A DNA stretch of 44,061 nucleotides from the sequence record PP920550.1; one strand, written 5' to 3'. The stretch is from Escherichia phage Dru_SM5. Under the pieces are notes generated by a model. That model saw only the letters and a program-made list of their open reading frames with translations. It did not search any database and was not told the origin of the DNA. How positions within the stretch are numbered: position 1 is the first letter of the stretch; the number at the start of each line of letters is the position of its first letter. Shown here piece by piece: positions 1 to 44,061 of this stretch. Made by a program: the position numbers and the translations under genes.

Positions 1-43
1 ATGTTGCCGATGGTCGGCGCATATGAACAAAAGGGCTTATATC

Positions 44-595
44 ATGGCAGAAATCAAAGTTAAGGGCCGTCGCGCCAAACTGGACGGACGAGTGGCAGTA
101 ACCCCGCGCCGTAAACCAGGCGAGCAAACAGAACATACCAATCTCGGACCTGAGATCGAATATGGCAAGCGTCGTAAAGGCGGCAAATGTGGGCGCCCGA
201 CCGACTACCGCACTGTGTATTGCGACCAGCTTCGCCGCTATTTTGCCGATGCCGTAGCCTGGCAGATCAACTACTCTGACAAGGGGGCCGCGCAAGTCAT
301 TCCCCGGAACAAGATGCCAACCTTCGGCAGATTTGCCGCTGAAATCGGCGTAGGCGTAGCTTGCCTGTACCGCTGGGCGCGAGCACATGAGGAGTTTGCC
401 GAAGCGATGGCGGACGCAATGGAACTGCAGAAAACTTTCCTGATGGAAGCCGGTGGCGTGACCATCGCGGCAGGCTTCGCTACCTTCCTACTTAAAGCTA
501 ACCACGGCGTCCGCGACGATGTACCGCTGGATGACGACGAAGATGATAACGGCGACGTCGTTGTCGAACCTTCCGGCAAAGGCCAGGGTGAATAA
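44..595 (+). CDS. putative terminase small subunit
   Basis: ORF directly upstream of and overlapping by 1 nt the terminase large subunit gene. ATG at 44 follows an AAAAGGG RBS; the track start at 23 has none. Acidic C-terminal tail. Function inferred from position only. Confidence 0.5.
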   Translation: MAEIKVKGRRAKLDGRVAVTPRRKPGEQTEHTNLGPEIEYGKRRKGGKCGRPTDYRTVYCDQLRRYFADAVAWQINYSDKGAAQVIPRNKMPTFGRFAAEIGVGVACLYRWARAHEEFAEAMADAMELQKTFLMEAGGVTIAAGFATFLLKANHGVRDDVPLDDDEDDNGDVVVEPSGKGQGE

Positions 596-1980
596 TGCGT
601 AACTATGCGGCAGAACACCGCGCACTTGAGCGCGCGATTGCAAAGCGCAACCGACCACCGCGCCCGACACGCGTTGCGCAGGCGGTGCGTCTTTACCAGC
701 CTGATTGCCTGCCGCACCAGGTGGAACTACTGCGCGACACAAAGACCAAAATACTCGGCCTGTGTTCCGGCTTCGGTGGCGGAAAGTCATGGGTCGCGGC
801 GCGTAAGGTCATCCAGCTTCTGACACTGAACCCGGGTCATGACGGCATCGTGACCGAGCCGACTATCCCACTCCTGGTTAAAATCATGTATCCGGAACTG
901 GAGAAGGCTTTCGACGAGGCTGGATTCCGGTGGAAGTTCAATAAGCAGGACAAGATTTATAGCGTGCTGGTGAAAGGCAAATGGACTCGCGTTATCTGTG
1001 AGTCAATGGAGAACTATACCCGCCTCATCGGTGTTAACGCCGCGTGGATTGTTGCCGACGAGTTCGATACCACGAAGCAAGACGTTGCGCTGGCGGCGTA
1101 TCACAAATTGCTAGGTCGTCTGCGTGCAGGCTTTGTACGCCAGTTCGTCATCGTGTCCACGCCGGAAGGCTTCCGGGCGATGTATCAGATTTTTGAAGTG
1201 GAGAAGGATAGCCAAAAACGCTTGATCCGGGCGAAGACCACGGACAACCACCATTTACCGGCAGACTTTATCGACACGCTGCGCAGTCAGTACCCGGCTA
1301 ACCTGATAGATGCGTACCTGAACGGCCTGTTTGTTAACCTTACGTCGGGCGCGGTGTACAAGATGTTTAATCGCGAGGAGAACGCCAGCACCGAAGAAGT
1401 ACAACCGGAAGACACGCTGATTATCGGTATGGACTTTAACGTCACGAAAATGGCGGCGGTCGTGTATGTAAGACGGCAGCGTACCACCGAGAACAAGGAG
1501 TTCCGCGACGAGATTCACGCAGTGGATGAATTTGTGGACCTGTTTGATACCCCGGCTATGATTGAGGCGATCGAGGAGCGATACCCCGATCATTGTGCTG
1601 CCGGTCGTGTTGTCGTTTACCCGGATAGCAGCGGCAAGTCTCGCAAGACTGTCAACGCATCATCGTCCGATATAGCGCAACTGGAAGACGCGGGCTTCGA
1701 GGTGGAGTATTACAGTGTTAACCCACCTGTGAAAGACCGATTGATCGCGATGAATACAATGATGTGCAACTCGAAGGGCGTGCGCCAGTATTTTGTCAAC
1801 CTGGATAAATGCCCTACACTAGCGAAATGTCTGGAACAGCAGGTTTACGACCTGAAGAAAGGCGAGCCGGATAAAACCGCCGGTGTGGACCACATGAACG
1901 ATGCCGCGGGCTATCCAATTGCGCATCTGTTCCCAGTGATTCGTCCGATCGCCGTTGTTCCAACTGTAGACTTCTACTAA
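595..1980 (+). CDS. terminase large subunit
   Basis: 461 aa. P-loop-like GFGGGKSW and Walker B-like IVADEFD in the N-terminal half. RBS AGGGTGA. Directly followed by the portal gene. Confidence 0.85.
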   Translation: MRNYAAEHRALERAIAKRNRPPRPTRVAQAVRLYQPDCLPHQVELLRDTKTKILGLCSGFGGGKSWVAARKVIQLLTLNPGHDGIVTEPTIPLLVKIMYPELEKAFDEAGFRWKFNKQDKIYSVLVKGKWTRVICESMENYTRLIGVNAAWIVADEFDTTKQDVALAAYHKLLGRLRAGFVRQFVIVSTPEGFRAMYQIFEVEKDSQKRLIRAKTTDNHHLPADFIDTLRSQYPANLIDAYLNGLFVNLTSGAVYKMFNREENASTEEVQPEDTLIIGMDFNVTKMAAVVYVRRQRTTENKEFRDEIHAVDEFVDLFDTPAMIEAIEERYPDHCAAGRVVVYPDSSGKSRKTVNASSSDIAQLEDAGFEVEYYSVNPPVKDRLIAMNTMMCNSKGVRQYFVNLDKCPTLAKCLEQQVYDLKKGEPDKTAGVDHMNDAAGYPIAHLFPVIRPIAVVPTVDFY

Positions 1981-1990
1981 GGAAACGACC

Positions 1991-3511
1991 ATGACCGTTA
2001 ACGTTGACAACCAGCACCCGCTCTATGCGCGCATCGCGCCAGAGTGGAAAATGATCCGTGACTGTGTAGCAGGGGAGCGCGCCGTGAAGGCGTGCGGCCC
2101 ATTATACCTGCCACACCCAGCCAGTGGCGACAATACTGACCCGAAAGCACGGGCGCGGTATAAGGCGTACAAGCAACGCGCTGTATTCCTGAACGCCACC
2201 GCCCGCACACTTAACGCGCTGTTAGGCGTTGCCTTTGCTAAACCGGTAAGTCTGGACCTTTCCGGGGCGATGGCTGACCTGATTGACGACGTAGACGGCA
2301 GCGGCATGCCGCTGCCGCAACTCCTGCGCGGTGCTATGTCTGAAGTTCTGCAATCAGGTCGTGCGGGCTTTATGGTGGACTACGATCGCCAGGCGCATTT
2401 TGATGAACTGGGTAACGTAGTACCGCAGACAGCCGCTGAGATGGCGTCACATCGCCCGCTTATCCGCCTGTACACGGCAGAACAGATCATCAACTGGCGG
2501 CAGACCCACGGAGTCGATACGCTGATTGTGCTGAAGGAGACGGACGAAATCAGCACCGAAGACCCGGACGACTTCGCAAACCACGAAGTCACAATCTGGA
2601 CTGAATTGCGCATGATTAACGGTGCGGCACACGCCCGCCGCTGGTTTTACAACGCAGACACGTCCGAAGTGCAAATGGACTTGCCGCGTGGATTTACCCG
2701 CACCGACCTTGTGCCGCTGGTGGATGCTGCCGGTAAAGCGCTGACACAACTCCCGTTTTGCTGGTGTGGCGCGGTGGACAACAACGCAACGCCAGACGCC
2801 GCTCCGCTGGCGGATATCGCATCTATCAACATTAAGCACTACAACGCCGAAGCGGACGTCGCCGAGATTGCGCACATCGTGGGCCAACCTACCCTAGTTG
2901 CGACGGGCTTGACCCAATCATGGGCTGACAAAAACCTGAAGGGCGGCATTGCCCTCGGCGCGACTAAGGGTGTTATCCTGGGCCAGAACATGGACGCTAA
3001 ACTGATCCAGGCGGAGGAGCGCAACTTGTCGGTTGCACTGTGTGAGCGTCGCGAATTGCAAATGGCTAAACTTGGTGCGGCCCTGGTTGAGAAGGGGACT
3101 GCACCAAAGACGGCAACTGAAGCGGCCTACGATGCGCAGACTGATAACAGTATCCTGTCGCTTATTGCCGGTAACGTTGAGAAGGCTTTCAACCGTGCGC
3201 TGCAAATCGTCCAGCTATTCACGGGCGACACCGCCGACCAGCGTGTGACGCTGAATAAGTTCTACACCGAAATCACGGTTGATGCGCAGCTTATGACCGC
3301 AATGATGTCGGGTGTACAGACTGGCACGGTCCGCCTGGCTGATTTCATCAAGTGGATGATGGCGCAGGGCGTCATCGACGACTCGCAAACCGTCGAGCAG
3401 GTGGAAGACGAATTGCGAAATCAGAATCCATTGCCTCAAATGTCCCCTGATGCGGTAGAATCTACCGAAGAAGACCCGGACAAGGTAGCGGACAATGGCG
3501 AAGACAATTAA
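1991..3511 (+). CDS. portal protein
   Basis: 506 aa ORF immediately after terL with RBS AAGGAAACG. Acidic C-terminus. Position and size typical of portal. Confidence 0.75.
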   Translation: MTVNVDNQHPLYARIAPEWKMIRDCVAGERAVKACGPLYLPHPASGDNTDPKARARYKAYKQRAVFLNATARTLNALLGVAFAKPVSLDLSGAMADLIDDVDGSGMPLPQLLRGAMSEVLQSGRAGFMVDYDRQAHFDELGNVVPQTAAEMASHRPLIRLYTAEQIINWRQTHGVDTLIVLKETDEISTEDPDDFANHEVTIWTELRMINGAAHARRWFYNADTSEVQMDLPRGFTRTDLVPLVDAAGKALTQLPFCWCGAVDNNATPDAAPLADIASINIKHYNAEADVAEIAHIVGQPTLVATGLTQSWADKNLKGGIALGATKGVILGQNMDAKLIQAEERNLSVALCERRELQMAKLGAALVEKGTAPKTATEAAYDAQTDNSILSLIAGNVEKAFNRALQIVQLFTGDTADQRVTLNKFYTEITVDAQLMTAMMSGVQTGTVRLADFIKWMMAQGVIDDSQTVEQVEDELRNQNPLPQMSPDAVESTEEDPDKVADNGEDN

Positions 3512-4598
3512 TCAATATTTGGCGGATCGCATGATTCGCCGTCACCTCTTCACCCAGCGCCTGAGCAATGACCAGGCGCGAAGGGTGCTGTCCATGTGGG
3601 AGAAGTTCCGGCCCACGTTACTGGGTAAGCTGACCGAGTTACTTGATGGTAAAAAAGCCATGAGCAACAAGGCGCTTACCACACTGTTGACGCAACTCGA
3701 CAAGACCGTTAAAACGGAACTGCGCACCGAGTTTAAGGCGCTGGCTGAAAACCTTCAGGAGTTCGCCGACACCGAGGCTGATTATCTAGCCGATACATTA
3801 ACGGCAGCGATCCAGCCTGCGGTCGCCGTACCGGCTGTTGAGGTTGTGAGCGTTGTAACCGGCGCGCAGATTGCAGCGACGGCAATGAAAAACCCGTTCC
3901 AGGGTAACACCATGATGCAGTGGCCTGACTCACTTTCCGAGTGGACCAGGACGCAGATCGGCAATCAGGTGCGCGCCGGATTCATCCAGGGCAAGCCAAC
4001 GATGGAAATTATCGCGGACGTGAGGCGCGCGCTTGGCGGTCGTAGTGCGCAGGCAATCTCAAGCGTTGTTAAGTCCGCGGTCAACCACTATGCGGCGACC
4101 GCCCGCGAATTAATGGTAAAAGCTAATGATGATATTCTCGAAGGTCGCCAATGGTTATCTACATTGGACACGCATACTTCTCCCATGTGCCAGCTACGCG
4201 ATCGCCTGTTTTATCCTGTTGACGTCACTCCCGACACCAAAGGAAAACGCGGCGGGAAAATGGTGGCTGGGTCACAATATGGCGCTGGTCCGGGCAAGTT
4301 GCATTATTGTTGCCGGTCGACGGAGACGTGGAAGGTTAAAGGCATGGAAGATTGGCCCAGTGGTAAGCGTCCGGCGCTGAAGGCTGACGCGGGCCGATTG
4401 CTGAGTGAGCAGGTGGACGCGCAGACTGATTTCTTCTCATGGGTGCAGCGCCAGCCGCGCCATATCCTGGAAGAATTATACGGAGTGCAACGCGCCGACC
4501 AGATTATGCGCGGCGTGAAAGTGCCGAAGATGTTTACCGATTCTGGCGAACTGATGACTATCGCACAGCTTAAAAACCGGGGGTTATGGCGTGATTAA
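3495..4598 (+). CDS. head morphogenesis / minor head protein (Mu F / SPP1 gp7-like)
   Basis: 367 aa ORF overlapping the portal 3' end by 17 nt. Conserved synteny position after portal. Function by position and size. Confidence 0.6.
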   Translation: MAKTINQYLADRMIRRHLFTQRLSNDQARRVLSMWEKFRPTLLGKLTELLDGKKAMSNKALTTLLTQLDKTVKTELRTEFKALAENLQEFADTEADYLADTLTAAIQPAVAVPAVEVVSVVTGAQIAATAMKNPFQGNTMMQWPDSLSEWTRTQIGNQVRAGFIQGKPTMEIIADVRRALGGRSAQAISSVVKSAVNHYAATARELMVKANDDILEGRQWLSTLDTHTSPMCQLRDRLFYPVDVTPDTKGKRGGKMVAGSQYGAGPGKLHYCCRSTETWKVKGMEDWPSGKRPALKADAGRLLSEQVDAQTDFFSWVQRQPRHILEELYGVQRADQIMRGVKVPKMFTDSGELMTIAQLKNRGLWRD

Positions 4599-4920
4599 AT
4601 ACGCAGCGATTGGGCTGGTTATCGGTCTGGCGGTAGGATTCTGGCTAGGTGACTCCTATCGCGCTGGCGTAGTGGCTGAGGCGGCGCAAGAAGCGCAAGC
4701 CAAAGCCCAACGGCAGCAAACTAAAGTTGTAGAGCGCTCCGTGCAGGCCGAACAAGCCCGCGACGTAGAATACCGGACTATCACGAAAGAGGTTGTTAAA
4801 TATGTTACGCGCACTAACCGCCCTGATTGTAGTTTTGATGCTGAGCGCGTGCGGATCAAGCAACGTGCAGTTGATGCCGCTAACGGAGTCGGCACTGCGA
4901 CCGCCGTGCAAGTTCGATAA
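4591..4920 (+). CDS. putative i-spanin (Rz-like)
   Basis: GTG start after RBS CCGGGGG. N-terminal transmembrane segment IKYAAIGLVIGLAVGFWLG followed by a charged Q/A/E/R-rich periplasmic-type region. Overlaps the lipoprotein ORF in another frame. Confidence 0.5.
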   Translation: MIKYAAIGLVIGLAVGFWLGDSYRAGVVAEAAQEAQAKAQRQQTKVVERSVQAEQARDVEYRTITKEVVKYVTRTNRPDCSFDAERVRIKQRAVDAANGVGTATAVQVR

Positions 4921-5032
4921 CCCGTCCGCAGACCCCGACGAGGATTTGATGATTGATGTGAAAAATATGGAATGCGGGGCGAAGCTGAGGGCGCAGGTCC
5001 TGGAGTTGCAGCAAATAATTAAGGGGCCGTAA
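4793..5032 (+). CDS. putative o-spanin lipoprotein (Rz1-like)
   Basis: RBS GAGG about 10 nt upstream of the ATG. Signal peptide MLNMLRALTALIVVLML with lipobox LSAC, then a short Pro-containing mature region. Starts inside the Rz-like ORF in the +1 frame and extends beyond it. Confidence 0.55.
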   Translation: MLNMLRALTALIVVLMLSACGSSNVQLMPLTESALRPPCKFDNPSADPDEDLMIDVKNMECGAKLRAQVLELQQIIKGP

Positions 5033-5045
5033 TGGCCCCTTTTTG
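5021..5045. terminator. intrinsic terminator hairpin between convergent genes
   Basis: GGGGCC-gtaat-GGCCCC stem-loop followed by TTTTTG. Sits between the + strand spanin genes and the - strand gene ending at 5046. Confidence 0.5.
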
Positions 5046-5810
5046 TTATCGCGGAATACCGCAAATCTCGTTGAGAGTTTTCACATCCAGCGCCACCGCC
5101 GTGGACTTCGGCTTATCCGGGTATGGAATAAACTGTTCAACTTCAGGCCACGCCTTGACCAGCTTCTTATCGGTATTGTGCATATCCAGCACGCCGGTAA
5201 CAGTTAGTTTGAACGCGTCATACTTAGCCCGCAACTCACGGCGGGCCTTGTCGTTACGGTCCAGGCGCTTGCAGAAATCATGGTCCGCAGGGTAGTCTAT
5301 ACGACCGCGTGGCTTATATATCGGCAGCGCTTTCCCTTCATCGTCAACTTCGCACACTGACGCTAACATAATTTCCTCATACCCAGGAACAATATCGCTA
5401 AGATCCGGTGCGAGCTTATTCATATATTTGTCTTCCCAGTATCCGCGGTGTTGGCGGAATCTTAGCCCGTCACCACTCAATGATAGGGTACGAACATTAC
5501 CGCCTGCGTTGATTTCGAAAGTGGCGTCGTAAACGCAGCCGATACCATACGGGCGATCGGAGTCGAAACGATACGTCGCTTTGTCGGTGTAAACGCTAAC
5601 GCCGTACATCTGCGACTGGTTGTCGCGGATTAACCGGATGTGCTCGAGTAGCTCGGCGAATGTGCGAATGCCTTCCGGCATACAGTCAAGCGTGATTGCG
5701 TACGCCAGATCGCGTGAGTCCACCATGATTTGTTTGGCTTCGGTTGCGATTTCGTGGTCGCGCAGGATGTTAGCCAGAATCTGATTTTTAATGTCTTTTG
5801 TCAGTCTCAT
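5046..5810 (-). CDS. hypothetical protein (reverse-strand insert in head module)
   Basis: Track ORF 5046..5897; internal ATG at 5810 chosen because it follows an AAGAGGA RBS (255 aa). No recognisable motif. Confidence 0.6.
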   Translation of the reverse strand: MRLTKDIKNQILANILRDHEIATEAKQIMVDSRDLAYAITLDCMPEGIRTFAELLEHIRLIRDNQSQMYGVSVYTDKATYRFDSDRPYGIGCVYDATFEINAGGNVRTLSLSGDGLRFRQHRGYWEDKYMNKLAPDLSDIVPGYEEIMLASVCEVDDEGKALPIYKPRGRIDYPADHDFCKRLDRNDKARRELRAKYDAFKLTVTGVLDMHNTDKKLVKAWPEVEQFIPYPDKPKSTAVALDVKTLNEICGIPR

Positions 5811-5824
5811 TTTTGTGTCCTCTT

Positions 5825-5986
5825 TTAGTGGTTGTATAATTCGCCGCGTGCGTCGGCATCTTCCATTTGGTGTAGTGCGTGTTTCTGGTCCTGGCAAGGA
5901 ATCCAGCGTTCCTCTAATTTATGCCAGAAGTAAAACACCCCGTTATCCAGCTTAATCTCGGCAATACCGTTATTGAAAGTTAGCAT
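5825..5986 (-). CDS. hypothetical small protein
   Basis: Track ORF 5825..6040; ATG at 5986 follows a GAGGG RBS (53 aa). First gene of the reverse-strand pair. Confidence 0.4.
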   Translation of the reverse strand: MLTFNNGIAEIKLDNGVFYFWHKLEERWIPCQDQKHALHQMEDADARGELYNH

Positions 5987-6052
5987 TTTGTTACCCTCAT
6001 TGGTTGGTATGCAACCAATATATTGCAACCAATCCACCAATGCAAGCGAATT

Positions 6053-6080
6053 TTGCGATTATTTTTATCGCTGATAATAT
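6053..6080 (+). promoter_or_regulatory. candidate sigma70-type promoter for scaffold/capsid operon
   Basis: TTGCGA, 16 nt spacer, TAATAT, about 55 nt upstream of the ATG at 6136. Preceded by a cluster of GCAACCAAT motifs (5998-6046). Confidence 0.35.
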
Positions 6081-6135
6081 TAGAGGCGTGAAGTCGAGCG
6101 GGTGGCCTGCTCTGCCACAATCCCAGGGGGATAGC

Positions 6136-6837
6136 ATGAAACTTACTAAAGCAGAATATGACGCGTTGCCAGAAGGCATGAAGGCCTTATTTGTTGCCGA
6201 TGGTGACGGGTATAAATCAACGTTCATGACCGCAGAAGAAGTACAGGCGGAAATCAAGGGTCTGAAAGACAACAACGCGAAGCTGGTGAGCGAGAAGAAA
6301 GCAGAAGCCGAACGCCGCGCCGAAGCTGAGCGACTTGCGAAAGAGAAAGAGGAAGCCGCCGCGCGCAAAAATGGCGACCTCGAAGCGATCGACAAGTCCT
6401 GGAAAGATAAGTTTGCGAAACACGAAGCAGACACATCGGGAAAAATCGAAGCCTACCGCAAGCAGATCCACGACCTAACCATCGGCAGCGCTGCCAAAGA
6501 CCTGGCATCGAAGCTGTTCGGTAAGAATGCGGGCATCATGCAACGCCACGTAATGGATCGCCTGACGCTGGAAGACGGCGAAGACGGCAGCTTGAAAGTG
6601 CGTGTCTTGCAGGATGGCAAACCGTCCGCGCTGACTATGGAAGAGCTTGAAAAAGAGTTCCGTAATAACGCCGATTTTGCATCCGTCCTGGCTGGCACGC
6701 CAGCCGGTGGCGCGCCTAGCAAACCGACGCAGGTTGTCGAAGATGTGAAGTCGAAAATCACTATGGGCCATAGCTTCGGTATCACTGACCTTACGAAACA
6801 GGCAGGTGAAATCATCGCGAAGATGGGCGACGAGTAA
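6136..6837 (+). CDS. putative head scaffolding protein
   Basis: Track ORF starts at 6004; ATG at 6136 follows an AGGGGGA RBS. Charged, A/E/K-rich coiled-coil-like composition. Sits immediately upstream of the major capsid gene. Confidence 0.55.
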   Translation: MKLTKAEYDALPEGMKALFVADGDGYKSTFMTAEEVQAEIKGLKDNNAKLVSEKKAEAERRAEAERLAKEKEEAAARKNGDLEAIDKSWKDKFAKHEADTSGKIEAYRKQIHDLTIGSAAKDLASKLFGKNAGIMQRHVMDRLTLEDGEDGSLKVRVLQDGKPSALTMEELEKEFRNNADFASVLAGTPAGGAPSKPTQVVEDVKSKITMGHSFGITDLTKQAGEIIAKMGDE

Positions 6838-6934
6838 GCAGATCGCCCGCGAAAGCGGGCGATTTTGCTAGCGCGGAAATCTAAGGTAACATTAACGTCA
6901 CTGGGCGAATGCTCACAACTCAAAGGATTTCGAT

Positions 6935-8035
6935 ATGTCTTTAACAGTGTTCCAGCGTAAACTCGTTACCGCGGTTACGCAAATGATCCCCGACAACCTG
7001 AACGTTTTCAACGCCGCCGCCAATGGCGCTGTTGTTCTCGGTACTGGTGAAGTGCTGAAGGACGTTATTGAGAAAATGTCCGTAGGCTTGATCGCCAACC
7101 TCGTTACCGACCGTAACGCCTACGCCCCTGTCGGCACTCCGGCAACCGCGAAAGTTCTGGCGCGTATGCTGACCAACTCGGTTAACCTTTCCGCAAAAGT
7201 GGGTCCGGTAGCAATCACTAAGGCTATGATGGCTAAGATCGAAACCAACGTTAACAGCGTTGCGGCTGAGATTGCGGCACAGGCTACTCAAGCGATTATG
7301 CTGCACTACCTGAAAGCTGGTATCGGCGCAAGTAAAGCGGCGATCGAAAGCAACGCAGCGGCAAAATACACCCAACCGGCGCGCGTTGACGGCGTTGGTG
7401 GTCGTACCTTCCCGACCCTGGCAGACTTCCCGCTGGCGGCTTCTAAGTTCGGCGATCAGGCGTCTTTGATTAAGTCCTGGTTTATGGACGGCGTTACCTG
7501 GGCAAACTTCATTGCGTACCAGGCACTCCCTTCCGCTGAACAGGTATTCGCAATTGGCGATCTACAGGTAATGGGTGATGGCCTGGGCCGACGATTCATT
7601 ATCTCCGATGCCGCTGCCGATGCTATGGGCGCTGGTAACATGCTGGGTCTGGTTCCTGGCGCGGTTGCAGTTACCACCAACGGCCTCGATATGCTGGCGC
7701 AGGAGAAAGGCGGTAACGAGAACATCGAACGCTGGTGGCAGGGCGAGTTCGACTTCAACGTGGCCGTTAAAGGCTACCGTCTGAAGGCGTCCGCTCGTAC
7801 CCCGATCGAAGGTGTGCGCTCGTTCAAACTGGACGATATTACCACTTCCGCTAACTGGGAACTGGACCAGGGCCAGGTAGACAACGCACCGGCAACCGTG
7901 CAGGACGTTGGCGCTGTGGGTGATGGCGATACTAAAGGTCGTCGTAAGACCCAGGCTGCACAGGCAGTGCCTACCCGTCACATCAAGGAAACCGCTGGCG
8001 TACTGGTTACGCTGACTGCGACTACCGCGTCTTAA
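6935..8035 (+). CDS. major capsid protein
   Basis: 366 aa ORF with RBS AAAGGA, followed by a strong terminator. Position after scaffold. Ala/Gly/Val-rich composition typical of capsid proteins. Confidence 0.7.
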   Translation: MSLTVFQRKLVTAVTQMIPDNLNVFNAAANGAVVLGTGEVLKDVIEKMSVGLIANLVTDRNAYAPVGTPATAKVLARMLTNSVNLSAKVGPVAITKAMMAKIETNVNSVAAEIAAQATQAIMLHYLKAGIGASKAAIESNAAAKYTQPARVDGVGGRTFPTLADFPLAASKFGDQASLIKSWFMDGVTWANFIAYQALPSAEQVFAIGDLQVMGDGLGRRFIISDAAADAMGAGNMLGLVPGAVAVTTNGLDMLAQEKGGNENIERWWQGEFDFNVAVKGYRLKASARTPIEGVRSFKLDDITTSANWELDQGQVDNAPATVQDVGAVGDGDTKGRRKTQAAQAVPTRHIKETAGVLVTLTATTAS

Positions 8036-8043
8036 CGGGCGCA

Positions 8044-8069
8044 CATCCCAAAGGGGCGGGCTTATGCCC
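8044..8069 (+). terminator. intrinsic terminator after major capsid gene
   Basis: GGCGGGC-tta-TGCCCGCC hairpin followed by TTTTTT. Confidence 0.55.
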
Positions 8070-8093
8070 GCCTTTTTTATAGGAGTGAATACA

Positions 8094-8594
8094 ATGTATG
8101 GCGACCCGCAAACCTTTGTCGATTATGCCGCTGCGCGAGGCGTTGAAATTACGCTAGGCGATGCAACGCGACACCTTACCATCGTTAACGACTTCCTTAA
8201 CGGCATCAACTGGATCGGCGAACAAGCAGACCAGACCGGAATCGACGCATGGCCCCGCATTAATTACCCGTCAGACGGTAAGCCGGTGCGCGACACGCTC
8301 ACTGAAGTTGTGGAAGTAGTGCCTGCCGGGCAGATCGTAGACTTCGCATCAACCCCCGTTGCCGTTGAGCAAGCTGTTTACCGGTTGGCGATGTTGGTGG
8401 CGGACGAGGTCGATATTTCTCCTGTTGGCAGTGGTAAGGAGACTATCCGCGAAACTGTTGGCCCGATCACGATGGAATATGACCCTGCGACGATTGGTAG
8501 CGGTGTCTCGTTCCCGTGGTGGGATGGCTTGCTAGGCCACTGGATTGACTCGGACGGCAACGCAGCGGGTAATTTTGACGTATTCCGGGGGTGA
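8094..8594 (+). CDS. hypothetical head-tail connector region protein
   Basis: Track ORF from 8064; ATG at 8094 follows an AGGAG RBS. Lies between capsid and tail genes. Confidence 0.5.
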   Translation: MYGDPQTFVDYAAARGVEITLGDATRHLTIVNDFLNGINWIGEQADQTGIDAWPRINYPSDGKPVRDTLTEVVEVVPAGQIVDFASTPVAVEQAVYRLAMLVADEVDISPVGSGKETIRETVGPITMEYDPATIGSGVSFPWWDGLLGHWIDSDGNAAGNFDVFRG

Positions 8595-8698
8595 TATGAA
8601 TCCTGCATTACTGGCGGCTATTTTAGCCGCAAACACTAAACGACAACCAGAACCTGAACCAGCGCCAGAACCGGAACCACCGGTGCAGGGGGATGAAA

Positions 8699-9052
8699 AT
8701 GGCGGGCTTTAATTACGCGGGCTTAAAGCGGAAAGTCAATCCGCTGATTAAAAAGTTTGGCATTACGGCTACTGTGACGCGTCCTGGTACAGTCGACCGC
8801 GTAGACGGCGACGAAGTGGTCCTCCCTCCGACCTCGTTTGACGTCATCGGACTTCGCGAGGAGTACAAGCCAAGCGAGATCGACGGGACGCGTATCGTTG
8901 CCGGAGATGTGAAGTTTTTGTGCCTGGCAGTAAAGCCGGTGCAGGTCGGGGATTTGATTAGCCTGAACAATACAGACTACAGGGTCATCAACCCAAACCC
9001 CCTGCAACCGGCTGGCACAACCATGCTGTTTCAACTACAGCTAAGGGGGTAA
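8699..9052 (+). CDS. putative head-tail joining protein
   Basis: ATG at 8699 has an AGGGGG RBS at good spacing; the track start at 8693 has none. 117 aa, in the connector region. Confidence 0.45.
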   Translation: MAGFNYAGLKRKVNPLIKKFGITATVTRPGTVDRVDGDEVVLPPTSFDVIGLREEYKPSEIDGTRIVAGDVKFLCLAVKPVQVGDLISLNNTDYRVINPNPLQPAGTTMLFQLQLRG

Positions 9053-9053
9053 C

Positions 9054-9647
9054 GTGGCTGAAGTCTACTCGTTCGCCGCCACTATTGCTACGTGGGTGGA
9101 TAAGACGAAGGAGAACAACGACAAGGCGGTGCGGGCGTACGGTATGCAAATACTCGGACGCCTGATCGAGATCTCCCCAGTGGGCGACCCGCGCCGATGG
9201 AAAATTAACAGGGCTTACGCGCTCGCCCGCCAGCACGCAAACAAGGTGAACGCCGCACAGCGTCGCAAGAATGGCGGCAAACTGAAGCGCGGTCAGAAGA
9301 AGCACGCCAGTGTGCTGGTATCATTCAAAACTAAAAACGGCAACGTCACGTTCCGCCAGCGCGGCTGGGCCGCGAAGAATTACACCGGGGGGCGCTTCCG
9401 GGGGAACTGGCAGGTGACGTTCGACCGCCCGGCTGTGGGCGCTATTGACCGCGTGGACAAGGCCGGAACGGCAACATTAGCCGCTGGGCGTGAAGTGCTG
9501 GCACATTACGATTCGAGTGAATACGGGTCGATCTGGTTTACTAACAACGTGCCATACGCGCAGCGCCTAGAGTATGGCTGGAGTAAACAAGCGCCCGCGG
9601 GGATTGTTCGCGTAGTAGCGGCAGAAATTAATTCGAAGGTGAAATAA
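9054..9647 (+). CDS. putative neck / tail completion protein
   Basis: GTG start after an AAGGGGG RBS. 197 aa. Position between head-tail joining and tail tube genes. Confidence 0.5.
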   Translation: MAEVYSFAATIATWVDKTKENNDKAVRAYGMQILGRLIEISPVGDPRRWKINRAYALARQHANKVNAAQRRKNGGKLKRGQKKHASVLVSFKTKNGNVTFRQRGWAAKNYTGGRFRGNWQVTFDRPAVGAIDRVDKAGTATLAAGREVLAHYDSSEYGSIWFTNNVPYAQRLEYGWSKQAPAGIVRVVAAEINSKVK

Positions 9648-10069
9648 TGAGCAATACTCTAATCCGCAAGGCGCTTAACCGCGTGGTAGAAGATTTATCG
9701 GTAAGCCTGAGCACCAGCCAGCGACCGATCCTTGTTAACTGGGAGAACGTGCAAGGGGACCACGCAAACGGCAGCGGTGTCTACCTGGAACCATATCTGC
9801 TTCCGGCCCCTACCCAGTTTGTGGGCTTCCAGCAGAAGGGCCGGATCTATGCAGGCGTGTATCAGATTGCCGTGGTATTTCCTGCTGGCACGGGCACACA
9901 GTATGCGAGCGAACTGGCGGACGCCATTGCGACGTCAGACAAGTGGCAGGCCGTAAGGCTTACCGGCGCTGCATTCCAGCTTCAGGACGCGCCATACACC
10001 AGTTCAGTTATTGAGGATGTTGACCGCGCCCGCATCGTGGTTACAGTGCCCTATTCCTGTTGTGCCTGA
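9647..10069 (+). CDS. putative tail terminator / tail component
   Basis: 140 aa; start overlaps the previous stop; RBS AAGGTGA. Immediately precedes the major tail gene. Confidence 0.45.
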   Translation: MSNTLIRKALNRVVEDLSVSLSTSQRPILVNWENVQGDHANGSGVYLEPYLLPAPTQFVGFQQKGRIYAGVYQIAVVFPAGTGTQYASELADAIATSDKWQAVRLTGAAFQLQDAPYTSSVIEDVDRARIVVTVPYSCCA

Positions 10070-10090
10070 TTTGGCGCAATTCTGCGCGTG
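10062..10090 (+). promoter_or_regulatory. candidate promoter upstream of major tail gene
   Basis: TTGGCG, 17 nt spacer, TATCAT. The spacer contains AATTCTGCGCG, an 11-mer that recurs at 39071-39081. Confidence 0.3.
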
Positions 10091-10129
10091 CTGTATCATT
10101 AAACCGTATATCTAAACAGGAGCTTTATT

Positions 10130-10855
10130 ATGGGTTATCAACTTCCCAACGGGTCCAGCGTCCAGATCGGGTCCGTATTAGGCAGCGGCATCGCGGTTAC
10201 GGCAGCTACCAACGCCGCCGCGTCGATCTCCGACCTTACGCAAGGTTGCGTAATTACCTGCGCGGCTTCGCATGGTCTGGTTGTTGGCGACGTTGTTATG
10301 TTCACTAAAACCCCGTGGGTCCGAGCGCTTAACCGCGCGTTCATCGTGGGTAAAGTGGGTACTAACGACGTGACGCTGGCGCGCTTCGATACTCAAGACG
10401 TCACAAAATACCCTACCGGCGCTTTCGGCGTAGGCACGCCGGGCGAAGTGGTGAAGGTGTCGAGCTTTATCGACTTCCCGTTTATCACTAACGTTGCCGT
10501 GTCGGGTGGCGACCAGCAGACCACCACCTTCCAGCCGTTGCAGGTGAATACCGCGATCAGTCTGAACACCACGAAAAACCCGTTGGTACAGACGTACACC
10601 TTCACCCACGACGAAGAAGACCCGATCCGCCCAATCCTGGAAGACCTGGACGACACACAGAAAACCACTGTGATTAAGTTCACTAACCCAGCGGCAGCAA
10701 GCGGCAAAGGTGAGATTCGTATTTACCCAGCTAAGGTATCTTTCCAGAAGATTCCGTCCGCTGAAGTAAACAACGTGGAAACGGTACAATCCACTCTGAC
10801 CATGCAGTCTGATATGGTTATCTACCGTAAGGATCTGGTCGAGGCATTGTCTTGA
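10130..10855 (+). CDS. major tail (tube) protein
   Basis: 241 aa ORF with RBS ACAGGAG, followed by a strong terminator. Located just upstream of the chaperone/tape-measure genes. Confidence 0.65.
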   Translation: MGYQLPNGSSVQIGSVLGSGIAVTAATNAAASISDLTQGCVITCAASHGLVVGDVVMFTKTPWVRALNRAFIVGKVGTNDVTLARFDTQDVTKYPTGAFGVGTPGEVVKVSSFIDFPFITNVAVSGGDQQTTTFQPLQVNTAISLNTTKNPLVQTYTFTHDEEDPIRPILEDLDDTQKTTVIKFTNPAAASGKGEIRIYPAKVSFQKIPSAEVNNVETVQSTLTMQSDMVIYRKDLVEALS

Positions 10856-10886
10856 TTTGGTCGCTTAAATAGCGAGTGATAATATG

Positions 10887-10909
10887 GGGCCAGCACGGCC
10901 CCTTTTTTA
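10887..10909 (+). terminator. intrinsic terminator after major tail gene
   Basis: GGGGCC-agca-CGGCCCC hairpin followed by TTTTTT. Confidence 0.55.
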
Positions 10910-10924
10910 TTGGAGAATACTACA

Positions 10925-11287
10925 ATGGCAAAAGCACCACTCTTCACACTTGACCCTAAGCCGACCTTTAAGCTGCCGATTGAGATCCCGCGCCCCGGTG
11001 AAAACGAACCGGGAAAAATGACGTTTACCGTGCGCCACCGCCCGATCGACGAATTTTCGCAGACCATGCAGGATACTGAGCGCAAGTTGTCGGAATATGA
11101 CGACAATGATCCTGACGGCTTTAACGTTATGGTCGAGGCCATCATGCACGTCGCAGAAGGCTGGAATCTGCCGGACGAATTTAACGCGGAGAACGTCCGC
11201 CGCCTGGTGGTCAACTATCCGCGCGCGTTCGGCGTGTTCCACACGTCGTACTATCTCGAACTGATGGGATTGCGTGAAAAAAACTAA
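10925..11287 (+). CDS. tail assembly chaperone (lambda gpG-like)
   Basis: ATG at 10925 follows a GGAG RBS. 120 aa, ends at a slippery A_AAA_AAC heptamer (11278-11284) just before the stop. Immediately upstream of the tape measure. Confidence 0.6.
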   Translation: MAKAPLFTLDPKPTFKLPIEIPRPGENEPGKMTFTVRHRPIDEFSQTMQDTERKLSEYDDNDPDGFNVMVEAIMHVAEGWNLPDEFNAENVRRLVVNYPRAFGVFHTSYYLELMGLREKN

Positions 11288-11601
11288 TTGAGGCGGCGCG
11301 ACGCTTTTATGGCCCGCCGCCACCCTCCGAAGATTTAGCCGCAAGTTTATGGGGTGCGGCCCCCGAAGATGTTTGTCCGCCTGTTGCGCTATGGCCCGAC
11401 AACGCGAAGGTAGTCGCAGTCTTCACAGATTGCTCCACGCAATGGCGCACCGGTTTTGGTGGCGCATACGGCATCGACTACGGCGTGCTGGAGTGGTTAT
11501 TTAAGATGCACGGTATCGAAAACGAGCAGCGCGCGTTTAAAGATATCAAGCTAATGGAGCGAATCGCGCTTGATGAGATGGCGCAGCAGAACCCCGCATA
11601 A
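10925..11601 (+). CDS. tail assembly chaperone -1 frameshift product (gpGT-like)
   Basis: The -1 frame after the slippery site stays open for 106 codons to TAA at 11599-11601 (checked codon by codon). A GGCGGCG...CGCCGCC stem begins 7 nt downstream of the heptamer. Confidence 0.55.
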
Positions 11602-11616
11602 TGAAGCGGGGCAGGC

Positions 11617-11637
11617 GGGACGTCCCGTTTTGTCCCG
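11617..11637 (+). terminator. terminator-like hairpin 1 (GGGACGTCCC palindrome + GTTTT)
   Basis: GCGGGACGTCCCG followed by TTTTGTCCCGCC, just after the frameshift-product stop. Confidence 0.4.
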
Positions 11638-11693
11638 CCTCTGTAAAACTGCATATCTACTCACTTCCACTGCATAAACTCAAAACGGGACAA

Positions 11694-11714
11694 GCGGGAC
11701 GTCCCGTTTTGTCA
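11694..11714 (+). terminator. terminator-like hairpin 2 (second copy of GGGACGTCCC + GTTTT)
   Basis: Near-identical GCGGGACGTCCCGTTTTGTC. Part of a roughly 76 bp tandem repeat with hairpin 1. Confidence 0.4.
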
Positions 11715-11734
11715 CGCCCTGTAAATATGCATAC

Positions 11735-11923
11735 CTATGCAGATTTCGTGCATAAACCAAACGGGACAGAAAGCGGGACAAACACGAGGCGGGACAAAAC
11801 GGGACAGCACCCCGTCCCCGCCAGTGCTGCCGCGGTTTTCAGCCGATCGGGACAGCGGGACAGCACCCCAGTCTTTCAGACTAGACGGGGGTCAATGGCC
11901 CCCCCTCGTCTGAGACTGAATAA
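11735..11923 (+). repeat. GGGACA-iteron + GC-hairpin element, copy A
   Basis: About 189 bp with TATGCAG..TGCATAAA, four CGGGACA iterons (11762-11808), two more (11849-11862), then conserved GTCTTTCAGACTAGACGGGGGTCAATGGCCCCCCCTCGTCTGAGACTGAATAA. Roughly 85% identical by eye to copy B. Confidence 0.8.
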
Positions 11924-11987
11924 GGTTTGTTTTGAAATCGCTGATACAATATCCATCGGCAACTGCATAAAAAAAGGGGACTGCATA

Positions 11988-14630
11988 ATGGCAGATCAGG
12001 CAGCAGGCATCACGCTAAAGGCTGATGTTGCACAAATCAGAACGGCAAATACTGTGCTGGACTCCTTCGCACAGAAATCCGAGAACACAGAAAACAAGGT
12101 TAAGAAATTAAACGACACCCTCGGCAAATCCAAAAAGGTGACGAGTGACGCCGCGGGCGGAATGGAAAAGCTGGCAAACGAATCGCAGCGCGCCGCCGAT
12201 GGCATGACGAAACAGGAGCGACTCGCCAACAGGTTAGGCATGTCTACTAAAAACCTGGGCTTTGCCTCGCGTAACGCCGCATTCCAGTTACAGGATATCG
12301 CAGTTACGCTTGAGATGGGTATGCCGGTACACCGCGTTATGCTTCAGCAGTTACCGCAGCTAACTGGGGCGTTCGGTGGATTGGGTAACACTCTGCGTTA
12401 TGTTGCTGGCTTCCTCGGTCCAGTAGGTATCGGCCTTGCCGCCGTAACGGCAACGTTAGGCGTAGGGGTGGCAATTACGTCCCGCGCAGAGAACCAGGTC
12501 GCAGCGCTTAACAAGACGCTGGCGCTGTCAGGTAACATTTCCGGCCTGACGGCAAACCAGATCCTGGTGCTATCCGAGAACGCCGAGCGCATGGGCGGGT
12601 CGTTCCGCAAGACGCGTGACACAATCCAGGCGCTGGCGGCGGCGGGTGTGAAAGCGGGTGGTGACTTCGGCGCACTGGCGAAGGTAGTGAATGACTTCGC
12701 GAAGGTGTCCAGCCAGCCGATCGAGGATGTGGTCGCGGCGGTGGCGAAGCTATCTACTGACCCAGTAGGTGGCTTGCGAGCATTGGCTGATAAGTATCAC
12801 GTCGTAAACGAAGCGCAGATCCAGCAGGTGCAGTCACTAGTGACGGCGGGTCGCGAAACCGAAGCGGTGGCGCTGGCTAACAAAACAGCCGCCGCGTCGT
12901 TTACCACTATGACCAATGAGATCAAGTCCAACATGGGTACGCTTGAGCGGTCGATGAACGTCGTTACATCGGCAGCTAAATCTATGTGGGATGCTATCCT
13001 GGATGTTGGACGCGCGCAGTCCTCGAATGAGTCCGAGATGAAAGCGCGTGAGTCATTGCAGCGGCTGACAACGGCTTACTATGCCGAGATGAAAGCGGTA
13101 AACGCTGCCGGTGGGGTGATGACCGAAGCGCAGAAAGCGCGTATTAACATGCTTTACAGCGAACTGGTAGCCCAGGAAAAAGTAGTGGCGTCGCTCACCC
13201 TGCGTAACCGTGCTGAGCGAGACAACGCCCGCGCCGCAGACGAATCCGCAAAGGCGAACGAGGAGGCCAACCGCACTGCCCGTGACCGCGCCGCGTTCGA
13301 GAAGGAATACGCCACCAACGCTAAGAAGCGCGCCGACGAGATCGCCCGCCTCAATTTGCTGAATAAGCGCGGCGTTATTGATGAGAAAGAACTAGCCGAG
13401 GCGGTGAAGCAGGTAAACGAGCGTTACAAAGACCCCGCCCCGAAAAAGGCCGCGGCTGTTCGCGTGGATGCCGGTATGAAAATGCTGGAAGTCGCACGGA
13501 GCGAACTGGCCCAGCTTCGAGAATCCGGCAAGCAGATCGAAGCCAACGCGTCTACGCAGACCCGCACGCAACGCGCTCAAGCGGCCTTAAACAAGCTGAT
13601 CGCCGACAATGAGCAGTTAATCGCTGCGAGCAAAGAAAGAGCGCTAACGGCAGCAGAAAAGCAGCAATTAGTCGAGTTCGGGCGCGTGAAGGAAGTCCGC
13701 GAGCAGATCGTCGAAGAAGCCAAATTGCTGGATGCGAAAGAGCAGCAGGTTAAGGCGCACGCGCAGATCGATGCCTTCGTTAAGAACCAGAACGCCGAAC
13801 TAAAAGCCACCGCCGCGGGGTATGCGCTTTCCACTCGCGAAGCGGCAAACCTGCGCGAAGAATTGCAGCTAATTGACCGCCTGAAGCGGGTGGGCGCTAA
13901 CGATACCGATATTGATCTGGCGGTGTCTAAGCTGCGCGAAGTGCAGGAAGCACAGACCGGTGCTAACGCCTCGCTATGGGATGGCTTCAGCCGCGGGCTT
14001 AAGGATAGCGTGGATGATATGGGTAACGGCTATACGCAGATGGCGTCACTCACAAAATTCACGTTCGGCGCTATGCAGGACACGATGAACGAGTTTTTCG
14101 AGACTGGCAAGCTGAACGCAAAGGATATGGTTAAGTCCATTCTGAGCGAATTAATCAAGCTGGCTACATCGCAGGCGTTCAAGTCCATCGTTAGCGCTTT
14201 CGGTGGCGACGGCGGCAAAAACGGATTGTTCGGCGCTATCTTCTCCGGCCTCACTAAGAATGCGGACGGCGGAGCGTACGCAGGGGGCAATCTCGCGGCC
14301 TATTCGGGGCAGGTGGTAAGCCAGCCAACCTTTTTCAGTTATGGCGTCCAGGCGTTCGCTAAGGGCGCAGGATTGATGGGCGAGGCTGGTCCAGAGGCCA
14401 TCATGCCGCTGAAGCGCGGGCCGGACGGGAAACTGGGCGTTGCCGCGTCTGGCGCAGGCGGTGGTATGGTCGTGACGACTAACGTTTACACGGGGACCGG
14501 TAAAACGGATACCAGTGTCAGCGGGCCGGATCCCCGTACCGCGCAGGCGTTCGGCAAGCAAATCACCGAGGCGGTGAAGGCCGAGATCGTGAAGGCGACG
14601 AAACCGGGTGGTGTACTTTACAAACGATGA
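11988..14630 (+). CDS. tail tape measure protein
   Basis: ATG at 11988 follows an AAAGGGGA RBS. 880 aa, coiled-coil-rich. The track extension back to 11601 covers repeat-rich intergenic DNA and is rejected. Confidence 0.85.
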   Translation: MADQAAGITLKADVAQIRTANTVLDSFAQKSENTENKVKKLNDTLGKSKKVTSDAAGGMEKLANESQRAADGMTKQERLANRLGMSTKNLGFASRNAAFQLQDIAVTLEMGMPVHRVMLQQLPQLTGAFGGLGNTLRYVAGFLGPVGIGLAAVTATLGVGVAITSRAENQVAALNKTLALSGNISGLTANQILVLSENAERMGGSFRKTRDTIQALAAAGVKAGGDFGALAKVVNDFAKVSSQPIEDVVAAVAKLSTDPVGGLRALADKYHVVNEAQIQQVQSLVTAGRETEAVALANKTAAASFTTMTNEIKSNMGTLERSMNVVTSAAKSMWDAILDVGRAQSSNESEMKARESLQRLTTAYYAEMKAVNAAGGVMTEAQKARINMLYSELVAQEKVVASLTLRNRAERDNARAADESAKANEEANRTARDRAAFEKEYATNAKKRADEIARLNLLNKRGVIDEKELAEAVKQVNERYKDPAPKKAAAVRVDAGMKMLEVARSELAQLRESGKQIEANASTQTRTQRAQAALNKLIADNEQLIAASKERALTAAEKQQLVEFGRVKEVREQIVEEAKLLDAKEQQVKAHAQIDAFVKNQNAELKATAAGYALSTREAANLREELQLIDRLKRVGANDTDIDLAVSKLREVQEAQTGANASLWDGFSRGLKDSVDDMGNGYTQMASLTKFTFGAMQDTMNEFFETGKLNAKDMVKSILSELIKLATSQAFKSIVSAFGGDGGKNGLFGAIFSGLTKNADGGAYAGGNLAAYSGQVVSQPTFFSYGVQAFAKGAGLMGEAGPEAIMPLKRGPDGKLGVAASGAGGGMVVTTNVYTGTGKTDTSVSGPDPRTAQAFGKQITEAVKAEIVKATKPGGVLYKR

Positions 14631-14664
14631 TAAAATGGCCCTCACTACAACGTGGGGGCTTTTT

Positions 14665-15264
14665 ATGTCACAAGGTACAATCACACTAACGAAAGGAAGT
14701 AAGACCGTCACGGGCGCGGGAACGGCGTTCCTTAGCGAGATCGGGAAGGTACTCGTATTCGCCCGCATCGACGGCAACGACTACACCGGCAAAATTGCGG
14801 CATTCAACTCTAACACCGTCATCACCCTGGCGGATAACTGGGCCGGACCGACAAAAGCCGGTGCAGCTTATGAGCTAATCGAAGCGCACGACCCGCGATC
14901 AAACGAATGGCCATATTACTGGCACATGCAATTGCAGGGCGGTGGCGACGTGCAGTTAGCTTTCAGGTCGGAGGAATTGCAATTCGGTAATGGCTACGGA
15001 CAGAACATCGCGGACGGCCCGAACGCCGAAACGAAACAGTTCCCCGTGCAATTCGTCGGGCTGACTACGGACAAGTGGTGCAACCCTAAACTGGTTTACA
15101 ACTTCCTTCGCGGGCACTTCGTCAAGCCGTTTGTCGTCACCGCGCCGGATGGCGAAACAGGTTTATTCGTGGTCGAGCGTTCGAGCTTGTCGTACACGGA
15201 CAACGGACACCTCACGGCAACCGTATCCGCCACCCTTAAGACTGCTATTGGATTCGTAAGATGA
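14665..15264 (+). CDS. minor tail protein (lambda gpM position) with N-terminal fiber-like domain
   Basis: ATG at 14665 follows a GGGGG RBS. At the gpM synteny position. N-terminal 75 aa resemble the tail fiber N-terminus at 22148 (GT-I/L-x-x-T-x-x-SK-x-V-x-G-x-GT-x-F). Confidence 0.6.
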   Translation: MSQGTITLTKGSKTVTGAGTAFLSEIGKVLVFARIDGNDYTGKIAAFNSNTVITLADNWAGPTKAGAAYELIEAHDPRSNEWPYYWHMQLQGGGDVQLAFRSEELQFGNGYGQNIADGPNAETKQFPVQFVGLTTDKWCNPKLVYNFLRGHFVKPFVVTAPDGETGLFVVERSSLSYTDNGHLTATVSATLKTAIGFVR

Positions 15265-16049
15265 ATAAACTTTATCGCGAGGCGACGCGCTTTGACCCAT
15301 CTGGTCGCGTTCGCCTGATTCACATTGACGCGCAGGACGTGGAACCAGGCGACGGTGCGATCGGCGCGGGCCACCACTATTTCCACTACTGCTTTATTCC
15401 GCACACTGCCGAGGATATTGCTGCCGCCGGTGGTGACGAGGATAAGCTAAAACCTAAATCAATCTTCTTCGGCGGGCAGGAGTTCGAATTTTGGCCCTTC
15501 GATTTGTCCGGCCTTAACTTCTCCACATCGACGGCGGCAGAACCGCAACTAACAATCGTCGATATTGGCGGCATAATAACCCGGCTGTCGCTGAACCACG
15601 ACCAGCTACTTGGCGCGAAGGTTGAGATCATTGATACGTTCGCGAAGTTCCTGGATAACGGGACAGATCCAGACCCGACGCAAAAACGTGTCCAGGAGTA
15701 TTACATCGACTCACAGGTCGGGCGCAATCCTGGCAAGCAAATAACCTTCGCATTATCCTCACCCGCGGATATGGAGGGGCAAGTAGTTCCACGCCGCCAG
15801 ATCATGAACATGTGCGAATGGGCGTTAAATGGGAAGTACGCCAGCGGGGATGGCTGCACGTGGAACCTTGCGAAGCCCGGTATCAAATATTACGACGAGC
15901 GCGGAAACGAAGTCATCGCAATGAATATGGACCGCTGCGGCGGATGCTTGTCGGACTGTTATCTTCGATTTGGGCAAGGGCTTGCGGACCCTAAAGCGGC
16001 GGTGCTGGACTTCGGCGGCTTTCCGGGGTCCAGATTAATTAAGGGGTAG
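15261..16049 (+). CDS. minor tail protein L-like
   Basis: 262 aa at the gpL synteny position. C-terminal Cys cluster (C-x-x-x..C, CGGCxxxC) as in lambda gpL. Start overlaps the upstream stop. Confidence 0.7.
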   Translation: MNKLYREATRFDPSGRVRLIHIDAQDVEPGDGAIGAGHHYFHYCFIPHTAEDIAAAGGDEDKLKPKSIFFGGQEFEFWPFDLSGLNFSTSTAAEPQLTIVDIGGIITRLSLNHDQLLGAKVEIIDTFAKFLDNGTDPDPTQKRVQEYYIDSQVGRNPGKQITFALSSPADMEGQVVPRRQIMNMCEWALNGKYASGDGCTWNLAKPGIKYYDERGNEVIAMNMDRCGGCLSDCYLRFGQGLADPKAAVLDFGGFPGSRLIKG

Positions 16050-16051
16050 TT

Positions 16052-16792
16052 ATGTTAACGAAAAAGGTTAAAAGCGATATCGCCGCACACGTCGCGGCGT
16101 GTCTGCCGGAAGAAGCCTGTGGCCTGGTTGTCATGGTGGGTCGTAAGCAAGTGTTCGTACCATGTCTGAACGTATTCGAAGACCCGACCGGCGTGCGCTC
16201 CCGCAAAGACGCTTTTACGATTAGTGATATGGCCTGGATGGATGCCGAGGATATGGGCGACGTCGTGCGCGTAGTCCACTCACACCCAGGTCAGCGCGAG
16301 TTAACCCCCTCACTGGGCGACGTTAACGGATGCAACGGCAGCGGCGTAGTGTGGACCATCACTAACGAATATGGCGACTTTATTGAGATTGACCCGGAAG
16401 ACCCGCCGCTGGTAGGCCGCCGATTTGTTCTCGGAATTACGGATTGTTACGGCCTCGTCATGGACTGGCACAAAAAGCAGGGAGTAAATTTGCCAGACTT
16501 CCGCGTGCCGTATAACTGGTGGGAGACAGGCGAAAATCTGTATATGGATAACTGGTACGGCGCTGGATTCAGGGAATGCGAGGAGAATACGCCGGGGGCG
16601 ATGGTCATCATGCAGATTAGCGCGCCAGTGCCTAACCACGCCGGGATATTCCTTCCGGGCAACCAACTCCTACACCATATCTACGGCAGTCTGTCGAGCG
16701 TGATACCCTTCCGGTCAGGATTTTTCCGGGACAATGTGGTTAAATGGGTACGTCATAAAGACCTACCGGGGAATATAACAGAATGGCAATGA
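16052..16792 (+). CDS. tail assembly protein K-like (MPN/JAMM + NlpC/P60)
   Basis: HSHP metal-binding motif of MPN/JAMM, then a Cys-containing ITDCYGLVMDWH segment like NlpC/P60. gpK position. Confidence 0.75.
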   Translation: MLTKKVKSDIAAHVAACLPEEACGLVVMVGRKQVFVPCLNVFEDPTGVRSRKDAFTISDMAWMDAEDMGDVVRVVHSHPGQRELTPSLGDVNGCNGSGVVWTITNEYGDFIEIDPEDPPLVGRRFVLGITDCYGLVMDWHKKQGVNLPDFRVPYNWWETGENLYMDNWYGAGFRECEENTPGAMVIMQISAPVPNHAGIFLPGNQLLHHIYGSLSSVIPFRSGFFRDNVVKWVRHKDLPGNITEWQ

Positions 16793-17400
16793 CCACATTT
16801 AAATTATACGGCGTTTTAGGACGTCGATTCGGTAAAGTGCATAAGCTGGACTGCTTCACTCCGGGCGAGGGTATCACCGGCCTGTGCGTGAAGTTACCCG
16901 GCTTACAGGACTTTCTAATGTCGGCCCACCTGGACAATATGATGTTCAAGGTGCGCAAAGGCGACCACACGATGACCGGCTATGATGAGCTGGGCGAGTT
17001 CCACGGCAACCGCGTAGTTACCATCGCGCCGGTTATGACGGGCGCAAAAAGAGGGTTGGGACAATTGCTGGCGGGTGTCGCGATCGTAGTGGCGTCGTTC
17101 TATACGGGCGGACTTGCTACTGCCGCTTTCGGGGCTTCGGCTGCAACCGCTGCCGCTATCGGGACGGCGACGTTTTCGTTCGGGATGTCGATGGCGCTGG
17201 GTGGCGTTATGCAATTGCTGTCGCCACAACCGAAAGGATTGCAGACAAGGCAGGACGTGGATAACAAAGCGTCGTACGCGTTCGGCGGCCCGGTAAACAC
17301 GACCGCGCAAGGTACGGCGCTTGGTGTATTATGGGGCGAGCGTGAGATCGGCGGCGCTATTATTTCAGCCGGAATCGTAACCGAGGACTTGAACAAATGA
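16783..17400 (+). CDS. tail assembly protein I-like
   Basis: 205 aa at the gpI position, with a hydrophobic Gly/Ala-rich C-terminal half. Overlaps K and J. Confidence 0.65.
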   Translation: MAMTTFKLYGVLGRRFGKVHKLDCFTPGEGITGLCVKLPGLQDFLMSAHLDNMMFKVRKGDHTMTGYDELGEFHGNRVVTIAPVMTGAKRGLGQLLAGVAIVVASFYTGGLATAAFGASAATAAAIGTATFSFGMSMALGGVMQLLSPQPKGLQTRQDVDNKASYAFGGPVNTTAQGTALGVLWGEREIGGAIISAGIVTEDLNK

Positions 17401-20400
17401 CGATTATCTACGACGTCACGGGGCATAAAGGCGGCGGAGGCAAACAGCACACCCCGCAGGAAACGCCGGATAGCCTGCATTCCCTGGCTAAAATTCGCAT
17501 CTTGCTTGCGCTAGGGGAAGGGGAATTCGAAAGTATTACCAGCGACAGCGAATTACGGCAGCGTGTATATCTGGACGGCACTCCGATCCAGAACGCCGAC
17601 CTGTCGGAAAACTTCCCCGGCGCGCGCGTGGAGTTCCGCCCAGGCACACAGCACCAGGACGTGATCCACGGATTTTCAGCGGTGGAAAGTGAGCAATCCG
17701 TCGGTGTAAAACTGGAAAACGGCACGCCGTGGGTGCGCCAGATTAATGACACCAGTTTGGACGCCGTGCGCATTCGCATCGGCATTCCGGCCCTGTACAC
17801 TAACGAAGATAATGGCGACCTGGTGGGCGGGCGCATCGACTATAAGATAGTTGTGTATACGGATAACGCCGACCCGCGTGAGTTCAGATTCGCCGCCGTT
17901 GGTAAAACAATGTCGCTGTATGAGCGCGACCACCGCATCGAATTACCGCCGAACGTGAATACCGGCTGGCGCGTGGAGGTGCACCGCATAACGGCAGACT
18001 CCACATCGGCGAAAGTGGTTAATGATATCCGGGTGCAGTCCATCACTGAGATTATTGACGCCCGCCTGCGTTACCCGCTAACCGCGCTGTTGTTTGTGGA
18101 GTTCGACGCCAAAGCGTTCCAGAACATCCCGCGCGTGTCCATTAAGTGCAAAGGCCGTAAAGTTCTAATACCGAACAACTACGACCCGATTAATCATACC
18201 TATTCCGGGGACTGGGACGGCACGTTTAAACGCGCATGGACGGATAACCCTGCGTGGCACTGGTACGATATTTGTATTACTGAACGCTTCGGCCTCGGTC
18301 GGCGTATCAAACCGCAAATGTTAAACCGGTACGCGCTCTACCAGATTGCGCAGCGCTGCGATCAGTTGGTCAGCGACGGCAACGGTGGTCGAGAAATCCG
18401 CTTTAAGAATGATATGTACATCCAGTCGCAGACAGACGCCTGGACCGTGCTTAAGGATTTGGCTGCCATCTTCGCCGGAATGACCTGGTGGGGCAACCAG
18501 ATGTTGAATATCGTCAGTGACCAACCGGTCGCAGCAGTGTCGCACACGATCACCAACGCCTCGGTAATTGATGGTCGATTCGACTACGCATCGGGCAGCC
18601 AGAAAACTCGGTATTCAACTTTCGCGGTCGCATACGGCAACCCGAAGAACCACTATGAAGATGCCATCGCAACGGGGCAACGTGTAGAACTGGTACGCCG
18701 CCATAAGATTAACCGTCTTGATATTACGGCGATCGGCTGTACGCGTGAATCGGAAGCGCAACGCCGCGGGCACTGGGCGCTAATCTCCAACCAGCTTGAC
18801 CAGCAAGTTAGCTTTAAGGTTGGCATGGAAGGACTATTCTTTATTCCGGGTAGTGTAGTCGCGATCGCCGATACAAACATTTCTGGCGGCTTCGAGACAC
18901 GCGGCGGTCGCCTGTTGTCGGACCCTGGCACGCGTACCGTGCTTAACACGGACAGCGAAATCACGTTCCGCCCCGGTGATAAATTCCTGGTACGCACCGA
19001 TAGTGGTAATGTGGAGACTCGCGAGATCGCCAGCGTCAACGGCAACAAGGTTACGCTAAAAACCGCACTGGACGCAGACCCGATTCCTGATCAGCCGTTT
19101 TGCGTTGATGGTGACGATATCCAGTTGCAGAAGTTCCGCATCACCGACCTGGAATATGACGACTCTACCAGCACTTTTTCAGTGCGCGGGATCGAGTACA
19201 ACGATAGCAAATATGATGCCGTTGATAATGGCGCTCGCCTTGACCCAGGCATCTTTACGCAAGTTCCTGACGGCGTAATGAAGGGGCCGGAGTCCGTGAC
19301 CATCACCCCGTCGCAGATTTCATCGCAAGGCCAGCTAATCACCAACGTGGATATTGTATTCCCTCCGGTGAAGGATGCCGTGGTGTATGAAATCCAGTGG
19401 CGACGTACCAGCTTGCAGAATATGGAAATCCAGTGGGGAAACGACTGGGTGAACATCCCACGCACGGCATCGAATGGGGCGCACATCCCTAACGTGTTCT
19501 CCGGTAACTATCAGGCACGCGTCCGCGCAATTGGTATGGGCGAAATCTCGTCCCCGTGGGTATCATCCGCGATCACGCCGGTGGAAGGTCGTCTCGGTGG
19601 GCTTAACGCACCAATCATCACCAACGCTATTTCGGGCCTTCACCAGATCTTGTGGAAGTGGAACCACAACAACGCCGCTACTGATATCTCGTACACCGAG
19701 CTTGAAGTGCGCAAGACCGGTGAGACTGAATGGAAATTCCTTACCAACGTCCCATATCCGGGGGCGGAGTATGCGCAAACATCGCTGGAGTTCGGAATTT
19801 ACCAGCAGTTGCGCGCCCGTGTAGCGGATAAAATCGGCAACCGGTCGGACTGGTCGGCCCCGTTTGAAGGGCAGGTGAGTGACAAAGTTGACGAGTACAT
19901 GAAGGGGCTTGATGACGAGTTCTTGACTTCCGAGGATGGTAAACGCTTCCAGGAAGCAATCAACACGATCCCGCAGGGTATTTACGAGGCGATGCTCACC
20001 GACGCGCAGCAATTGTTCAACGCCCGCGCCGAGTACAAGGGTATTTATGCGGAAATCTCGGTAGCGTATAACGTGGCTGCGGACGCCCACAAGGCGGTCG
20101 CTCAACTGGAGACGTTGATCGGCACGCGACTTGATGACGCGGAAGCTGCGATCCACACGTTGCAGACCGCGCAGAGCACACAGGAACAAGCGTTCGCCCA
20201 GTACCAGCAAACTGTTGCCGCTAAGTTCGGGGAACAGGAAGCCGCCATCCAGCAGGTACAAACGGCAACCGCAGACGTGGCGGGAGCGCTGGCGGAATAT
20301 AAGACCCAGGTCGCTACACAGTTCGGTCAGCAGTCCGCCGCTATCGAGCAGAAGATGACGTCCTCGTTTAACCACTCTGGTGGTAGCGCCACGTATAGCC

Positions 20401-20816
20401 TTAAGGCTGGCGTGACATATAACGGGACTTATTATGATGCGGGTATGCAGCTTTCCGTTGTGACGTCAGGCAACGCGGTTAAATCGCGTATTGCGTTCAA
20501 GGCGGACCAGTTCTACATCATGCATCCGTCCAATGGGACGCTGTCGTCTGCGTTTATTGTGGACGGTGGCGCGGTGTATATCGACACGGCACGCATCAAG
20601 AACGCGTCCATCAACTTCGCGCAGATAACAGACACGCTGCAATCGAATAACTACGACGGCAGCACGCGCGGCTGGCGCTTAGGGAAAGATGGAACGTTTA
20701 TCAACCTGGGCACCGGTAGCGGCGGCGGGATGAAACAGACGAACACAAGAATCAGCGTGAAGGACGGAAACGGCGTTCTCCGCGTGCAGATTGGTGAGCT
20801 TACTGGTAGCTGGTAG
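17397..20816 (+). CDS. host specificity / central tail fiber protein J-like
   Basis: 1139 aa ORF at the gpJ position, the largest tail-tip gene. Followed by a terminator. Confidence 0.85.
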   Translation: MTIIYDVTGHKGGGGKQHTPQETPDSLHSLAKIRILLALGEGEFESITSDSELRQRVYLDGTPIQNADLSENFPGARVEFRPGTQHQDVIHGFSAVESEQSVGVKLENGTPWVRQINDTSLDAVRIRIGIPALYTNEDNGDLVGGRIDYKIVVYTDNADPREFRFAAVGKTMSLYERDHRIELPPNVNTGWRVEVHRITADSTSAKVVNDIRVQSITEIIDARLRYPLTALLFVEFDAKAFQNIPRVSIKCKGRKVLIPNNYDPINHTYSGDWDGTFKRAWTDNPAWHWYDICITERFGLGRRIKPQMLNRYALYQIAQRCDQLVSDGNGGREIRFKNDMYIQSQTDAWTVLKDLAAIFAGMTWWGNQMLNIVSDQPVAAVSHTITNASVIDGRFDYASGSQKTRYSTFAVAYGNPKNHYEDAIATGQRVELVRRHKINRLDITAIGCTRESEAQRRGHWALISNQLDQQVSFKVGMEGLFFIPGSVVAIADTNISGGFETRGGRLLSDPGTRTVLNTDSEITFRPGDKFLVRTDSGNVETREIASVNGNKVTLKTALDADPIPDQPFCVDGDDIQLQKFRITDLEYDDSTSTFSVRGIEYNDSKYDAVDNGARLDPGIFTQVPDGVMKGPESVTITPSQISSQGQLITNVDIVFPPVKDAVVYEIQWRRTSLQNMEIQWGNDWVNIPRTASNGAHIPNVFSGNYQARVRAIGMGEISSPWVSSAITPVEGRLGGLNAPIITNAISGLHQILWKWNHNNAATDISYTELEVRKTGETEWKFLTNVPYPGAEYAQTSLEFGIYQQLRARVADKIGNRSDWSAPFEGQVSDKVDEYMKGLDDEFLTSEDGKRFQEAINTIPQGIYEAMLTDAQQLFNARAEYKGIYAEISVAYNVAADAHKAVAQLETLIGTRLDDAEAAIHTLQTAQSTQEQAFAQYQQTVAAKFGEQEAAIQQVQTATADVAGALAEYKTQVATQFGQQSAAIEQKMTSSFNHSGGSATYSLKAGVTYNGTYYDAGMQLSVVTSGNAVKSRIAFKADQFYIMHPSNGTLSSAFIVDGGAVYIDTARIKNASINFAQITDTLQSNNYDGSTRGWRLGKDGTFINLGTGSGGGMKQTNTRISVKDGNGVLRVQIGELTGSW

Positions 20817-20820
20817 TATA

Positions 20821-20838
20821 GGGGCTTCGGCCCCTTTT
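20821..20838 (+). terminator. intrinsic terminator after J-like gene
   Basis: GGGGC-ttcg-GCCCC hairpin followed by TTTT. Confidence 0.5.
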
Positions 20839-20852
20839 CAACGAGGTTATTT

Positions 20853-21155
20853 ATGGCATTCGGTATCGCAACGTGGGACGCGCAAGGACGCCCAAACAAC
20901 TACGGCATTAAACCGGTAAGCGTGATCGGAAGGATTCATCTTGCGGAAGGACAAAAATCAGGCGCATGGTCATTCCCTGTACCGGCGGGGATGAAGGTCG
21001 GATACGTGGTCGCACTGGATAAAGGCGCGGTCGGGCCAGGCCGCAGAATAACCGCCAGCGGGAACACTATCACGGTTTCCGCGGCAAGTGCGGTAGGTGG
21101 CGGGGTTTACTCCGCATCTGAATGTGACGTTATTGTTTTTGTGGAGCGAGCATAA
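20853..21155 (+). CDS. hypothetical protein (post-J, possible tail accessory)
   Basis: 100 aa ORF. Weak similarity by eye to the C-terminal half of the next ORF (WD..G and ISAAS/VSAAS motifs). Confidence 0.5.
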   Translation: MAFGIATWDAQGRPNNYGIKPVSVIGRIHLAEGQKSGAWSFPVPAGMKVGYVVALDKGAVGPGRRITASGNTITVSAASAVGGGVYSASECDVIVFVERA

Positions 21156-21829
21156 TGGCTAATTACGGCGCGTTGATTGACTTACCAAACGGCAACCCGT
21201 TTATCACGCCAGAATCGACGCCGTTTTGTCTATTCCGCCGTGTGGTTGTTGGGTCTTCGGCTAACGGCACTGCGCAGTCGGCGGCTGCCGATATTAATTT
21301 GGGCGGTGACTACCCCGCGATAGCGTTTGTGAAAACTACGCACACCGCCCGGCCGACCGTCGTAGGGTCTTCTCGCGTTGGTAATGTGGTGAAGGTGAGC
21401 GCCAGCAATCCATTCAGGCAGGGCTTCACGATGACGGCTTACATCTTTGCTATATTCCCACAGTCCCTTCCGCGGTGGGGCTTCGCTATTTGGGATAAGA
21501 CGGGGAAGCTAGTGCTTACTAATGAGAGTCGCGTACTAAGTGATTTAGTTACCGTCGGATCGCCAGGCGCTAACGGGGGGATTAACATTGACCAGACGCT
21601 AAACGGCAGCTACGCCGTCGCTCCGGGCATATTGGGGTCTACGCTGATCCGGTTTTTTGTGCAGGGCCAGCCGCAAGTAATATCGGTAACGGCGTACACG
21701 GGGGCCAGATTTGATGGGTCGCGAACGCGTATATCGGCAGCGTCGCCGGGGAACGCCACGGGGGATGTGGTGGGGTATACTAACAACGGCAACGCGATTA
21801 TGGCGATTAACACCGCCAATTATGATTGA
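21155..21829 (+). CDS. hypothetical protein (post-J, possible tail accessory)
   Basis: 224 aa ORF; start overlaps the upstream stop. Followed by a bidirectional terminator. Confidence 0.5.
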   Translation: MANYGALIDLPNGNPFITPESTPFCLFRRVVVGSSANGTAQSAAADINLGGDYPAIAFVKTTHTARPTVVGSSRVGNVVKVSASNPFRQGFTMTAYIFAIFPQSLPRWGFAIWDKTGKLVLTNESRVLSDLVTVGSPGANGGINIDQTLNGSYAVAPGILGSTLIRFFVQGQPQVISVTAYTGARFDGSRTRISAASPGNATGDVVGYTNNGNAIMAINTANYD

Positions 21830-21831
21830 AG

Positions 21832-21852
21832 AAAGCCCCGAAAGGGGCTTAT
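21832..21852. terminator. bidirectional terminator hairpin
   Basis: AGCCCC-gaaa-GGGGCT with flanking A/T runs, between convergent genes. Confidence 0.45.
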
Positions 21853-22067
21853 TTGCAGGTTGTGCTTTTGAAGTGGTCGACCGACACATACTGGAAGTTG
21901 AATGGGTATCCCGCCCGTAACATTTTATGACCGCTAACGTCTGCAACCCCAAACACAGGGACGGAATACTCCACGCCACTATTCATGTATGTCGCGTCGC
22001 AGACTTTAGTCGGCATGTTGGCACAACCCGACAAAAGAACCCCACAAATCATAATTAAAGTTTTCAT
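21849..22067 (-). CDS. small lipoprotein, candidate Llp/Cor-like superinfection exclusion protein
   Basis: ATG at 22067 follows an AGGAGA RBS. Signal peptide MKTLIMICGVLL with lipobox LSGC; about 55 aa mature, Cys-containing. Reverse-oriented next to the tail fiber gene. Confidence 0.5.
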   Translation of the reverse strand: MKTLIMICGVLLSGCANMPTKVCDATYMNSGVEYSVPVFGVADVSGHKMLRAGYPFNFQYVSVDHFKSTTCK

Positions 22068-22147
22068 GGTATCATCTCCTATATTTGGTCGAGTTTTAGT
22101 ATCGCACCGCTCGACCAGGATTGCAACCAATTTATGAGGATTCAGCT

Positions 22148-23482
22148 ATGGCAGCGGGTACACTATCCGTAACGAACAATAGCAAGGCGGTAGTAGGGGT
22201 CGGCACAACGTTTACCGCGTTTAAAGCTGGCGACTTCTTAACGCTGGTGGTAGGACAAGTCCCATACACCGTGGCAATCGCGTCCGTTGAAAGCGCAACC
22301 GCGCTCACGCTGGTGTTGCCGTTCGACGGCCCAACGGCAACCGGCCTTGCGTGGGATGGTGTTAAGCGCGATACCATGTCACTGGCAACGATGGGCGTTA
22401 CCGTACAGGCTCAAAAAGCATTGCGCTTGATGATTGCAGATGAAAACAACTGGCGTGCAATCTTCGGCGACGCTGAAGAAATCACGGTCACGCTGCCGAA
22501 CGGGCAGGTGATGCAGGGTATGTCGTGGGGCTATCTGTCGCAGTTGATGAAACAGATCGACCCGTCTCAATACGCTAAGGTAAGTAACAACCTCACCGAC
22601 CTCACCGACAAAACCGCGGCACGGCAGACTCTCAACGCAATCGGCGTCGGGGATTATGGCATCGGAGGCGGCGCACCTGGCGGAAGTTGGGACACAGCAG
22701 ATGATAGCACCCTGATCGCTACAAACACAGGGTCCCCACTAGGTGACTTCTCCGTAGCGGGTGTGCATGTTAAGTTTGCGCAAAACTATGCTGTACAGTT
22801 CGCGGCGCGTAAAAGCCGATTTTTCTGGCGAACTAAAGAGAATGGGGCGCTACAGAATTGGTGCGAAGCGGTGAAGCCCGGCGACTACGGACTGGGTATT
22901 GAAAGATCAACCCCACCGCCGAATACGCAGGCTTGCTTTTTCTCGCAGGCGATCGGAGGTCCGACTTGGGCACCTGCAAACGGCGCAGGATTTCAATCTT
23001 CCTACCTCCCCACGCGTGTCGCGCAGGTTATGGTCGGGGTGGGGCCAGTGCTCTACTATCGTTTTAACACCTCCGGCGACGCGCAAGTCTCCTCCACAAC
23101 GCAACCATGGTCGCGGGTGCAAGATGCTGGTACGTCTGATGCCCGTGTGAAGGATATTAAGGGCAATTTAAATGTGGAAGCGGCGCTGGATAACATCAAC
23201 CGCCTTGAGTTTAAGTTGTTCCGGTACACGTTTGACGAACCGGAGCGATCTACGCGACGCGGAATCATTGCACAACAAGCGGCAACGGTTGACCGGGAAT
23301 ATGTGCACGACCACGAAGTGCCGGGGATGATGACGTTGGACTTAAACCCGCTTGTTGCGGATTGCCTGGCGGCTATTAAAGCGTTAAGAGCGCGTGACGA
23401 GGCGAACAAGGCCGAGATTGCAGAACTGAAAGCTGCCGTAGCGGAGTTGAAAGCCGCGGTCGCGGCACTGACTAAAGCATAA
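22148..23482 (+). CDS. tail fiber protein with C-terminal intramolecular chaperone (peptidase S74-like) domain
   Basis: ATG at 22148 follows a TGAGGA RBS. C-terminal roughly 120 aa (DARVKDIKGNLNVEAALD...coiled-coil AEIAELKAAVAELKAAVAAL) resemble auto-cleaving fiber chaperone domains. N-terminus shared with the 14665 ORF. Confidence 0.65.
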   Translation: MAAGTLSVTNNSKAVVGVGTTFTAFKAGDFLTLVVGQVPYTVAIASVESATALTLVLPFDGPTATGLAWDGVKRDTMSLATMGVTVQAQKALRLMIADENNWRAIFGDAEEITVTLPNGQVMQGMSWGYLSQLMKQIDPSQYAKVSNNLTDLTDKTAARQTLNAIGVGDYGIGGGAPGGSWDTADDSTLIATNTGSPLGDFSVAGVHVKFAQNYAVQFAARKSRFFWRTKENGALQNWCEAVKPGDYGLGIERSTPPPNTQACFFSQAIGGPTWAPANGAGFQSSYLPTRVAQVMVGVGPVLYYRFNTSGDAQVSSTTQPWSRVQDAGTSDARVKDIKGNLNVEAALDNINRLEFKLFRYTFDEPERSTRRGIIAQQAATVDREYVHDHEVPGMMTLDLNPLVADCLAAIKALRARDEANKAEIAELKAAVAELKAAVAALTKA

Positions 23483-23488
23483 CGAGAA

Positions 23489-23511
23489 GGGGCCACACGG
23501 CCCCTTTTTTT
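23489..23511. terminator. bidirectional terminator
   Basis: GGGGCC-acac-GGCCCC hairpin followed by TTTTTTT, between convergent genes. Confidence 0.55.
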
Positions 23512-24085
23512 AGTTTGAGTTTTCCCAGTCCATTTTGCGCCGCACCAGCGGGCTTTCGTAATATTCCTTGCCTTCCACTTCCACTAAGGGCCAATCATTA
23601 ACAATCACGTATGGCTCTGCGATATCTTCAATAACGCCGTGCGCGCTTTGTGGTCCCAACGACACGCCCACCAGGATAACACCGGCAACTCGACGGGTAA
23701 GATACTCGCGAGCGCAACGTGCCTCAACCAGTCCGCGACGGATGCCGCTGGTGGCTTTAACCTCGTAGGTCCAGACGGCATCGATCACATGCTCGCGGAA
23801 GTCGGGACCGGACTTAACCTTGCGCTTGCCGACCATGATAATATCGCCGCGGTCGATAGTGTTAGCGCTAAACAGGCCGGTACGCATTAGCAAACCTTGT
23901 GGAATACAGCTACGCCCGCCCGACTGCCCTTCGAGGTACATGCCTGCAAACATCTCGCCCAGCACACCGACAAGACGGCTTTGCTTGCACGCGTCAGACT
24001 TGTATCTCCACTGGTCAAACTCGATGCTTGCTATCATTGCCGCAAGGTGGAATTGTTTACCGGATATTTCATATTCGCCGTACAT
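23510..24085 (-). CDS. hypothetical protein, possible PD-(D/E)xK-type nuclease
   Basis: 191 aa with RBS GAGGACC. Contains GPDF...13 aa...EVK, fitting a PD-x(n)-ExK spacing. Assignment is motif-only and weak. Confidence 0.35.
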   Translation of the reverse strand: MYGEYEISGKQFHLAAMIASIEFDQWRYKSDACKQSRLVGVLGEMFAGMYLEGQSGGRSCIPQGLLMRTGLFSANTIDRGDIIMVGKRKVKSGPDFREHVIDAVWTYEVKATSGIRRGLVEARCAREYLTRRVAGVILVGVSLGPQSAHGVIEDIAEPYVIVNDWPLVEVEGKEYYESPLVRRKMDWENSN

Positions 24086-24127
24086 CGTGTGGTCCTCATT
24101 GATGCGGGCTTCGGCCCGCGATTAGAA

Positions 24128-24682
24128 TTATTTCAGTGCGCTACGTACCAGTGTTTTTTCCATGTTGCGGAAGTCTTCCGGCGTCATGAGGATTTTGGAC
24201 CCATCCTCTCCAGTGAGCACGACCATAGGCTGGACGTCCTGGGCCGCTACGCCGAAATTGGCGGCTTTGACAGTCTTCCCGAACGAGGCCACCACACCTT
24301 CGGAAACGCGCATTGCACTGTTATACGCATTAATCTCGCCATCTAGTCGTACGGACAGGTCTTTGAGGCTGTCGAATTGTGCTGCCGTTGTGTCGATCTG
24401 GATCTCGTCATGCACGGTCATGTACGACTCGCCCAGCAGGGCGGAATAGGCTACCAGGTCAACGATGTTATCGTCCTGGTGCTTACGGTGCTGGCGTACC
24501 AGCTTCAGGCAGACCAGGAAGGTCCAGGCTTCTTGCTCGGTCAGGTCGCGCCCGGTAAGCGCGTTAAACACGTCAGCGATTTGTTTAGCGCTGCGTTCTT
24601 CTTTCGCGTTGTCATAGCCGTTTTCTTTTCCGCGCTGTTCCATAGTGGTGGCGGCGTTTTTGCAGTATTCGTATGCTTTCAT
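24128..24682 (-). CDS. hypothetical protein
   Basis: 184 aa with RBS AAGGACC. No recognisable motif. Confidence 0.6.
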   Translation of the reverse strand: MKAYEYCKNAATTMEQRGKENGYDNAKEERSAKQIADVFNALTGRDLTEQEAWTFLVCLKLVRQHRKHQDDNIVDLVAYSALLGESYMTVHDEIQIDTTAAQFDSLKDLSVRLDGEINAYNSAMRVSEGVVASFGKTVKAANFGVAAQDVQPMVVLTGEDGSKILMTPEDFRNMEKTLVRSALK

Positions 24683-24727
24683 TATGTGGTCCTTATTAGC
24701 GCGGGGCCATATTGCCCCGACGCGTTA

Positions 24728-24757
24728 ACTATAGTGCAACCAACCTATTGGTTGCAA
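24728..24757 (-). promoter_or_regulatory. candidate promoter embedded in a 9-bp-arm inverted repeat
   Basis: On the minus strand: TTGCAA, 18 nt spacer, TATAGT. Spacer overlaps the inverted repeat TGCAACCAA-ccta-TTGGTTGCA (24735-24756). About 45 nt upstream of the 24682 start. Confidence 0.35.
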
Positions 24758-25215
24758 GTAAATTTTGCAACGTTTATTGCGTAAATTTTCGGGACTAAAT
24801 CGCCGCACGCCCGACGAATGGCCGCGATGTTCTTCGGACCGTCTTCAATGATGACCAGTTCCGATACGTCCGCATAGCAGACCATTTTGAATACAGCGCA
24901 CGCCTTAAACTCTGGCGGCGGGGTGTCGTCCAGCATGTGGCGCATAAACAACCGGCCGTTCGGGAATACTTTCAGTTGCTCGGCGGTGGTGTCCCAGCAT
25001 TCTCGCTGCCGGTTTGTCAGATACGCGATCTCGAAGCCTTGCTCTTTATACATGCGCAGTAGCGGCAGCATATCCATGTTCAGGTCTTCGCGAACGTGCG
25101 CTTTGTGCCACTTCGCCCAAAAGGTGGATTTCGTTTTTATGCCGGGCACCAGGTCAGCACGCGCATCGCTTGATCCATTAATAACGCCATCCAAATCGCA
25201 AATCAGTAGTTTCAT
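24745..25215 (-). CDS. HAD-superfamily phosphatase-like protein
   Basis: N-terminal MKLLICDLDGV (HAD motif I DxDG), a downstream Thr/Ser motif, and EDGP near the C-terminus. 156 aa. Confidence 0.55.
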   Translation of the reverse strand: MKLLICDLDGVINGSSDARADLVPGIKTKSTFWAKWHKAHVREDLNMDMLPLLRMYKEQGFEIAYLTNRQRECWDTTAEQLKVFPNGRLFMRHMLDDTPPPEFKACAVFKMVCYADVSELVIIEDGPKNIAAIRRACGDLVPKIYAINVAKFTCNQ

Positions 25216-25445
25216 TTTAAGCTCTCAATAAGTGTCTGTCGGGCGCTTCGCGCAGTAAAGGAGTTGCATACGAAATGGCAACGCCGAGTTATGACAAGCC
25301 AACCGGTGAGGTCAAGGCCCATGATGCGTCCGGGATGGGACGCGCGCACCACATGATTGCGGCGTGGGTCGATGCAGAAGTCTTTTTGCATTTGGTCTAC
25401 TACCGCGGGGTCGCGGTCAACGATTAAGATATTCATGTAGCTCAC
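25212..25445 (-). CDS. hypothetical protein
   Basis: 77 aa ORF, overlaps neighbours by a few nt on both sides. Confidence 0.4.
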   Translation of the reverse strand: MSYMNILIVDRDPAVVDQMQKDFCIDPRRNHVVRASHPGRIMGLDLTGWLVITRRCHFVCNSFTARSARQTLIESLK

Positions 25446-25902
25446 TCTCGCTCATTATTTCAATTTGTGCGCTGCCGCATGGCGGCGCTTCGTCAAATAT
25501 TATCAATTGCTGGCACTTGTTATTGCTCGGCCCGACTTCACCGGTTACAGCATGTATGAATCGGATCCGCCAGTCCAGAAGAATTATCAGGTTTGCAGTC
25601 TTCCTGGCCAGCTTCGCCCACTTCGTCGACGTGTCCTGATTCAGCAGCATGACAGTCCGTCGACCGTGCGCTGCGCATTCCACCCACGGCAGCGGATCGG
25701 AATACGGCGGATTGCACCACTTCCACCCTTTCAACTCTGACCAGTCCACATCAAGCGCGCTGTGCTCTGCCGTGAAGTAACGCGGTAGCAGATGGTTGGC
25801 GTCGCTTGCCGCCATATCGTAACGGAATCGGAACTTACGGCGCAGCGGTTTAAATAAAGCTGGCGGCGTGCGCCAGCTATCTTTCTGCTCACTCTTCTGC
25901 AT
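25417..25902 (-). CDS. DNA N6-adenine methyltransferase (phage Dam-like)
   Basis: Catalytic NPPY motif (WKWCNPPYSD). Size about 160 aa, typical of phage orphan N6-adenine methyltransferases. Confidence 0.75.
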   Translation of the reverse strand: MQKSEQKDSWRTPPALFKPLRRKFRFRYDMAASDANHLLPRYFTAEHSALDVDWSELKGWKWCNPPYSDPLPWVECAAHGRRTVMLLNQDTSTKWAKLARKTANLIILLDWRIRFIHAVTGEVGPSNNKCQQLIIFDEAPPCGSAQIEIMSESELHEYLNR

Positions 25903-26347
25903 AGTCTGGATCTATCGCATACAGGGCGGTTTTCTTTCCGCCGGATAGCACGCGTTGGACTCTGGACATCTCCTCCTTACTGAGCGGTCGGCTATCGGAA
26001 TAGTAGCTGCCGTTTGCACGCCACGCTATATGCACCAGTCCTTTCCACGGGATCGAAGACTGGCGACCTTTGGGGCGCACGTACGCCTCGGCCCGTTTGC
26101 AATGCTCGCGCAAACCTTCGGCTGTGAGTCGATTTAGTGCGACGGTGGTTGTGTATCCGGTGCGCTGCATAATACACATCAACTCATACAGCAGATCGAA
26201 GCGCTCCTCTAATTCCTTTCGCGCCTTCTCCTCGCCTTCATAGCTCGCCAGATAGGTGTCTGCCAGCGCGCTAACACGTTTGACCTGTTCGCGGGCTTCG
26301 AGGCATTGCGCGGCCCAGTAATTTTTCTCTTCTTGTAAAATCTTCAT
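25889..26347 (-). CDS. hypothetical protein
   Basis: 152 aa ORF overlapping the Dam start by 14 nt. Confidence 0.5.
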   Translation of the reverse strand: MKILQEEKNYWAAQCLEAREQVKRVSALADTYLASYEGEEKARKELEERFDLLYELMCIMQRTGYTTTVALNRLTAEGLREHCKRAEAYVRPKGRQSSIPWKGLVHIAWRANGSYYSDSRPLSKEEMSRVQRVLSGGKKTALYAIDPDYAEE

Positions 26348-26590
26348 TTATTTAATCTCCGTAGTGCGGATTTCCTTGCGCGGAATAAATTTGCCGTCTT
26401 TCTCGACCCAGCAAGTTCCGAAACGCCATTGGGTATTACGGCCTGTTTGCTCGGCATATACGGTCTTGCATTCGTAGCGTTCCGTATAGTAAGTAGCCGC
26501 GGTAGGTACGAAAATACAAACGGCAAACATGAGGGTGAGTATCACCCAAAATCGAAGGTCGCCGTCGTAGTCGAAAAATAATGATCTCAT
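26348..26590 (-). CDS. small membrane protein
   Basis: 80 aa with one predicted TM helix (FWVILTLMFAVCIFVP). RBS GGAGA. Preceded on the minus strand by a terminator hairpin. Confidence 0.5.
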   Translation of the reverse strand: MRSLFFDYDGDLRFWVILTLMFAVCIFVPTAATYYTERYECKTVYAEQTGRNTQWRFGTCWVEKDGKFIPRKEIRTTEIK

Positions 26591-26608
26591 CGTGTTGTCT
26601 CCAGGTAT

Positions 26609-26636
26609 TAAAAAGGGCGTCCAAACCGGACACCCT
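26609..26636 (-). terminator. minus-strand intrinsic terminator / attenuator
   Basis: Minus strand: GGGTGTCC-ggtttg-GACGCCC followed by TTTTT, immediately upstream of the RBS of the 26590 gene. Confidence 0.45.
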
Positions 26637-26671
26637 TAATGTAATGCAACCAATCTAATTATGCAACCAAT

Positions 26672-26989
26672 TTACGCATAAAAGTTTGGGTCGCGTGCAA
26701 CGTCTACCAGGTAAAGGTTGCTTATGCGGTTGCCGTAGTGCCCTGGAGTGCGCTGGCGGCACACAACGGCGAAGCCTGGGGGGATTGTATTGCCCGTCTC
26801 AATAATCCACGCCACGCGTGCACCAGACAGCGTCTTGCCGTTGCATTCGATACGTGTTCCGCCGTCGGCAGTATTGATGTTGCCGATCTTGCAGCCGGTG
26901 GACTTCAGACGGATGACTCCGGTTTTGCTGTCGTAGGTGAATAGCTGGTTAGTCATTGCAACCGAAAAGTCGATGGCTTCGAATGTCAT
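26672..26989 (-). CDS. hypothetical protein (possibly degenerate HNH/NUMOD-like)
   Basis: 105 aa. The G-x-x-IECNGK...ARVAWIIETG pattern loosely recalls phage HNH_3-type proteins but lacks the catalytic His. Function uncertain. Confidence 0.4.
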   Translation of the reverse strand: MTFEAIDFSVAMTNQLFTYDSKTGVIRLKSTGCKIGNINTADGGTRIECNGKTLSGARVAWIIETGNTIPPGFAVVCRQRTPGHYGNRISNLYLVDVARDPNFYA

Positions 26990-26990
26990 T

Positions 26991-28619
26991 TTAAATTTTC
27001 CTCGTTTTCTTAGCTTTCATGTATTCCATCAAGTCGTCCTGAATATCTCGCTTACTGTCTCGACGCTCGGCGACCAGTTCGTCCAGTGTACCGCGCGCCT
27101 GGATAATGTAGACGAATACCGGACGGGGGTGTCCTGCTTGCATCTGGCGAACCGGCCCGATACGTTCAACGATCTGCGAAAAGTGCTCAAAGTTCCAGGT
27201 ATCGGAGAAGATTGCCAGGTGGTGACCGCCGTCCTGCAAGTTAAGGCCGTGGCCGGCCGATGCCGGGTGTGCAAACATGATGGGTATCTCGCCCCTGTTC
27301 CACGCTTCCATATCCTTATTCCCCTGCTTACCTTTGCCCAACGCAACGCCGTGCGGAAATTTCTTCTTGAGACGCGCCAGGTCATGCTTGTACTGGTACG
27401 CAACGAGCAACGGGGCGCCGTTCAACTCCTCTACGATACTTTCCAGCGCGTCCAGCTTGGCGTCGTGGATCTTCACCCACTCGTCGGTCCGTTCGCCGTC
27501 TTCGTCGACTTTATACACGGCCCCGGAAGCAAGCTGAAGGCACTTAATAGTCTTCGAAGCAGCGTTCGCCGCCTCCACAGTTCCGCTTTCCAGTTCGGCA
27601 AATAGCTCCGCTTCGAACTGGTCATAAATCTTGCGGGCTTTCTTCGGCAGGTCCACAACAACAGGCGTATAGATTGGCTTGTCGCATCCGAAGTATTCAG
27701 CCGCGTCAACGGTGAGGGATACATCAGACAGGCGTTGTTGTATTTCTTTCTCGGAGTTCTTTAGCGGAGCGTGCTGCATCGTGAAGCTGCCGGGGTTAAC
27801 CGGCTTGCTAATGAACCAGCGATCGGTGAATGCCTTATAGCTACTGCCGAGACGCTCGCCACCGTCGACAAACCACGTCTGACCCCATAAGTCTTTTAAG
27901 CCATTAGGCGCGGGTGTGCCGGTCAGGTTAATCCAGCGCTTGACGTGCTTATGTGCAACCGCTGCCAGTGCGCGGGCGCGCTTACTCCCCTGCTTACTTC
28001 GATAGCCTTTCAGCTTAGGCGCGGGTGTGCCGGTCAGGTTAATCCAGCGCTTGACGTGCTTATGTGCAACCGCTGCCAGTGCGCGGGCGCGCTTACTCCC
28101 CTGCTTACTTCGATAGCCTTTCAGCTTAGTGGATTCATCGGCAACAACGACCGTAAAGGGCCACGCATCGCCGTAATAGTCAACCAGCCACTCAACCACA
28201 TCATAGTTAACACAAACCACGTTAGCGTCGCTCTCCAACGCGGCTATGCGGTCTTTCTCCGGCCCAGTGCCGTCTACGACCAGGAGGGATGAGAACCGCC
28301 ATTTCTCCTGCTCCGGGGGCCATGTACCTGACGCAACACGCAGCGGGGCCAGCACCAGTACGCGGTCGTCATGATGGGATAGGACGCCAGTCTGGAACAT
28401 TTTATTCAGCGCCCACATTGTCGCGCCGGTTTTACCGGATCCCATTGTCGCCCAGATATTACATCGCTTATGCTTGAGGATGAACGCGGTTATCAACTTC
28501 TGATATTCGCGGCGTCGGAATCGTGCCATATCTTTATTCCGCCTTTTTCCAGACTTCGGTTTCACTGTTCCAGTTCCTTTTTGTGGCGTCGTAGTTGGTG
28601 GCGTGTCCGATGTGGACAC
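26991..28619 (-). CDS. SNF2/DEAD-like superfamily 2 helicase
   Basis: Motif I WATMGSGKT, motif II VADEST, motif III LTGTPAP (duplicated by a 111 bp tandem repeat), plus C-terminal helicase motifs. Alternative start at 28529. Confidence 0.75.
   Translation of the reverse strand: MSTSDTPPTTTPQKGTGTVKPKSGKRRNKDMARFRRREYQKLITAFILKHKRCNIWATMGSGKTGATMWALNKMFQTGVLSHHDDRVLVLAPLRVASGTWPPEQEKWRFSSLLVVDGTGPEKDRIAALESDANVVCVNYDVVEWLVDYYGDAWPFTVVVADESTKLKGYRSKQGSKRARALAAVAHKHVKRWINLTGTPAPKLKGYRSKQGSKRARALAAVAHKHVKRWINLTGTPAPNGLKDLWGQTWFVDGGERLGSSYKAFTDRWFISKPVNPGSFTMQHAPLKNSEKEIQQRLSDVSLTVDAAEYFGCDKPIYTPVVVDLPKKARKIYDQFEAELFAELESGTVEAANAASKTIKCLQLASGAVYKVDEDGERTDEWVKIHDAKLDALESIVEELNGAPLLVAYQYKHDLARLKKKFPHGVALGKGKQGNKDMEAWNRGEIPIMFAHPASAGHGLNLQDGGHHLAIFSDTWNFEHFSQIVERIGPVRQMQAGHPRPVFVYIIQARGTLDELVAERRDSKRDIQDDLMEYMKAKKTRKI
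27904..28129. repeat. perfect 111-bp tandem duplication inside helicase gene
   Basis: Two identical 111 bp units (period verified 27904 to 28015). Encodes KLKGYRSKQGSKRARALAAVAHKHVKRWINLTGTPAP twice, in frame. Confidence 0.85.
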
Positions 28620-28634
28620 CAGTAGCCGTATTAA

Positions 28635-28820
28635 TTATTTTTGTTCCGCACGGTAGCGGCGCTGCCGTTCTCGTTCTGCCTTGTTACGGCACGACTTACA
28701 CTGCGCGCGATACCCGTCCGGGCTACGTGCTGTTTTGCCAGTGTACTTATGAAATTGCGATAGCGGTTTAACACAGCCGCATTGGCTGCAACGTTTTTCT
28801 TCAATCATTTTAACCCTCAT
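28635..28820 (-). CDS. small zinc-ribbon protein
   Basis: 61 aa with CSQCGC...CKSCRNK (two CxxC pairs) and a basic C-terminus. Confidence 0.45.
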   Translation of the reverse strand: MRVKMIEEKRCSQCGCVKPLSQFHKYTGKTARSPDGYRAQCKSCRNKAERERQRRYRAEQK

Positions 28821-29748
28821 TAATAAATGCTTTTATAAATTCAGCCGCTACTTGTGGAACGATGGCATTGCCGTAACCGCGCAGTCGTCCCACTCTGGCG
28901 GGTATCCCATTAGCCAGCGGGAATGTGCCGGATTCAACTGGCCTGAACTTCCCATCGCGGCATCCAAGCCAGTCAGCATCTGACCAGAAGCCGTTATGCG
29001 GATCGGATGTGCTATCCTCAGACCTTGCTCCGTCGAATAATCCAGGCGGTCGAATGTTCTGTCTTTCCCGTCTTTCCTTATCACTGTCCCCCCGCTTCCC
29101 TTGAAATCGTTCGCCGTCGGTGCGGCCCAGCTTGTCAGCACCGCGACGTCCTGCAAATTTTGCTGCCGTCCTGCTTCCTTGCGTTTTATTACTTTCTCCC
29201 AATCCGTGTAACCGTTCACCGTCCCGTTTTGCGCGCAAGGACTCGGCCAGGTTGTAAGCCCCGAAGAAAAGTCTGTCCCGTTTGTGCGGTGCGCCGACGC
29301 TACAAGCTGGGAGTACGGCAAACCCGACGGCGTAGTCTTCTCTTTCCAGGTGAGCTTGTAAATCACACATCCACGATTTTGCAATTGCTGGCGCAACCTG
29401 CTCCCCAAAGATGATTGTAGGGCGGCACTCGCTGACGAGGCGGAGGAACGTCGGCGCAAGGTGTCTTGGGTCGAACTGTCCAAGCTGACGTCCTGCCGTG
29501 CTAAACGGCTGGCACGGCGGGCTTCCCGTCCAGAGGCGCGTGCTTTCCGAAACGCCCGCAAGTCGGAGCGCGAGAGGCCAGCCGCCAATACCAGCGAAAA
29601 AATGACACTGCGTGAATCCGTCGAGGTCTTCGGGTTGCACATCCTCAATACTCCTTTCATCTACTATGCCATACGGGATATGGCCTTGTTTTATTAGCTC
29701 ACGCAGCCATGCTGCCGCGTGTTTGTCCCATTCGTTGTAATAGTTCAT
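28810..29748 (-). CDS. DNA cytosine-5 methyltransferase
   Basis: Motif I FAGIGG, motif IV GSPPCQPFS (catalytic PC), an ENV-like FGEQV, and motif X GYGNAIVP. Holds a charged low-complexity insert (K/R/G/D-rich) in the variable region. Confidence 0.75.
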   Translation of the reverse strand: MNYYNEWDKHAAAWLRELIKQGHIPYGIVDERSIEDVQPEDLDGFTQCHFFAGIGGWPLALRLAGVSESTRLWTGSPPCQPFSTAGRQLGQFDPRHLAPTFLRLVSECRPTIIFGEQVAPAIAKSWMCDLQAHLEREDYAVGFAVLPACSVGAPHKRDRLFFGAYNLAESLRAKRDGERLHGLGESNKTQGSRTAAKFAGRRGADKLGRTDGERFQGKRGDSDKERRERQNIRPPGLFDGARSEDSTSDPHNGFWSDADWLGCRDGKFRPVESGTFPLANGIPARVGRLRGYGNAIVPQVAAEFIKAFINEG

Positions 29749-29785
29749 AGTTTGCCTCTTTTGTGGCTACCGGCACACTATACCG

Positions 29786-30064
29786 CTATGCGACCAATTC
29801 AGCAACCAATAAATCGCAGTCGGCTATGTTGTCAATAACGCGAACGTCAGCACCGCGGCGGACCATTCGATCGTGTTCTCGTACCTGGTGCGGCTTCGGT
29901 TTTCCACCGGGGCGCTTCACTTCGACGAATACAACTCTGCCGTTTATGATAATAATCAGGTCGGGCGCACCTGAGCGCCCCTCCCATGCCAGTTTTCGGC
30001 AGAATCCACCAACCTCTTTCACCCGTTTCATCAGGTGATTCTGCACCTTGCCTTCGGGAGTCAT
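29786..30064 (-). CDS. VRR-NUC domain nuclease
   Basis: 92 aa with PDLIIIINGRVVFVEVKRPGGKPKPHQ, a PD-(D/E)xK core typical of VRR-NUC. Confidence 0.65.
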   Translation of the reverse strand: MTPEGKVQNHLMKRVKEVGGFCRKLAWEGRSGAPDLIIIINGRVVFVEVKRPGGKPKPHQVREHDRMVRRGADVRVIDNIADCDLLVAELVA

Positions 30065-30068
30065 AATC

Positions 30069-32360
30069 TTACTTCCTGTACCGGTACATACAATCGCCTT
30101 CAGCAGAGAGTGGGAAGCCTTTCGCCCATATCGGCAGGTCGCACATCAGCGCGCAAAGCTCCTCGGTCGTGTAGTCGTCGGTGTCCGGCACTTCGGTGAC
30201 CAATTCATCGTGCACTGACAGGACGATTTCATACCCGGCAGCTTCAACGCCTGGCATGGACCACGCGAGGATATCGCGACACAGCGCCTGTACGATGTTT
30301 TCCGTCAGTTTGCCGCCGTAGGTGTACTGGAATCCCCACTGGCGCGTCGTCTGATTCTCGCCCTGGTATTTGATGCGTGTGCTGGTGCGCTTCTTGCCGG
30401 TGTCTTCGTCGATCTCGGTCGTGACAGACAGCGCGATACCGGGATAGCTCATGATGCGCCCCGACGGCAACTCAATTTTCAACCACCACCCCGCAGCGTT
30501 CGGGTCGTCGCGCTCCTCGTCGAAGGTTGGGTCGTGCTTCGCCTTCGTGCGCACAATCTTGAGCGCTTTTCTACCGTCTGGGCGAACGTTAGCGCCAGCC
30601 CAGTAGGCTTTGCCCGGATTGCGGATTGCACACAACACCGCGTCCTCAAGCTCGGCCCAAAATGCTACGGTCTTCGGGTGGGCCTCACGCCACATGCGTT
30701 TGATCGCGTCGCATGTCAGCCATACATTTTTAGGCAGTATGTAGGTTGGGCGCTCGTCTTTCTTGCCAGGCTTCGGCGGGCGCTTCGCTTCGTTAATGCG
30801 GGCGTATTCATAACCCCGTTTAGCCGCTGCCCAAATGTGATCCGGGAACGTGCCTTTCATGACGTCCGCCATAGTGTAAAGGTCGAGGCCCAGGTTTTTA
30901 GCGAACTGTAAGAACGCCGCCACGCCGCCACCATAGCCCAGTCCCAACTCACACGCCTTACCGATCTGGCGCAAGTCTTTGCGGTTGGCTTTGATGTAAT
31001 CCGGGTCAAGGCCGAACATCTTACCGGCAGTCTCGCAATAGATATCGCGCCCGGCCTTAAACACCATTAGCGCGGTTTTCTCGCCAGCGATCCAGGCAAG
31101 GCCGCGCCCTTCCACGTTGGAGAAGTCAGCTACGACAAACTTCTTGCCCTTTGCAGGGATAATGCAGCTGCGTACGGTAGATGCTGTCAGCTTCGATATG
31201 TCGTACGCCCAGTGTGCGGTCCCGCGTAACAGGGAATTGATGCCGTTGGTGAGCATGTGCGACCGGACCCAAAACGACACGTCGCTTTCACCATCACGGC
31301 GCTTGATCTTGCCTTCGTGGTCGTCGCTGTACTCGCCACGCGCCAGGTTTTGAGGCTGAAAACCTTTACCGGCCCAACGCAGTGTACGCTTTGCCCCACC
31401 ATACTGAATGCAACCACGGCGGCGTCCATCGGCAGACAGGCCGTTGACGAGCGGATTATACTTAGTAGATGCCGTTGATGACGCACCGAGACGCATCTCA
31501 ATCAGCGCTTTGCCCTCGTCGGGGAAGTCCGGGTCTTCAAGCAGGTCGTTAAGTGTGGATTTCTGCGCGTTGTGGATTGTGAACGCCGGGGCGATATCAC
31601 GCAGGATTGGCAGGAAGTCATTGCCTGTCAGTTTACCACCAAATCGCTCCCAGGCTTCCTCCTTCAATTCTTCCTTATGCGCCTGCACCGCTTTGATCGC
31701 GGCGTTCGCCAGATCAACGTCCACATAGAAGCCGCGGTCGTTGATCAACTGGTCGATAAGCAGGATTTCATCTTCCTTCGGGGTATTACCCCAGTCCGGT
31801 ATGCGCCAGTAGACCTCCCGCATCGCGATAATATCCAGCGCGGCATATCGCAGAAATTTGGCCCATTCTTCAGGGTGAGTCTCGCGAGTGTAGCGGCGGA
31901 TTTTGTAAGTCTTAGGGGTCGGCTTACAGAATCGTTTAATCAGCGCCTTGCCTGCCTTATCCTTCGCGTGCTCTGCGTCAACGCCCAGAACCTGACACTG
32001 CATATCGAGGCTACCCGGCAGCGCGTGGCGAAAGGCCATAATCATGGTGTCTTCGATCTGGCTTACCGGCAGGTCAATACCCCACTTCTCACGGATAACC
32101 AGGCGGTCAAACAGGAGGCCGTTAGCCATCACGATTTTTGCTTTCTTGCGGGATACATGGCGGAGCGCCTTGCGCAGTTCACGCGGCATTGTGGGGGATT
32201 CAGTGGCATCCCATGTCTGCACGCGGCCTTCGTCGATGGCGTAGGTGCAAATCATAATCTCGGTGGTTGGGTGCTCTGCGTAGGCGTACGCCCCTACTTT
32301 CTTCAGGTCAACCCCGCTGAATGTCTCGGTGTCGAGAAACAAGCGTTCGAAGTCTTTCAT
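30069..32360 (-). CDS. family A DNA polymerase with 3'-5' exonuclease domain
   Basis: Exo I-like LFLDTETFSG; Pol motif A-like VVADFSNVEGRGLAWIAGE; motif B-like QIGKACELGLGYGGG; motif C VLSVHDELV. 763 aa. Confidence 0.8.
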   Translation of the reverse strand: MKDFERLFLDTETFSGVDLKKVGAYAYAEHPTTEIMICTYAIDEGRVQTWDATESPTMPRELRKALRHVSRKKAKIVMANGLLFDRLVIREKWGIDLPVSQIEDTMIMAFRHALPGSLDMQCQVLGVDAEHAKDKAGKALIKRFCKPTPKTYKIRRYTRETHPEEWAKFLRYAALDIIAMREVYWRIPDWGNTPKEDEILLIDQLINDRGFYVDVDLANAAIKAVQAHKEELKEEAWERFGGKLTGNDFLPILRDIAPAFTIHNAQKSTLNDLLEDPDFPDEGKALIEMRLGASSTASTKYNPLVNGLSADGRRRGCIQYGGAKRTLRWAGKGFQPQNLARGEYSDDHEGKIKRRDGESDVSFWVRSHMLTNGINSLLRGTAHWAYDISKLTASTVRSCIIPAKGKKFVVADFSNVEGRGLAWIAGEKTALMVFKAGRDIYCETAGKMFGLDPDYIKANRKDLRQIGKACELGLGYGGGVAAFLQFAKNLGLDLYTMADVMKGTFPDHIWAAAKRGYEYARINEAKRPPKPGKKDERPTYILPKNVWLTCDAIKRMWREAHPKTVAFWAELEDAVLCAIRNPGKAYWAGANVRPDGRKALKIVRTKAKHDPTFDEERDDPNAAGWWLKIELPSGRIMSYPGIALSVTTEIDEDTGKKRTSTRIKYQGENQTTRQWGFQYTYGGKLTENIVQALCRDILAWSMPGVEAAGYEIVLSVHDELVTEVPDTDDYTTEELCALMCDLPIWAKGFPLSAEGDCMYRYRK

Positions 32361-32527
32361 TGCTTTATCCTCACTACGGCGTCAGCGCTGCCGATCATGG
32401 AGAAGATGCCGTCGGACAGGGCGATCTCTTCTCCATTGTTGCGAATCTCGGCAACTGTGAAATACTCGCCCAGCAATTTGGACCATACCTGCATTCCGAC
32501 TTTTACTTCGCTGGCTTTAATACGCAT
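32357..32527 (-). CDS. small hypothetical ORF translationally coupled to DNA polymerase
   Basis: 55 aa ORF (MRIKASEVKVGMQVWSKLLGEYF...) whose TGA stop overlaps the polymerase ATG (ATGA). Below the track size cut-off; weak RBS. Confidence 0.3.
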   Translation of the reverse strand: MRIKASEVKVGMQVWSKLLGEYFTVAEIRNNGEEIALSDGIFSMIGSADAVVRIKQ

Positions 32528-32541
32528 TTTTCATTGTCCTA

Positions 32542-32567
32542 TTAAAAAGCCCGCATTAAGCGGGCTT
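32542..32567 (-). terminator. minus-strand intrinsic terminator
   Basis: Minus strand: AGCCCGC-ttaat-GCGGGCT followed by TTTTT, after the SSB-like gene. Confidence 0.5.
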
Positions 32568-32585
32568 GAATAGTGGGCTTTGCCC

Positions 32586-33308
32586 TTAACGGCGGCGACG
32601 TTTACGTGGCGCTTCGTCTTCGTCGTCGTCCTCATCTTCGTCATCGCGTGGCTTACGACGTTTGCGAGGTTTTTCATCTTCCTCATCGTCATCACGACGT
32701 TTTGACTTTTTGGACTTACGCGGGCTTTCGTCTTCGTCGTCGTTGTCCAGGTCTTCATCGGAGCAAGACGACCCGCCACCTCCGAAGGCTTCGCCGTCTT
32801 CACGGAATCGCAGACCCAGCAATCCAGCCCCGAGACCCTTGCCGTTGGTATTGTTCCACGCCCAAATATCCAGGGACACATTGCAATAACAACCGGAGTA
32901 GATCTCCCGGCCTTCGATCTCGTCGCCTTCTACGGTCAGACCTTGTTCCGTCTGCTTCTCGCCGAGTGACGTTTGAATGATCGGCTGTTTGAACGATTTG
33001 GCGTTGATGTACAACATGCCTTCGAATTCTTCGGTTACTTCGTCGCGCTCGTCACCGTCGCGAACTGCGCATTCCTTAGAATCCTGGGCGTAGTGGCGGT
33101 CCATCCACTTATCGGCATTCTTCTCGGATTTCAGCTTATCGGTGAGCACTGCGCGCGCTGCCGCTTCCACTTTGTCCACCTGCGGATCTTCTTTATCCAG
33201 AAGAATCACGGCACGGTATGCCGGTTTTTGTCCATCCTGTTTAGGGGTATCACGTTCCCAAATTTTAAGGAAGCATACGCGCACATTTTTCAGGTTGACT
33301 TTAGCCAT
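32586..33308 (-). CDS. putative ssDNA-binding protein with mixed-charge C-terminal tail
   Basis: ATG at 33308 follows a GAGGAA RBS. Globular N-terminal roughly 170 aa, then a Gly-rich linker and a roughly 60 aa tail of alternating acidic and basic clusters ending RKRRRR. SSB call is tentative. Confidence 0.45.
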   Translation of the reverse strand: MAKVNLKNVRVCFLKIWERDTPKQDGQKPAYRAVILLDKEDPQVDKVEAAARAVLTDKLKSEKNADKWMDRHYAQDSKECAVRDGDERDEVTEEFEGMLYINAKSFKQPIIQTSLGEKQTEQGLTVEGDEIEGREIYSGCYCNVSLDIWAWNNTNGKGLGAGLLGLRFREDGEAFGGGGSSCSDEDLDNDDEDESPRKSKKSKRRDDDEEDEKPRKRRKPRDDEDEDDDEDEAPRKRRRR

Positions 33309-33405
33309 TTTCCAATTCCTCATTTTCACATGTATCGGGGTTATTGGAAGCCACCCCGTTCGGCTTGGTTGCTAATTTACTTGGTTGCGCCTAAGCGGTC
33401 AAGCT

Positions 33406-33639
33406 TTATTTATCAAAAAGTTTTAAAATCAGGTCGAGATATTTGTGCAGCCACACCAGCGGCGGGCGGTGCACGTTGTTTTCCATCCAGTTAAGGCAGG
33501 CTTCGTTATAGCCGTCGTCCCATACGCGGGATGGGTGGCGAATCATCCAGGCTAACGCCAGCAGACCGCCGCAGGTATGTACTACGAATCCCAGTGCCGC
33601 CAACGGCAGCACCAAAATCATCGCCATAATCTTATTCAT
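33406..33639 (-). CDS. small membrane protein
   Basis: 77 aa with an N-terminal TM helix (MAMILVLPLAALGFVV). Confidence 0.45.
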   Translation of the reverse strand: MNKIMAMILVLPLAALGFVVHTCGGLLALAWMIRHPSRVWDDGYNEACLNWMENNVHRPPLVWLHKYLDLILKLFDK

Positions 33640-35062
33640 TGCTTAAGTCCTCGTCAGTAGCTTCCGACCACGCAGGGCGCGGGTCGTCGATTGGTGCTAA
33701 CACCGGTTTGGCTGGTGCGCGCGTGATTTTATCACACAGCTTCGCCCACACTTTCGGTTTTTCGTCCTTCAGTACCTTCTCGGCATCCGTAGGGCTGAGC
33801 AATGTTTCTTTGTACATCACATCGCGCTTGATCCGGGCCTTCGTGAAGATTTCAATAACTTCGCTCTCGTCCGCCCACTTACGGATCCCTTCCTTACCGG
33901 CAACCATCTTGAGGCCCAGCGATTCGCCATCGCCCGCCATTACCGCTTTGAATACCGCGGACTCGATAGCTTTGATGTGCTGGCGCATTGCGTCCAGGCC
34001 TTCATAAGCCTTGCGCAGTTCCGCAGCGCTCATAGCGCCTGGGGCCGCTTCTTTCTTGCCACGCTTCGCACGTCGTGCCGCTTTGCGGGCTTCGCGGGCC
34101 ATATTGCGGTCGTGATTGGCGCATTCTTCCTCTGTCGCAATACTTACGTCGTCGCCCAGGTCTTCGTCTGTTGCCGTTGGTGGGGTCATCGTGTCGATTG
34201 CAGCCTTAGCGCGGGCGCTACACTGATCCGCAAATCTGCACCACTGACACGCATCAACGCTCGGTCGGAAGTCGGCACGGGTGAGTCCCTTTTTGCCGCG
34301 GGCGTACGCTTCCAGGGCGGCGATAGCACGCTTTGACGCAAACTTAGCGAATATCTCCAGGGCTTCTACCGAAATATCCCACTCCGACGCCCCGCCGCAA
34401 TACGGCTGGAAGATAACCAGGCGCACGGTCGTGATGTCGTACATGGATTGCAGCTTGCGCAGCAGGCCGAGCGCGTACAACATAAGCTGTTTGTTTTCTT
34501 TCGCCTCGACCTTATGCCGCCCGGTCTTCAGGTCGCCAACAATCAGCATGTACGTGCCGTCGGTCTTCTTCATGACCATGACCATATCCGCAGTGCCGAA
34601 CGTCTTAACCCGGTTGCCGTCGATCTCGAAGCCAGAGTGTAGGACGCGGGTGAGATCGGCGCGCATCTCAAGCTGAACAAACTCCGCCACTTCGAGGAGC
34701 GGTCGCCAGTGGTCGATGTACGCGTCGCACTGTTTCACCATGTCGTCGTTGACCAGTACGCCGCCTTTCGGTGCTTTCGGGTGGGCCTTTACAGGCCCCT
34801 TACCTTCGTTCTCGACGTAACACCCTTTGTACGTCTTAGCGGTTATCAGCTTCTCACCGGCGATAATACGGTTGAGCACGACTTCAGATACGGTGTGCAT
34901 ACTCGTACCGTTAATCGCCGCTTGCCCGGATTCGTTCGGGATACCCTGTTCTACCACCAGGGCGGCGGGGCAACCCATCCATTTTTTAGCACCGGATGGC
35001 CCGAGTAATGAATGTTCCGTATTACTACCGGATTGTGTTTTGCGCTTCGGTTTAATCGCCAT
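33632..35062 (-). CDS. PD-(D/E)xK nuclease with Fe-S Cys cluster (Cas4/RecB-like)
   Basis: 476 aa. N-terminal Cys (WMGCPA), PD-(D/E)xK-like core (GTADMVMV...IVGDLKTG...QLMLYALG), and C-terminal Cys triad CQWCRFADQC typical of 4Fe-4S Cas4-family nucleases. Long charged C-terminal extension. Confidence 0.55.
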   Translation of the reverse strand: MAIKPKRKTQSGSNTEHSLLGPSGAKKWMGCPAALVVEQGIPNESGQAAINGTSMHTVSEVVLNRIIAGEKLITAKTYKGCYVENEGKGPVKAHPKAPKGGVLVNDDMVKQCDAYIDHWRPLLEVAEFVQLEMRADLTRVLHSGFEIDGNRVKTFGTADMVMVMKKTDGTYMLIVGDLKTGRHKVEAKENKQLMLYALGLLRKLQSMYDITTVRLVIFQPYCGGASEWDISVEALEIFAKFASKRAIAALEAYARGKKGLTRADFRPSVDACQWCRFADQCSARAKAAIDTMTPPTATDEDLGDDVSIATEEECANHDRNMAREARKAARRAKRGKKEAAPGAMSAAELRKAYEGLDAMRQHIKAIESAVFKAVMAGDGESLGLKMVAGKEGIRKWADESEVIEIFTKARIKRDVMYKETLLSPTDAEKVLKDEKPKVWAKLCDKITRAPAKPVLAPIDDPRPAWSEATDEDLSNE

Positions 35063-35250
35063 TATTCCACCCTTGAAAATTGAGCAATGTAATAATCGTG
35101 TTCAACATTGGCCCGCTTCGCGGCATTGTTCATGGTAGCCGCCAGTCCTCGAGCTTGCATCCAGCAGCAATTCCAGTTTTGATCCATAACGATTTCTGGT
35201 TGCTCGTCGCCGGTAATACGGCAACGAAATAAAACAAAGAATATAGCCAT
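35062..35250 (-). CDS. hypothetical protein
   Basis: 62 aa ORF in a tightly packed operon; start/stop overlaps with neighbours. Confidence 0.35.
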   Translation of the reverse strand: MAIFFVLFRCRITGDEQPEIVMDQNWNCCWMQARGLAATMNNAAKRANVEHDYYIAQFSRVE

Positions 35251-35502
35251 TTATTTTGTCTCCCAGCGGTCAATTGTTTTTGCTTCGGATGCAACTGCGA
35301 AGCGAACATATTCCAGATTGGAATCAGCCCAAATATAAAAGTCTGGATTAATAAAGGTGGTGCGCTTAATTTGCGCGGGAGTATTGCGGCGTTTATCTAT
35401 TACGGCAACGCGTGACTGAAAGTTGCCGATGCGTTCGAATAGCCAATAATAAGGGCGTTGGTCGCGTGAATCCACCGCCTCGATTAGCGTGAAGCGTGCC
35501 AT
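35251..35502 (-). CDS. hypothetical protein
   Basis: 83 aa with RBS GAGGA, immediately after a terminator hairpin. Confidence 0.45.
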   Translation of the reverse strand: MARFTLIEAVDSRDQRPYYWLFERIGNFQSRVAVIDKRRNTPAQIKRTTFINPDFYIWADSNLEYVRFAVASEAKTIDRWETK

Positions 35503-35513
35503 TGTCTCGTCCT

Positions 35514-35543
35514 CTAAAAAGAGGCCCGCAGATTAGCGGGCCG
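35514..35543 (-). terminator. minus-strand intrinsic terminator / attenuator
   Basis: Minus strand: GGCCCGC-taatct-GCGGGCC followed by a T-run, then directly the RBS of the 35502 gene. Confidence 0.5.
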
Positions 35544-35550
35544 GAATACA

Positions 35551-36066
35551 TTAATCTTCCAGTTCGAAATAGGTTTCGACGATTTCTTTTAGCTCTGTGT
35601 GGAAGTCTTCGACGTCGTCATCTTCCAGCTTGGCGATTGATTTGATCTCGAACGATTCCAGCAGGTCGTCGAATTCGTCGTTCGCATCGTCGTCGTCACC
35701 ACCGGCAATAATCGCGGCATACTGTTTGATCTCGTCGCGCATCTCTGCCAGCGGATCGGCATCTTTCTTGCCTTTGCCTTTTGCCGGTGCTTTTTTAGAC
35801 TTAGCCGGTTTTTCATCTTCGGCATCGTCGTCTTCTTCTTCTACGACTTCTTTTTTGGCCTTACCCTTCGCCGGTGCTTTTTTAGCTTTAGCCGGTTTTT
35901 CGTCTTCGGCGTCATCGTCGCCATCTTCGACAACTTCTTTTTTGGCCTTAGACGGCTTCTTGTCTTCCTGCTTACCAACGGCAGCGCCAACGGTTTCATA
36001 ATGCTTTGCAATGGTTTCCAGTGCTACTACGCCGCGAGTGATCAGGTTTACGATTTGCTCAAACAT
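35551..36066 (-). CDS. zwitterionic repeat protein (first gene of leftward early operon)
   Basis: ATG at 36066 follows a GGAGA RBS (171 aa). Two tandem roughly 30 aa repeats of KKEVVE-DDDAEDEKPAK-KKAPAKGK-KK, encoded by roughly 99 bp tandem DNA repeats (about 35765-35960). Highly acidic C-terminus. Confidence 0.6.
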   Translation of the reverse strand: MFEQIVNLITRGVVALETIAKHYETVGAAVGKQEDKKPSKAKKEVVEDGDDDAEDEKPAKAKKAPAKGKAKKEVVEEEDDDAEDEKPAKSKKAPAKGKGKKDADPLAEMRDEIKQYAAIIAGGDDDDANDEFDDLLESFEIKSIAKLEDDDVEDFHTELKEIVETYFELED

Positions 36067-36406
36067 GGTATATCTCCGATTGGTTAAGTTTAGGTGTCGG
36101 CAGTTAACTTCGTCGGTGGCCTTAACATATTGCCAGGTTACGCGTTCTCCCGTTCGGGTAGTGGACCTGGTTATATAATCACGGTTGGGAATCCTGACAC
36201 TTCGATCCGTCCCCTGCGTTGCCCCTCTCCAGTTTGCGTCCTGCATCCTGTCGACGGAGTGAATGATAGATTGGTTGCAGGATGGGTGTCAACAACTAAT
36301 TTCAAAAAAAAGCGCCGAGGCAAAATGCACCGGCGCTAACCAATAAGAGACAATGAGACGGGAGTATTATTACACGCGTGCGCGCCCGTTTCAATATCCA
36401 AAGGAT

Positions 36407-36435
36407 TTGACACCGTGCAGTTTTGGGTGTAGTTT
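36407..36435 (+). promoter_or_regulatory. candidate rightward early promoter with operator-like palindrome
   Basis: TTGACA, 17 nt spacer, TAGTTT, followed by inverted repeat GTTGGT-catca-ACCAAC (36436-36452) and RBS CAGGAGA before the ATG at 36467. Confidence 0.45.
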
Positions 36436-36466
36436 CGTTGGTCATCAACCAACAGGAGACTGAATT

Positions 36467-36796
36467 ATGAATATCAAAGAAGCAATTGAAGTGTTATCTA
36501 ATGCAATCCGCGGCGAAGCGGGTAAATCCTGGTATTACACAAATGCGGTGGATACTCTGTTATTTGAAGTGTCCAGATTATCGCGTGCGGAGAAGGAGCT
36601 TACCGCGAAGCTGGAATTGCTCAACGGCACGGCAGCAAGCAAGCTGCAAAAACACAATGAAGAAATGGAAGAATACAAAAAGCAGGTTATCCGTTTGCGC
36701 AATGAGGGAAAGTCATGGGCAATGATCGCCGAGTTAACCGGAATTAATCAGAGCACAGTGCGCTCCTGGGTACGCAATAATAAAACTTCTAAGTAA
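36467..36796 (+). CDS. HTH DNA-binding protein (putative transcriptional regulator)
   Basis: 109 aa with a C-terminal helix-turn-helix-like segment GKSWAMIAELTGINQSTVRSWV. First gene after the early promoter. Confidence 0.55.
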   Translation: MNIKEAIEVLSNAIRGEAGKSWYYTNAVDTLLFEVSRLSRAEKELTAKLELLNGTAASKLQKHNEEMEEYKKQVIRLRNEGKSWAMIAELTGINQSTVRSWVRNNKTSK

Positions 36797-36806
36797 GGCC
36801 ACGGCA

Positions 36807-39071
36807 ATGAGCTTAATTAAATTCGCTGTAACACGACCCGCTAAAAAAGGCGAAAAAGCCAGGGCGGAAAACTTCCAGATGACTACCGAAGAGTTTTTCG
36901 AATTTATCAATGACGCGAAAGAAATCTCCTCGGTGCATATTAACAAAACGGAAGATAAAGCGGAGTATGCACGCCGCAAGCGTAAGGCCGATGGCATTGT
37001 GGCTTATACCAGTGACGGCTTACGTCGCAAGACCAGTGCGGTGGACCGCTCGATCCTGTTCTTCGATATCGACCGTACTGACACCCGCACCCTGCGCCGC
37101 TGCCGTAAGGCGTTCATCGACGCGGGACTGGAACATGTATTTCACACCACTACCGGCGACCGCCACCCGCTGAAAGGGGGCACGCGTTGCGCTCGTTTCC
37201 TGGTGCTCACCGATAAGCCTGTACCGGCTGAAGACCTGGGCCGCGTCCAGTATGCACTATTACACCAACTGGGTCTGTCAGATGTGGACTTCGACGATTG
37301 CACGAAAGACACAAACCGCCTGATGTACCTGCCACACCAGCAGTCTGTTATTAAGTGCCACTACGGCAAGCGTGCCCGCGTCCGTCGTCTGCTTCGCCTG
37401 GCTGATAAGCTGGGAATGGAAAAAGAGGAAGTACGACGCGAACTGACCCAGGGCGATGACGGCGTGGCGGACGGTATTCTGGATTGGTGCTTCCAGGCAG
37501 GATTCGAACCGCTGTCGTCCGGTCGTGGTTATGAAGTGCCATGCCCGAACGAACACCTGCACAGTGGTGAAGGGTCCACCGCTATCATGGTTAAGGATGG
37601 CGAGATCCGTTTCAAGTGTATGCACACCGGCAACGAGTGTTGCTCGGAACTGAACAGACACCAGCACCTGGCGCTACGTCTTATCGGGATCCCGGACCAC
37701 CTGAACGTCGAACCGCACAACATGTCACGTAAGCAAATCGCCGCCATCCTCCCAGGTCTGGACGACGAGGAAGTGGAATCGTGCTATGAACATATCGTTG
37801 ATGCGGTCGGAGACGGCGACGAGTACGGCGTGTGTACTGATGCAGACCTGGACAACGAGCCGGTCGCACTGTTCAGTAAGCACGACCCGATCATCGAAGG
37901 CCTGGTCAACTTCAAATCGACCTGGTATCTCGCCGGTGAGTCGAACATTGGCAAGTCGTTCTACGTGCTGGGCCAGATGGCGTCAGTATCTGCCGGTATT
38001 CCGTTCGGCGGTGCGAAGGTCGTCCAGTCTCATTGCTTCTATTTCGATGCGGAAGGTGGTGAGGCCCCCAACCAGCGTAAAGAAGCATTGCAGATTAAAT
38101 ACGAGCACGACCTGGACAAGCTGCACATTATAGACCTGCAGTCACGCGGCTGGGATATCACCAGCAAATCAGGCTTGCGCGAAGTTATCAGCTTTATCAA
38201 CCGCACCGCTAACGGCGAACCGGTTGGCCTGGTGGCGTTCGACTCACTCAACCAGACTGTTGCGTTGCGGTCCGCTGATGCTAAACCGTTCGACGAGAAC
38301 AACGCCAGCGATATGGGTGAAGTGGTCAAAGCGCTGAAGGCCATCGCGGAAAATACAGGTGGCAGTGCGGGCGTCATCCACCACCCGGCTAAAGGTGCAA
38401 ACGGCAGCAGAACCCCCCGAGGGTCCGGCGCGCTGCATGGTGCTGTCGATTCTGCGTTCTTCCTGGAACAGCCGGACGACAACCAGCCCGGACAATTGAA
38501 CCTGTATCATGAGAAGTCACGTAACGGCATCAAGCAAGCGCCGCGCGGCTTCGTCCTGCTCAAGTGCAAGGTGAAGGTGGATCTCCGCAAGTCAGAAGCG
38601 TTCGAGGCGCACCAGTCCACCAGCACCGGGCCAGACTTCGGCGACGTGGTTGCCGGATGGGACGTCAAGCCGATTGCCTCCACGCCACGCGACGAGACTC
38701 TCTACCTCGTACCGGTTGCCCTGGCACCGTTCGCTATTGAACAGGCGAAGGCCTCGGGCAAAGCAGCAGTTAAAGAAGAGAACACCGCCGGACCGCGCAA
38801 CGAAAAAGAGAAAGTGCTTTATGCGGCACTGGAAAAACTGATGGAAGATAACCCGGACCATACTGGATTCAGTAAATCGGCAATTGTCCGCCAGGCTGGG
38901 CTGGCAAAAGGTGGCACTTCGACGAAGGCAATCGACGATATGGTGGAGCGAGGAGTGATAGGTTTTTACACCGATCCGCACACTGGGGCCATCTATGGGT
39001 CGTCTAATTTGGTCATCAAATCGGATATCCCTATCACGCTTTCAGCGACCGATGACGACTTAAAAGATTAA
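36807..39071 (+). CDS. DNA primase/helicase (primase-polymerase-like N-terminus + P-loop ATPase)
   Basis: N-terminal FFDIDRTD (AEP/prim-pol-like DxD), a Cys/His zinc-binding segment, Walker A GESNIGKS and Walker B LVAFDSLNQ. 754 aa. Confidence 0.6.
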   Translation: MSLIKFAVTRPAKKGEKARAENFQMTTEEFFEFINDAKEISSVHINKTEDKAEYARRKRKADGIVAYTSDGLRRKTSAVDRSILFFDIDRTDTRTLRRCRKAFIDAGLEHVFHTTTGDRHPLKGGTRCARFLVLTDKPVPAEDLGRVQYALLHQLGLSDVDFDDCTKDTNRLMYLPHQQSVIKCHYGKRARVRRLLRLADKLGMEKEEVRRELTQGDDGVADGILDWCFQAGFEPLSSGRGYEVPCPNEHLHSGEGSTAIMVKDGEIRFKCMHTGNECCSELNRHQHLALRLIGIPDHLNVEPHNMSRKQIAAILPGLDDEEVESCYEHIVDAVGDGDEYGVCTDADLDNEPVALFSKHDPIIEGLVNFKSTWYLAGESNIGKSFYVLGQMASVSAGIPFGGAKVVQSHCFYFDAEGGEAPNQRKEALQIKYEHDLDKLHIIDLQSRGWDITSKSGLREVISFINRTANGEPVGLVAFDSLNQTVALRSADAKPFDENNASDMGEVVKALKAIAENTGGSAGVIHHPAKGANGSRTPRGSGALHGAVDSAFFLEQPDDNQPGQLNLYHEKSRNGIKQAPRGFVLLKCKVKVDLRKSEAFEAHQSTSTGPDFGDVVAGWDVKPIASTPRDETLYLVPVALAPFAIEQAKASGKAAVKEENTAGPRNEKEKVLYAALEKLMEDNPDHTGFSKSAIVRQAGLAKGGTSTKAIDDMVERGVIGFYTDPHTGAIYGSSNLVIKSDIPITLSATDDDLKD

Positions 39072-39182
39072 ATTCTGCGCGCATTGGTTGCCGATATGGG
39101 AATTCCCATATCGCTAAACGATTAATTTGTGCGCGTATTGGTTGCCATTTTGCGTGTTTTTATCTGGTCGTATTGGTTGCCG
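39066..39182 (+). repeat. direct repeats flanking a perfect 22-bp palindrome (origin- or operator-like)
   Basis: 27 bp direct repeats at 39066-39092 and 39120-39146 (GATTAAATTCTGCGCGCATTGGTTGCC and a near copy), a partial third at 39170-39182, and the perfect palindrome CGATATGGGAATTCCCATATCG at 39092-39113. Confidence 0.7.
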
Positions 39183-39206
39183 TGTAGTGTAAATATAATG
39201 AATAGT

Positions 39207-39393
39207 TATGCAGTTTTATTGCATAAAGTAAGCGGGACAGAAAGCGGGACAAACAAGAGGCGGGACAAAGCGGGACAGCACCCCCGTCCCGCCCCGGATG
39301 ACGCGGCCTGGCGAGGAGCGGGACAGGCGGGACAAACCCAAGTCTTTCAGACTAGACGGGGGTCCATGGCCCCCCTCGTCTGAGACTGAATAA
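39207..39393 (+). repeat. GGGACA-iteron + GC-hairpin element, copy B
   Basis: About 187 bp paralog of 11735-11923: TATGCAG..TGCATAAA, four CGGGACA iterons, two more, then a near-identical conserved hairpin block. A TATAAT box at 39195-39200 sits just upstream. Confidence 0.8.
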
Positions 39394-39548
39394 AATCCGG
39401 GGATTGCAAAATACACGGCAGCATGATGCGAAGGGCGGTCGTCGATGAACCAGGCAACCAATGCGGGTTGCATTATGCTGAGTGAAAAATGCAGTTTGCA
39501 GTTGCAGCAGATAGCGATCAACTTTTTCATGCGCGTGATTAATATTGG

Positions 39549-39577
39549 TTGCATTCAGCCTGGAGCCTTGATATATT
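39549..39577 (+). promoter_or_regulatory. candidate promoter for the 39606 operon
   Basis: TTGCAT, 17 nt spacer, TATATT, then RBS ATGAGGA and the ATG at 39606. The -35 hexamer lies inside an ATTGGTTGCAT motif. Confidence 0.4.
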
Positions 39578-39605
39578 GGTTGCACACCAACATGAGGACT
39601 GAACA

Positions 39606-39932
39606 ATGAGAGCGATTATCTGGAATTACGCAATGGCTATGGCGGCGGCACAAGAAGCGGCGGAGTTCGCCGGTGAAGGAGCGGAAGCGGTCGAAAGACT
39701 ATCGGCAGCGTGGTCCGTTGTTCGCGTTACGCAGCAGGCCATCGCCTGTATGCTGGAGCGCCGCTTCGACACTATGGCAGAGATTCAGCCACTGGCGAAC
39801 GCTATCCAGGATTACGCGCTTGCCTTTGCCCGTGAGCGCCTGGCGTATCGCTTCGGGATCGGCGAGACGGCAGTGACTAACGTCGCCCGGATTAAAGCCC
39901 AGCGTGAGCTATTCTCCCAGCTTGCGAAATAA
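39606..39932 (+). CDS. hypothetical protein
   Basis: 108 aa with RBS ATGAGGA. Ala-rich. Confidence 0.55.
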   Translation: MRAIIWNYAMAMAAAQEAAEFAGEGAEAVERLSAAWSVVRVTQQAIACMLERRFDTMAEIQPLANAIQDYALAFARERLAYRFGIGETAVTNVARIKAQRELFSQLAK

Positions 39933-39941
39933 GAGGCCAAA

Positions 39942-40211
39942 ATGACCCGTAGACGCGCAAAACAGCTTTCGTGGCATATTCCCCTGCATTGCATACGAAT
40001 ATGGGCTAAGAATGCGAATGCGGGGGATTCTGTATTCTGGTGTTATCGCGACGACGTTAAGCCGTTGACGCAGACTCGCTACTTGCACCAGTTCGCAGCA
40101 CAACACGATTTCAGGGTGCGGACTTCCTTGCAACCAATGGGGATTCGTATTACATTACGCCGAAAGCCCGCCATTGAGCGGGTAGGCAAACACTGGAGAC
40201 TGAGCAAATGA
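39942..40211 (+). CDS. hypothetical protein
   Basis: 89 aa basic protein; its stop overlaps the next ATG. Confidence 0.45.
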   Translation: MTRRRAKQLSWHIPLHCIRIWAKNANAGDSVFWCYRDDVKPLTQTRYLHQFAAQHDFRVRTSLQPMGIRITLRRKPAIERVGKHWRLSK

Positions 40212-40360
40212 CACCAATGCAAATAACGCTAATGGCAGGGTATTCGCAGCAATTCGTAGACCTGTTATCTTGCATTGCGGACTATGAGATGGACGGCATC
40301 GCTACGGTGTGCGATGGCGACACGAAGACTGTCGACGAGATTGAGGAGACTGAGCAATGA
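40208..40360 (+). CDS. small acidic hypothetical protein
   Basis: 50 aa ORF (MTPMQITLMAGYSQQF...EIEETEQ). Below the track cut-off; ATGA overlaps at both ends. Start context GGAGACTGAGCAAATG is repeated before the next gene. Confidence 0.35.
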   Translation: MTPMQITLMAGYSQQFVDLLSCIADYEMDGIATVCDGDTKTVDEIEETEQ

Positions 40361-40943
40361 AATTACTATTCCGCCGTAAAGCAGATGGCTACCTAATGCG
40401 GCCGATCCAGGCCCTTGCTACATGCGTGCGCTTGCGCCATGTACACAGCGGACTTGAGTGCCTGGCAGATACGGTTCACCTACCGGCAAACTTTGACGTA
40501 CTCACACATGATATTGAGCGCGGCGATGTTCTGCGTGACATTCGCGACGGGCAGCTATGGATCGTGGAACGCACCTACCGGAACGCACCTACCGGAACGG
40601 CCTGCGTATGCAGACCCGCAAGGGCGGCGTAGTGGGTAACGTTCAGAGGGGTATGACTTACTTCGGCCTTGTCAACTACGAACGAGTGGGCCGCAAATAC
40701 TGCCTACGCAACCGCCAGCCTCATGACCGCGTTGAGTTCCGCAAGTCGCAGCCCGCCTATGCCACCTACGACGCCCACCAGGTGCAGGCGAGGATGAAAC
40801 GCACCGCGCACGAAATCGTCAATCGCTTTGATGCCGTGACAAACGCACAGCGCCATGCGCAGGGATACGGCGTTGGATTCATCCGGGTGGAACGAGACGG
40901 CAGCATGAAGGCCATCGACCCGCGCTCGGTGATTCTGAAATGA
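40357..40943 (+). pseudogene. gene disrupted by 14-bp tandem duplication (frameshift)
   Basis: GAACGCACCTACCG occurs twice in tandem (40567-40580 and 40581-40594). Removing one copy joins track ORFs 40357..40632 and 40557..40943 into one roughly 191 aa frame (...IVERTYRNGLRMQTRKGG...), verified codon by codon. Confidence 0.6.
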
Positions 40944-41064
40944 GTGCGACGATCCGCGATATGCTTCAGCATAACCGCTTTGAGATAGGCGGTCGGGTAT
41001 TTCGCAATTACTTCGTGGCGCGGGCATGGGCGCGCCATATTGGCAAACCAGAGGGGGCAATACG

Positions 41065-41352
41065 ATGCTACACGATTTGATATATTGGTTTGGATTGGGG
41101 TGCGCGACACTCTTTGCCACGGTGCTGGCGCTGTTGGTATGGGTGTTCCTGATTTGGCCCGCGGTGGAGGCAGCCAGCATTACCCGCATGACGTTCCAGA
41201 TATACAAGCGCCGGGGCATAACGGAGCACCCGACCAGGTTGCGTATGTGGTGGTTGTGGTATAGGGATATGATAGGCGGTCGAACATTCGAAGCCGTCCG
41301 GTCGAGTGGATGGGAGTGGAAAGGCGTCGGCAAGTGGTCCATTTTCGATTAA
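41065..41352 (+). CDS. membrane protein (lysis-cassette associated)
   Basis: ATG at 41065 follows a GAGGGGG RBS. N-terminal TM helix (LIYWFGLGCATLFATVLALLVWVFLIW), Trp/Arg-rich C-terminus. Confidence 0.5.
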   Translation: MLHDLIYWFGLGCATLFATVLALLVWVFLIWPAVEAASITRMTFQIYKRRGITEHPTRLRMWWLWYRDMIGGRTFEAVRSSGWEWKGVGKWSIFD

Positions 41353-41404
41353 ATACGCAAGCGTGATATAGTCCCAGTGAGCTAAAACTTACTGGGACTT
41401 TTTT

Positions 41405-41695
41405 ATGGATAAGCTAAACGAGTGGTTATTCGCCCTTGCGTGTCTTGCTGGTGGCTTCGTGGGCGCACGCATTCACGGCGAGGCAACGAAAGGGCCGTTG
41501 AACTTCGTTTTATATGTCGTAGTTGGCTTCCTGTGCGCCATATTTGGTGCGCCAGCCATTGCCGAGTGGTCTGGTTTGTCCGGTGAGCGCACTGTCGCCG
41601 GTTTGGGCTTCGTAACTGCAATCTTCTGGATGCCAATAGCCGCCCGGATCAGGGAGACTATTGAGTCGTTCCGACTTCCGGGGGGCGCAAAATGA
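41405..41695 (+). CDS. putative holin
   Basis: 96 aa with about three hydrophobic TM segments and a charged C-terminus. Two genes upstream of the endolysin. Confidence 0.55.
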   Translation: MDKLNEWLFALACLAGGFVGARIHGEATKGPLNFVLYVVVGFLCAIFGAPAIAEWSGLSGERTVAGLGFVTAIFWMPIAARIRETIESFRLPGGAK

Positions 41696-41937
41696 TTATC
41701 TCCGTCCTGTTGTTTGTTATCATAGGGGCTTCGTCCCTGTTTAACGTGTATGCGCCGTCCGTCCAGGATGGCATTTTAGGCCGGGTGCTATATCTGCTAA
41801 CGGCGATGATCTGCGTTGTCGGATTGTTGCAAACAGGAGACGTATCTGACACCACCTGGACCGCGTTAATCTGGCTGTTTGCATTGCGCACACTGCGTAA
41901 TGCTGTTTTGAATGGGGTAAAACATGCGATTCAGTGA
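41692..41937 (+). CDS. putative holin/antiholin-like membrane protein
   Basis: 81 aa with 2-3 TM segments. Overlaps neighbours; directly upstream of the endolysin. Confidence 0.5.
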   Translation: MIISVLLFVIIGASSLFNVYAPSVQDGILGRVLYLLTAMICVVGLLQTGDVSDTTWTALIWLFALRTLRNAVLNGVKHAIQ

Positions 41938-42415
41938 CAACGGTCTGAGATTTACGGCAGCATGGGAGCAATTCAGCCCAGTGCCGTATTTCGCGACTAA
42001 GAAAGAGCAGGCCCGCGGCCTGTATACCTGGGGCTATGGTCACACCGGCACTAATCCGCCGCGGAGCATTACCCGTGCGGAAGCACTGGAGCTACTCAAG
42101 CGCGACGTGGCGTATGCCGAGAACTGGGTAAACAAGTACGCACACCCGAGCATTAATCAGGCGCAATTCGACGCGCTGGTGGACCTGGTTATCAATGCCG
42201 GTCCAGGTCCGATCATGCCGGACGACGTCGCCGGTGACTTCGACGATGCGATCCGCCTGGGTGACTGGGCAAAGGTCCGTGCTACGCTGCCACAATTCCG
42301 CAAGCAAGGCGGGGCAGTGCTCAAGGGGCTTGTCCGTCGTGCAATCGGCAGGCAGGCACTATTTGATGGTAAGCAGTGGGACGTTGCCGAGAAAATCGGA
42401 CGTAACGCAGCATAA
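41924..42415 (+). CDS. endolysin (lysozyme-like muramidase)
   Basis: 163 aa. N-terminal region with a conserved Glu (AWEQF) and a TWGYGHTG segment resembling the lysozyme/GH24-like fold. Follows holin-like genes. Confidence 0.65.
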   Translation: MRFSDNGLRFTAAWEQFSPVPYFATKKEQARGLYTWGYGHTGTNPPRSITRAEALELLKRDVAYAENWVNKYAHPSINQAQFDALVDLVINAGPGPIMPDDVAGDFDDAIRLGDWAKVRATLPQFRKQGGAVLKGLVRRAIGRQALFDGKQWDVAEKIGRNAA

Positions 42416-42431
42416 TACGGGGTAACACAGT

Positions 42432-42593
42432 ATGTTAAAAAGTATTCGTGATCATAACGCCGACGCGCTCGCCGCGCTGGCTAAAACCGAAGACCCAGGC
42501 GCTCGCGCCATTATCGCGGACACTATCAGTCATGCTGGCGTATTTGACGCGAAGCTGCCGAGTCCGCCACCGCCGGAAGATCCAGAAGTGTAA
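42432..42593 (+). CDS. small hypothetical protein downstream of endolysin
   Basis: 53 aa ORF with RBS GGGGTAA, no TM segment or lipobox. Followed by a terminator. Confidence 0.3.
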   Translation: MLKSIRDHNADALAALAKTEDPGARAIIADTISHAGVFDAKLPSPPPPEDPEV

Positions 42594-42600
42594 ACTACCA

Positions 42601-42626
42601 AGCCCGGTTAATTCCGGGCTTTTTAT
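42601..42626 (+). terminator. intrinsic terminator after lysis cassette
   Basis: AGCCCGG-ttaatt-CCGGGCT followed by TTTTTAT. Confidence 0.6.
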
Positions 42627-42629
42627 TGC

Positions 42630-42659
42630 TTGACTTGCAACCAACATAGACGCCATACT
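42630..42659 (+). promoter_or_regulatory. candidate sigma70-type promoter
   Basis: TTGACT, 18 nt spacer, CATACT. Spacer contains GCAACCAA; GCGACCAA follows. Confidence 0.4.
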
Positions 42660-42690
42660 GCGACCAATCAACAAGAGGAGTATTACACTA

Positions 42691-42771
42691 TGGCACGTAA
42701 TGATATTTGGGTATTGGCAATCTGGTCCGCCGCAGCATTTATCGGTATGGTTATTTGCGAATTGCTATAAC
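42691..42771 (+). CDS. tiny hydrophobic peptide ORF
   Basis: 26 aa (MARNDIWVLAIWSAAAFIGMVICELL) after an AGAGGAG RBS. One TM-length hydrophobic stretch. Very short, so speculative. Confidence 0.25.
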
Positions 42772-42831
42772 CCGCCACAATAGGTACCGTGGTATATTGT
42801 CCTCGGCCCCATAATCAGGAAGTGGATTAAT

Positions 42832-43974
42832 ATGCACCCGCAAACTAAAATCACTGACGAGCAATTGATCGCCGAGTTGCAATCAGGCACTACCGCGAAA
42901 GAGATTGCGAAGAAGTACGGCCTTTCCCTACGAAACGTCTACATGCGCAAAGCCCGCCTGTCGAAGAAAGGTATTGGTCACGGTAACGATGCCGTAATCC
43001 GTAAGCGCGTTGCCGATGGCTTCGGCGTTAAGCGCGTATCCGCCCTGGTGCGCGGCAATGGTGAAGAGGTCATGTCGTGGGTCATCACCGAGCAGGACAA
43101 GGAGCGCCAGCTTGAAGCAATGCGCGCCGTTGTCGAGGGCATGAACAGCGAAATCACACCGGCAGCGCCCGTAAAAGCCCCGCCAGTTCCGATCCAGGCG
43201 CTCGACTTGCTCAACCTGTACACCGTGTCAGACTTCCACCTGGGCATGTTGGCATGGGGCGAGGAGACTGGCGAAGACTGGGATATGGCGATCGCCGAAG
43301 ACCTGTTCTACCGCTGGTTTGTCGAAGCCTTCGCCCGCGCACCGGACGCAGGCACTGCCGTAATTAATATCCTCGGGGATATGGCCCACTTTGACAGCCT
43401 CGATGCCGTCACTCCAGCCAGTGGTCACGTACTGGACGCCGACACCCGCTACCAGAAACTGGTCCGATACATGATTCGCATGGTGCGCAACGTCGTCGAA
43501 CTGGCGCTGCAAAAACACCACAAAGTAAAACTGCTAATCGTCCAGGGAAATCATGACGAGTCGGGTATGATTTGGCTGGCTGAGATGTTCAATACTCTGT
43601 ACGAGAACGAGCCGCGCGTCGATGTGGATACGTCACCGGACGTTTACAAAATGGTGCAGCACGGTAAGACCACGCTGTTTTTCCACCACGGGCACAAAGC
43701 GCGATTCGATGCTATCGAGCAGGTTATGATTTCTAAATTCAGACAGGCTTTCGGATCCAGTGAGTACAGCTACGCGCACGTAGGCCACTTGCACCACCAG
43801 AAGATTGTAGAATCCCGCAACATGATTGTTGAACAGCACCGGACGCTCGCAGCGAAAGACGCCTACGCCAGTCGTGGCGGTTGGATGTCAGGTCGCAGCG
43901 CCAACGTCATTACCTACAGCGCCAACTACGGCGAAGTAGCGCGCTTAACCATTAGCCCGGAAATGTTGAAGTAA
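42832..43974 (+). CDS. HTH domain fused to calcineurin-like metallophosphoesterase
   Basis: N-terminal HTH-like TAKEIAKKYGLSLRNVYMRK. C-terminal phosphoesterase motifs GDMAHFD, QGNHDE, HHGH and GHLHH. Confidence 0.5.
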   Translation: MHPQTKITDEQLIAELQSGTTAKEIAKKYGLSLRNVYMRKARLSKKGIGHGNDAVIRKRVADGFGVKRVSALVRGNGEEVMSWVITEQDKERQLEAMRAVVEGMNSEITPAAPVKAPPVPIQALDLLNLYTVSDFHLGMLAWGEETGEDWDMAIAEDLFYRWFVEAFARAPDAGTAVINILGDMAHFDSLDAVTPASGHVLDADTRYQKLVRYMIRMVRNVVELALQKHHKVKLLIVQGNHDESGMIWLAEMFNTLYENEPRVDVDTSPDVYKMVQHGKTTLFFHHGHKARFDAIEQVMISKFRQAFGSSEYSYAHVGHLHHQKIVESRNMIVEQHRTLAAKDAYASRGGWMSGRSANVITYSANYGEVARLTISPEMLK

Positions 43975-43993
43975 AGGCGACCAGTAACCCTCA

Positions 43994-44021
43994 CAGCCCG
44001 CCGATTTGGTGGGCTTTTTTG
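43994..44021 (+). terminator. intrinsic terminator
   Basis: AGCCCGCC-gatttg-GTGGGCT followed by TTTTTT. A TATAAT box follows at 44028-44033. Confidence 0.55.
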
Positions 44022-44061
44022 TGCCTGTTATAATCCCCCTTAGATGGCAGGGCCGTCTCCT

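Follow-up and report, generated by a model that had tools for sequence, protein, structure and literature searches.

Results

The window analysed here, a stretch of 44,061 nucleotides from Escherichia phage Dru_SM5 (PP920550.1), is the DNA of a Dhillonvirus (HK578-like coliphage) with about 90% nucleotide identity to the phages welsh, Teewinot and Oekolampad. It carries seven minus-strand open reading frames at 23510-26590, namely g1 (23510-24085), g2 (24128-24682), g3 (24745-25215), g4 (25212-25445), g5 (25417-25902), g6 (25889-26347) and g7 (26348-26590). All of them are real and have the coordinates assigned to them in a preliminary description of the sequence. That description counted seven genes between the tail fibre and the helicase. 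The number is in fact eight, since an HNH endonuclease gene of 105 aa on the minus strand (26672-26989; phrog_99 at 4.6e-16) had been omitted between g7 and the helicase. Records of related phages label its counterpart HNH or homing endonuclease.

The same seven-gene order was found in 147 of 158 related phage records, where a record counted as co-linear if at least 80% of the block was covered. Moreover, locus L018 keeps the block order although its g1 is only 55% identical. The GC content of the block resembles that of the remaining genome, and neither an integrase nor a transposase nor flanking repeats turned up. Natural losses occur in a few phages: HK578 (L007) lacks g6, SM_A8 retains only a remnant of it, and L013 lacks both g3 and g4. 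A Dcm gene adjoining the block is present in some related phages and absent from others. No related record assigns a replication role to any of the seven genes, so the locus is not a set of conserved core genes with assigned replication roles, the outcome that would have spoken against the preliminary description. In the literature no experiments on g1, g2, g3 or g7 were found for any phage.

Several elements lie in the spacers. A bidirectional intrinsic terminator (23484-23509) separates the tail fibre gene (plus strand) from the convergent g1 (minus strand); the terminator scan returned 11 pairs followed by a T-run, and the RNA fold has -18.8 kcal/mol with z = -5.45. The two GC hairpins without T-runs that had been noted upstream of g1 and g2 were located on the minus strand at 24104-24119 and 24699-24723 and are conserved in 15 related loci. 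The first (GCGGGC-loop-GCCCGC, 6 bp, -12.7 kcal/mol) lies in the 42-nt spacer between g2 and g1 and is found in all 15 Dhillonvirus loci, with the loop CGAA in the window versus TTCG in every relative (an inversion). The second is situated directly 5' of the ribosome-binding site of g2 and shows one compensated change (L005) and two uncompensated changes (L006, L008); the distant L018 has a different hairpin at this place. Intrinsic (Rho-independent) terminators were considered for both and rejected, as the stems are followed by a ribosome-binding site and not by a U-run. Each GC hairpin precedes a ribosome-binding site at a short distance. In the neighbourhood of -10-like boxes and TTGGTTGCA motifs, these hairpins would most likely serve as 5'-UTR or processing stem-loops and not as terminators.

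Two further elements had not been mentioned in the preliminary description. On the minus strand at 24728-24756, overlapping the stop codon of g3, a perfect palindrome TGCAACCAA-N4-TTGGTTGCA (24735-24756) is followed by the -10-like TATAGT. The motif is strongly enriched, the promoter scan reported TTGCAA-18-TATAGT for this region, and the -10-like box keeps its T5, A6, T7 and T10 unchanged in 15 loci. The element may thus be regarded as a candidate for an internal promoter or operator that serves g2-g1. The minus-strand spacer between the HNH gene and g7 (26591-26671) carries two direct copies of TTGGTTGCA (26645-26653 and 26662-26670), which are kept at the same place in Oekolampad, and then a terminator-like 10-bp hairpin (26613-26637) with a U-run, as is also present at 23484-23509. 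The conserved intergenic elements divide the block into g7-g3, g2 and g1.

The gene g7 directly abuts g6. Its product (80 aa) was correctly described as a small membrane protein; it is a single-pass protein with one hydrophobic segment (residues 14-32, mean Kyte-Doolittle 2.29). It matches only PHROGs of unknown function. The gene occurs in 81 phage records, of which 78 are full-length Dhillonvirus copies (at least 80% query coverage, two Enterobacter-phage records excluded) among about 158 Dhillonvirus records. Of 17 compared loci, 7 carry it, a presence/absence polymorphism that involves about half of the genus.

The g6 protein (152 aa) is, as judged by homology and synteny with SM_S22 ORF35, a homologue of the published anti-Tmn protein. 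ORF35 of SM_S22 was experimentally shown to inhibit the Tmn defence ATPase, with an activity specific to the allele and the Tmn variant (Commun Biol 2025, PMC11846954). In our alignment g6 was 82% identical to SM_S22 CDS0035 (BLASTP 124/154 = 81%, E 4e-90), which we equate with ORF35 from the locus-tag numbering and the absence of the gene in SM_A8; against this, one number given in the paper, CDS25 ('tail protein'), is off by one compared with the GenBank record. Both genes lie between the HNH and Dam genes and encode proteins of similar length (152 versus 154 aa). The differences between the two proteins, about 30 substitutions and a gap of 2 residues, cluster in the C-terminal domain. The anti-Tmn gene was reported to be 'absent in SMA8' (PMC11846954), which agrees with the 33-aa remnant that we found in SM_A8. 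The closest tested allele is that of SM_S24 (88% identical), which did not inhibit PLG026 Tmn (PMC11846954). Full-length g6 was present in 154 records, mostly at 60-80% identity, and the family is confined to Dhillonvirus. The label 'DNA ligase' that many records attach to g6 is a propagated error, as the protein matches no ligase family in Pfam or NCBIfam and contains no KxDG; the SM_S24 record words it 'putative DNA ligase but no evidence'.

The Dam part of the earlier assignment of g5 (161 aa) as an orphan Dam methyltransferase with NPPY also held. The protein belongs to the Dam-family DNA N6-adenine methyltransferases and resembles phage orphan Dam enzymes in its full-length PF05869 match above the gathering score (8.6e-36, 123.6 bits, cut-off 28.1) and its NPPY catalytic motif. 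The Dam enzymes of T1 and VT-2 are examples of this PF05869 group. The score of g5 against TIGR01712 (88.5 bits) lies under the equivalog cut-off of 97.05. PADLOC orphan-methyltransferase models match g5, and no known restriction-enzyme family is adjacent to it, but the operon also contains, 1.3 kb further downstream, the uncharacterised nuclease g1 with its PD-(D/E)xK fold. A literature search found no demonstrated target specificity for any Dhillonvirus Dam-family enzyme.

The start of the frame at 25212-25445 is more likely the ATG at 25436, which gives a g4 of 74 aa (25212-25436). By homology and position, g4 is Ksap1. KpAvs2-stimulating protein 1 (Ksap1) was described in SECphi18, where its gene likewise lies between the methyltransferase and phosphatase genes (Nat Commun 2024, PMC11564622). 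It is dispensable and is bound by KpAvs2 to detect infection, as reported for the SECphi18, Bas17 and Bas18 alleles, and Bas18 is restricted by KpAvs2 (PMC11564622). Like g4, SECphi18 Ksap1 has 74 aa and is flanked by Dam and phosphatase genes; g4 is 82% identical to it (gp51) and 93% identical to the Bas18 allele. Homologues were found in 157 phage records and fall into several allele classes. Of three predicted interface residues, two in g4 depart from SECphi18 Ksap1 (K30V, L39M) and agree with the SECphi6 allele, which is not sensed. V30 and M39 occur also in the sensed Bas18 allele. Moreover, g4 keeps the escape-mutation residues L47 and T50, and F60, L47 and T50 are as in sensed alleles. 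Small sequence changes have been described to abolish both Tmn inhibition and KpAvs2 sensing (PMC11846954, PMC11564622).

The proposed HAD phosphatase g3 (156 aa) was borne out by a match to phrog_415 (1.6e-35) and four conserved motifs, I (D7-L-D9-G-V), II (T/S67), III (K104) and IV (E124-D125), which are kept down to a 45%-identical homologue. The protein is of the small-cap or capless type. No named HAD subfamily exceeded the Pfam or NCBIfam threshold (Acid_phosphat_B: 2.1e-5, 24.6 bits, cut-off 27; TIGR01662: 15.2, cut-off 44.6), and phrog_415 was the sole strong match. The label 'polynucleotide kinase' of the PHROG matched by g3 refers to the phosphatase domain. With its DxDGV nucleophile, four HAD motifs and small size, g3 resembles the HAD domain of T4-type polynucleotide kinase/phosphatase and class B acid phosphatases; unlike the T4-type enzyme it has no kinase domain. 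Among the compared loci it is absent only from L013. The neighbouring g2 (184 aa) begins with a DUF6378 domain and ends in a conserved element of about 35 aa; the linker between the two differs greatly in length. Residues 16-85 match PF19905 above the gathering score (5.2e-9, 36.7 bits, cut-off 27.1), and a DUF6378 match was obtained for 17 of 18 homologues. Homologue lengths range from 130 to 199 aa owing to indels in the linker. The AF2 model of g2 was poor (pLDDT 63).

For g1 (191 aa), the suggestion of a PD-(D/E)xK nuclease stood with regard to the fold but not with regard to the Pro-Asp on which it had been based. The predicted structure contains the alpha-beta-beta-beta-alpha-beta core, and the motif E44...D81...E108-x-K110 does not vary among 16 sequences whose identity goes down to 23%. 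E44 is located in helix 34-54, while D81 and E108-x-K110 go with the strands 82-87 and 101-112, which is the arrangement of a D...(D/E)-x-K motif on strands 2 and 3 with an acidic residue in helix 1. The conserved acidic residue is D81 ('RGD'), alongside E44 and E108-V-K110. The Pro-Asp named earlier, P94-D95, is separated from EVK by 12 and not 13 residues; it sits in a variable-length loop, is not conserved among relatives and was rejected as the catalytic motif. No curated sequence-family match was found for g1 in Pfam, NCBIfam, PADLOC or PDB with either the single sequence or a profile, and it is assigned to the sequence-orphan family phrog_10558. In structure g1 comes closest to a homing endonuclease and to Hjc-like enzymes, and to no specific restriction-enzyme family. 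I-Ssp6803I (PDB 2ost), fusellovirus D212 (2w8m) and archaeal Hjc (2wcw, 1gef) share 10-15% sequence identity with g1, and no sequence-profile link to them was found. In contrast to these nucleases, g1 has an additional N-terminal helical hairpin, a variable-length beta2-beta3 loop and a C-terminal extension. Only about 15 representatives of the family were found among 1.84 billion proteins. In three T1-like lineages the gene closes the early operon, usually with a Dam-family methyltransferase gene within about 1.5 kb and sometimes with a DUF6378 gene nearby.

The genes of the block differ in their rates of evolution. For g1, g3 and g5 the dN/dS was 0.058, 0.048 and 0.071, respectively, with about 96% protein identity across the genus and a constraint equal to that of the helicase. 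The values for g2 (0.154), g4 (0.228), g6 (0.218) and g7 (0.194) were higher, and these genes evolve 3-5 times faster or are dispensable. The identity of g1 is 95-99% in 105 records, that of g6 60-80% in 118 records.

Discussion

We propose, with a probability of about 80%, that the block is the conserved promoter-distal end of an early (DNA-metabolism) operon which runs leftward in Dhillonvirus, and that it is vertically inherited and composed of two layers, constrained enzymes and fast-evolving proteins at the interface with immunity. The first layer would comprise the three constrained enzymes g5, g3 and g1. The methyltransferase g5 would methylate phage DNA, with GATC as the likely target. 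The small HAD phosphatase g3 may act on a nucleotide or a nucleic-acid end. From its predicted fold and motif g1 would be a Mg-dependent endonuclease; our best guess for its function is DNA processing late in the replication programme. The second layer would consist of small, fast-evolving proteins that face host immunity. By analogy with the 82%-identical SM_S22 protein, g6 may inhibit the Tmn defence ATPase in an allele-dependent manner, and g4 (Ksap1) would be the dispensable molecule bound by KpAvs2, as are the SECphi18, Bas17 and Bas18 alleles. The DUF6378 protein g2 and the membrane protein g7 are counted among this second layer too. The anti-defence role of g6 and the Ksap1 identity of g4 have already been published in sister phages; otherwise this part of the genome is ordinary and has been well sampled in a common coliphage genus.

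The preliminary description had regarded the block as a plausible site for anti-defence or nucleotide-metabolism cargo. On such a view the whole block would be a moron-like island, a hot-spot for the exchange of accessory or anti-defence genes. Anti-defence cargo is an apt term for g6, and the comparison across related phages did reveal variation, as g7 is restricted to about half of the genus, g6 or g3 and g4 together are lost in few phages and the adjoining Dcm gene is variable. Moreover, g4 and g6 are dispensable and the linker of g2 is hypervariable. Nevertheless, a variable site or mobile island is unlikely for the block as a whole: it is co-linear in most records and keeps its order in L018, three of its genes are as constrained as the helicase, its GC content is ordinary, and the search for an integrase, a transposase and flanking repeats found none.

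The genes g1, g2 and g3 might also form a module for nucleic-acid end processing or nucleotide salvage, in which a nuclease would work with a nucleotide-binding protein (DUF6378) and with a nucleotidase or PNK-like 3'-phosphatase. The three genes are neighbours in every Dhillonvirus, a DUF6378 gene lies near the nuclease in L029 too, and the 'polynucleotide kinase' label of the g3 match fits this idea. We consider such a module quite improbable, as L013 has g1 and g2 without g3, the spacers between the genes carry their own regulatory elements, g2 lacks a resolved fold, and there is no kinase or ligase partner, the 'ligase' label of g6 being false.

Very little speaks for a restriction-modification-like pair, in which g1 would attack DNA without the phage mark and g5 would protect the phage. 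The E. coli host itself is Dam+, hence host GATC sites would already be protected, and the window shows no avoidance of GATC (observed/expected 0.79). In addition, L028 has the nuclease without a detectable Dam gene, the best structural matches of g1 point to no specific restriction-enzyme family, and the lineages in which both genes are linked are related T1-like phages, so that shared ancestry explains the linkage. In the least probable reading, g1 would be a selfish homing endonuclease comparable to the HNH gene nearby. Homing endonuclease genes are typically sporadic and either free-standing or intron-borne, whereas g1 is present at a fixed position in essentially every Dhillonvirus with 93-99% protein identity and its low dN/dS, and is kept at the same operon end in distant T1-like lineages.

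These results have consequences for annotation. In more than 150 Dhillonvirus records the labels "hypothetical" and "DNA ligase" can be replaced by Ksap1 and anti-Tmn, and gp26-type proteins (g1) can carry the label nuclease with PD-(D/E)xK fold. There is also a slim chance that g1 founds a new family of small PD-(D/E)xK nucleases of phages and perhaps makes up, with g2 and g3, a system not yet characterised, be it a nuclease linked to methylation or a module that processes nucleic-acid ends, and that TTGGTTGCA perhaps marks an undescribed phage regulon. If true, such a system might counter a host defence, or it might act on the nucleic acids of the host by degrading or reprogramming them. The steep rate contrast inside 3 kb shows which genes are drawn into the arms race. 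From the alleles of g4 and g6 one would predict whether a Dhillonvirus is sensed by KpAvs2 or escapes from Tmn, which is relevant to phage therapy and defence biology.

Results

The annotated gene layout of phage Oekolampad (Bas18) shows that the block of seven minus-strand genes, g1 to g7 (23510-26590), closes the early, DNA-metabolism operon at the end farthest from its promoter. In that genome the plus strand carries the structural genes, with the gene for the lateral tail fibre last. On the minus strand, a long operon that begins near 36.6 kb comprises, in order, genes for a RecB-like nuclease, SSB, DNA polymerase I, an SNF2-type helicase, Dcm in some phages, and HNH, followed by the seven block genes, and ends in a bidirectional terminator that faces the tail-fibre gene. 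All seven ORFs were found where the preliminary description had placed them; its count of seven genes before the helicase omitted an eighth, an HNH endonuclease gene (26672-26989) between block and helicase. A megablast search with 23400-26700 against 50,697 phage records returned 158 matching records at 80-95% nucleotide identity, all of them Dhillonvirus-type coliphages, including welsh, Teewinot, Oekolampad, HK578 and SECphi18. A single co-linear match covered at least 80% of the query in 147 of these 158 records. The GC content of the block is not unusual, and no tRNAs were detected in the whole window. A Dcm-like C5-cytosine methyltransferase gene of about 700 bp sits between the HNH and helicase genes of most relatives, namely Oekolampad, SECphi18, SM_S22 and the majority of IMG/VR loci. 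It is missing from this junction in the window (26989-26991), where tblastn detected no remnant of it, and the Dcm-less arrangement is shared with one related locus, L010. The window contains 153 CCWGG sites.

For g1 (23510-24085) a nuclease had been suggested from a Pro-Asp pair 13 residues ahead of an EVK triplet. The predicted fold and motif bear out the nuclease, but the wrong aspartate had been chosen: the actual pair, P94-D95, is 12 residues from EVK and sits in a loop whose length and sequence differ between homologues. In an alignment reaching down to 23% identity the only invariant residues are G40, E44, G64, R68, D81, E108, K110, Y128, I161 and W165. In the AlphaFold2 model (pLDDT 83.4, pTM 0.80) a long helix carries E44, D81 opens a strand, and E108-x-K110 lies within the next long strand. 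On this model, g1 is a predicted nuclease of the PD-(D/E)xK fold with the putative catalytic set E44/D81/E108/K110. No named family was matched in Pfam, NCBIfam, PADLOC or PDB, including searches with phmmer and a 16-sequence profile. The family is tiny: a word-indexed search of 5.8 billion proteins returned 7 clusters, and 15 members came out of 1.84 billion representatives scanned in full with an HMMER profile. In BFVD, the Foldseek matches were nearly all uncharacterised proteins of phages, 150-200 aa long. Within the region the protein is among the most conserved (95-99% identity in 105 records; dN/dS 0.058), a pattern that speaks against a selfish homing enzyme. About 39 Klebsiella T1-like phages and a further lineage (L029) carry homologues with 31-36% identity. 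These distant copies are the last gene of the early operon, directly ahead of the lysis genes, with a Dam-family methyltransferase 0.7-1.4 kb upstream. One locus with a g1 homologue, L028, gave no Dam hit, and therefore the link between nuclease and Dam is not strict; the shared neighbourhood may reflect common descent alone.

The HAD phosphatase and Dam assignments made earlier were both confirmed. The product of g3 (24745-25215) matched phrog_415 at 1.6e-35 and has conserved motifs I-IV (D7xD9GV, T/S67, K104 and E124-D125), which are kept down to a homologue of 45% identity; none of the curated HAD subfamily thresholds was reached. The product of g5 (25417-25902) matched PF05869 at 8.6e-36, contains the NPPY motif and scores narrowly below the cut-off of the equivalog model TIGR01712. 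BASEL phenotyping described Dhillonviruses as relatively susceptible to restriction of types I and II and, in a statement made for Drexlerviridae, found methyltransferase genes and resistance not simply linked. A broad anti-restriction role for g5 should therefore not be presumed. In the window, EcoKI sites (AACN6GTGC or its complement) are absent from the 44 kb, although about 5 would be expected; at an observed/expected ratio of 0.36 CTAG shows strong depletion, and GATC (0.79; 158 sites) is only mildly depleted.

The N-terminal 85 residues of g2 (24128-24682) match DUF6378 above threshold, a domain that may resemble DUF1599/Nmad1 or MazG-like folds. In homologues this domain is retained, as is a C-terminal element of roughly 35 aa. 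Indels are restricted to the intervening linker, which differs by 0-60 residues, giving total lengths of 130-199 aa. From these sequences, such plasticity appears unusual for a gene retained universally across Dhillonviruses. Among 18 g2 homologues no other Pfam family matched together with DUF6378, and the AlphaFold2 model was poor, a fold search with it yielding nothing informative.

The small gene g4 is assigned as Ksap1, the KpAvs2-stimulating protein 1. Its probable start is the ATG giving 74 aa (25212-25436), not that of the longer ORF proposed before (25212-25445). Ksap1 of SECphi18 has 74 aa and is encoded between methyltransferase and phosphatase genes; KpAvs2 binds Ksap1 directly through its own C-terminal domain, Ksap1 is necessary and sufficient to activate KpAvs2, and escaper phages tolerate large deletions in Ksap1 (PMC11564622). 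The gene at that exact position, SECphi18 gp51, is 82% identical to g4, and the allele of Bas18, a phage restricted by KpAvs2 (PMC11564622), is 93% identical. The window allele retains L47, T50 and F60 but has V30 and M39; sensing by KpAvs2 is therefore likely but not certain. By tblastn, g4 is present in 157 records in several allele classes, and its dN/dS is 0.228.

By sequence similarity and gene position, g6 (25889-26347) is identified as a homologue of the anti-Tmn gene. ORF35 of SM_S22 was reported to inhibit Tmn defence; the gene is missing from SM_A8, confined to Dhillonvirus, and changes in potency with small sequence changes (PMC11846954). In the SM_S22 record, CDS0035 is a 154-aa gene flanked by HNH and Dam genes; the numbering of that study agrees with the record for CDS6 and CDS18 and is off by one for CDS25. 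In SM_A8 all other block genes are present and g6 is reduced to a 33-codon remnant. The g6 protein is 82% identical to that of SM_S22 in the alignment of its homologues (124/154, or 81%, by BLASTP); its identity to the SM_S24 and SECphi18 alleles is 88%. Of the block genes g6 has diverged most, with 60-80% identity in 118 of 155 records and a dN/dS of 0.218, and HK578 lacks it. The label 'DNA ligase' that this family carries in SSL-2009a, SECphi18, SM_S22 and PHROG 10530 was rejected, as family searches gave it no support. The same study reported that a single K-to-E change in nmad5 lets Dhillonviruses escape Tmn (PMC11846954). A minus-strand gene at about 5049-5825, with copies of the 9-mer TTGGTTGCA upstream at 6010 and 6024, is 88% identical to nmad5; it sits among the head genes, distant from g6, and is a different gene from the DUF6378 gene g2.

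The small membrane protein described before, g7 (26348-26590; 80 aa), has one strongly hydrophobic segment. It occurs in 81 records, 78 of which count as full-length Dhillonvirus copies, of about 158, and in 7 of 17 loci. In loci lacking it the same 85-bp spacer directly adjoins g6. The gene is a clean presence/absence polymorphism.

The ORFs from g7 through g3 abut or overlap, and this group is bounded by two spacers of a common pattern. Upstream of g7 (26645-26670), two direct copies of TTGGTTGCA are followed by a 10-bp hairpin with a U-run. The g3-g2 spacer contains a perfect palindrome, TGCAACCAA-N4-TTGGTTGCA (24735-24756). Next come a -10-like TATAGT, the key positions of which do not vary across 15 loci, and a GC hairpin; a Shine-Dalgarno sequence follows, and then the start codon. 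The g2-g1 spacer has only a GCGGGC hairpin. Both GC hairpins previously noted as lacking T-runs are real (24104-24119 and 24699-24723). In a distant locus, L018, the position of the latter is taken by another GC hairpin. One compensated pair in L005 and one uncompensated change each in L006 and L008 make covariation too thin to call, and Rfam gave no match in 23300-27100. We infer that the spacers would serve as internal promoter/operator regions with 5'-proximal stem-loops, or as RNA-processing or stabilising elements, rather than as terminators. The loop of the hairpin at 24104-24119 is CGAA in the window and TTCG in all 15 relatives, with identical stems, and in the g3-g2 spacer of L011 the TGCAACCAA palindrome has an inverted 4-nt spacer, CCTA instead of TAGG. 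These inversions would be consistent with template-switch flipping of palindromes.

The 9-mer TTGGTTGCA, often extended to ATTGGTTGCA, has 12 exact copies in the window, with about 0.3-0.4 expected. Its sites lie at 6010-6032, 22122-22130, 24735-24756, 26645-26670, 29789-29809, 33365-33389, 36271-36279, 39084-39181, 39545-39584, 40129-40137 and 42636-42644. Nearly all copies are intergenic, just upstream of gene starts, and mostly paired 12-31 nt apart or arranged as a palindrome; the sites are conserved in Oekolampad. The motif, of which we found no description, resembles the operator or promoter sequence of a phage regulon.

Two further features were observed elsewhere in the window. The minus-strand helicase gene (26991-28619) contains a perfect 111-bp tandem duplication (27904-28129; 2.0 copies, 100% identical), which inserts 37 in-frame residues into the SNF2-type helicase directly behind its DExx box and is either a very recent event or an assembly artefact; relatives have a single copy and a protein of 474 aa, and the window ORF reaches 30 codons upstream of their start. 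Just upstream of the tail-fibre gene, a small minus-strand ORF (21849-22130) has a lipoprotein-like signal (…LLSGC…) and matches in position the SM_A8/SM_S24 gene annotated 'superinfection exclusion protein Cor'.

Discussion

The locus, Ksap1 and anti-Tmn have already been described in the literature, and existing annotations include the Dam and HAD assignments. New contributions of this analysis are the assignment of g1 at fold level, with its true predicted catalytic motif, the removal of the ligase label from g6, the rate contrast among the block genes, the g7 and Dcm polymorphisms, and the TTGGTTGCA motif. With regard to other defence systems, a Dhillonvirus trigger 'of unknown function' has been reported for retron-Eco7 (PMC12640716), and escaper studies with SECphi4/6/18 implicate SSB, DNA polymerase and portal genes, not block genes.

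Judged by substitution rates and gene content, the block has two layers: three enzymes under strong purifying selection, and four small proteins whose evolution is 3-5 times faster or whose presence varies. The preliminary description had proposed a site for anti-defence cargo. With published roles in phage-host immunity for two of the four small proteins, this proposal was partly right; taken as a whole, though, the block belongs to the genus core and is not an exchangeable island.

Follow-up and report, generated by a model that had tools for sequence, protein, structure and literature searches.

A nested open reading frame conserved within a phage C5-cytosine methyltransferase gene probably encodes the DNA-recognition part of the enzyme

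The C5-cytosine methyltransferase of Escherichia phage Dru_SM5 (PP920550.1) has a charged, low-complexity stretch where a target recognition domain normally sits. What supplies the recognition function of this enzyme, and does the charged stretch have any part in it? The first-pass annotation took the stretch for an insert replacing the domain and asked whether it is functional. We analyzed the locus within a 44,061-nucleotide stretch of DNA (the window) and compared it with related loci in other phages.

Two methyltransferase genes and their surroundings

The first-pass annotation had placed an N6-adenine and a C5-cytosine methyltransferase gene here. Both open reading frames (ORFs) are present in those positions, with matches to PF05869 and PF00145, respectively:

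25417 to 25902, minus strand: phage Dam-type N6-adenine DNA methyltransferase, 161 amino acids, with an NPPY motif (WKWCNPPYS)
28810 to 29748, minus strand: ORF A (alpha-like), catalytic polypeptide of a C5-cytosine methyltransferase, 312 amino acids, matching PF00145 at residues 74–168

The Dam ORF matches PF05869 at E=8.6e-36 (123.6 bits, cut-off 28.1) and PHROG 111 at E=3e-55, and it scores 88.5 bits against the narrower equivalog TIGR01712, slightly below the cut-off of 97.05. Dhillonvirus phages have DNA ~90% identical to this gene, and their records annotate it as Dam. The gene is an ordinary phage N6-adenine methyltransferase, separate from the C5 locus beside it. The genome backbone of Dru_SM5 is Dhillonvirus-like; the methyltransferase cassette alone is closest to Kagunavirus.

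Neighbors of the methyltransferase genes encode an SNF2 helicase, an HNH protein, a VRR-NUC/resolvase protein, and a Lar-like zinc-ribbon protein. Gene-by-gene annotation and PADLOC found no restriction endonuclease among them, in agreement with the earlier statement that neither methyltransferase adjoins one. Catalytically dead motifs had been named as a point to check; motifs I, IV, VI, and VIII of the C5 enzyme are intact, a putative motif X is recognizable by its GNxxxP pattern, and the Dam protein has its NPPY. With catalytic motifs preserved and no restriction gene found alongside, "orphan phage methyltransferases" is a fair label. There is also a perfect 111-bp tandem duplication near the locus, which is suspicious as a possible assembly artefact.

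The catalytic polypeptide and its charged stretch

ORF A divides into four parts:

29254 to 29748, minus strand: residues 1–165, catalytic core with FFAGIGGW (motif I), PPCQPFS (IV), FGEQV (VI), and PHKRDR (VIII)
28999 to 29253, minus strand: residues 166–250, the K/R/G/D/E-rich "insert", a variable-length, non-conserved linker
28873 to 28998, minus strand: residues 251–292, conserved block HNGFWSDADWLGCRDGKFRPVESGTFPLANGIPARVGRLRGY, dual-coded with the C-terminus of ORF B (described below)
28813 to 28872, minus strand: residues 293–312, putative motif X (GNAIVPQVAAEFI) and a C-terminal helix, with G293, N294, and A295 invariant

The match of ORF A to PF00145 (63 bits, cut-off 22) is confined to residues 74–168. 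A profile of the ORF A family aligns with M.HhaI at motif I and motifs IV–VIII (E=1e-15 to 5e-18). Motif I lines up with HhaI LFAGLGGF (F51 and G53 are invariant), PPCQPFS, which has the catalytic Cys in its PCQ, lines up with FPCQAFS, FGEQV with FMENV, and PHKRDR with PQKRER. The counterpart of HhaI residues 34–71 (motifs II and III) is absent from ORF A, which has instead a YYNEWD..VDERSI block before motif I. Codon periodicity in the core follows frame A. A database search found more than 8000 homologues of ORF A, P0201 among them, and ORFs A and B are each 93–94% identical to database proteins.

Downstream of the linker, the 42-residue block has seven invariant residues (W255, D265, R269, G281, R285, L289, and R290). 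Motif X (GNAIVPQV) is followed by a predicted helix at 298–311, a region to which no HMM or hhalign alignment extends; frame-A codon periodicity resumes at residues 293–312. All methyltransferase models match ORF A only at about residues 3–168, and the remainder up to motif X is of low confidence or disordered. A recognition domain and motif IX were not found between motifs VIII and X of ORF A, where residues 166–250 are non-conserved and disordered.

The AlphaFold2 monomer models are poor, with a mean pLDDT of 48.8 for ORF A and 49.7 for ORF B, and the usable regions are residues 1–145 of ORF A and residues 76–123 and 154–175 of ORF B. Over residues 1–140 of ORF A, pLDDT is 50–88 in most 10-residue blocks and 40 in one. 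A Foldseek search of the ORF A model against the PDB returned generic Rossmann-like matches, none at E<=0.001.

The charged stretch described in the first-pass annotation does exist, and the peptide quoted there, RAKRDGERLHGLGESNKTQGSRTAAKFAGRRGADKLGRTDGERFQGKRGDSDKERRERQ, lies inside residues 166–250. These 85 residues include 14 R, 12 G, 8 D, 7 A, 7 E, 7 S, 6 L, and 6 K, for a net charge of +5. In an alignment of relatives, column conservation across the stretch is 0.13–0.48 and gaps are frequent; AlphaFold2 predicts disorder (pLDDT ~25–31). Codon periodicity here follows a different frame, frame B.

The nested frame and its conservation in other phages

Frame B is that of an ORF of 270 codons on the same strand (28848 to 29660), which the first-pass annotation had overlooked. 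It lies wholly inside ORF A, in its +1 frame, and is open over 270 of the 313 codons; the longest +1 or +2 open runs in the other long genes of the window are 47–130 codons. Its features are:

28848 to 29642, minus strand: ORF B (beta-like), nested in the +1 frame of ORF A, 264 amino acids from the ATG at 29642
28848 to 29660, minus strand: ORF B from an alternative start, the ATG at 29660, 270 amino acids
29651 to 29656, minus strand: Shine-Dalgarno sequence AAGGAG for ORF B, 8 nt upstream of the ATG at 29642..29640
29256 to 29435, minus strand: residues 76–135, conserved block LQSSLGSRLRQQL..YKLTWKEKTTPSG..ASAHRT, dual-coded with motifs VI–VIII of ORF A
29001 to 29255, minus strand: residues 136–220, two variable WP(S/T)P-type modules (TTWPSPCAQNG..., SWAAPTANDFKGSG...)
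28890 to 28937, minus strand: residues 242–257, motif IX-like element LNPAHSRWLMGYPPEW, identified by its pattern and a non-significant hhalign match

ORF B has 2367 homologues at E<=0.001, the closest in the database being P0001 (264 amino acids, 93% identical), and it matches PHROG 1008 at E=5e-46. No match was found in Pfam, NCBIfam, or PADLOC, and its profile has no match among PDB sequences even at E<=10. Because the monomer model is poor, we assign no fold to ORF B.

Conserved parts of ORF B start at residue 76. The N-terminal 74 residues are disordered and have frame-A periodicity, and the openness of frame B upstream of the conserved part is unremarkable by itself (P about 0.5–0.8). 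In the block at 76–135, L85, L89, and G97 are invariant and W105, P111, and G113 nearly so; it contains the most confidently modelled part of the protein, a helix at 76–95 and a hairpin at 101–123 (pLDDT 62–79 over 81–120). The center has frame-B periodicity with a third-position entropy of 1.5–1.77. Relatives have 1–5 modules of the WP(S/T)P type, which are reordered and differ in number among distant homologues, and we propose them as candidate target-recognition modules. In K1G, a relative, the extra WPSPCAQNG... module of Dru_SM5 is missing. Invariant residues in the motif IX-like element are L242, P244, W249, M251, G252, E256, and W257. Against the M.HhaI family, the ORF B profile gives a single local hhalign match, to HhaI 269–291 (KLHPRECARVMGYPDSY, motif IX), which is not significant (E=0.06–0.08). 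A hypothetical chimera, A(1–166)+B(135–259)+A(289–312), scores 62.9 bits in Pfam, compared with 63 for ORF A alone, and C-terminal fragments do no better.

We compared 81 loci (80 viral contigs and the window; ORF B identity 31–71%). Both frames are open in 73 of them, always with ORF B at +1 relative to ORF A. The layout occurs in epsilon15, Rhodobacter phage RcIroh, and a T4-like Krischvirus, and in Pseudomonas phage PMG1 except that ORF A there is without its N-terminus; Klebsiella phages are also among the groups with both frames open. Some phage records annotate only ORF B. Plasmid relatives found by tblastn are mainly records of about 20–120 kb and Ralstonia megaplasmids. In the annotation at the matches themselves no restriction enzyme is named, and, with one exception, annotated plasmid matches give only "DNA cytosine methyltransferase" beneath the ORF B match.

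Synonymous entropy was computed at conserved fourfold and sixfold residues. For ORF A it is 1.66 bits in the N-terminus that only ORF A uses (residues 1–95), 0.90 over the conserved N-terminal block of ORF B, 0.35 over the ORF B C-terminus (residues 251–292 of ORF A), and 1.27 after the end of ORF B. For ORF B it is about 1.5–1.77 in the center and 0.84 and 0.78 in the two overlaps. Within the second overlap, ORF B varies freely at synonymous sites opposite variable ORF A residues (G252 1.53, L250 1.50) and is fixed opposite conserved ones (P254 0.11, S247 0.11). By sequence comparison, purifying selection acts on both frames in the overlaps of their conserved parts. Recombination-driven homogenization was considered as a source of the low synonymous variation in the overlaps and was rejected because freedom and fixation of the ORF B synonymous sites exactly track the variability of the ORF A residues.

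The ORF B start signal, AAGGAG-N8-ATG, is formed by rare AGG, AGY, and GAT codons of ORF A (Arg-Ser AGG AGT). An AGG codon is used at that Arg in 24 of 65 loci, as against 7 of 342 elsewhere (p=1.4e-15, by a Fisher test that ignores shared ancestry). All 26 loci with GGAG at the Arg-Ser codons have a +1-frame ATG just downstream, compared with 8 of the 39 without GGAG (p=1.8e-11, from a Fisher test in which shared ancestry among loci is likewise ignored). Other lineages have alternative Shine-Dalgarno and ATG sites immediately upstream of the conserved block of ORF B. These comparisons show two open frames with a constant phase in many phage lineages, dual selection in the overlaps, and a conserved internal start signal for ORF B.

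Across the variable center of ORF B, the ORF A frame is stop-free with P=0.0125 in the window when the ORF B codons are shuffled. The same test gives a median P of 0.054 per locus and a summed log10 P of -54 over 34 loci. The absence of stop codons is the sole constraint on the charged stretch that these analyses detected. As judged from codon periodicity, the stretch is a by-product of the ORF B modules read in the -1 frame, and its composition follows from the ORF B codons.

About ten of the top 150 matches to a fused database protein (P0104) are ORFs in which A runs in frame into B. Their junctions vary, following motif VI or motif VIII or falling within the linker, for example, and motif X is absent in all. 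We treat them as sporadic indels or errors, not as the normal state, because the junctions differ and motif X is missing.

A proposed two-polypeptide enzyme, its alternatives, and its relatives

We consider it likely that the locus encodes a two-polypeptide C5 methyltransferase, orphan and phage-borne, with ORF A as its catalytic alpha and the nested ORF B as its recognition beta subunit. ORF A would supply the catalytic large domain, which comprises motifs I, IV, VI, and VIII, the linker, the conserved block of 42 residues, and the putative motif X. ORF B would be translated independently, from a ribosome-binding site that lies within the ORF A coding sequence, and would contribute the variable modules for target recognition together with the motif IX-like element; in ordinary single-chain enzymes, such parts belong to the small domain. 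The two polypeptides may assemble into one active orphan cytosine methyltransferase, both being needed for activity, and the assembled enzyme may modify phage DNA. ORF B thus probably encodes the DNA-recognition part that is missing from ORF A.

Other readings were weighed against this two-polypeptide enzyme. ORF A could be self-sufficient, perhaps with residues 251–292 as a minimal recognition element, and ORF B an overprinted protein with another role, for example as a regulator or anti-defence factor. All catalytic motifs of ORF A are kept, the block before motif X is strongly conserved, and ORF B is without significant similarity to known methyltransferase domains, as this reading would have it. 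We regard it as unlikely, however: ORF B occupies the place of the variable region and motif IX of single-chain enzymes and ends in a motif IX-like element, and its center is modular and variable like recognition domains, whereas the C-terminal block of ORF A is nearly the same in all lineages. The specific contacts of M.HhaI and M.HaeIII come from the small domain (PMC3404938), and ORF A has no recognizable small domain; beta is essential in the only case studied, M.EcoHK31I (PMC2836561). Very unlikely, in our estimate, is a single polypeptide made by two programmed ribosomal frameshifts, from ORF A by +1 into ORF B after motif VIII and by -1 back before motif X. The order of motifs along the DNA (A I–VIII, the variable and IX-like parts in B, A X) is the canonical one, and fused ORFs are found in databases, but their varying junctions and lack of motif X are what sporadic indels or sequencing errors would produce. 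No slippery site is conserved: X_XXY_YYZ heptamers occur in 6 of 67 loci, with differing sequences, and not in the window, and homopolymer runs of at least 6 are present in 8 loci, again without conservation. Frameshifting would not require ORF A to stay open across the center of ORF B, and it leaves unexplained both the protein-level conservation of ORF A 251–292 and ORF B 76–135 in the overlaps and the presence of a Shine-Dalgarno sequence and ATG for ORF B.

The first-pass reading, a single-chain C5 enzyme in which a functional charged low-complexity insert replaces the recognition domain, fares no better. The stretch is there in ORF A with its net positive charge, but relatives conserve neither its sequence nor its length, it is predicted to be disordered, and it amounts to a conserved nested ORF read in the -1 frame, with a codon-position pattern that marks the +1 frame as the one under selection there. 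We therefore consider a functional insert highly improbable. That sequencing or assembly frameshifts, or a decaying pseudogene, mimic two frames is hardly credible: the nearby duplication and the fused or frameshifted variants in metagenome assemblies would fit such an artefact, but the 73 loci share the layout, as do records from many phage genera that were sequenced independently, and both ORFs of the window are intact and closely match database proteins (P0001, P0201). Since the recognition function is most likely supplied by the nested product, asking whether the insert is functional is probably the wrong question.

A nested arrangement has been reported once before, for M.EcoHK31I, and is found here in many phage groups; literature searches on phage methyltransferase genes that overlap or nest, and on the methyltransferases of Kagunavirus, found no account of it. 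In M.EcoHK31I (E. coli HK31, YGGCCR), beta is encoded entirely within the alpha gene in a different frame, and activity requires both; beta truncated by at least 42 residues is still active in vivo with zinc-finger fusions, and the 42-residue deletion abolishes activity in vitro (PMC2836561, PMC3404938). Dru_SM5 resembles it in layout. ORF B lies entirely inside ORF A in a different (+1) frame, ORF A has motifs I, IV, VI, and VIII and a putative motif X, ORF B has the motif IX-like element (a non-significant hhalign match, E=0.06–0.08), and the first 74 residues of ORF B resemble a non-selected overprint. M.EcoHK31I belongs to a restriction-modification system, whereas the Dru_SM5 pair is orphan and phage-borne with no restriction endonuclease detected among its neighbors, and ORF B differs further in having about 264 amino acids. 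The analogy is inexact because the literature places the predicted recognition domain of M.EcoHK31I in alpha, not beta; in Dru_SM5 the variable modules are in ORF B and the inter-motif region of ORF A is of low complexity.

M.AquI (CYCGRG) is naturally split in the variable region, and its two subunits form an active enzyme, the small one comprising the distal variable region and motifs IX and X (PMC3404938). In Dru_SM5, unlike M.AquI, the whole of ORF B is nested, and frame A carries the putative motif X beyond the ORF B stop region. Split C5 enzymes are able to reassemble, and all specific DNA contacts of M.HhaI and M.HaeIII are made by the small domain (PMC3404938). M.HhaI (PF00145) shares motifs I and IV–VIII with ORF A, and its LHPRECARVMGYPDSY lines up with the ORF B element at the same non-significant E=0.06–0.08; its recognition domain and motif IX share the frame of motifs VIII and X and lie between them, whereas in Dru_SM5 the candidate counterparts are in the other frame. 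As in Rz/Rz1, a second same-strand gene lies in a different frame inside a longer one. The overlap is far longer here, at about 264 codons, and the two products seem to form parts of a single enzyme that usually has one chain. Nested genes are often missed by gene callers because overlaps are penalised (PMC11445585).

The recognition domain of this enzyme is thus probably not missing and is encoded in another frame, which would resolve the puzzle raised by the first-pass annotation. The records examined usually list one of the two genes, so that for many phages, predictions of specificity and readings of methylomes would omit the subunit most likely to set specificity. The long dual coding, a clean and statistically strong case among DNA phages, would be useful for testing overlapping-gene detection and ideas about overprinting. 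The locus family may be a natural and very diverse source of split C5 methyltransferases whose recognition modules can be exchanged, and the split C5 format has already been applied to targeted methylation with M.EcoHK31I (PMC2836561).

A broader reading, which we hold tentatively and at slightly less than even chances, is that these loci form a very large, mostly unannotated phage and prophage class of obligate two-subunit C5 methyltransferases, with M.EcoHK31I as one domesticated member. The whole recognition small domain would then consist of 1–5 exchangeable WPTP-type modules and motif IX, encoded by a gene of about 200–500 codons nested at +1 in the catalytic gene, and the "linker" of the catalytic subunit would be frame noise kept merely stop-free. 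If this is true, the pair would stand out among conserved same-strand nested gene pairs of dsDNA phages for its length and wide distribution.

Methyltransferase genes and their surroundings

The two methyltransferase ORFs reported by the first-pass annotation are present where it placed them. It also held both to be orphans, and no restriction endonuclease was detected among the neighbors of either gene, which comprise an HNH protein, an SNF2 helicase, a 61-aa Lar-like/zinc-ribbon ORF, a VRR-NUC resolvase, and a DNA polymerase. The C5 gene, ORF A, contains a second long reading frame, ORF B.

Features of the methyltransferase region
25417..25902, minus: Dam-type N6-adenine methyltransferase, phage, 161 aa (PF05869, E=8.6e-36; PHROG 111, E=3e-55; NPPY motif)
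26991..28619, minus: SNF2 helicase gene
28635..28820, minus: Cys-rich 61-aa ORF, start 11 nt ahead of the stop codon of A
28810..29748, minus: ORF A, C5-cytosine methyltransferase, 312 aa, matched by methyltransferase models
28848..29660, minus, +1 frame: ORF B, open reading frame of 270 codons wholly within A
29656..29651, minus: predicted Shine-Dalgarno of B, with an ATG at 29642 that gives a 264-aa B

The Dam ORF scores 88.5 bits against TIGR01712, slightly under the model cut-off. Two ORFs of its accessory module (24745..25215 and 25889..26347, minus) stand out: one is polynucleotide-kinase/phosphatase-like (phrog_415, E=1.6e-35), and the other, of 152 aa, has the PHROG label "DNA ligase" (phrog_10530) but is much shorter than a canonical ligase. 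The SNF2 helicase gene contains a 111-bp tandem duplication (27904..28129; 2.0 copies, 100% match), which is in-frame and doubles a 37-aa unit (KLKGYRSKQGSKRARALAAVAHKHVKRWINLTGTPAP) beside the helicase motifs; the protein is 542 aa in the window versus 474 aa in relatives. This duplication could be a very recent event or an assembly artefact. For the Cys-rich ORF the top PHROG is phrog_5558 (E=1.9e-16), labeled "Lar-like restriction alleviation protein"; HNH and endonuclease VII zinc-ribbon families also match, less strongly. The ORF is possibly an anti-restriction gene immediately 3′ of the methyltransferase pair.

The region 23510..29748 is mosaic in structure. The window backbone is Dhillonvirus-like (~92% identity across ~90% of positions 20000-44061), and the Dam module and backbone (23490..27000) are ~90% identical to Dhillonvirus phages; the nearest relatives of the C5 cassette are Kagunavirus phages (85%). 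Phage welsh (L087), a typical Dhillonvirus, encodes an unrelated 236-aa C5 enzyme without a nested ORF at a different position, between HNH and helicase (L087 3550..4260). This gene is absent from the window, which carries the nested A/B cassette instead, at the Kagunavirus position (compared with phage K1G, L001).

The two nested reading frames and their predicted products

The open run of B covers 270 of the 313 codons, against 47-130 codons for alternative-frame runs in other long genes of the window. A database search with the last 176 residues of B returned 2367 homologues at E<=0.001, almost all of 220-305 aa and without a Pfam domain. PHROGs splits the pair (phrog_363 for A, phrog_1008 for B), and the phage K1G record carries both ORFs, named "C-specific methylase" and "Mte8-like protein" in GenBank. 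We sampled 80 viral contigs with relatives of B (31-71% identity), which with the window make 81 loci. Two open frames occur in 73 of them, always with B in the +1 phase relative to A, and A has an N-terminal YYNExD...FAGIGGW...PCQPFS and a C-terminal GNAI. The layout is also found in Salmonella phage epsilon15, Rhodobacter phage RcIroh, and a T4-like Krischvirus, and tblastn detects B-like regions in Klebsiella, Burkholderia, Xanthomonas, Erwinia, and Vibrio phages. Pseudomonas phage PMG1 has the nested layout with the A N-terminus missing. The annotated "DNA methyltransferase" of PMG1 (L086 928..1919) is the B-frame ORF, and its A frame is without the YYNE..WLR part in the same frame; the PMG1 alpha gene possibly carries an indel in the record or is decayed.

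All methyltransferase models are confined to the first ~165-170 residues of A. The A family profile aligns with M.HhaI (the sequence used is 100% identical to database protein P0390) over motif I and motifs IV-VIII (E=1e-15 to 5e-18). The first-pass annotation had pointed to dead catalytic motifs as the place where its assignment might fail; within the A family the catalytic Cys79, motif VI Glu116, Arg157, Arg159, and motif X G293-N294-A295 are invariant. Between motifs VIII and X, A has only an unconserved linker and a conserved 42-residue block.

The N-terminal motifs of the A family (window 29600..29748, A 1-50) look permuted relative to M.HhaI. Ahead of motif I (FFAGIGGW) are the motif II-like YYNEWD..AAAWL and the motif III-like VDERSI, and nothing between motifs I and IV of A corresponds to HhaI residues 34-71. 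TIGR00675 and the PADLOC DruM model align the A N-terminus to their own motif II region, and an AlphaFold2 model of A has a strand-helix-strand preceding the motif I strand.

B has a disordered N-terminus (residues 1-74) and a conserved helix and hairpin (76-123), where its model is most confident. Its center holds one to five variable WPTP-type modules that differ in order and number between distant homologues. Near-identical modules, such as WPTPTANDYKGSGxTVIRKDGKDRTFDRLDY and WPSPCAQNGTVNGYxDxxKVxxRKxAGRQxNLQD, recur in otherwise distant B proteins (examples from database proteins P0015, P0056, and P0091 and related loci L061 and L073), which suggests that the modules may be shuffled. Such shuffling would recall the multispecific methyltransferases of Bacillus phages, with their tandem recognition domains. 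B also carries an invariant LNPAHSRWLMGYPPEW that pairs residue-for-residue with HhaI LHPRECARVMGYPDSY (motif IX); hhalign gives no other match of the B profile to the HhaI family, and this one is not significant (E=0.06-0.08). The order on the DNA is canonical, with motifs I-VIII in frame A, the variable region and motif IX-like segment in frame B, and motif X in frame A.

Dual coding and the internal start of B

Five zones can be told apart along the locus by codon-position entropy, computed over 67 non-identical loci.

Codon-position entropy along the locus
A 1-95: normal frame-A periodicity, synonymous entropy 1.66 bits (conserved 4/6-fold residues)
A 100-163 (motifs VI-VIII) / B 78-135: overlap, synonymous entropy 0.90 (A) and 0.84 (B)
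B 136-220 (center): frame-B periodicity, third-position entropy 1.5-1.77, A unconserved
A 251-292 / B 221-262: overlap, synonymous entropy 0.35 (A) and 0.78 (B)
Past the end of B: frame-A periodicity again, 1.27 bits

Since A 1-95 has frame-A periodicity, B residues 1-75 are an unselected overprint. In the second overlap, synonymous sites of B are free opposite variable A residues (G252 1.53, L250 1.50) and fixed opposite conserved ones (P254 0.11, S247 0.11). The synonymous freedom of B tracks the variability of the overlapped A residue, which speaks for selection on both proteins rather than for uniform DNA homogenization. A sequencing error in the window as the source of two frames is excluded, since the layout recurs across loci in other phages. 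We looked for a conserved slippery site and found none; a heptamer is present in 6 of 67 loci, its sequence differs among them, and the window has none. In-frame A-to-B fusions in the database have differing junctions and all lack motif X, which suggests sporadic indels or errors.

The locus is dual coding under selection, with an internal start signal. The conserved VDxRSIxDV of A is very often coded ...AGG AGY ATY GAR GAT GTN, which in the +1 reading gives AAGGAG, 8 nt, and ATG. The rare AGG is used for its Arg in 24 of 65 loci versus 7 of 342 other Arg codons in A residues 1-100 (p=1.4e-15), and a +1-frame ATG lies closely 3′ in all 26 loci with GGAG at these codons versus 8 of 39 without (p=1.8e-11); both p-values ignore the shared ancestry of the loci. 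The nearest database protein to B (P0001) is likewise 264 aa. Other lineages have an ATG from Asp-Glu codons, or a strong Shine-Dalgarno and ATG ~6-17 codons 5′ of the conserved block. Such start sites, variable yet never missing, are what one would expect if B is initiated independently and its N-terminal extension is dispensable.

The charged stretch noted in the first-pass annotation is real. It lies within A residues 166-250 (28999..29253), is rich in R, G, D, E, and K, has a net charge of +5, and is predicted to be disordered. It was read as an insert in place of a recognition domain, and this part is not supported: the stretch coincides exactly with the two WP(S/T)P-type modules of B (TTWPSPCAQNG... 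and SWAAPTANDFKGSG...), and we propose that it is a by-product of the coding sequence of B. The analyses detect no constraint on it other than freedom from stop codons. With B codons shuffled over its diverged center, a stop-free A frame arises with P=0.0125 for the window; the per-locus median is 0.054 (summed log10 P = -54 over 34 loci, which are partly dependent). The open B frame 5′ of its conserved part is unsurprising by itself (P about 0.5-0.8).

A proposed two-chain cytosine methyltransferase

A two-polypeptide C5 methyltransferase from nested genes is the best explanation of the locus, and we consider it probable. We infer the separate translation of B, its binding to A, the requirement for both and, likewise, the target sequence: A would be the catalytic alpha subunit and B the recognition beta subunit of one orphan cytosine methyltransferase. 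In single-chain C5 enzymes the variable region and motif IX form the small domain, which makes every specific DNA contact in M.HhaI and M.HaeIII (PMC3404938).

The closest known system, on its published description, is M.EcoHK31I, whose beta chain is encoded wholly within the alpha gene in a different frame and whose activity requires both chains; its beta chain without at least 42 N-terminal residues is active in vivo with zinc-finger fusions, and the 42-residue deletion abolishes activity in vitro (PMC2836561, PMC3404938). Unlike M.EcoHK31I, the A/B pair is orphan and phage-borne, B is ~264 aa, and the variable modules are in B, whereas the literature puts the predicted recognition domain of M.EcoHK31I in alpha. 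M.AquI is also split, but its small subunit holds both motifs IX and X (PMC3404938); here motif X lies in A. We would therefore place the locus, by its layout, with the nested alpha/beta C5 methyltransferases, M.EcoHK31I being compared by description. No description of the nested A/B arrangement in phages was found in the open-access literature searched, and current annotations mostly name just one gene of the pair.

Follow-up and report, generated by a model that had tools for sequence, protein, structure and literature searches.

A perfect 111-nt tandem duplication in the SNF2-like helicase gene of Escherichia phage Dru_SM5 is very probably a retained assembly overlap

The helicase gene and its tandem repeat

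The stretch of DNA analyzed here (referred to below as the window) comprises 44,061 nt from Escherichia phage Dru_SM5 (PP920550.1), a Dhillonvirus (HK578/SO-1-like siphovirus of E. coli). The features at the locus in question, together with the point at which the record opens, are as follows:

26991-28529, minus strand: gene of an SNF2-like accessory DNA helicase, 512 aa in the assembly (ORF list, Pfam and PDB matches)
27904-28014: copy 1 of the 111-nt unit (repeat finding, Tandem Repeats Finder and string identity)
28015-28125: copy 2 of the 111-nt unit, identical to copy 1 (repeat finding, Tandem Repeats Finder and string identity)
28126-28129: TTAG, a 4-nt continuation of the match past the two full units (string comparison)
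1-595, plus strand: opening point of the record, with position 1 lying 22 nt upstream of the first ORF (small terminase, 23-595)

The full minus-strand ORF 26991-28619 encodes 542 aa, while the start ATG of the orthologs, which encode 474 aa, corresponds to window position 28529. With one copy of the unit removed, the 512-aa and 542-aa forms become 475 and 505 aa respectively. Tandem Repeats Finder reports positions 27904-28129 as one array with a period of 111, 2.0 copies, 100% matches, no indels, and a score of 452, and with the TTAG extension the exact repeat measures 115 nt. The unit consists of 37 codons, is in frame, and encodes KLKGYRSKQGSKRARALAAVAHKHVKRWINLTGTPAP twice; the 20-mer across the copy-copy junction is CCTTTCAGCTTAGGCGCGGG. 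The repeated 37 residues start directly after motif II (DEST) and run through motif III (LTGTPAP).

An earlier note on this DNA had described a perfect 111-bp tandem duplication at 27904-28129, an in-frame 37-aa repeat inside an SNF2-like helicase, and a second LTGTPAP motif III right after motif II. This description holds in every part: the repeat itself by Tandem Repeats Finder, repeat finding, and string identity, the reading frame and protein family by ORF translation and the Pfam SNF2-rel_dom match, and the position of motif III by alignment to yeast Snf2. A perfect repeat of this length is far beyond chance, since related phage DNA from other sources, 1.1 Mb in all, has no perfect tandem repeat of at least 100 nt. 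Between the unit and its orthologs there are 8-10 nucleotide differences, and between the two copies none.

Pfam SNF2-rel_dom (PF00176) matches the protein with an E value of 1e-10 (41.7 bits vs. a cut-off of 24.9). Motifs I (GSGKT), II (DEST), and III (LTGTPAP, extended to LTGTPAPN) are recognizable, motif III occurring twice as assembled, and the yeast Snf2 alignment takes in GxGKT, DExx, and LTGTPxxN, the unit falling between DExx and LTGTP. By sequence the protein also matches PDB entries of Snf2, INO80, SWR1, and Sulfolobus (SsoRad54-like) Rad54-like ATPases; its C-terminal stretch matches Snf2, INO80, and Rad54-like structures, and PF00271 is precomputed for some of its homologs. The features that define the SNF2 family are therefore present: an ATPase domain at the N terminus that contains motifs I, II, and III, and a helicase lobe at the C terminus. 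In carrying SNF2-rel_dom, motifs I-III, and a matching C-terminal lobe it resembles the SNF2/Rad54-like SF2 helicases; unlike them, it is small (~475 aa) and lacks chromatin-reader domains. Because a separate gene at 36807-39068 encodes the replicative primase-helicase, the SNF2-like protein is predicted to be an accessory helicase. The phage also encodes a Gp2.5-like SSB/annealing protein and an exonuclease.

Without the 37-aa insert, the helicase shares 99% protein identity with its 474-aa orthologs. Compared with the orthologous genes, dS is ~0.27 and dN/dS ~0.03, the latter indicating strong purifying selection on the gene. Given such a dN/dS, one would not expect a viable isolate to have a 37-aa insert beside the catalytic motifs. 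Some orthologs contain an intein with homing-endonuclease domains (PF05203, PF05204, PF14528) in Walker A (GSGK|C...HN|T) and are consequently ~790-828 aa long. We considered these inteins as a possible link to the duplication and rejected them, as they are inserted in Walker A, away from motif III.

Neighboring regions

Both flanks of the helicase gene are mosaic (window 28628-29762 and around 27006). Further features in the window that bear on its general makeup are:

28810-29748, minus strand: C5-cytosine methyltransferase ORF upstream of the helicase (PF00145, E value 4e-17)
28848-29660, minus strand: second ORF of 270 aa in another frame, overlapping the methyltransferase ORF
11604-11904 and 39198-39375: pair of repeat-rich non-coding regions with ~80% similarity, separated by 27.5 kb
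11607-11768: tandem array of 79 nt x 2.1 in the first repeat-rich region
35757-35950, minus strand: diverged tandem repeat of 87 nt x 2.2 (80-84% identity) in an acidic/lysine-rich ORF

The methyltransferase ORF has no match in the Dhillonvirus genomes KS_S9 or SO-1 and is ~85% identical in Kagunavirus/K1ind-type phages; the window lacks the C5-methyltransferase found downstream of the helicase in SO-1 (gp32). The overlap of the two ORFs was considered as a sign of poor sequence, a reading that we rejected because the region is ~85% conserved in Kagunavirus-type phages. The two repeat-rich regions correspond to "region A" and "region B" of SO-1, which contain direct, inverted, and palindromic repeats. 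At the site homologous to 35757-35950, related phages have arrays of 87 or 90 nt with 2.2-3.2 copies, and on account of this varying copy number the array looks like a genuine variable coding repeat.

Search for the duplication in related phages

About 160 phage records match the window at 90-95% nucleotide identity, and none at more than 95%. In all 40 relatives listed among the matches, the helicase region measures 1,502 nt, vs. 1,614 nt in the query. We then used a query of the rotated unit and a 36-aa peptide across the junction, and with these all 157 related phage records map to a single unit; each match is split in two, with both parts aligning to one and the same 111-nt unit, and in single-copy orthologs the same 115 nt maps onto both window segments. 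The comparison with orthologous helicases that the earlier note had proposed as a check thus finds every relative to be single-copy. An apparent ~1-kb insertion near the helicase in phages Zar3M and PTXU06 lies outside the helicase gene and is irrelevant here.

The search was extended to the IMG/VR, metagenome, and GTDB genome collections with a degenerate DNA pattern for the duplicated junction GTPAP|KLKGY, which gave no matches in any of the three, while the control pattern for the single-copy junction matches at least 120 IMG/VR contigs. Of 7,977 protein homologs, the best 120 have a spacing of 34-44 aa between motifs II and III and one LTGTP each, and none of these 120 has two copies of motif III. 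Exact look-ups of the helicase (542, 512, 475, and 505 aa) and of the neighboring DNA polymerase and methyltransferase found no independent assembly of this phage on record.

A circular record, re-opened at the small terminase gene

Genomes of this genus are headful-packaged and give circular assemblies (PMC9022532, PMC8407724), and in Dhillonvirus assemblies, which circularize, the small terminase is by convention placed first (PMC9022532). In phage SO-1 the end and the start of the window adjoin, with one HSP covering both, and position 1 of the window is also position 1 of the KS_S9, SM_W22, SM_A8, and SM_S24 records, all of which come from one laboratory. Because the window starts 22 nt before the small terminase and its ends are contiguous in SO-1, the record is a closed circle whose opening point was set, manually or by a script, once it had been assembled.

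The length of the repeat, 111 nt, equals the final odd k of the suspected assembler. With Shovill defaults and reads of ~150 nt, SPAdes is run with k = 31, 51, 71, 91, and 111 (PMC6776766). Dru_SM5 belongs to a series with KS_S9, SM_A2, SM_A8, SM_S24, and SM_W22 (PP920550-PP920555; PMC11846954), and in a separate paper the same group sequenced phages as 150-mer paired-end reads and assembled them with Shovill at default settings (PMC11074155). The papers on the series name no assembly method, and the pipeline is taken here from that other paper (PMC11074155). We infer that the window was produced by the laboratory and pipeline behind these Shovill-assembled phages, and that the junction between the two copies is without read support.

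Overlaps of length k are known from other assemblies, both as artificial overlaps of 127 bp in SPAdes contigs and as direct terminal repeats of 55, 77, and 99 bp in metagenomic viral contigs (PMC5923482, PMC8116208). The repeat in the window is similar to these in that it is perfect, has the length of a final odd k, occurs in a circular or circularly permuted genome at an arbitrary break, and is private to its record. It differs in that its copies are internal and in tandem, the contig having been rotated without trimming, and therefore mimic a change in a coding sequence, and in that k is 111 instead of the familiar 55, 77, 99, or 127.

Other length discrepancies in published phage records may be mentioned here. 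MT884015 (vb_EcoS_bov25_1D) is 44,747 nt long in its paper (PMC8407724) vs. 44,670 nt in the current record, and the difference of 77 nt, a standard SPAdes k, suggests a k-mer overlap that was later trimmed. MT884013 (bov16_1) is 44,745 nt in the same paper (PMC8407724) vs. 44,700 nt in the current record. PQ843332.1 (Escherichia phage P-GXEC-L2P5), in which the helicase matches at two places, is 88,607 bp long, ~2x the size usual in the genus, and is probably a dimeric (concatenated) assembly.

Duplications of the same length in sibling genomes

Six sibling genomes, together with SO-1 from another laboratory, were run through Tandem Repeats Finder. The arrays of period 111 found in the siblings are:

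KS_S9 (PP920551), 36217-36438: period 111, 2.0 copies, 100% matches, within CDS 36112-36741
SM_A2 (PP920552), 9105-9328: period 111, 2.0 copies, 100% matches
SM_A8 (PP920553), 42844-43069: period 111, 2.0 copies, 100% matches, within CDS 42796-43092
SM_W22 (PP920555), 5890-6111: period 111, 2.0 copies, 100% matches, within CDS 5855-6373
SM_S22 (PP627283), 39478-39700: period 111, 2.0 copies, 100% matches, within CDS 39374-39739
SM_S24 (PP920554), 37891-38166: period-111 array inside a natural 54-nt repeat region, ambiguous

A perfect two-copy duplication of 111 nt is therefore present in five of the six siblings, at unrelated positions, and Tandem Repeats Finder found no period-111 duplication in SO-1. 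We also counted each unit in all eight genomes. Each has an additional copy only in its own record and occurs once or not at all in the other seven, save that the unit of SM_S22 lies in a naturally repeated region, with three copies there and two elsewhere. Past the two full units (222 nt), the match continues for 0 nt in KS_S9, 2 in SM_A2, 4 in SM_A8, 0 in SM_W22, and 1 in SM_S22.

On this comparison, it is not credible that biological duplications of exactly 111 nt arose independently in six genomes, each at an unrelated site, and an artifact of a shared pipeline explains all of them. The deposited proteins of KS_S9, SM_A8, SM_W22, and SM_S22 probably contain spurious 37-aa repeats as well. 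In SM_A2 (1-552) and SM_W22 (2-595), the small-terminase CDS is annotated as truncated (189 nt), and the rest is given as a misc_feature "similar to hypothetical protein", which may reflect a disrupted frame or faulty annotation where these records begin.

Proposed origin of the duplication

We propose that the duplication is the end-overlap (k = 111) that remained when a circular contig from Shovill/SPAdes was opened anew at the terminase gene, and that it is absent from the phage itself, a reading to which we assign a probability of about 95%. The phage is circularly permuted and headful-packaged, so that its short reads would assemble as a cycle. De Bruijn assemblers turn a cycle into a linear contig in which the same k bases stand at the beginning and at the end, and k would here be 111, the last value that SPAdes uses under Shovill defaults with ~150-nt reads. 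The contig would then have been re-opened just upstream of the small terminase, with the old ends joined and the overlap left untrimmed. Copy 1 (27904-28014) would represent the last 111 nt of the original contig and copy 2 (28015-28125) its first 111 nt, the original contig beginning at 28015 (or being the reverse complement) and ending at 28014. The two copies would thus have come to lie side by side at an arbitrary contig break, by chance within the helicase gene, and the true neighbors at the junction would be CCTTTCAGCTTAGTGGATTC and AAGCCATTAGGCGCGGGTGT. Because 111 is 3 x 37, the overlap would leave the reading frame intact in any case, so that motif III looks duplicated. The corrected genome is almost certainly 43,950 bp long, with a helicase of 475 aa that is single-copy as in all relatives. 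An assembly artifact was among the options raised in the earlier note, and it is strongly supported by the match to k = 111, by the circular, re-opened record, and by the 111-nt duplications in the siblings.

Alternative explanations

A genuine and very recent duplication, which the earlier note had also raised as possibly inactivating or modifying the helicase, would have arisen by replication slippage or illegitimate recombination between TTAGs 111 nt apart, doubling the helix-strand unit that contains motif III, with one copy looped out of the fold and the change fixed by a plaque-purification bottleneck or by selection. Like microhomology-mediated tandem duplications in phages and bacteria, the window has perfect head-to-tail copies and a shared TTAG at the boundaries, and an extension of 4 nt is expected by chance in only 1.6-2.7% of cases (0.016 per genome analytically, 0.027 empirically). 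Unlike them, the repeat has the length of an assembler parameter, is accompanied by duplications of equal length in siblings, and has no independent occurrence. Considering the window by itself, the microhomology on one side and the period equal to k on the other would leave a real duplication and an artifact roughly balanced. Among the five sibling artifacts, however, the extension is likewise 4 nt in SM_A8, and it is 2 nt in SM_A2. With extensions of 0, 2, 4, 0, and 1 nt in the siblings, one such case in seven genomes is unremarkable, and TTAG is best read as a coincidence, not as microhomology. The intact frame, which might otherwise speak for a real duplication, is automatic for 111 nt.

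Two further points are in keeping with a real duplication. An extra 111 bp would be tolerated by headful packaging (PMC9022532), and an AlphaFold2 model of the duplicated protein (50 homologs, mean pLDDT 77.7) retains the RecA-like core: the native helix (183-192) and strand (198-203) are formed by copy 2, and copy 1 (134-171, pLDDT 25-45) is pushed out as a loop beside motif II. A fold-compatible arrangement is thus at least conceivable from the model, which nevertheless says little on viability because its outcome is largely set by the homologs aligning to copy 2. Against a real duplication stand the dN/dS of the gene, the return of the identical period at five or six unrelated positions in the siblings, and the junction, found in none of the three collections, the 157 related records, or the best 120 of 7,977 homologs. 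Single-strand-annealing recombination is expected to collapse perfect direct repeats, and the annealing protein and exonuclease that the phage encodes should, we infer, quickly do so with one of 111 bp. With the same period recurring at unrelated sibling sites, we regard a genuine recent duplication as very unlikely; that a real duplication should match k by accident, giving a viable Dhillonvirus helicase with two copies of motif III, one of them looped out, is slightly less probable still. If it were nonetheless true, the duplication might have been selected, for instance by altering recognition by a host defense that senses the replication/repair machinery; escapers of SECphi18 were mapped to SSB and DNA polymerase, not to this helicase (Stokar-Avihail et al.).

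The retained overlap also accounts for the data better than two other readings, both of which we consider to have a negligible probability. One, likewise suggested in the earlier note, is a naturally variable-length or contingency region in which the number of 37-aa copies varies between phages or within populations. Apart from the repeat itself nothing points to such a region, and it is excluded by the constant single LTGTP and the motif spacing of 34-44 aa in the 120 homologs, by the mapping of the 157 related records to one unit, and by a junction that occurs in no relative, with 0 matches vs. at least 120 for the single-copy junction. The other is a different technical origin, either a duplication at a fragment junction during in vitro assembly and rebooting of the genome or a mis-traversed loop in the assembly graph. 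The laboratory does join PCR fragments of Dhillonvirus genomes by NEBuilder HiFi assembly (PMC11846954), but the deposited genomes are described as wild-type library phages, and a constant 111 nt at unrelated sites in six or seven genomes corresponds to the assembler k, not to overlaps designed into primers.

Implications for phage genome records

The artifact belongs to a class of internal tandem duplications of exactly k that result from rotating an untrimmed circular contig, and the same defect seems to be present in at least five public GenBank records of the series, each with a false 37-codon insertion or a false intergenic duplication. Such internal duplications are invisible to checks for terminal repeats (e.g., the DTR test of CheckV), and where k is a multiple of 3 the reading frames stay open, so that the artifact passes the quality control of gene calling. 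A simple screen would be to look for perfect two-copy tandem repeats with a period equal to a common final k (55, 77, 99, 111, 127). For Dru_SM5, whatever annotation, protein entry, or structural or functional inference builds on a "duplicated motif III" would be spurious. The biological consequence is small, as the helicase is almost certainly an ordinary one, and the value of the finding lies in the curation of the records.

Follow-up and report, generated by a model that had tools for sequence, protein, structure and literature searches.

The locus studied lies within a window of 44,061 nucleotides from Escherichia phage Dru_SM5 (PP920550.1), this being the whole stretch of DNA that was analysed, and its features are collected in Table 1. 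The window is that of a Dhillonvirus, and its SSB gene matches 154 Dhillonvirus records with 80-96% nucleotide identity. The start assigned is the ATG at 33308 (MAKVNLKN...), preceded by GAGGAA and used by all close homologues, the published SECphi4 and SECphi18 sequences included; the longest open reading frame call begins upstream of it, at a GTG (33329). A candidate promoter precedes the gene and is weak by itself, as the consensus scan gave one site where 1.2 were expected. The terminator-like hairpin that follows the gene was missed by a simple terminator scan; its RNA fold has an energy of -24.6 kcal/mol (z = -4.9) and none of 200 shuffles was equally stable.

The SSB gene belongs to a module formed by an SNF2 helicase, VRR-NUC, PolA, SSB and the DUF2800 exonuclease, which is kept in loci of both tail types described below. 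The exonuclease and the family-A polymerase stand beside the SSB gene as its replication context, the former matching phrog_69 ("exonuclease") with E = 1.6e-106. The primase-helicase is so named in Table S2 of Stokar-Avihail (bioRxiv 10.1101/2022.08.27.505566) and in the HK578 record, and within the flanks of the loci it was seen only in the clade of the query.

Table 1. Coordinates of the SSB gene of Dru_SM5, of the segments of its product and of related features in the window.
Feature	Position	Strand	Description
SSB gene	32586..33308	-	240 aa + stop; DUF2815 / Enc34-type / Gp2.5-like ssDNA-binding and annealing protein by profile
SSB coding sequence	33308..32589	-	stop codon 32588..32586
Candidate promoter	33374..33402	-	sigma-70-like, TTGACC-17-TAAATT, upstream of SSB gene; consensus scan
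Terminator-like hairpin	32541..32567	-	AAGCCCGC-TTAAT-GCGGGCTT, then T run; 18 nt past SSB stop
56-aa ORF	32357-32527		between PolA and SSB gene
PolA	30069..32360	-	family-A DNA polymerase, 763 aa, net charge +7
Exonuclease	33632..35062	-	DUF2800 / PD-(D/E)XK, 476 aa, net charge +6; Pfam and PHROG
Primase-helicase	36807..39071	+	754 aa, net charge -17; Pfam AAA_25
OB-fold domain	32784..33308	-	SSB residues 1-175, net charge -7; AF2, Foldseek
Gly/Ser linker	32766..32783	-	residues 176-181, GGGGSS; sequence, pLDDT < 50
Proximal acidic segment	32727..32765	-	residues 182-194, CSDEDLDNDDEDE; holds S-D-E-D-L (residues 183-187, nt 32748-32762)
Basic block 1	32694..32726	-	residues 195-205, SPRKSKKSKRR
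Acidic block 2	32673..32693	-	residues 206-212, DDDEEDE
Basic block 2	32646..32672	-	residues 213-221, KPRKRRKPR
Acidic block 3	32613..32645	-	residues 222-232, DDEDEDDDEDE
C-terminal basic tip	32589..32612	-	residues 233-240, APRKRRRR
Exonuclease T-D-E-D-L, copy 1	34157-34171		residues 298-302
Exonuclease T-D-E-D-L, copy 2	33644-33658		residues 469-473, three residues before the C-terminus
Primase-helicase C-terminal motif	39048-39062		end ...SATDDDLKD
Primase-helicase internal variant	37836-37850		CTDADLDNEP

The family of the protein is given by Pfam PF10991, which matches residues 3-193 with 109.8 bits (cutoff 26, E = 1.5e-31) and is present in all SSB homologues retrieved. The match to phrog_112 (E = 2.5e-55) and the pairing with an exonuclease are both those of the Gp2.5-like annealing group (PHROG 112). 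PF10991 is the only Pfam match, PF00436 (E. coli-type SSB) being absent, and the PDB entries matched by sequence are 4KLK, 4JG2 and 5ODJ/5ODK. The AF2 model has pLDDT > 90 across residues 1-170, and its top Foldseek matches are 4KLK, 5ODL, 5ODJ, 4JG2 and 1JE5, among them Enc34 ORF6 (E = 1e-11, TM 0.77) and T7 gp2.5; the E. coli-type SSBs 1QVC and 1EQQ gave E values of 0.5 or higher. The hallmark of the family is an OB beta-barrel capped by a long helix straight after strand beta2 (PMC5686142), and it is present in the model, where strands 2-20 and 30-38 lead into helices 43-59 and 62-72, all with pLDDT > 90. Four ssDNA-contacting residues of Enc34 align by HMMER with conserved or conservatively replaced residues (Trp150 = W149, Asn154 = N153, Arg112 = K104, Tyr30 = F13), and two are unconserved (Tyr156 to N155, Lys46 to A30), with W151 and K28 close by. 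By profile and by model, the protein is classed as an OB-fold protein of the T7-gp2.5 / Enc34-ORF6 type. A preliminary description of the window had predicted a phage SSB with an OB fold, which is borne out by PF10991, the PDB matches, AF2 and Foldseek, the structure prediction that it proposed for residues 1-170 having returned the fold. It also placed the gene next to the DNA polymerase, which is nearly right, a 56-aa ORF and the terminator-like hairpin lying between the two.

The tail that follows the linker comprises 59 residues (182-240), 27 of them D/E and 20 K/R, and falls into six blocks, acidic and basic in turn, with perfect segregation of charge. Along its charged residues the sign changes 5 times, versus 23.0 +/- 3.3 in shuffled tails, 0 of 20,000 shuffles reaching 5, and the kappa-like segregation index is 0.61 versus 0.11 (z = 9.3). 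The net charge is -7 for the tail and -14 for the whole SSB, and the 12 Arg codons of the tail are all CGT or CGC. In the AF2 model it is disordered (pLDDT ~50) and without contacts, except for a short helix at 184-187, and the model gives no confident docking of it. The purely acidic disordered tail with a hydrophobic or aromatic tip, a trait typical of the family and not part of the Pfam definition, is lacking. The basic blocks RKSKKSKRR, RKRRKPR and RKRRRR contain no strict (Lys/Arg)3(Ser/Thr)2 pentapeptide of the KRKST type and are similar to it in composition. Matches of the tail to PDB legumin and phrog_15004, and of a neighbouring protein to Pfam BUD22, were discarded as compositional.

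The clade of basic-tipped charge-block tails was defined as the relatives at least 41% identical to the query SSB, and the basic tip as at least four K/R among the last six residues. Such a tip was identified in 38 of the 45 clade members, the other seven ending acidic, and in none of the 161 canonical relatives, 134 of which end with a hydrophobic or small residue. The charge-block architecture stays in frame in relatives down to ~41% identity, and by this sequence evidence the tail is a coding and maintained part of the protein. PRKRRRR terminates the SSB in every close Dhillonvirus examined and the number of internal blocks varies, with 2-4 copies among Dhillonviruses more than 90% identical; across the clade the tip drifts to PRRRRR, PRRRSR, KKKKKA or KPKARR. 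Tails of this kind are found in the clade of the query and in about three further lineages, whose independence was judged from nearest-neighbour identities, and recombination could have moved tail-coding segments among them. Acidic and basic residues of the tails follow D+E = 0.89 x (K+R) + 8.6 (r = 0.78), and the net charge is -6.6 +/- 3.6 while tail length spans 32-93 residues. The repeats add roughly balanced charge, so that the net charge of the tail remains at the canonical value, about -7.

These results also decide what is left of the preliminary reading of the tail. The Gly-rich linker and the alternating acidic and basic clusters ending in RKRRRR were correctly described, and the contrast with canonical tails is clear from the distribution of the basic tip. 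By this tip the tail is atypical of its family, but it does not replace the canonical acidic tail wholesale, the acidic D-D-L motif being kept in its first part and the net charge being -7 versus about -8 in canonical tails. Nucleic-acid condensation, given as an example of the different interaction mode then suggested, is unlikely, protamine-like condensation being disfavoured because both the tail and the protein are net negative.

The extension might instead be a largely neutral low-complexity sequence, which GA-rich codon repeats would have generated through slippage or duplication and which would be tolerated as long as the tail is net acidic. The variable block number among closely related phages would fit this origin, the net-charge law could be the sole constraint, and one deposited genome carries a frameshift in the tail region. 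The block architecture and the basic end are however kept to ~41% identity and arose about four times, the tail type co-varies with the charge of the OB domain and the exonuclease (see below), the Arg codons are all optimal, and the charge segregation is beyond that of every shuffle. Recent DNA tandem repeats were rejected as the source of the blocks: TRF shows weak 6-nt/3-nt periodicity over 35 nt alone, and in a four-block relative the units share exact repeats of no more than 20 nt, so the duplications are not products of recent slippage. A neutral extension is on this evidence considered very unlikely. An alternative tail was a candidate and was rejected: the database proteins P0002 and P0003 have the tail in another frame, that of window ORF 32531-32881 on the minus strand, and in vB_EcoS-22664B1 the cause is a 2-nt insertion. 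Downstream of the insertion the normal frame still encodes a perfect ...APRKRRRR and stop, and we attribute the alternative frame to an error in sequencing or to a mutation of very recent date and do not regard it as an isoform.

The S-D-E-D-L of the proximal acidic segment corresponds to the D-D-F-D-D-L of canonical tails and is kept by the strict pattern in 39 of 45 clade members, the remaining six being four near-variants and two mis-parsed sequences. The same motif is carried twice by the exonuclease and at the end of the primase-helicase, which has an internal variant as well (Table 1). Among the 60 ORFs of the window, [ST]D[DE]DL has four occurrences, restricted to these three proteins, versus 0.065 in shuffled sequences, and two of the four copies are at most 3 residues from a C-terminus; as the pattern and the tail-type thresholds were set post hoc, after data inspection, the shuffle statistics overstate the significance. 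In the clade loci (L002-L013), the exonuclease C-terminus carries the motif in 12 of 12, and the primase-helicase carries it or a close variant (ADLE, EDLEN) at its C-terminus in nine, with other ends in L009, L010 and L013. Loci with canonical tails present a similar relation: in 36 of 52, the SSB tail is matched best by the C-terminus of the exonuclease, out of ~39 ORFs per locus (z = 3.4 versus shuffled tails), and own-locus exonuclease/SSB pairs beat cross-locus pairs in 5000 of 5000 permutations. Since exonuclease and primase-helicase terminate in this peptide as well, the proximal peptide of the SSB is most likely a shared docking peptide. The candidate peptides of this kind are SSCSDEDLDNDDEDE, WSEATDEDLSNE and LSATDDDLKD.

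The tail type is associated with the charge of the OB domain, which is -7.7 +/- 2.5 in 42 basic-tipped proteins versus +2.0 +/- 2.5 in 163 canonical ones. The OB charge is -4 or lower in all of about four separate lineages with a basic tip, and between -2 and +5 in their nearest canonical neighbours. Only three of the 163 canonical-binned proteins reach -4, two of them from the clade of the query, and lineages with charge-block inserts but an acidic-hydrophobic tip have OB charges of +2 to +3. By alignment columns, the extra negative charge is located in residues 73-97 and 113-140 and includes a clade-specific acidic insertion. The exonuclease is shifted in the opposite direction, with a charge of +5.2 on the basic-tipped side versus -21.7 on the canonical one, and the independent P0181 lineage repeats this shift (+8 in the 248 C-terminal aa, a stretch for which none of 61 canonical exonucleases attains +4). 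A charge bias of the whole proteome was rejected as the cause of the OB shift because VRR-NUC is unchanged between tail types; PolA moves, like the exonuclease, opposite to the OB domain. If the inferences hold, a direct contact between SSB and exonuclease is to be expected from the anti-correlated charge shifts of the exonuclease and the SSB core.

As a weaker version of the condensation suggested earlier, the Arg/Lys blocks and the poly-Arg tip could be an extra nucleic-acid-binding or chaperone module, clamping the backbone, raising affinity and speeding up the annealing of strands made by the exonuclease. Peptides rich in arginine bind to nucleic acids and favour annealing, the annotation of the family is that of an SSB and annealing protein encoded beside an exonuclease, and the tail has its 20 K/R in blocks of 7-9 residues. 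The net charge of tail and protein speaks against such a module, as do the acidic blocks of equal or greater length that flank each basic block, the near-neutral repeat addition, which is unlike selection for more DNA affinity, and the acidic tail of Enc34 ORF6, which restricts dsDNA binding. The OB surface was acidified concurrently, and protein-protein electrostatics is therefore favoured over more DNA contact, which leaves the module unlikely.

The basic tip PRKRRRR could also be a charge-reversed docking peptide for an acidic partner surface. Such a surface could be that of a host factor, of the primase-helicase, whose net charge is -17, or of the acidic C-terminal ends of the latter and of the exonuclease. 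In the clade the canonical tip is gone from SSB and exonuclease alike, so that its former receptor has presumably been lost as well. The invariance of PRKRRRR in close relatives with variable internal blocks is in agreement with such a function, and so is the primase-helicase of the clade, strongly acidic (-20.7 +/- 5.7) and within the flanks only there. The drift of the tip across the clade, however, fits a need of composition rather than a specific pocket, and seven clade members end acidic. Docking by the tip, on any of the partners named, is judged decidedly unlikely.

The explanation favoured here, as a whole given a slightly better than even chance, is a two-layer tail in which a shared docking motif and basic blocks resembling the LAST of gp32 are joined to a T7-type SSB. 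Of its elements, the identity and fold of the protein, the anatomy of the tail, the sharing of the motif and the correlations of charge are shown, and the receptor of the motif and the part played by the basic blocks are inferred. The protein would coat ssDNA in phage replication and recombination, probably annealing it too, and would cooperate with the adjacent PD-(D/E)XK exonuclease, PolA and the primase-helicase. The first layer is the proximal acidic peptide, S/T-D-D/E-D-L and the acidic run, the form that D-D-F-D-D-L takes in this lineage, and would let SSB, exonuclease and primase-helicase compete for, or hand over at, one receptor. This receptor may be the polymerase, as in T7, where gp4 and gp2.5 compete through their acidic tails for basic patches of gp5 (bioRxiv 10.64898/2026.05.20.726333). 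The window PolA has basic-rich insertions relative to Enc34 PolA and is, by analogy with gp5, a candidate. Alternatively, the peptide may dock on the concave beta-sheet of an adjacent SSB, as in the crystal packing of DUF2815 and gp2.5, whose tails dock on the beta-sheet of the neighbour and bury 842 A2.

The second layer of this tail comprises the lineage-specific, repeat-expanded pairs of basic and acidic blocks, with PRKRRRR in place of the canonical acidic-hydrophobic tip, and in this lineage the OB domain has turned acidic. The Lys/Arg/Ser blocks may act like the LAST / B-domain of T4 gp32, binding acidic surfaces (OB patches, acidic tail blocks) of their own or a neighbouring SSB and transiently the DNA backbone, and these contacts would tune auto-inhibition and cooperative assembly on ssDNA. 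In gp32, cooperativity is brought about by the basic terminal peptide KRKST, and partner contacts are the task of an acidic domain, although recent mutagenesis questions a purely electrostatic contact between N-domain and core (PMC12893549). The blocks tolerate change, as their copy number is 2-4 among near-identical phages. A more far-reaching version, regarded as rather unlikely, combines a polarity swap in several lineages (acidic OB domain, basic exonuclease, Arg/Lys-block tail latching on the SSB) with a polyampholyte-driven filament or condensate on ssDNA and with T-D-E-D-L, common to SSB, exonuclease and primase-helicase, arbitrating the access of the three to one hub.

A counter-defence change was considered as well, in which the tail would alter recognition by the SSB sensors Retron-Eco8, ShosTA, Hachiman, DARNA and AbpAB. 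Two of these systems are known to be triggered by the orthologue or to have it as a determinant of sensitivity: the SSB of the SECphi phages genetically triggers Retron-Eco8 and is mutated in ShosTA escapers (bioRxiv 10.1101/2022.08.27.505566). The known escape mutations lie, however, in the OB domain (T56P, N152H, F106V, T21P, F95L) or upstream of the gene, as do some published SECphi4 Retron-Eco8 escapers in the intergenic region, and none lies in the tail. Moreover, deletion of the T7 gp2.5 C-tail leaves Retron-Eco8 activation unaffected, DARNA is unaffected by loss of the terminal Phe of gp2.5, and Dhillonviruses with such tails stay sensitive to SSB-sensing systems. This origin of the tail is thus considered extremely improbable. 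HK578 gp43, a P2-OLD escaper, was proposed as a second charge-block protein and rejected, being an 83-aa ORF; the charge-block protein is gp44.

Phage SSBs are central to replication, recombination and the sensing of infection by Retron-Eco8, ShosTA, Hachiman and DARNA, and the Dhillonvirus SSB is an existing laboratory model (SECphi4/18, HK578, BASEL phages). Its role as a sensitivity determinant was already known. Its tail is left out of every published analysis of the protein found, the Retron-Eco8, DARNA and ShosTA literature examined treats the tails of T7 gp2.5 alone, and a search for polyampholyte or basic SSB tails, or for the SECphi4 tail, gave nothing relevant. The distribution of the basic-tipped tails, the shared motif, the balanced-charge repeats and the association with OB and exonuclease charge are new. 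If the proposal is true, the docking peptide of this SSB family would be the proximal D-D-(F/L), common to exonuclease and primase, and motif sharing would give a simple map of the competitors at the fork. The charge-block extension would offer a manageable natural setting in which to study how charge patterning of disordered tails tunes SSB cooperativity, and a contact between SSB and exonuclease would be relevant to recombineering tools derived from exonuclease/annealase pairs. The polarity swap, if real, would present, in compact form, a natural example of charge patterns that co-evolve between a disordered tail and its folded partners; should the inferences fail, the remainder is a well-annotated SSB with a lineage-specific low-complexity tail.

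The closest known proteins are the "predicted SSB (Gp2.5 family)" of SECphi4, SECphi6 and SECphi18, which are the same protein in sister Dhillonviruses and whose published model spans residues 1-186, the tail being neither displayed nor analysed (bioRxiv 10.1101/2022.08.27.505566). The SSB gene of SECphi18 is 93.9% identical in nucleotides, and the published SECphi4 and SECphi18 tails also end in PRKRRRR, with three basic blocks in SECphi4, as in Dru_SM5, and four in SECphi18. Enc34 ORF6 (5ODJ, 5ODK, 5ODL) is an experimentally shown SSB that binds ssDNA preferentially in vitro and whose acidic tail suppresses dsDNA binding (PMC5686142). It shares with the Dru_SM5 protein the PF10991 family and fold, the neighbourhood (DUF2800 exonuclease, SSB, PolA, VRR-NUC, helicase), and a disordered C-terminal tail opening with an acidic motif that has a hydrophobic residue in it, although identity is only ~22%. 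The tail motif recurs at the exonuclease and primase C-termini in Enc34 too, the three proteins all terminating in ...(Y/F)D(D/E)EDE..DEV. In Enc34 a purely acidic tail (-12) terminates in ...WDEDEV, the charge of the OB domain is 0 and that of the exonuclease -27, whereas Dru_SM5 has three basic blocks, the PRKRRRR end, an OB charge of -7 and an exonuclease of +6.

T7 gp2.5 (1JE5) has the same type of OB fold at 12-14% identity, and in T7, too, the C-terminal tails of SSB and primase-helicase are acidic and resemble each other. The tail of gp2.5 has acidic charge only and a terminal Phe that is essential; in the Dru_SM5 SSB the shared peptide is internal and followed by the charge-block extension. 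To our knowledge, no exonuclease tail takes part in the gp2.5/gp4/gp5 network of T7. The proposed likeness to T4 gp32 consists of a disordered Lys/Arg/Ser-Thr peptide for cooperativity and an acidic disordered domain for auto-inhibition or partners; the fold is unrelated and the Dru_SM5 SSB is no member of that family, and the basic and acidic elements, placed at opposite termini in gp32, are here interleaved in one tail. With E. coli-type SSB are shared the OB domain, a disordered linker, which in E. coli governs cooperativity, and a short C-terminal interaction motif. The E. coli type is a tetramer with the tip DDDIPF, whereas the Dru_SM5 SSB is of the monomer/dimer T7 type with a basic tip; the E. 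coli tip binds many partners, and in Dru_SM5 the partners themselves carry the motif.

The product of the SSB gene is a phage SSB/annealase. Pfam PF10991 (Enc34_ssDNA-bd, formerly DUF2815) matches residues 3-193 (E = 1.5e-31), PHROG 112 ('Gp2.5-like ssDNA binding protein and ssDNA annealing protein') matches the whole protein, and sequence matches to solved structures were those of DUF2815 (4KLK, 4JG2) and Enc34 ORF6 (5ODJ/5ODK). The structure prediction proposed for residues 1-170 in the preliminary description was run with AF2 on 87 homologues; this segment is modelled with pLDDT >90, disorder extends from residue 177 on, and the sole significant Foldseek matches are Enc34 ORF6 (TM 0.77), two other DUF2815 structures and T7 gp2.5, in agreement with the OB-fold SSB suggested there. 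Enc34 ORF6 is an SSB by experiment and its acidic tail restrains dsDNA binding (PMC5686142). The DNA-stacking Trp150, Asn154 and the basic Arg112 of Enc34 align with W149, N153 and K104 of the window SSB, whereas the positions aligned with Tyr156 and Lys46 are not conserved. The SECphi4/6/18 orthologue has been published as 'predicted SSB (Gp2.5 family)' (Stokar-Avihail et al., bioRxiv 10.1101/2022.08.27.505566); together with the homology evidence the assignment is therefore safe and, for Dhillonvirus, already known. The tail is unexplored: the published SECphi model comprises residues 1-186, omitting the 'flexible C-terminal residues' (Stokar-Avihail et al.), and a literature search for discussion of the Dhillonvirus SSB tail found no paper. 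New here are the common motif and the charge reversal (polarity swap), purely computational observations presented as testable hypotheses.

The window is a Dhillonvirus, with 154 matching phage records at 80-96% nucleotide identity and the gene order of Oekolampad and HK578. Unexpected names among these records are Campylobacter phage A144, an Acinetobacter phage, a Salmonella phage and Sodalis phages, some of which may be mislabelled or contaminants. The mechanical ORF listing starts SSB at a GTG located 21 nt upstream of the ATG; MAKVNLK at the ATG is the start of all homologues, published sequences included, and is preceded by GAGGAA. Having a sigma-70-like site upstream and a strong hairpin 3', the gene looks like its own expression unit.

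Features of the SSB gene, its surroundings and the copies of the common motif
Feature	Location	Strand	Remarks
SSB gene	ATG 33308, stop codon 32588-32586	minus	240 aa
Sigma-70-like site, weak	33402-33374		upstream of SSB
Hairpin and T run	32541-32567		18 nt 3' of SSB stop; -24.6 kcal/mol, z = -4.9
56-aa ORF	32357-32527	minus	phrog_10102; between SSB and PolA genes
PolA gene	30069-32360		minus strand; same flank of SSB gene, after the 56-aa ORF
DUF2800 exonuclease gene	33632-35062		other flank of SSB gene
83-aa ORF	35251-35502	minus	HK578 gp43 counterpart
Exonuclease motif, first copy	residues 298-302		internal
Exonuclease motif, second copy	three residues from C-terminus		...SEATDEDLSNE
Primase-helicase motif	two residues from C-terminus		...SATDDDLKD

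Escape mutations of SECphi4/SECphi6 were reported in the 56-aa ORF and its upstream intergenic region (Table S2, Stokar-Avihail et al.); judged by the table order, they apparently belong to the Borvo block. One of them, ATTAA->TTAAT, equals in sequence the 5-nt loop (TTAAT/ATTAA) of the post-SSB hairpin. Transcription that passes the end of the SSB gene and reaches the 56-aa ORF and PolA may be important. HK578 reportedly escapes P2 OLD defence via a single-nucleotide deletion in gp43 (bioRxiv 10.64898/2026.07.10.737580), and a Pfam search with its counterpart, the 83-aa ORF, gave no match.

The tail comprises 59 residues after GGGGSS, 27 D/E and 20 K/R, arranged in six perfectly segregated blocks and ending in PRKRRRR, as first read from the sequence. 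Charge changes sign 5 times along it versus 23 +/- 3.3 in shuffles, none of 20,000 shuffles being as segregated (segregation index ~0.6). All Arg codons of the tail are the optimal CGT or CGC. Only the opening residues are conserved in sequence (CSDEDLDNDD in the window, ATDDDLGDDD in relatives), unlike the remaining tail.

The family was sampled twice, as 120 clusters (word-indexed search) and as the best 150 of 2,083 representatives (exhaustive HMMER search). In this two-sample set, relatives of up to ~38% identity carry short acidic tails (~28 residues, net -8) with a D-D-F-D-D-L-type motif; the end is hydrophobic or small in 134 of these 161 canonical relatives and basic in none. To the 45 clusters of at least 41% identity (the polyR clade) twelve IMG/VR genomes, L002-L013, were added, and interleaved basic/acidic blocks were identified in every one of these members of the sampled family. 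At least four K/R occupy the last six residues in 38 of the 45 clusters, mostly as PRRRRR or PRKRRRR. Basic-ended tails appear in about three more lineages of the sampled relatives (proteins P0176/P0199, P0181 and P0226), whose nearest neighbours are canonical, and P0075, P0080, P0105/106/111, P0173 and P0192 have charge-block inserts with the acidic-hydrophobic tip retained.

Dhillonviruses more than 90% identical present 2 to 4 basic blocks in proteins of 218-261 aa, the final PRKRRRR being constant; a recent DNA repeat behind the varying block number was looked for and none was found. Clade-wide, D+E = 0.89 x (K+R) + 8.6 (r = 0.78), a slope by which each added unit is roughly charge-neutral, and the acidic excess stays canonical (~-7) at any length from 32 to 93 residues. 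Neutral low-complexity drift is a rival explanation of the extension. The disordered tail is a conserved acidic motif followed by an extension of expanded block repeats, roughly neutral in charge and basic at its end. The 'different interaction mode' proposed earlier is right in part, since the tip does depart from the canonical form; a better description of the tail itself is a canonical acidic one in which a charge-balanced basic/acidic extension has taken the place of the hydrophobic tip. Nucleic-acid condensation, also proposed, is disfavoured because both the tail (-7) and the whole protein (-14) have a negative net charge and because of the charge-neutral expansion; its milder form, a tail helping DNA clamping or annealing, remains a rival.

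In database proteins P0002 and P0003 the SSB tail is read in another frame (...MTKMKHRARL...GFLIGQ; window counterpart 32531-32881, minus strand). In vB_EcoS-22664B1 (L083, MZ234008.1 37985-38794) a 2-nt insertion right after the D-D-L motif shifts the frame, and downstream the normal one continues intact as far as APRKRRRR*. The shift is therefore probably a sequencing error or a recent mutation that was propagated into annotation, and the alternative-frame tail was rejected.

The tip co-varies with the charge of the OB domain, -7.7 +/- 2.5 in basic-tipped proteins (n = 42) versus +2.0 +/- 2.5 in canonical ones (n = 163), in categories fixed after the data were seen. The basic-tipped lineages, about four as judged by nearest-neighbour identity only, are all at -4 or below, and their nearest canonical neighbours at -2 to +5. 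Just 3 of the 163 canonical-binned proteins reach -4, two being short-tailed polyR clade members, and hydrophobic-tip lineages with charge-block inserts still have +2 to +3. The added negative charge maps to residues 73-97 and 113-140; part of it is an acidic insertion (E127, D129, E130) absent from canonical proteins. With mechanical ORF starts, exonuclease net charge is +5.2 +/- 4.0 in the clade versus -21.7 +/- 7.0 in canonical loci (Enc34 -27), and PolA moves from -1.5 (canonical) to +13.5 (clade). General compositional bias is ruled out, as the charge of VRR-NUC is the same in both groups. The partial exonuclease beside the independent basic-tipped SSB P0181 has +8 across its last 248 residues, compared with -8.4 +/- 3.6 in canonical exonucleases (0/61 reach +4). 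SSB core and exonuclease are of opposite net charge in the clade and in large contrast in canonical loci, with the direction reversed. A charge-reversed tip docking on a partner is a rival reading of the basic end.

Outside SSB, [ST]-D-[DE]-D-L was identified in only two other window proteins, exonuclease and primase-helicase (4 matches vs 0.065 expected, the SSB copy included). The exonuclease C-terminal copy is kept in 12/12 clade genomes and that of primase-helicase, or a close variant, in nine, L009, L010 and L013 ending differently. Such sharing is general for the replication module. Among 52 non-redundant canonical-tail loci (~39 ORFs each) the best match of the SSB tail is the exonuclease C-terminus in 36 (z = 3.4 vs shuffled tails), and exonuclease and SSB of one locus match better than pairs taken across loci in 5000/5000 permutations. 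Enc34 C-termini are alike (SSB ...DAYDEDEDEWDEDEV, exonuclease ...GAYDDEDEDDDEV, primase ...DPFDDEDEV), tail sharing across the module not being mentioned in the Enc34 structure paper, and the P0105 lineage (L087 4080-6783) has a ...DDVV end common to SSB and a 144-aa neighbour. In the clade, both SSB and exonuclease have lost the C-terminal hydrophobic half of the canonical bipartite tail.

In Enc34 (L084, NC_019524, 568-10334) SSB, exonuclease, primase and ORF3 end D/E-rich in ...DEV and the helicase in ...WDDEED. A second charge-block protein of the window module (35551-36057, minus; mechanical ORF to 36246) is phrog_3127, HK578 gp44, present with varying length in 154/154 Dhillonvirus records. 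Its N-terminal helix is followed by blocks that are in turn Lys/Ala/Pro-rich (PAKAKKAPAKGKAKK) and D/E, and NDEFDDLL in its acidic C-terminal part resembles the canonical DUF2815 tail motif. Compared with Enc34, window PolA has three insertions (residues ~344-354, ~505-556 and ~591-620), two of them Lys/Arg-rich: AKRPPKPGKKDERP, and GRKALKIVRTKAKH followed by acidic DPTFDEERDD.

The common motif would act as a docking peptide through which SSB, exonuclease and primase-helicase bind a single receptor, either PolA or the OB sheet of SSB. The Lys/Arg-rich PolA insertions could, in analogy to T7 gp5, be tail-binding patches. DUF2815 and gp2.5 tails in crystals dock on the concave beta-sheet of a neighbouring SSB, burying 842 Å2, and this sheet may be the receptor as an alternative to the polymerase. 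The basic blocks would offset the acidified OB surface, the tail still folding back on, or reaching across to, SSB molecules, and might also touch the DNA backbone; a blocky polyampholyte of this segregation would favour multivalent self-association. The SECphi4/6/18 SSB triggers Retron-Eco8, and ShosTA escapers carry mutations in the same gene. Counter-defence is a further rival reading of the tail; against it are the zero known escape mutations within the tail and T7 tail deletions without effect on the sensors tested. For docking through the common motif, a parallel is T7, in which gp2.5 and gp4 compete through their acidic tails for basic patches of the polymerase (bioRxiv 10.64898/2026.05.20.726333), a network mirrored by SSB, exonuclease and primase-helicase. 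For the extension a parallel would be T4 gp32, whose basic LAST / B-domain the basic blocks may resemble, the acidic blocks possibly taking the role of its A-domain.

Follow-up and report, generated by a model that had tools for sequence, protein, structure and literature searches.

The HK578 gp44 ortholog of a Dhillonvirus belongs to a superfamily of proteins encoded upstream of the DUF2800 nuclease

The DNA analysed here is a stretch of 44,061 nucleotides from Escherichia phage Dru_SM5 (PP920550.1; hereafter the window), and the window phage is a Dhillonvirus, that is, an HK578-like siphophage of E. coli. It encodes a 171-aa ortholog of HK578 gp44 that belongs to a superfamily of small proteins whose genes accompany the DUF2800 nuclease gene on its upstream side. 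With moderate confidence, we propose that the protein most likely serves the nuclease module as a stoichiometric adaptor or regulator. It is built from an amphipathic N-terminal helix, a disordered charge-blocked linker and a folded three-helix C-terminal domain, has no catalytic motifs and carries a net charge of −22.

Results

Gene, reading frame and expression signals

The open reading frame pointed out in an earlier note on this DNA is a real gene, which runs on the minus strand from an ATG at 36066-36064 to a TAA at 35553-35551 (Table 1). A scan of 52 related loci found a Shine-Dalgarno-like purine run (GGAG, AGGA or GAGG) ahead of the corresponding start in every one. Some records annotate a longer, 231-aa frame that begins with the ATG at 36246. 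This is unlikely to be the start used, and the start at MFEQ is favoured, because GGAG lies 7 nt before MFEQ, the N-terminal extension of the longer frame is not conserved (P0061) and its start would lie only ~10 nt past the predicted transcription start.

The gene had been described as the first of a leftward early operon. The sequence agrees with the first position: a promoter-like site lies upstream, the gene is oriented divergently from the HTH and helicase-primase genes, and a GC-rich hairpin with a T-run (35542-35523) comes right after the stop codon. The HK578 record annotates two consensus-like promoters upstream of gp44 on the same strand. Most Dhillonvirus loci have the same hairpin after the gene, in some cases with an inverted loop, and a terminator is annotated behind the Jerseyvirus homolog Ent1 gp41. 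As to timing, the sigma-70-type promoter by itself would suggest early expression; a search of the literature for transcriptome or proteome data on early genes of Dhillonvirus or Jerseyvirus found none. The 5′ UTR of ~190 nt had no unusual structure (z = +2.0) and no match in Rfam.

Table 1 Features of the gene for the 171-aa protein and of the downstream module in the window
Feature	Position	Strand	Basis
Sigma-70-type promoter-like site, TTGACA-18-TATCAT	36263..36292	−	11/12 matches; divergent intergenic region
Shine-Dalgarno sequence, GGAG	36074..36077	−	7 nt 5′ of ATG; read from the sequence
CDS, 171-aa protein	35551..36066	−	ORF and translation; phrog_3127 match; HK578 gp44 ortholog
N-terminal amphipathic helix, residues 1-27	35986..36066	−	AF2 helix 2-27, pLDDT ~60
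Disordered charge-blocked polyampholyte linker, residues 28-103	35758..35985	−	pLDDT < 50 (AF2)
Repeat unit 1, residues 40-68, KAKKEVVEDGDDDAEDEKPAKAKKAPAKG	35863..35949	−	Tandem Repeats Finder array, 87-bp period
Repeat unit 2, residues 69-97, KAKKEVVEEEDDDAEDEKPAKSKKAPAKG	35776..35862	−	Tandem Repeats Finder array; comparison with unit 1
Folded acidic three-helix C-domain, residues 104-171, net about −20	35554..35757	−	AF2; hhalign A2 vs A4
Intrinsic-terminator-like hairpin, GGCCCGC-loop-GCGGGCC and T-run	35513..35542	−	8 nt after the stop codon
Next operon gene, 83 aa, HK578 gp43 ortholog	35251..35502	−	ORF, annotation, HK578 record
DUF2800-type PD-(D/E)XK exonuclease, 476 aa	33632..35062	−	phrog_69 exonuclease; synteny
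DUF2815 / gp2.5-like ssDNA-binding (annealing) protein	32586..33329	−	JLBYU60 and HK578 annotations
Family A DNA polymerase, final core gene in the module	30069..32360	−	Annotations, HK578 record, synteny

Three-part architecture of the protein

Structure prediction, which the earlier note had recommended as a check, was done with AF2 and gave a graded picture. The C-domain was confidently folded, with helices at residues 105-122, 126-138 and 152-167 and mean pLDDT values over 10-residue blocks of 92-95 across residues 111-160 and 79-83 at the flanks; the linker was disordered, and the N-terminal helix reached a pLDDT of about 60. The description of the protein as Lys-rich/acidic repeats followed by an acidic C-terminus was correct, the last 72 residues having a net charge of −20.

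Within the close family, conservation is highest in the N-terminal helix, where R11, A15 and E17 are invariant (alignment A2). Its hydrophobic moment was 1.42, compared with 0.65 ± 0.33 in shuffled sequences. The short hydrophobic N-terminal segment noticed before is thus present as an amphipathic helix, and is not of the membrane type: its Kyte-Doolittle mean over 19 residues peaks at 1.05. Since this value is below the cut-off of 1.6 and the helix contains E3, R11, E17 and K21, we rejected a transmembrane anchor. We also dropped a four-helix bundle in which the N-terminal helix packs on the C-domain, as a second AF2 run with the natural short-linker variant P0098 left this helix at a pLDDT of 51-57.

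Between residues 32 and 99, the linker has a net charge of −1 (20 K/R and 21 D/E), with like charges grouped into blocks (z = 5.2 relative to shuffled sequences). Tandem Repeats Finder reported a single array at 35762-35950, with a period of 87 bp, 2.2 copies, 84% matches and a score of 266. Two tandem repeats therefore exist as claimed; the unit is 29 aa or 87 bp long, not 30 aa and roughly 99 bp. The two units agree at 26 of 29 amino-acid positions and at 74 of 87 nucleotides, and of the 12 codons at which they differ, nine are synonymous and three non-synonymous. Judged from these numbers, the similarity between the units is far beyond chance and the protein sequence of the repeat is under constraint.

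Profile searches placed the protein in no described domain family: Pfam and NCBIfam scans of the 171-aa protein gave no significant match, and neither did Pfam scans of 30 relatives and 10 distant syntenic ORFs. There was no significant sequence or fold match to ribosomal protein bS20. Two motif readings were discarded, the EF-hand-like one of the acidic loop DDDDANDEF, which does not fit the consensus, and the helix-hairpin-helix-like one of F(G/E)(V/I)K(S/T)(V/I)xKL, which had no profile support.

Close relatives differ in the linker

The protein matched phrog_3127 over its full length (E = 1.7e-53), residues 1-171 aligning with positions 1-178 of the 178-position profile. At the same position, the HK578 record has gp44 of 143 aa, with one repeat unit where the window protein has two. 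Among 95 close relatives, the first 31 and the last 70 residues are nearly invariant, and the linker ranges from 14 aa (P0098) to 78 aa and contains 0, 1 or 2 repeat units; its sequence differs in 94 of the 95. This comparison confirmed the earlier suspicion that the repeats may vary in copy number. The Lys/acid repeats look like a spacer of variable length.

A profile search of 1.84 billion representative proteins yielded 66 matches, all of them small (31-212 aa); 51 cover most of the profile from the N-terminal helix through the C-domain, and 15 are fragments or match one end only. A family member is also present in the Dhillonvirus BASEL phage TheodorHerzl (P0043). Besides HK578 gp44, the orthologs include Jerseyvirus Ent1 gp41, Edwardsiella phage eiAU Gp46 and Sodalis phage SO-1 gp46, the last known solely through a note in the HK578 record; the position upstream of the exonuclease was checked for HK578 gp44 and Ent1 gp41. 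The eiAU protein and a Salmonella phage MB78 protein were found as fold matches in BFVD. The MB78 entry, a “13.88 kDa late protein” (Q9T1Z8), is the weaker match (E = 1.3e-3), and an experimental basis for its “late protein” label was not found in the literature searched.

A distant superfamily shares the C-terminal domain

A C-terminal helical domain of ~60 aa is homologous across phrog_3127, phrog_18196, phrog_18562, phrog_408, phrog_5053 and phrog_7721, the first being connected to the others by bridging sequences; P0142, P0158 and P0165 each match several of these PHROGs. Alignment of the C-domain profile of the close family (A2) with that of distant syntenic ORFs (A4, which includes some sequences found with the A1 profile) gave a probability of 97.9% and E = 3.4e-13 over 79 columns in hhalign. 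A tblastn search of a phage collection with P0147 and P0109 gave no match.

The other properties of the protein vary across the superfamily. Some distant syntenic relatives have a linker rich in PT, PA or AKE. AT-hook-like motifs, GRGRP or KRGRKP, occur in the linkers of P0147, P0148, P0154, P0106 and the protein of Xylella phage Bacata. The acidity of the C-domain is lineage-specific and not universal among relatives; the last 62 residues have a net charge of −2 to +3 where the syntenic ORF comes from a gut-Firmicute, Streptococcus, Vibrio, Paenibacillus or Xylella phage.

The gene accompanies the DUF2800 nuclease module

In the window, the gene is followed by two small ORFs and the exonuclease gene. 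A nearby DUF2800 nuclease gene lies downstream of the family member at every examined locus where a member was found; the gp2.5-like SSB gene follows the nuclease gene where the DNA extends that far, and polA comes next in most such loci. In 52 of 52 viral loci from IMG/VR, the gene was upstream of the exonuclease gene on the same strand, with DUF2815 and polA genes downstream wherever the fetched DNA reached, and this synteny was kept even where the helicase-primase gene was inverted. Each of the seven distant metagenomic members has a Pfam DUF2800 gene downstream of it, at a distance of 0-60 bp or of one small ORF, and Enc34_ssDNA-bd (Pfam) follows DUF2800 in four of the seven lineages; the genes upstream of the family member vary.

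Twelve far-flung phages were picked via the nuclease alone. The layout of N-terminal helix, spacer and C-domain was found in the ORF upstream of the nuclease gene in nine, possibly ten, of them, with one ORF in between in the Chivirus and the Vibrio phage. Seven of the twelve (Chivirus, Xylella, Corynebacterium, Paenibacillus, Streptococcus, gut Firmicute and Vibrio) are supported by phrog_408/18562 or by the A2 or A4 HMM. For E. coli 606R2 (matching phrog_408 only, E = 5e-5) and Parabacteroides (no match), the layout was called mainly by eye. At least two of these twelve DUF2800 phages, Achromobacter tuull and Brevundimonas Poludnitsa, have no recognisable member. When all 1156 six-frame ORFs from 22 loci were scanned with the HMMs in an unbiased way, the sole matches were the ORFs upstream of the nuclease gene. 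By this synteny, the gene for the 171-aa protein belongs to the core genes, is inherited vertically and goes with the DUF2800 / gp2.5-like SSB / PolA module. The duf2800-gp2.5-polA module has already been recognised (PMC8093625); in the literature searched, we found no description of the companion as its fourth gene.

The start and stop codons of the family gene and the nuclease gene overlap in several lineages. In Dhillonvirus and Jerseyvirus, a terminator lies between the two genes, together with two small ORFs in Dhillonvirus, indicating that their expression is not strictly coupled there. The nuclease encoded in the window has an ortholog, Bas14_0045, that was characterised as an AdnA/RecB-like nuclease, and the Dhillonvirus nuclease alone, expressed from a plasmid, was active enough to trigger retron Sen3 (bioRxiv 10.64898/2026.07.14.737667); thus, the 171-aa protein is not an obligatory activator.

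The net charge of the last 62 residues, taken as a proxy for the C-domain, was anticorrelated with the net charge of the nuclease (Spearman rho = −0.62, p = 0.001, n = 24, uncorrected for shared ancestry and with few independent lineages). No such anticorrelation was seen with the charge of PolA (rho = −0.05) or of the SSB (rho = +0.29).

Discussion

We favour an adaptor or regulator that may bind the nuclease physically. Charge complementarity would bring the C-domain into contact with the nuclease, and the N-terminal helix would probably be a docking or self-association element, the second partner being the replisome, the SSB or the protein itself. The flexible spacer would set the reach, tolerating almost any length and composition, and its Lys blocks may add a weak non-specific affinity for DNA. 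The module context points toward a role in replication and recombination, the very outcome that the earlier note had set against its own reading. A bolder version, which we regard as quite improbable, makes the family a previously unrecognised fourth universal component of the module, a flexible tether of the AdnA/RecB-like end-resection nuclease to the replisome or to DNA. Such a tether would be the trans-acting counterpart of the long linker that holds the nuclease domain in RecB, and in enterobacterial phages the charge-blocked, length-polymorphic spacer might also drive electrostatic clustering of the machinery on phage DNA.

The acidic three-helix domain could instead occupy the DNA-binding site of a host DNA-end-processing enzyme of the RecBCD type, which would make the protein a DNA-mimic inhibitor analogous to lambda Gam and T7 gp5.9. 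Like these, it is small, acidic, helical and non-enzymatic and is encoded beside a phage exonuclease and an annealing or SSB gene; in lambda, gam precedes bet and exo, an analogous position. The confident fold and strong charge of the C-domain would suit an inhibitor, and the position of the gene directly after a near-consensus promoter, with a terminator of its own, suggests abundant expression. Dhillonviruses are moreover sensitive to P2 OLD, which is triggered by RecBCD inhibitors among other things; however, the HK578 mutants that escape OLD are affected in gp43 (by a frameshift), gp46 and the gp45 promoter region, not in gp44, and the authors ascribe OLD activation to replication and not to RecBCD inhibition (bioRxiv 10.64898/2026.07.10.737580). 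We consider inhibition of this kind unlikely, as the searches turned up nothing similar in sequence or fold to Gam, gp5.9 or any solved structure, and the acidity is not shared by the syntenic relatives that phages of Gram-positive hosts, Vibrio and Xylella encode. Tight linkage to a phage nuclease across phyla, reaching phages of hosts without RecBCD, would also be unexpected for a host-specific inhibitor. A resemblance to the C-terminus of lambda Gam (DDDVE.F) seen by eye was unsupported by a PDB profile search. An anti-restriction or general host-takeover function like that of Ocr or ArdA, the proposal of the earlier note, is scarcely credible. It would fit the promoter-proximal position and the high negative charge density of the protein, but Pfam, NCBIfam, PDB and fold searches gave no match to known mimics, the acidity is confined to certain lineages, and a comparison with Queuovirinae describes the carrier phages, the Dhillonviruses, as sensitive to restriction-modification systems of types I and II (PMC8594841). 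Typical accessory anti-defence genes differ from this core gene with its conserved synteny, and HK578 has a separate Lar-like restriction alleviation gene, gp35.

Two further readings start from the linker. Its Lys/Ala/Pro-rich KPAKAKKAPAKGK blocks resemble, on direct reading, the C-terminal tails of histone H1, a comparison that the earlier note had drawn, and distant family members carry AT-hook-like motifs. The protein could then be an H1-like or nucleoid-associated one that coats or compacts phage or host DNA. This is highly improbable: interleaved acidic blocks neutralise the basic ones, leaving a protein that is strongly acidic as a whole, the RGR core of the AT-hook-like motifs is absent (R11 and R110 are the sole arginines), and the Pfam scan gave no linker-histone or HU/H-NS match. 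Natural variants moreover manage with linkers of 14-23 aa, and syntenic relatives replace the linker by AKE-rich or uncharged PT or PA spacers. The strong charge segregation and predicted disorder of the linker, combined with a conserved helix that could multimerise and with likely high expression, would also suit a condensate scaffold that undergoes charge-based phase separation and concentrates nuclease, SSB and polymerase on phage DNA. We find this very unlikely, given that the length of the linker is dispensable, as P0098 illustrates, that the charge pattern is missing in many relatives and that a search for experimental hints found none.

A conserved and abundant non-enzymatic partner of the nuclease, if real, would be a missing piece in understanding how the replication-recombination machinery is regulated and sensed by defence systems. 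The duf2800 / gp2.5-like SSB / polA module is among the most widespread replication-recombination cassettes of tailed phages and is present in phages of Proteobacteria, Firmicutes, Actinobacteria and Bacteroidota. A recent report names the module's nuclease as what triggers retron type IX immunity, and escape from P2 OLD has been connected with HK578 gp43 and the helicase-primase. For annotation, about a dozen PHROG families of unknown function are joined into one superfamily, and the label of a DNA mimic or histone-like protein gives way to a testable assignment based on context.

Compared with known systems, the window protein has the same three-part architecture as PHROG 3127 and the linked PHROGs and does not differ from them in kind. 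Membrane-anchored replication organisers like phi29 p16.7 have an N-terminal transmembrane helix, which it lacks. P22 Arf/Abc and lambda Orf are small non-catalytic recombination modulators encoded beside exonuclease and annealing genes; the 171-aa protein is likewise small and non-catalytic, and its gene adjoins such genes. Finally, the acidic C-terminal tails of the SSBs T7 gp2.5 and Enc34 ORF6 occupy basic clefts on replication proteins in competition with DNA (PMC5686142). In the case of Enc34 ORF6, the SSB of the module has an acidic tail of its own (PMC5686142). The 171-aa protein shares with these tails an acidic segment encoded in the same gene module; unlike them, it carries its acidity in a folded three-helix domain and is a polypeptide separate from the SSB.

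Gene neighbourhood and expression signals

The region shares 98.7% identity with Escherichia phage JLBYU60, and 175 phage records match it, mostly of E. coli phages; every matching record whose taxonomy was inspected belongs to Dhillonvirus. From this identity and these matches we concluded that the window is an HK578-like siphophage genome. The target ORF proposed in the earlier note is genuine, and its counterpart in the HK578 record is gp44 (143 aa). From high to low coordinates, the minus strand carries the target gene, the 83-aa ORF, a 62-aa ORF, the exonuclease (HK578 gp41), the DUF2815/gp2.5-like SSB (gp40) and PolA. The records name the 109-aa HTH protein 'transposase', 'resolvase' or 'DNA recombination nuclease inhibitor Gamma'; since it has only weak HTH or sigma-70 region-4-like matches, these names look like annotation drift. 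In several Dhillonviruses, ~130 bp carrying an ORF of 37-41 aa are inserted 3' of the target gene, ahead of the 83-aa ORF (for example, 3458-3571 in locus L002 and 3445-3570 in locus L003, from the relatives 'welsh' and CS16); the window lacks this insertion.

The true start of the target is most probably the ATG of MFEQ, which has a GGAG 7 nt upstream. A Shine-Dalgarno-like purine run (GGAG, AGGA or GAGG) precedes the equivalent start in 52 of 52 related loci scanned. Some records annotate 60 further N-terminal residues, an Arg-rich stretch that is not conserved. Because a near-consensus sigma-70 site precedes the gene and a GC hairpin with a T-run follows it, its proposed position as the first gene of a leftward operon fits the sequence, whereas the 'early' in that proposal remains presumptive. 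The downstream hairpin is kept in most Dhillonvirus loci, and a Jerseyvirus homolog has an annotated terminator 3' of the gene. Another hairpin, lying between two promoter-like sites, could terminate an RNA of ~60 nt or attenuate upstream transcripts. This putative RNA would contain TCTCTTATTGGTTA, with 12 of 14 positions complementary to the ribosome-binding region of the target; Rfam gave no significant match for the minus-strand hairpin region 36300-36394.

Features of the target, its neighbourhood and other repeats in the window
Feature	Position	Strand	Description
Target ORF	35551-36066	minus	171 aa
N-terminal helix	residues 2-27		AlphaFold2 pLDDT about 60
Disordered stretch	residues 28-103		AlphaFold2 pLDDT below 50
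C-terminal three-helix domain	residues 105-122, 126-138, 152-167		AlphaFold2 helices
Short extra turn	residues 144-146		AlphaFold2
Tandem repeat in target	35762-35950		87-bp period, 2.2 copies, 84% matches, score 266
83-aa ORF	35251-35502	minus	directly downstream of target; HK578 gp43 ortholog, PHROG 4965, function unknown
PD-(D/E)XK exonuclease		minus	476 aa
HTH protein	36467-36796	plus	109 aa; divergent from target
Helicase-primase		plus	754 aa; divergent from target; HK578 gp46
Sigma-70 site	36292-36263		TTGACA-18-TATCAT, 5' of target gene; predicted from sequence
Promoter-like site	36394-36366
Hairpin	36311-36337	minus	followed by T8; between the two promoter-like sites
GC hairpin and T-run	35542-35523		3' of target gene
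DNA helicase ORF	26991-28619	minus	contains the 111-bp duplication
111-bp tandem duplication	27904-28129		2.0 copies, 100% identity, 37 codons, in frame
(A/G)GCGGGACA array	11605-11862	plus	11 copies
(A/G)GCGGGACA array	39231-39334	plus	6 copies; just 3' of helicase-primase gene
14-bp direct repeat	40566-40599		GGAACGCACCTACC, perfect, 2.4 copies

Protein architecture and length variation

We modelled the target with AlphaFold2 from a 24-sequence alignment. Mean pLDDT over 10-residue blocks of the C-domain was 92-95 for residues 111-160 and 79-83 at the flanks. The N-terminal segment, described in the earlier note as hydrophobic, is an amphipathic helix and not a membrane segment. When a natural variant of 115 aa, with a linker of 14 aa, was modelled as well, this helix was not confidently docked onto the C-domain, which makes it look like an interaction element in its own right. 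The target linker is a near-neutral polyampholyte (20 K/R versus 21 D/E) with a pronounced clustering of like charges into blocks (z = 5.2).

The tandem repeat itself was found by Tandem Repeats Finder, but its unit is 87 bp or 29 aa instead of the 99 bp and 30 aa stated previously. Residues 40-68 and 69-97 agree at 26 of 29 positions. Since 9 of the 12 differing codons are synonymous, the duplication is not recent and the repeat has been under constraint at the protein level. A word-indexed search retrieved 106 homologs, and variation was counted in 95 cluster representatives of the Dhillonvirus clade. Total length took 33 different values (115 to 179 aa) and linker length ranged from 14 to 78 aa, whereas the N-terminal 31 aa occurred in only 18 variants and the C-terminal 70 aa in only 39. 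KKEVVE-type units were absent from 11 proteins, single in 46 and double in 38, which bears out the predicted variation in copy number. Constrained ends with a free middle are, judging from these sequences, the pattern of a spacer.

Elsewhere in the window, a perfect 111-bp duplication either arose very recently or is an artefact of assembly. With a 631-bp query across it, the 12 best of 157 matching phage records each span about 520 bp, and thus lack the duplication. The (A/G)GCGGGACA motif has 26 matches in the window versus 10.7 ± 3.2 expected; its arrays are iteron-like and could mark an origin of replication or sites bound by a regulator.

A companion gene upstream of the DUF2800 nuclease

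Genomic context provided the main result of the analysis. In IMG/VR loci from phage genomes of 39-47 kb (Dhillonvirus, Jerseyvirus, Kagunavirus and phiEap-2 types), the family gene lies upstream of the exonuclease on the same strand in 52 of 52 cases, with DUF2815 and PolA downstream wherever the fetched DNA extends that far. This gene-exonuclease order is kept even in lineages with the helicase-primase in opposite orientation. Usable contigs were available for seven distant metagenomic members. In each of them the gene is followed, after 0-60 bp or one small ORF, by a Pfam DUF2800 gene, and its own upstream neighbours vary (SNF2 helicase, UvrD helicase, HTH, small ORFs).

For the reverse test, we chose twelve far-flung phages by their nuclease alone. 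In nine, possibly ten, an ORF upstream of DUF2800 has the same layout of N-helix, low-complexity spacer and helical C-terminus: E. coli 606R2, Corynebacterium Lederberg, Xylella Bacata, Chivirus FSL SP-088, Paenibacillus Pd_22F, a Streptococcus suis phage, a Faecalimonas phage, Vibrio 1.093.O, a Parabacteroides phage and perhaps Liberibacter SC2. The ORF is immediately upstream except in Chivirus FSL SP-088 and Vibrio 1.093.O, where one ORF intervenes. Profiles (phrog_408/18562, or HMMs of the close family, A2, or the distant syntenic ORFs, A4) support seven of them; 606R2 (phrog_408, E = 5e-5 only) and Parabacteroides (no match) were assigned mainly by visual reading. Among the twelve, Achromobacter tuull and Brevundimonas Poludnitsa had no recognisable family member. 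We also scanned every six-frame ORF of 22 loci (1156 in all) with the HMMs in an unbiased way, and those upstream ORFs alone matched. In several lineages the stop codon of the family gene overlaps the nuclease start.

We searched 1.84 billion representative proteins with the profile (E < 1e-3) and obtained 66 matches, all small (31-212 aa): 51 match most of the profile from N-helix through C-domain, and 15 match at one end only or are fragments; a few have two C-domains. The C-domain is present in two tandem copies in the metagenomic homologs P0118, P0119 and P0120 (208-212 aa), and a short beta-strand precedes the N-terminal helix in P0147, P0154, P0146 and Paenibacillus Pd_22F; these doublings and extra strands suggest modular docking elements. 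No Pfam or NCBIfam model matches the family. The target belongs to phrog_3127, and the bridging sequences P0142, P0158 and P0165 also match phrog_18196, 18562, 408 and 5053, all five labelled 'unknown function'. Compared profile to profile, the close family and the distant syntenic ORFs match over the C-domain with a probability of 97.9% (E = 3.4e-13). No solved structure is sequence-related to the target, and likeness in fold is to generic helical bundles only.

Possible functions

The Lys-rich repeats had been likened to histone H1 tails. The spacers of syntenic relatives differ in composition, being PT-rich in Corynebacterium, PA/Q-rich in Paenibacillus, AKE-rich in Parabacteroides, T/K-rich in Chivirus, and K/E-rich with AT-hook-like GRGRP motifs in Xylella Bacata and the homologs P0147, P0148 and P0154. 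Composition is thus not the conserved feature, and the Dhillonvirus Lys/acid repeats are one lineage-specific way of building a flexible spacer. The Lys blocks may have weak DNA affinity in addition. An H1-like function is unlikely, as is that of a condensate scaffold. The strongly acidic C-terminus, which the earlier note had called DNA-mimic-like, was confirmed (C-domain net charge -20). Using the last 62 residues as a proxy, net charge was about -7 to -21 in enterobacterial-phage relatives (IMG/VR and annotated phage records), -1 in Xylella Bacata and -2 to +3 in the Streptococcus, Faecalimonas, Vibrio and Paenibacillus ORFs. The acidity is thus lineage-specific, which weakens DNA mimicry as a family property. 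We consider an Ocr-like, anti-restriction role unlikely; against it speaks the reported sensitivity of Dhillonviruses to restriction in comparison with Queuovirinae (PMC8594841).

The C-domain charge anticorrelated with that of the adjacent DUF2800 nuclease (Spearman rho = -0.62, p = 0.001, 24 lineages, shared ancestry uncorrected), and the corresponding values were rho = -0.05 for PolA and +0.29 for SSB. The nuclease charge difference is spread across its core and not confined to one insertion. Electrostatic complementarity in a complex would give such an anticorrelation, which is only suggestive, a hint of physical coupling. The best-supported explanation, in which we place about even confidence, is that the target is a non-enzymatic adaptor or regulator of the DUF2800 nuclease/SSB/polymerase module, with its repeats serving as a length-polymorphic spacer. 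Its main rival, a Gam-like inhibitor of host end-processing enzymes, seems rather improbable.

In HK578, a 1-nt deletion in gp43 was reported to allow escape from P2 OLD defence; other escapers map to gp46 and to the gp45 promoter region, and none to gp44 (bioRxiv 10.64898/2026.07.10.737580). The gp45 promoter region is the intergenic space that also holds the target's promoter. We found no description of the companion gene upstream of DUF2800 in the literature searched; the duf2800-gp2.5-polA module is already known (PMC8093625), and a paper on the Enc34 SSB mentions 'four hypothetical proteins' in it (PMC5686142). The nuclease ortholog of the Dhillonvirus Bas14 is an AdnA/RecB-like enzyme whose truncations are viable and which alone triggers retron type IX (bioRxiv 10.64898/2026.07.14.737667). 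Since the Bas14 nuclease does so by itself, the companion protein is not an obligatory activator.

Follow-up and report, generated by a model that had tools for sequence, protein, structure and literature searches.

The window analysed here is a stretch of 44,061 nucleotides from Escherichia phage Dru_SM5 (PP920550.1), a Dhillonvirus-type phage with an E. coli host. A 535-bp noncoding gap lies 3' of its primase-helicase gene, and an earlier sequence-only reading of positions 39066–39605 had suggested that it was a replication origin or a complex early control region. All the features listed in that reading are present where it had placed them, and the motifs occur far above chance. The gap is a genuine conserved control region, comprising a promoter, a probable packaging start and one of two matching repeat modules that resemble a replication origin. 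Its features, together with those of the flanking genes and of the related gap elsewhere in the genome, are the following.

36807–39071, + strand: primase-helicase gene, 754 aa, with a RepA-like AAA_25 core (Pfam AAA_25, E = 1e-19)
38769–39068: predicted winged-helix domain, last ~100 residues of the primase-helicase; candidate iteron binder
39061–39092 and 39115–39146, + strand: two 32-nt direct repeats, 88% identical, 54 bp apart
39083–39091, 39137–39145 and 39172–39180, + strand: three CGYATTGGTTGCC sites, with no -10 at promoter distance downstream
39093–39114, no strand: perfect 22-bp palindrome CGATATGGGAATTCCCATATCG; lineage-specific, non-conserved
39169–39190, + strand: partial third copy of the direct repeat, from a repeat-family search
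39186–39397, + strand: copy B module (AT-rich segment, iteron array and dyad); candidate origin-type nucleoprotein site
39188–39227, no strand: AT-rich 40-mer, 80% A+T, at the 99.97th percentile of genome 40-mers; possible DNA-unwinding element
39194–39199: TATAAT, within the AT-rich 40-mer
39206–39226: hairpin TTATGCA-N7-TGCATAA, inside the AT-rich 40-mer
39232, 39244, 39260, 39270, 39318 and 39327 (span 39232–39334), + strand: iteron array of six GCGGGACA
39287–39291: inverted GTCCC in the iteron array
39341–39387, no strand: long imperfect dyad, AGTCT-TTC-AGACT, then GACGGGGG..CCCCCCTCGTC, then GTC-TGA-GAC
39416–39422, + strand: CGGCAGC (motif CGGCA[A/G]C), 3' of the dyad, found across genera in both modules
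39454–39462, - strand: inverted ATTGGTTGC site (GGCAACCAATGCG), conserved
39455–39472: inverted repeat GCAACC-aatgcg-GGTTGC
39504/39505, + strand: putative physical genome end, the first headful (pac) cut, with packaging rightwards
39544–39608, + strand: predicted promoter of the downstream operon, with its translation start, from sequence and lineage comparison
39544 and 39575, + strand: ATTGGTTGCA boxes of the right-end promoter
39549–39554, + strand: -35 TTGCAT, with a 17-bp spacer to the -10
39572–39577, + strand: -10 TATATT
39594–39598 and 39606, + strand: ribosome-binding site GAGGA and ATG
11590–11987, + strand: region A, the noncoding gap from the tail chaperone gene to the true tape-measure start (ATG 11988)

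Left-end repeats and the copy B module

Single-nucleotide indels are spread across the region in relatives, indicating that it is noncoding, and those that break the frame rule out a small peptide across the dyad. A tRNA scan of the region returned no genes. Rfam gave no matches there at gathering score, and the single match at E<1 (19.9 bits against a cut-off of 45) fell on the variable left part and is not credible. A generic promoter and terminator scan likewise yielded nothing useful in the region, missing the right-end promoter because its TTGCAT, a non-canonical phage -35, equals TTGACA at just three of six positions.

At the left end, the direct repeats described earlier as 27 bp long, 54 bp apart and followed by a partial third copy were found again (measured as 32 nt), as was the perfect 22-bp palindrome. 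The 54-bp unit at 39061–39114 is an insertion/duplication polymorphism missing in 8 of 16 close relatives. The palindrome, where present in relatives, often carries uncompensated mismatches and is perfect in 3 of the 40 loci fetched. These comparisons show both the 54-bp repeat unit and the palindrome to be dispensable indels. One to three CGYATTGGTTGCC-type sites, in either orientation, lie 3' of the primase stop in all lineages examined. Along with the 54-bp duplication and the palindrome, the three TTGGTTGCC sites count as variable, accessory elements outside the core. The suggestion that the 27-bp repeats are iterons does not hold, as they are mostly copies of the genome-wide promoter-linked motif considered below.

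The element that the sequence-only reading had called copy B of an iteron/hairpin element was confirmed at 39186–39397, where it aligns with copy A (11713–11927) at ~82% identity. Orthologues of the modules are 94% identical and paralogues 82%, which points to shared selection and not to recent conversion. The AT-rich stretch containing a consensus TATAAT is present as described; the TATAAT is lost in Ioannina, L035 and L033, and some relatives have the hairpin loop in flipped orientation. Ten copies of GCGGGACA were counted, where 2.18 were expected, all of them inside modules A and B. The iteron sites are invariant among relatives while the spacers drift, and iteron copy number varies: SM_S22 has 14 GGGAC/GTCCC pentamers, and UDS3lw carries a duplication of 127 bp. 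Since the sites occur in both orientations, their target is probably double-stranded DNA. The adjoining dyad is G+C-rich, with DNA-fold z-scores of -3.0 to -4.2 across six lineages. Its arms differ in sequence in L037 and eiAU with complementarity retained, and its loop is variable in relatives. RNAalifold detected modest covariation on the dyad (5 pairs, single sequences each), a weak signal because MAFFT handles palindromes poorly, and per-lineage folds were used instead.

The right-end promoter and the packaging end

The TTGGTTGC core occurs 20 times in the whole window, against 1.75 +/- 1.28 in shuffles, and most copies lie just 5' of a ribosome-binding site and ATG, oriented with the gene. 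In the region, the + strand carries ATTGGTTGC at 39083, 39137, 39172, 39544 and 39575, and the - strand carries it at 39454. The ATTGGTTGC motif is thus a genome-wide promoter-linked motif and not a local iteron. It is common to Dhillonvirus, Eiauvirus and a Guernseyvirinae phage, and in 9 of 56 box sites across three genera TTGCNN is followed at 16–18 bp by TAnnnT (background 2.9%), with a spacer of exactly 17 bp in eight of the nine. The inverted repeat GCAACC-aatgcg-GGTTGC, also noticed earlier, is present, although its second arm, GGTTGC, is not conserved.

At the right end, the TTGCNN-17-TAnnnT geometry is found in 8 of 8 diverged lineages, and the spacer varies in sequence among relatives and is constant in length. 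These comparisons support a sigma-70-type promoter that incorporates the ATTGGTTGCA motif and is conserved. A host sigma-70-type promoter would accordingly be predicted to drive the operon starting at 39606, its -35 TTGCAT lying inside the phage-wide ATTGGTTGCA box and a second such box overlapping the -10/+1. The ATTGGTTGCA box is probably also bound by a phage regulator, for which a conserved 109-aa protein with a sigma-70-region-4-like helix-turn-helix (36467–36796) is a candidate. Against this small protein as the binder, eiAU keeps the TTGGTTGC motif yet has a different small helix-turn-helix protein at the syntenic position. Among host factors, none of the consensus sequences compared (sigma-54, DnaA, IHF and others) fits TTGGTTGCA. 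Our literature search found no Dhillonvirus transcript-mapping study. A comparable arrangement has been described in the T1-like phage TLS, where ~20 intergenic copies of a 21-nt motif are oriented with transcription, which is carried out by host RNA polymerase; the function of these repeats is unproven (PMC11447400). Like the TLS repeats, the ATTGGTTGCA box recurs phage-wide in intergenic positions and is oriented with transcription; unlike them, it has another sequence and, in a subset of sites, provides the -35 hexamer at exactly 17 bp from the -10.

At least seven independent GenBank records (Zar3M, UDS3lw, SP1, BMA1, PTXU06, WFI and Pandora71) begin at the base equivalent to 39505, with the sequence CAGCAGATAG. 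Genomes have been linearised at abrupt read ends (Korf 2019), and PhageTerm has classed UDS3lw and BF9 as "headful with pac" and Opt-212 as headful; counting against this, one paper predicts a 5' cos at another position in EE09. From the record starts and these brief published method statements, we infer that 39504/39505 is the site where virion DNA ends pile up, that is, the first terminase cut of headful packaging. Packaging would begin there and run rightwards. The small terminase gene, terS, has its own extended -10 promoter 3' of a terminator. The predicted helix-turn-helix of its product, FA..IGVGVAC.YRWAR, is shared by lineages whose iterons are GGGAC and those whose iterons are GTGCCA, and this constancy across iteron switches suggests that terS reads a conserved sequence and not the iterons.

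Paired modules and iteron switching across genera

Region A holds the paralogous module at 11713–11927 and extra GGGAC/GTCCC palindromes upstream of it. Its iteron set is larger than that of module B, its AT-rich flank is much weaker, and in Dhillonvirus it lacks a TTGGTTGC box. Two modules per genome, built on lineage-specific short repeats, are found in Dhillonvirus, Eiauvirus and a Guernseyvirinae phage. The two homologous modules of eiAU carry the iteron TCGCCCCG, C-rich on the sense strand, and the two of VLCpiS11a carry TTGCGAGT in mixed orientation. Even among relatives 67–69% identical the iterons differ (GGGAC, GTGGCA, GTGCCA and GGTGCCA) on an unchanged architecture. The position of the second module differs between genera, lying in VLCpiS11a between the head-morphogenesis and scaffold genes. 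All 158 matching phage records are Dhillonvirus-like, a few with other host labels, and none of them places a module copy outside this phage group.

In the record of Sodalis phage SO-1 (NC_013600), the orthologous loci are annotated as repeat_region features "region A" and "region B". The depositors' note, in the excerpt available, describes them as direct, inverted and palindromic repeats that are mutually similar, with a "possible ..." function. The SO-1 entry is a database note; here region B is split into a promoter, a putative packaging end and an iteron module. The literature searched contained no such dissection of regions A and B, no cross-genus comparison, no functional work on them and no mapped origin for any of these phages.

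The protein most likely to read the iterons may be the neighbouring primase-helicase itself. An AF2 model of its tail has the order H1-b-H2-H3-b-wing-b, with a mean pLDDT of 76 (~80–91 in the helical core), and Foldseek matches it to the winged helices of MarR, H1 and Rio2 at probabilities >0.9 with E >= 0.01, hits that are generic and of weak E-value. The full-length protein retrieved 325 homologues and its C-terminal 220 residues alone none; the primase-helicase sequence had no matches among PDB chains. The winged-helix tail varies with iteron type while the recognition helices of terS and of the small helix-turn-helix protein stay constant, a correlation drawn from few lineages and confounded by phylogeny. 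A charged 231-aa early protein (35551–36246) was rejected as iteron binder, being K/E/D-rich, of low complexity and conserved whatever the iteron type.

Dhillonviruses and their relatives are among the most often isolated coliphages, and both therapy work and screens of defence systems make use of them. No origin, pac site or promoters are annotated for them, and automatic pipelines place spurious small ORFs in the gaps. Annotation and engineering would gain from having the promoter box and packaging start defined and an origin/initiator pair open to testing, for instance when safe insertion sites are chosen or packaging-competent vectors built, and iteron switching on a constant scaffold offers a natural series for initiator/site co-evolution.

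The origin reading and its alternatives

The anatomy of the region, its conservation, the geometry of its promoter and the shared record starts are established. With a probability of roughly 0.5, we interpret the gap as a three-layer control hub composed of the right-end promoter, the packaging end at 39504/39505 and a central origin-type module. Of the two halves of the earlier proposal, the control region is borne out by the conserved sigma-70-type promoter at the right end. The origin is plausible but unproven, and depends on the copy B elements and not on the 27-bp repeats and palindrome that had been emphasised. The origin-like signature lies within copy B, in its AT-rich segment, its GGGAC(A) iterons in both orientations and its conserved dyad; as in iteron origins, the short direct repeats are element-specific and, in module B, adjoin an AT-rich segment. 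The paralogous second module, the lineage-specific switching of iterons and the winged-helix tail on the neighbouring primase-helicase add weight to this reading, and we rate origin function of the region at somewhat less than an even chance. The cumulative GC skew that had been suggested as a check has its minimum at ~36 kb, in a divergent promoter gap, and not at 39.1–39.6 kb, and so gives the region no support. Its maximum lies at ~23 kb and both extremes fall at gene-strand switches; because skew tracks gene strand and is confounded by transcription, the test is weak either way.

The most likely mechanism for the modules would be an origin-type nucleoprotein complex, for which we infer protein binding, unwinding, initiation and a role for module A. 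The C-terminal winged helix of the primase-helicase would dock on the iterons; the protein would then open the AT-rich DNA beside them in module B, load onto it and start priming. The role of module A could be that of a second origin or a bound roadblock or partner site, comparable to SPP1 oriL/oriR or P4 ori/crr. More broadly, and as a tentative proposal with the odds rather against it, Dhillonvirus, Eiauvirus and Guernseyvirinae phages, together a large set of Enterobacterales siphoviruses, may share a two-site replication system. One primase-helicase-initiator would read lineage-specific 5–8-bp iterons with its C-terminal winged helix, at modules located by its own gene and in the structural operon, with a specificity re-set repeatedly (GGGAC, GTGGCA, GTGCCA, GGTGCCA, TCGCCCCG and TTGCGAGT) and a primary origin no more than ~110 bp from the packaging start. 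If so, that proximity would couple replication, packaging and operon transcription in a 0.5-kb hub.

The modules might instead be transcription-control arrays for an activator, repressor or roadblock protein that sets late-gene expression, module B acting where the rightward operon begins and module A before the tape-measure and tail genes. Both do lie at operon-start or operon-internal places in a co-directional late block, promoter-linked TTGGTTGCA boxes are densely packed in the region, the second module changes position among genera, and in eiAU a strong terminator 5' of module A means that the downstream tail genes need a new start. We consider this unlikely, however, given that no -10/-35 is conserved at a fixed distance from the iterons, the TATAAT at 39194 is lost in the three relatives named above, the Dhillonvirus module A is devoid of the box, terS already has its own promoter, and the sole candidate DNA-binding domain that varies with iteron type sits on a replication protein. 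Recognition of the iterons by the small terminase, with the centre-right of the region acting as an extended pac site, is a distinctly poorer prospect. The pac sites of P1 and SPP1 have repeated boxes flanking the cut, and the putative packaging end here is ~110 bp 3' of module B; but the terS helix-turn-helix does not change with the iterons, module A has iterons without the sequence around the cut, and in VLCpiS11a and eiAU the second array is far from terS.

Two further explanations are less probable still. Copies A and B could be transcribed from the TATAAT at 39194 into a structured noncoding RNA, such as a put-like RNA acting in antitermination or one serving as a protein sponge; both are oriented with transcription, their sense strand is purine-rich and contains GGA, and their RNA folds are stable, with z-scores of -2.6 in B and -3.9 in A. 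This we regard as very improbable, as no family in Rfam matches, the putative -10 lacks conservation, structural conservation is limited to the dyad, and the mixed iteron orientations, together with the C-rich sense strand of eiAU, fit recognition of double-stranded DNA. A CsrA-sponge or put-like RNA specifically for the GGGACA repeats was dropped for the mixed orientation in other genera and the non-conserved -10. Selfish or neutral repeats without function, whether MITE-like insertions or recombination scars, have the least chance of all. They would account for the variable copy number and internal duplications, for one record that joins A to B and for the inverted TTGGTTGC-containing arms flanking module B, yet the architecture is kept across genera with no remaining nucleotide alignment, invariant iterons sit between drifting spacers, orthologues are closer than paralogues, and the 158 matching records hold no copies outside the phage group. 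Nor does module A have terminal inverted repeats or target duplications; the arms around B are TTGGTTGC boxes, absent around A, and the boundaries fade gradually.

The closest parallel to the preferred origin-type reading is the Bacillus phage SPP1, whose circular map carries two similar repeat-plus-AT-rich origin regions separated by 13–16 kb, of which one lies at the replication-initiator gene and the second interrupts the late structural genes (PMC6316719). SPP1, whose oriL and oriR are bound by gp38, is a virulent siphovirus of ~44 kb that packages headfuls from a pac site, as the phages here would do, and the second module of VLCpiS11a occupies the same relative place as oriR. The phages differ in that nothing here is homologous to gp38, gp39 or gp40 at the sequence or protein level, the putative initiator would form one polypeptide with a RepA-like primase-helicase, the iterons measure 5–8 bp, the module includes a long G+C dyad, and binding and initiation are predicted. 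In the satellite phage P4, the alpha protein unites primase and helicase in a single polypeptide with a winged-helix domain at its C terminus that binds the origin, and it recognises short iterons in ori and crr, two cis sites lying apart from each other. The helicase class here differs from that of alpha, being AAA_25/RepA-like, and the structural match is to generic winged helices.

Genomic context and content of region B

The Dru_SM5 sequence is a complete Dhillonvirus-type (HK578/SO-1-like) genome of 44,061 bp from a virulent E. coli siphovirus, with a gene order that agrees with annotated relatives such as Bas84. A 901-bp query around region B, the gap at 39066-39605 following the primase-helicase gene, matched 156 phage records, mostly at 90–95% identity. 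The genome is laid out as follows:

1-23.5 kb, + strand: terminase, head and tail genes, ordered as in relatives
23.5-36.2 kb, - strand: T7-like replication block (family A polymerase, Gp2.5-like SSB, exonuclease, SNF2 helicase)
36467-36796, + strand: small HTH gene
36807-39071, + strand: primase-helicase gene
Right of region B, + strand: small genes, then lysis genes

Region B is real and biologically meaningful, and its elements belong to known kinds: a promoter box, a putative pac site and an iteron-type origin candidate. The GenBank record of phage SO-1 already labels a 'region A' and a 'region B', describing them as repeat regions that resemble each other and giving their role as 'possible ...'. 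Region B is non-coding. Scattered 1-nt indels separate relatives across it, a tRNA scan of it found no tRNAs and an Rfam search of it returned no credible match. Pipelines annotate several small 'hypothetical proteins' within region B and region A, the gap before the tape-measure gene (in Bas84, L019, at 11149-11620 and 38970-39481); these are spurious, since relatives carry indels there. An in-frame ATG at 11601 also apparently lengthens the tape-measure ORF by 129 codons (11601-11987), through region A.

The features described in the sequence-only reading are present: 32-nt direct repeats (given earlier as 27 bp) at a distance of 54 bp, plus an incomplete third one, a perfect 22-bp palindrome (39093-39114), TATAAT at 39194, and a copy B that matches copy A (11.7-11.9 kb) at ~82% identity. 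Counts of TTGGTTGC (20 observed vs 1.75 expected in the window) and GCGGGACA (10 vs 2.18, all 10 within the two modules) exceed chance. The 54-bp unit is entirely missing in half of the close relatives, the palindrome often has uncompensated mismatches in those that carry the unit, and both repeat and palindrome are dispensable. Past the primase stop, more distant relatives carry between one and three TTGGTTGCC sites, in either orientation and with no -10 at promoter distance; these are conserved, putative accessory binding sites.

Paralogous modules and their conservation

Copy B (39186-39397) begins with a stretch of 80% A+T that ranks within the top 0.03% of the genome and holds the hairpin TTATGCA-N7-TGCATAA, the loop of which is inverted in some relatives. 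Four forward GCGGGACA and a single inverted GTCCC follow; after a variable spacer come another two GCGGGACA and a long dyad (AGTCT-TTC-AGACT / GACGGGGG..CCCCCCTCGTC / GTC-TGA-GAC). Iterons and dyad arms are invariant among relatives; loops and spacers drift. Copy A (11713-11927) lies in a non-coding gap of 400 bp that separates the tail chaperone gene from the true start of the tape-measure gene (11988), and has additional GGGAC/GTCCC palindromes. Identity is 94% between orthologous modules vs 82% between paralogous ones, and shared parts are therefore kept by selection, not recent gene conversion. In SM_S22 (L041), module B carries an A-type spacer, implying a putative A/B exchange, and a 110-bp tandem duplication; region B of UDS3lw (L022) has a 127-bp internal tandem duplication, and the two duplications almost double the number of GGGAC sites.

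Relatives with 67–69% identity retain the boxes, AT-rich hairpin, split iteron array, AGTCT-N3-AGACT, G+C dyad, CGGCA(A/G)C and promoter. On this constant scaffold the iterons differ: GGGAC (L033, L039), GTGGCA (L034, L036), GTGCCA (L037) and GGTGCCA (L038). The dyad fold is significant in each lineage (DNA z-scores -3.0 to -4.2), and the dyad folds in L037 and eiAU despite different arm sequences. In eiAU, VLCpiS11a and Shemara the primase-helicase is only 44–49% identical; synteny and a 0.5-0.9-kb gap after the gene are retained, as is the box TTGGTTGCA (variant TTGGCTGC in Shemara). These gaps have their own short repeats: TCGCCCCG in eiAU, TTGCGAGT in both orientations in VLCpiS11a and GGGGGAGA in Shemara. 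A second homologous region lies ahead of the tape-measure gene in eiAU, and between the head-morphogenesis and spanin/scaffold genes in VLCpiS11a.

Several minor features accompany the modules. Among close relatives (L002-L016) the hairpin at 39206-39226 has a 7-nt loop reading GTTTTAT or ATAAAAC, a short inverted segment delimited by the arms of the stem. The spacer between the iteron-array halves keeps GATTTATAAGGA(G) in L036, L037, L038 and both eiAU regions (L031), with a G+C-rich spacer in its place in Dhillonvirus proper. CGGCA(A/G)C, at 39416-39422 and 11952-11958 in the window, occurs in one to three copies on the downstream side of the dyad in all lineages and genera examined, whatever the iteron type (seen in the window, L033, L036, L037, L039 and both VLCpiS11a modules). 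The 16.5-kb record of phage JLBYU27 (L021, OK272475.1) joins tail genes before A to small genes after B via a single module; it represents either a genome recombined or deleted between A and B or a collapse of the assembly at the repeat. Metagenomic contigs L034 and L038 both stop inside region B, and L034, at 27,589 bp, is about as long as the interval from A to B in the window (~27.3 kb), which suggests that assemblers break at the two paralogous modules.

Promoter box and probable packaging end

The ATTGGTTGC repeats, of which region B holds six, had been taken for local 'iterons'; they are instead a genome-wide promoter box with 20 sites, mostly intergenic and oriented as the downstream gene, several with an RBS and ATG 20-60 nt downstream. 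Taking TTGCNN of the box as -35, TAnnnT was found at 16-18 bp in 9 of 56 sites from the window phage, eiAU and VLCpiS11a (at 17 bp in eight of the nine), vs a background of 2.9%; many other sites come directly after a TAnnTT hexamer. The right end of region B contains:

39549-39554: -35, TTGCAT
39572-39577: -10, TATATT, 17 bp after TTGCAT
Downstream of TATATT: GAGGA, then ATG at 39606

Boxes and hexamers are fixed among 16 close relatives, with the 17-bp spacer variable in sequence and constant in length, and the first box lies exactly 17 bp from TAnnnT in 8/8 lineages (primase identity down to 67%) even though the second box shifts. Such a pattern is the signature of a sigma-70-type promoter whose -35 region is unusual and specific to the phage. 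In addition, a phage factor probably recognises the box. A candidate is the adjacent sigma-70-region-4-like HTH protein, whose recognition helix is identical across the Dhillon-like lineages; eiAU, however, keeps the box yet has a different HTH at the syntenic position. The box is comparable to an unexplained 21-nt intergenic repeat in the T1-like phage TLS (PMC11447400).

Seven independent records (Zar3M, UDS3lw, SP1, BMA1, PTXU06, WFI and Pandora71) begin at CAGCAGATAG..., equivalent to 39505, and terminate just before that base. The simplest reading is a first terminase cut at 39504/39505, ~110 bp right of module B and 40 bp left of the promoter. Korf 2019 placed linear genome ends where reads stop abruptly. 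PhageTerm described UDS3lw as 'headful with a preferred pac site' and BF9 as headful (pac), and Opt-212 was called headful; for EE09, a 5' cos close to terS, the small terminase gene, was predicted in one study. That predicted cos, ATCTTAAGGG, corresponds to CCCTTAGAT in the window (~43985-44045), where a strong intrinsic terminator (CCCGCCGATTTGGTGGGCTTTTTTGTG) precedes an extended -10 (TGTTATAAT) immediately upstream of terS.

The origin question and candidate iteron binders

The proposal that region B is a replication origin is partly right, on grounds other than those first offered. The module architecture matches iteron origins: an AT-rich segment adjoins the iterons, the arrangement is duplicated at a second site and the product of the adjacent gene joins a primase-helicase to a tail that is likely to bind DNA. 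One analogue is P4 alpha with ori/crr. The closest verified precedent for the two-module layout is SPP1, which has two repeat-plus-AT-rich origins ~13 kb apart, one in the initiator gene and the other interrupting late genes (PMC6316719); initiator bound at the second origin has been proposed to make forks stall and so bring about the change to concatemer synthesis (PMC6316719; PMC3485210). Our literature search found no origin mapping or functional study of regions A or B. Cumulative GC skew, suggested earlier as a check, has its minimum at ~36 kb and maximum at ~23 kb, exactly at gene-strand changes, and does not single out region B. We put the probability that region B is a replication origin at about 0.4.

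The mixed orientation of the iterons favours a double-stranded-DNA-binding protein over RNA. Poor candidates for the iteron binder are the small HTH protein and the terS helix-turn-helix, both of which stay conserved between lineages with different iterons. Within the primase-helicase, variability is greatest in the last ~100 residues, which form a predicted winged helix modelled with a mean pLDDT of 76 (about 80-91 in the helical core); its structural matches are generic (MarR/H1/Rio2, probability >0.9 but E >= 0.01). Its helix-2/turn motif SKSAI..QAG..KGGT is common to GGGAC lineages only, a suggestive but phylogenetically confounded tracking of iteron type.

To the left, the leftward early operon opens with a gene (35551-36246, - strand) for a K/E/D-rich, highly charged protein that has an acidic tail, is conserved in relatives and gives no informative Pfam match. 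The adjoining divergent promoter gap (36247-36466) separates the replication block from the HTH/primase operon; it carries one ATTGGTTGCA box, sits in the genome's lowest-G+C stretch at the 2-kb scale (35001-37000, GC 0.47) and coincides with the cumulative GC-skew minimum.
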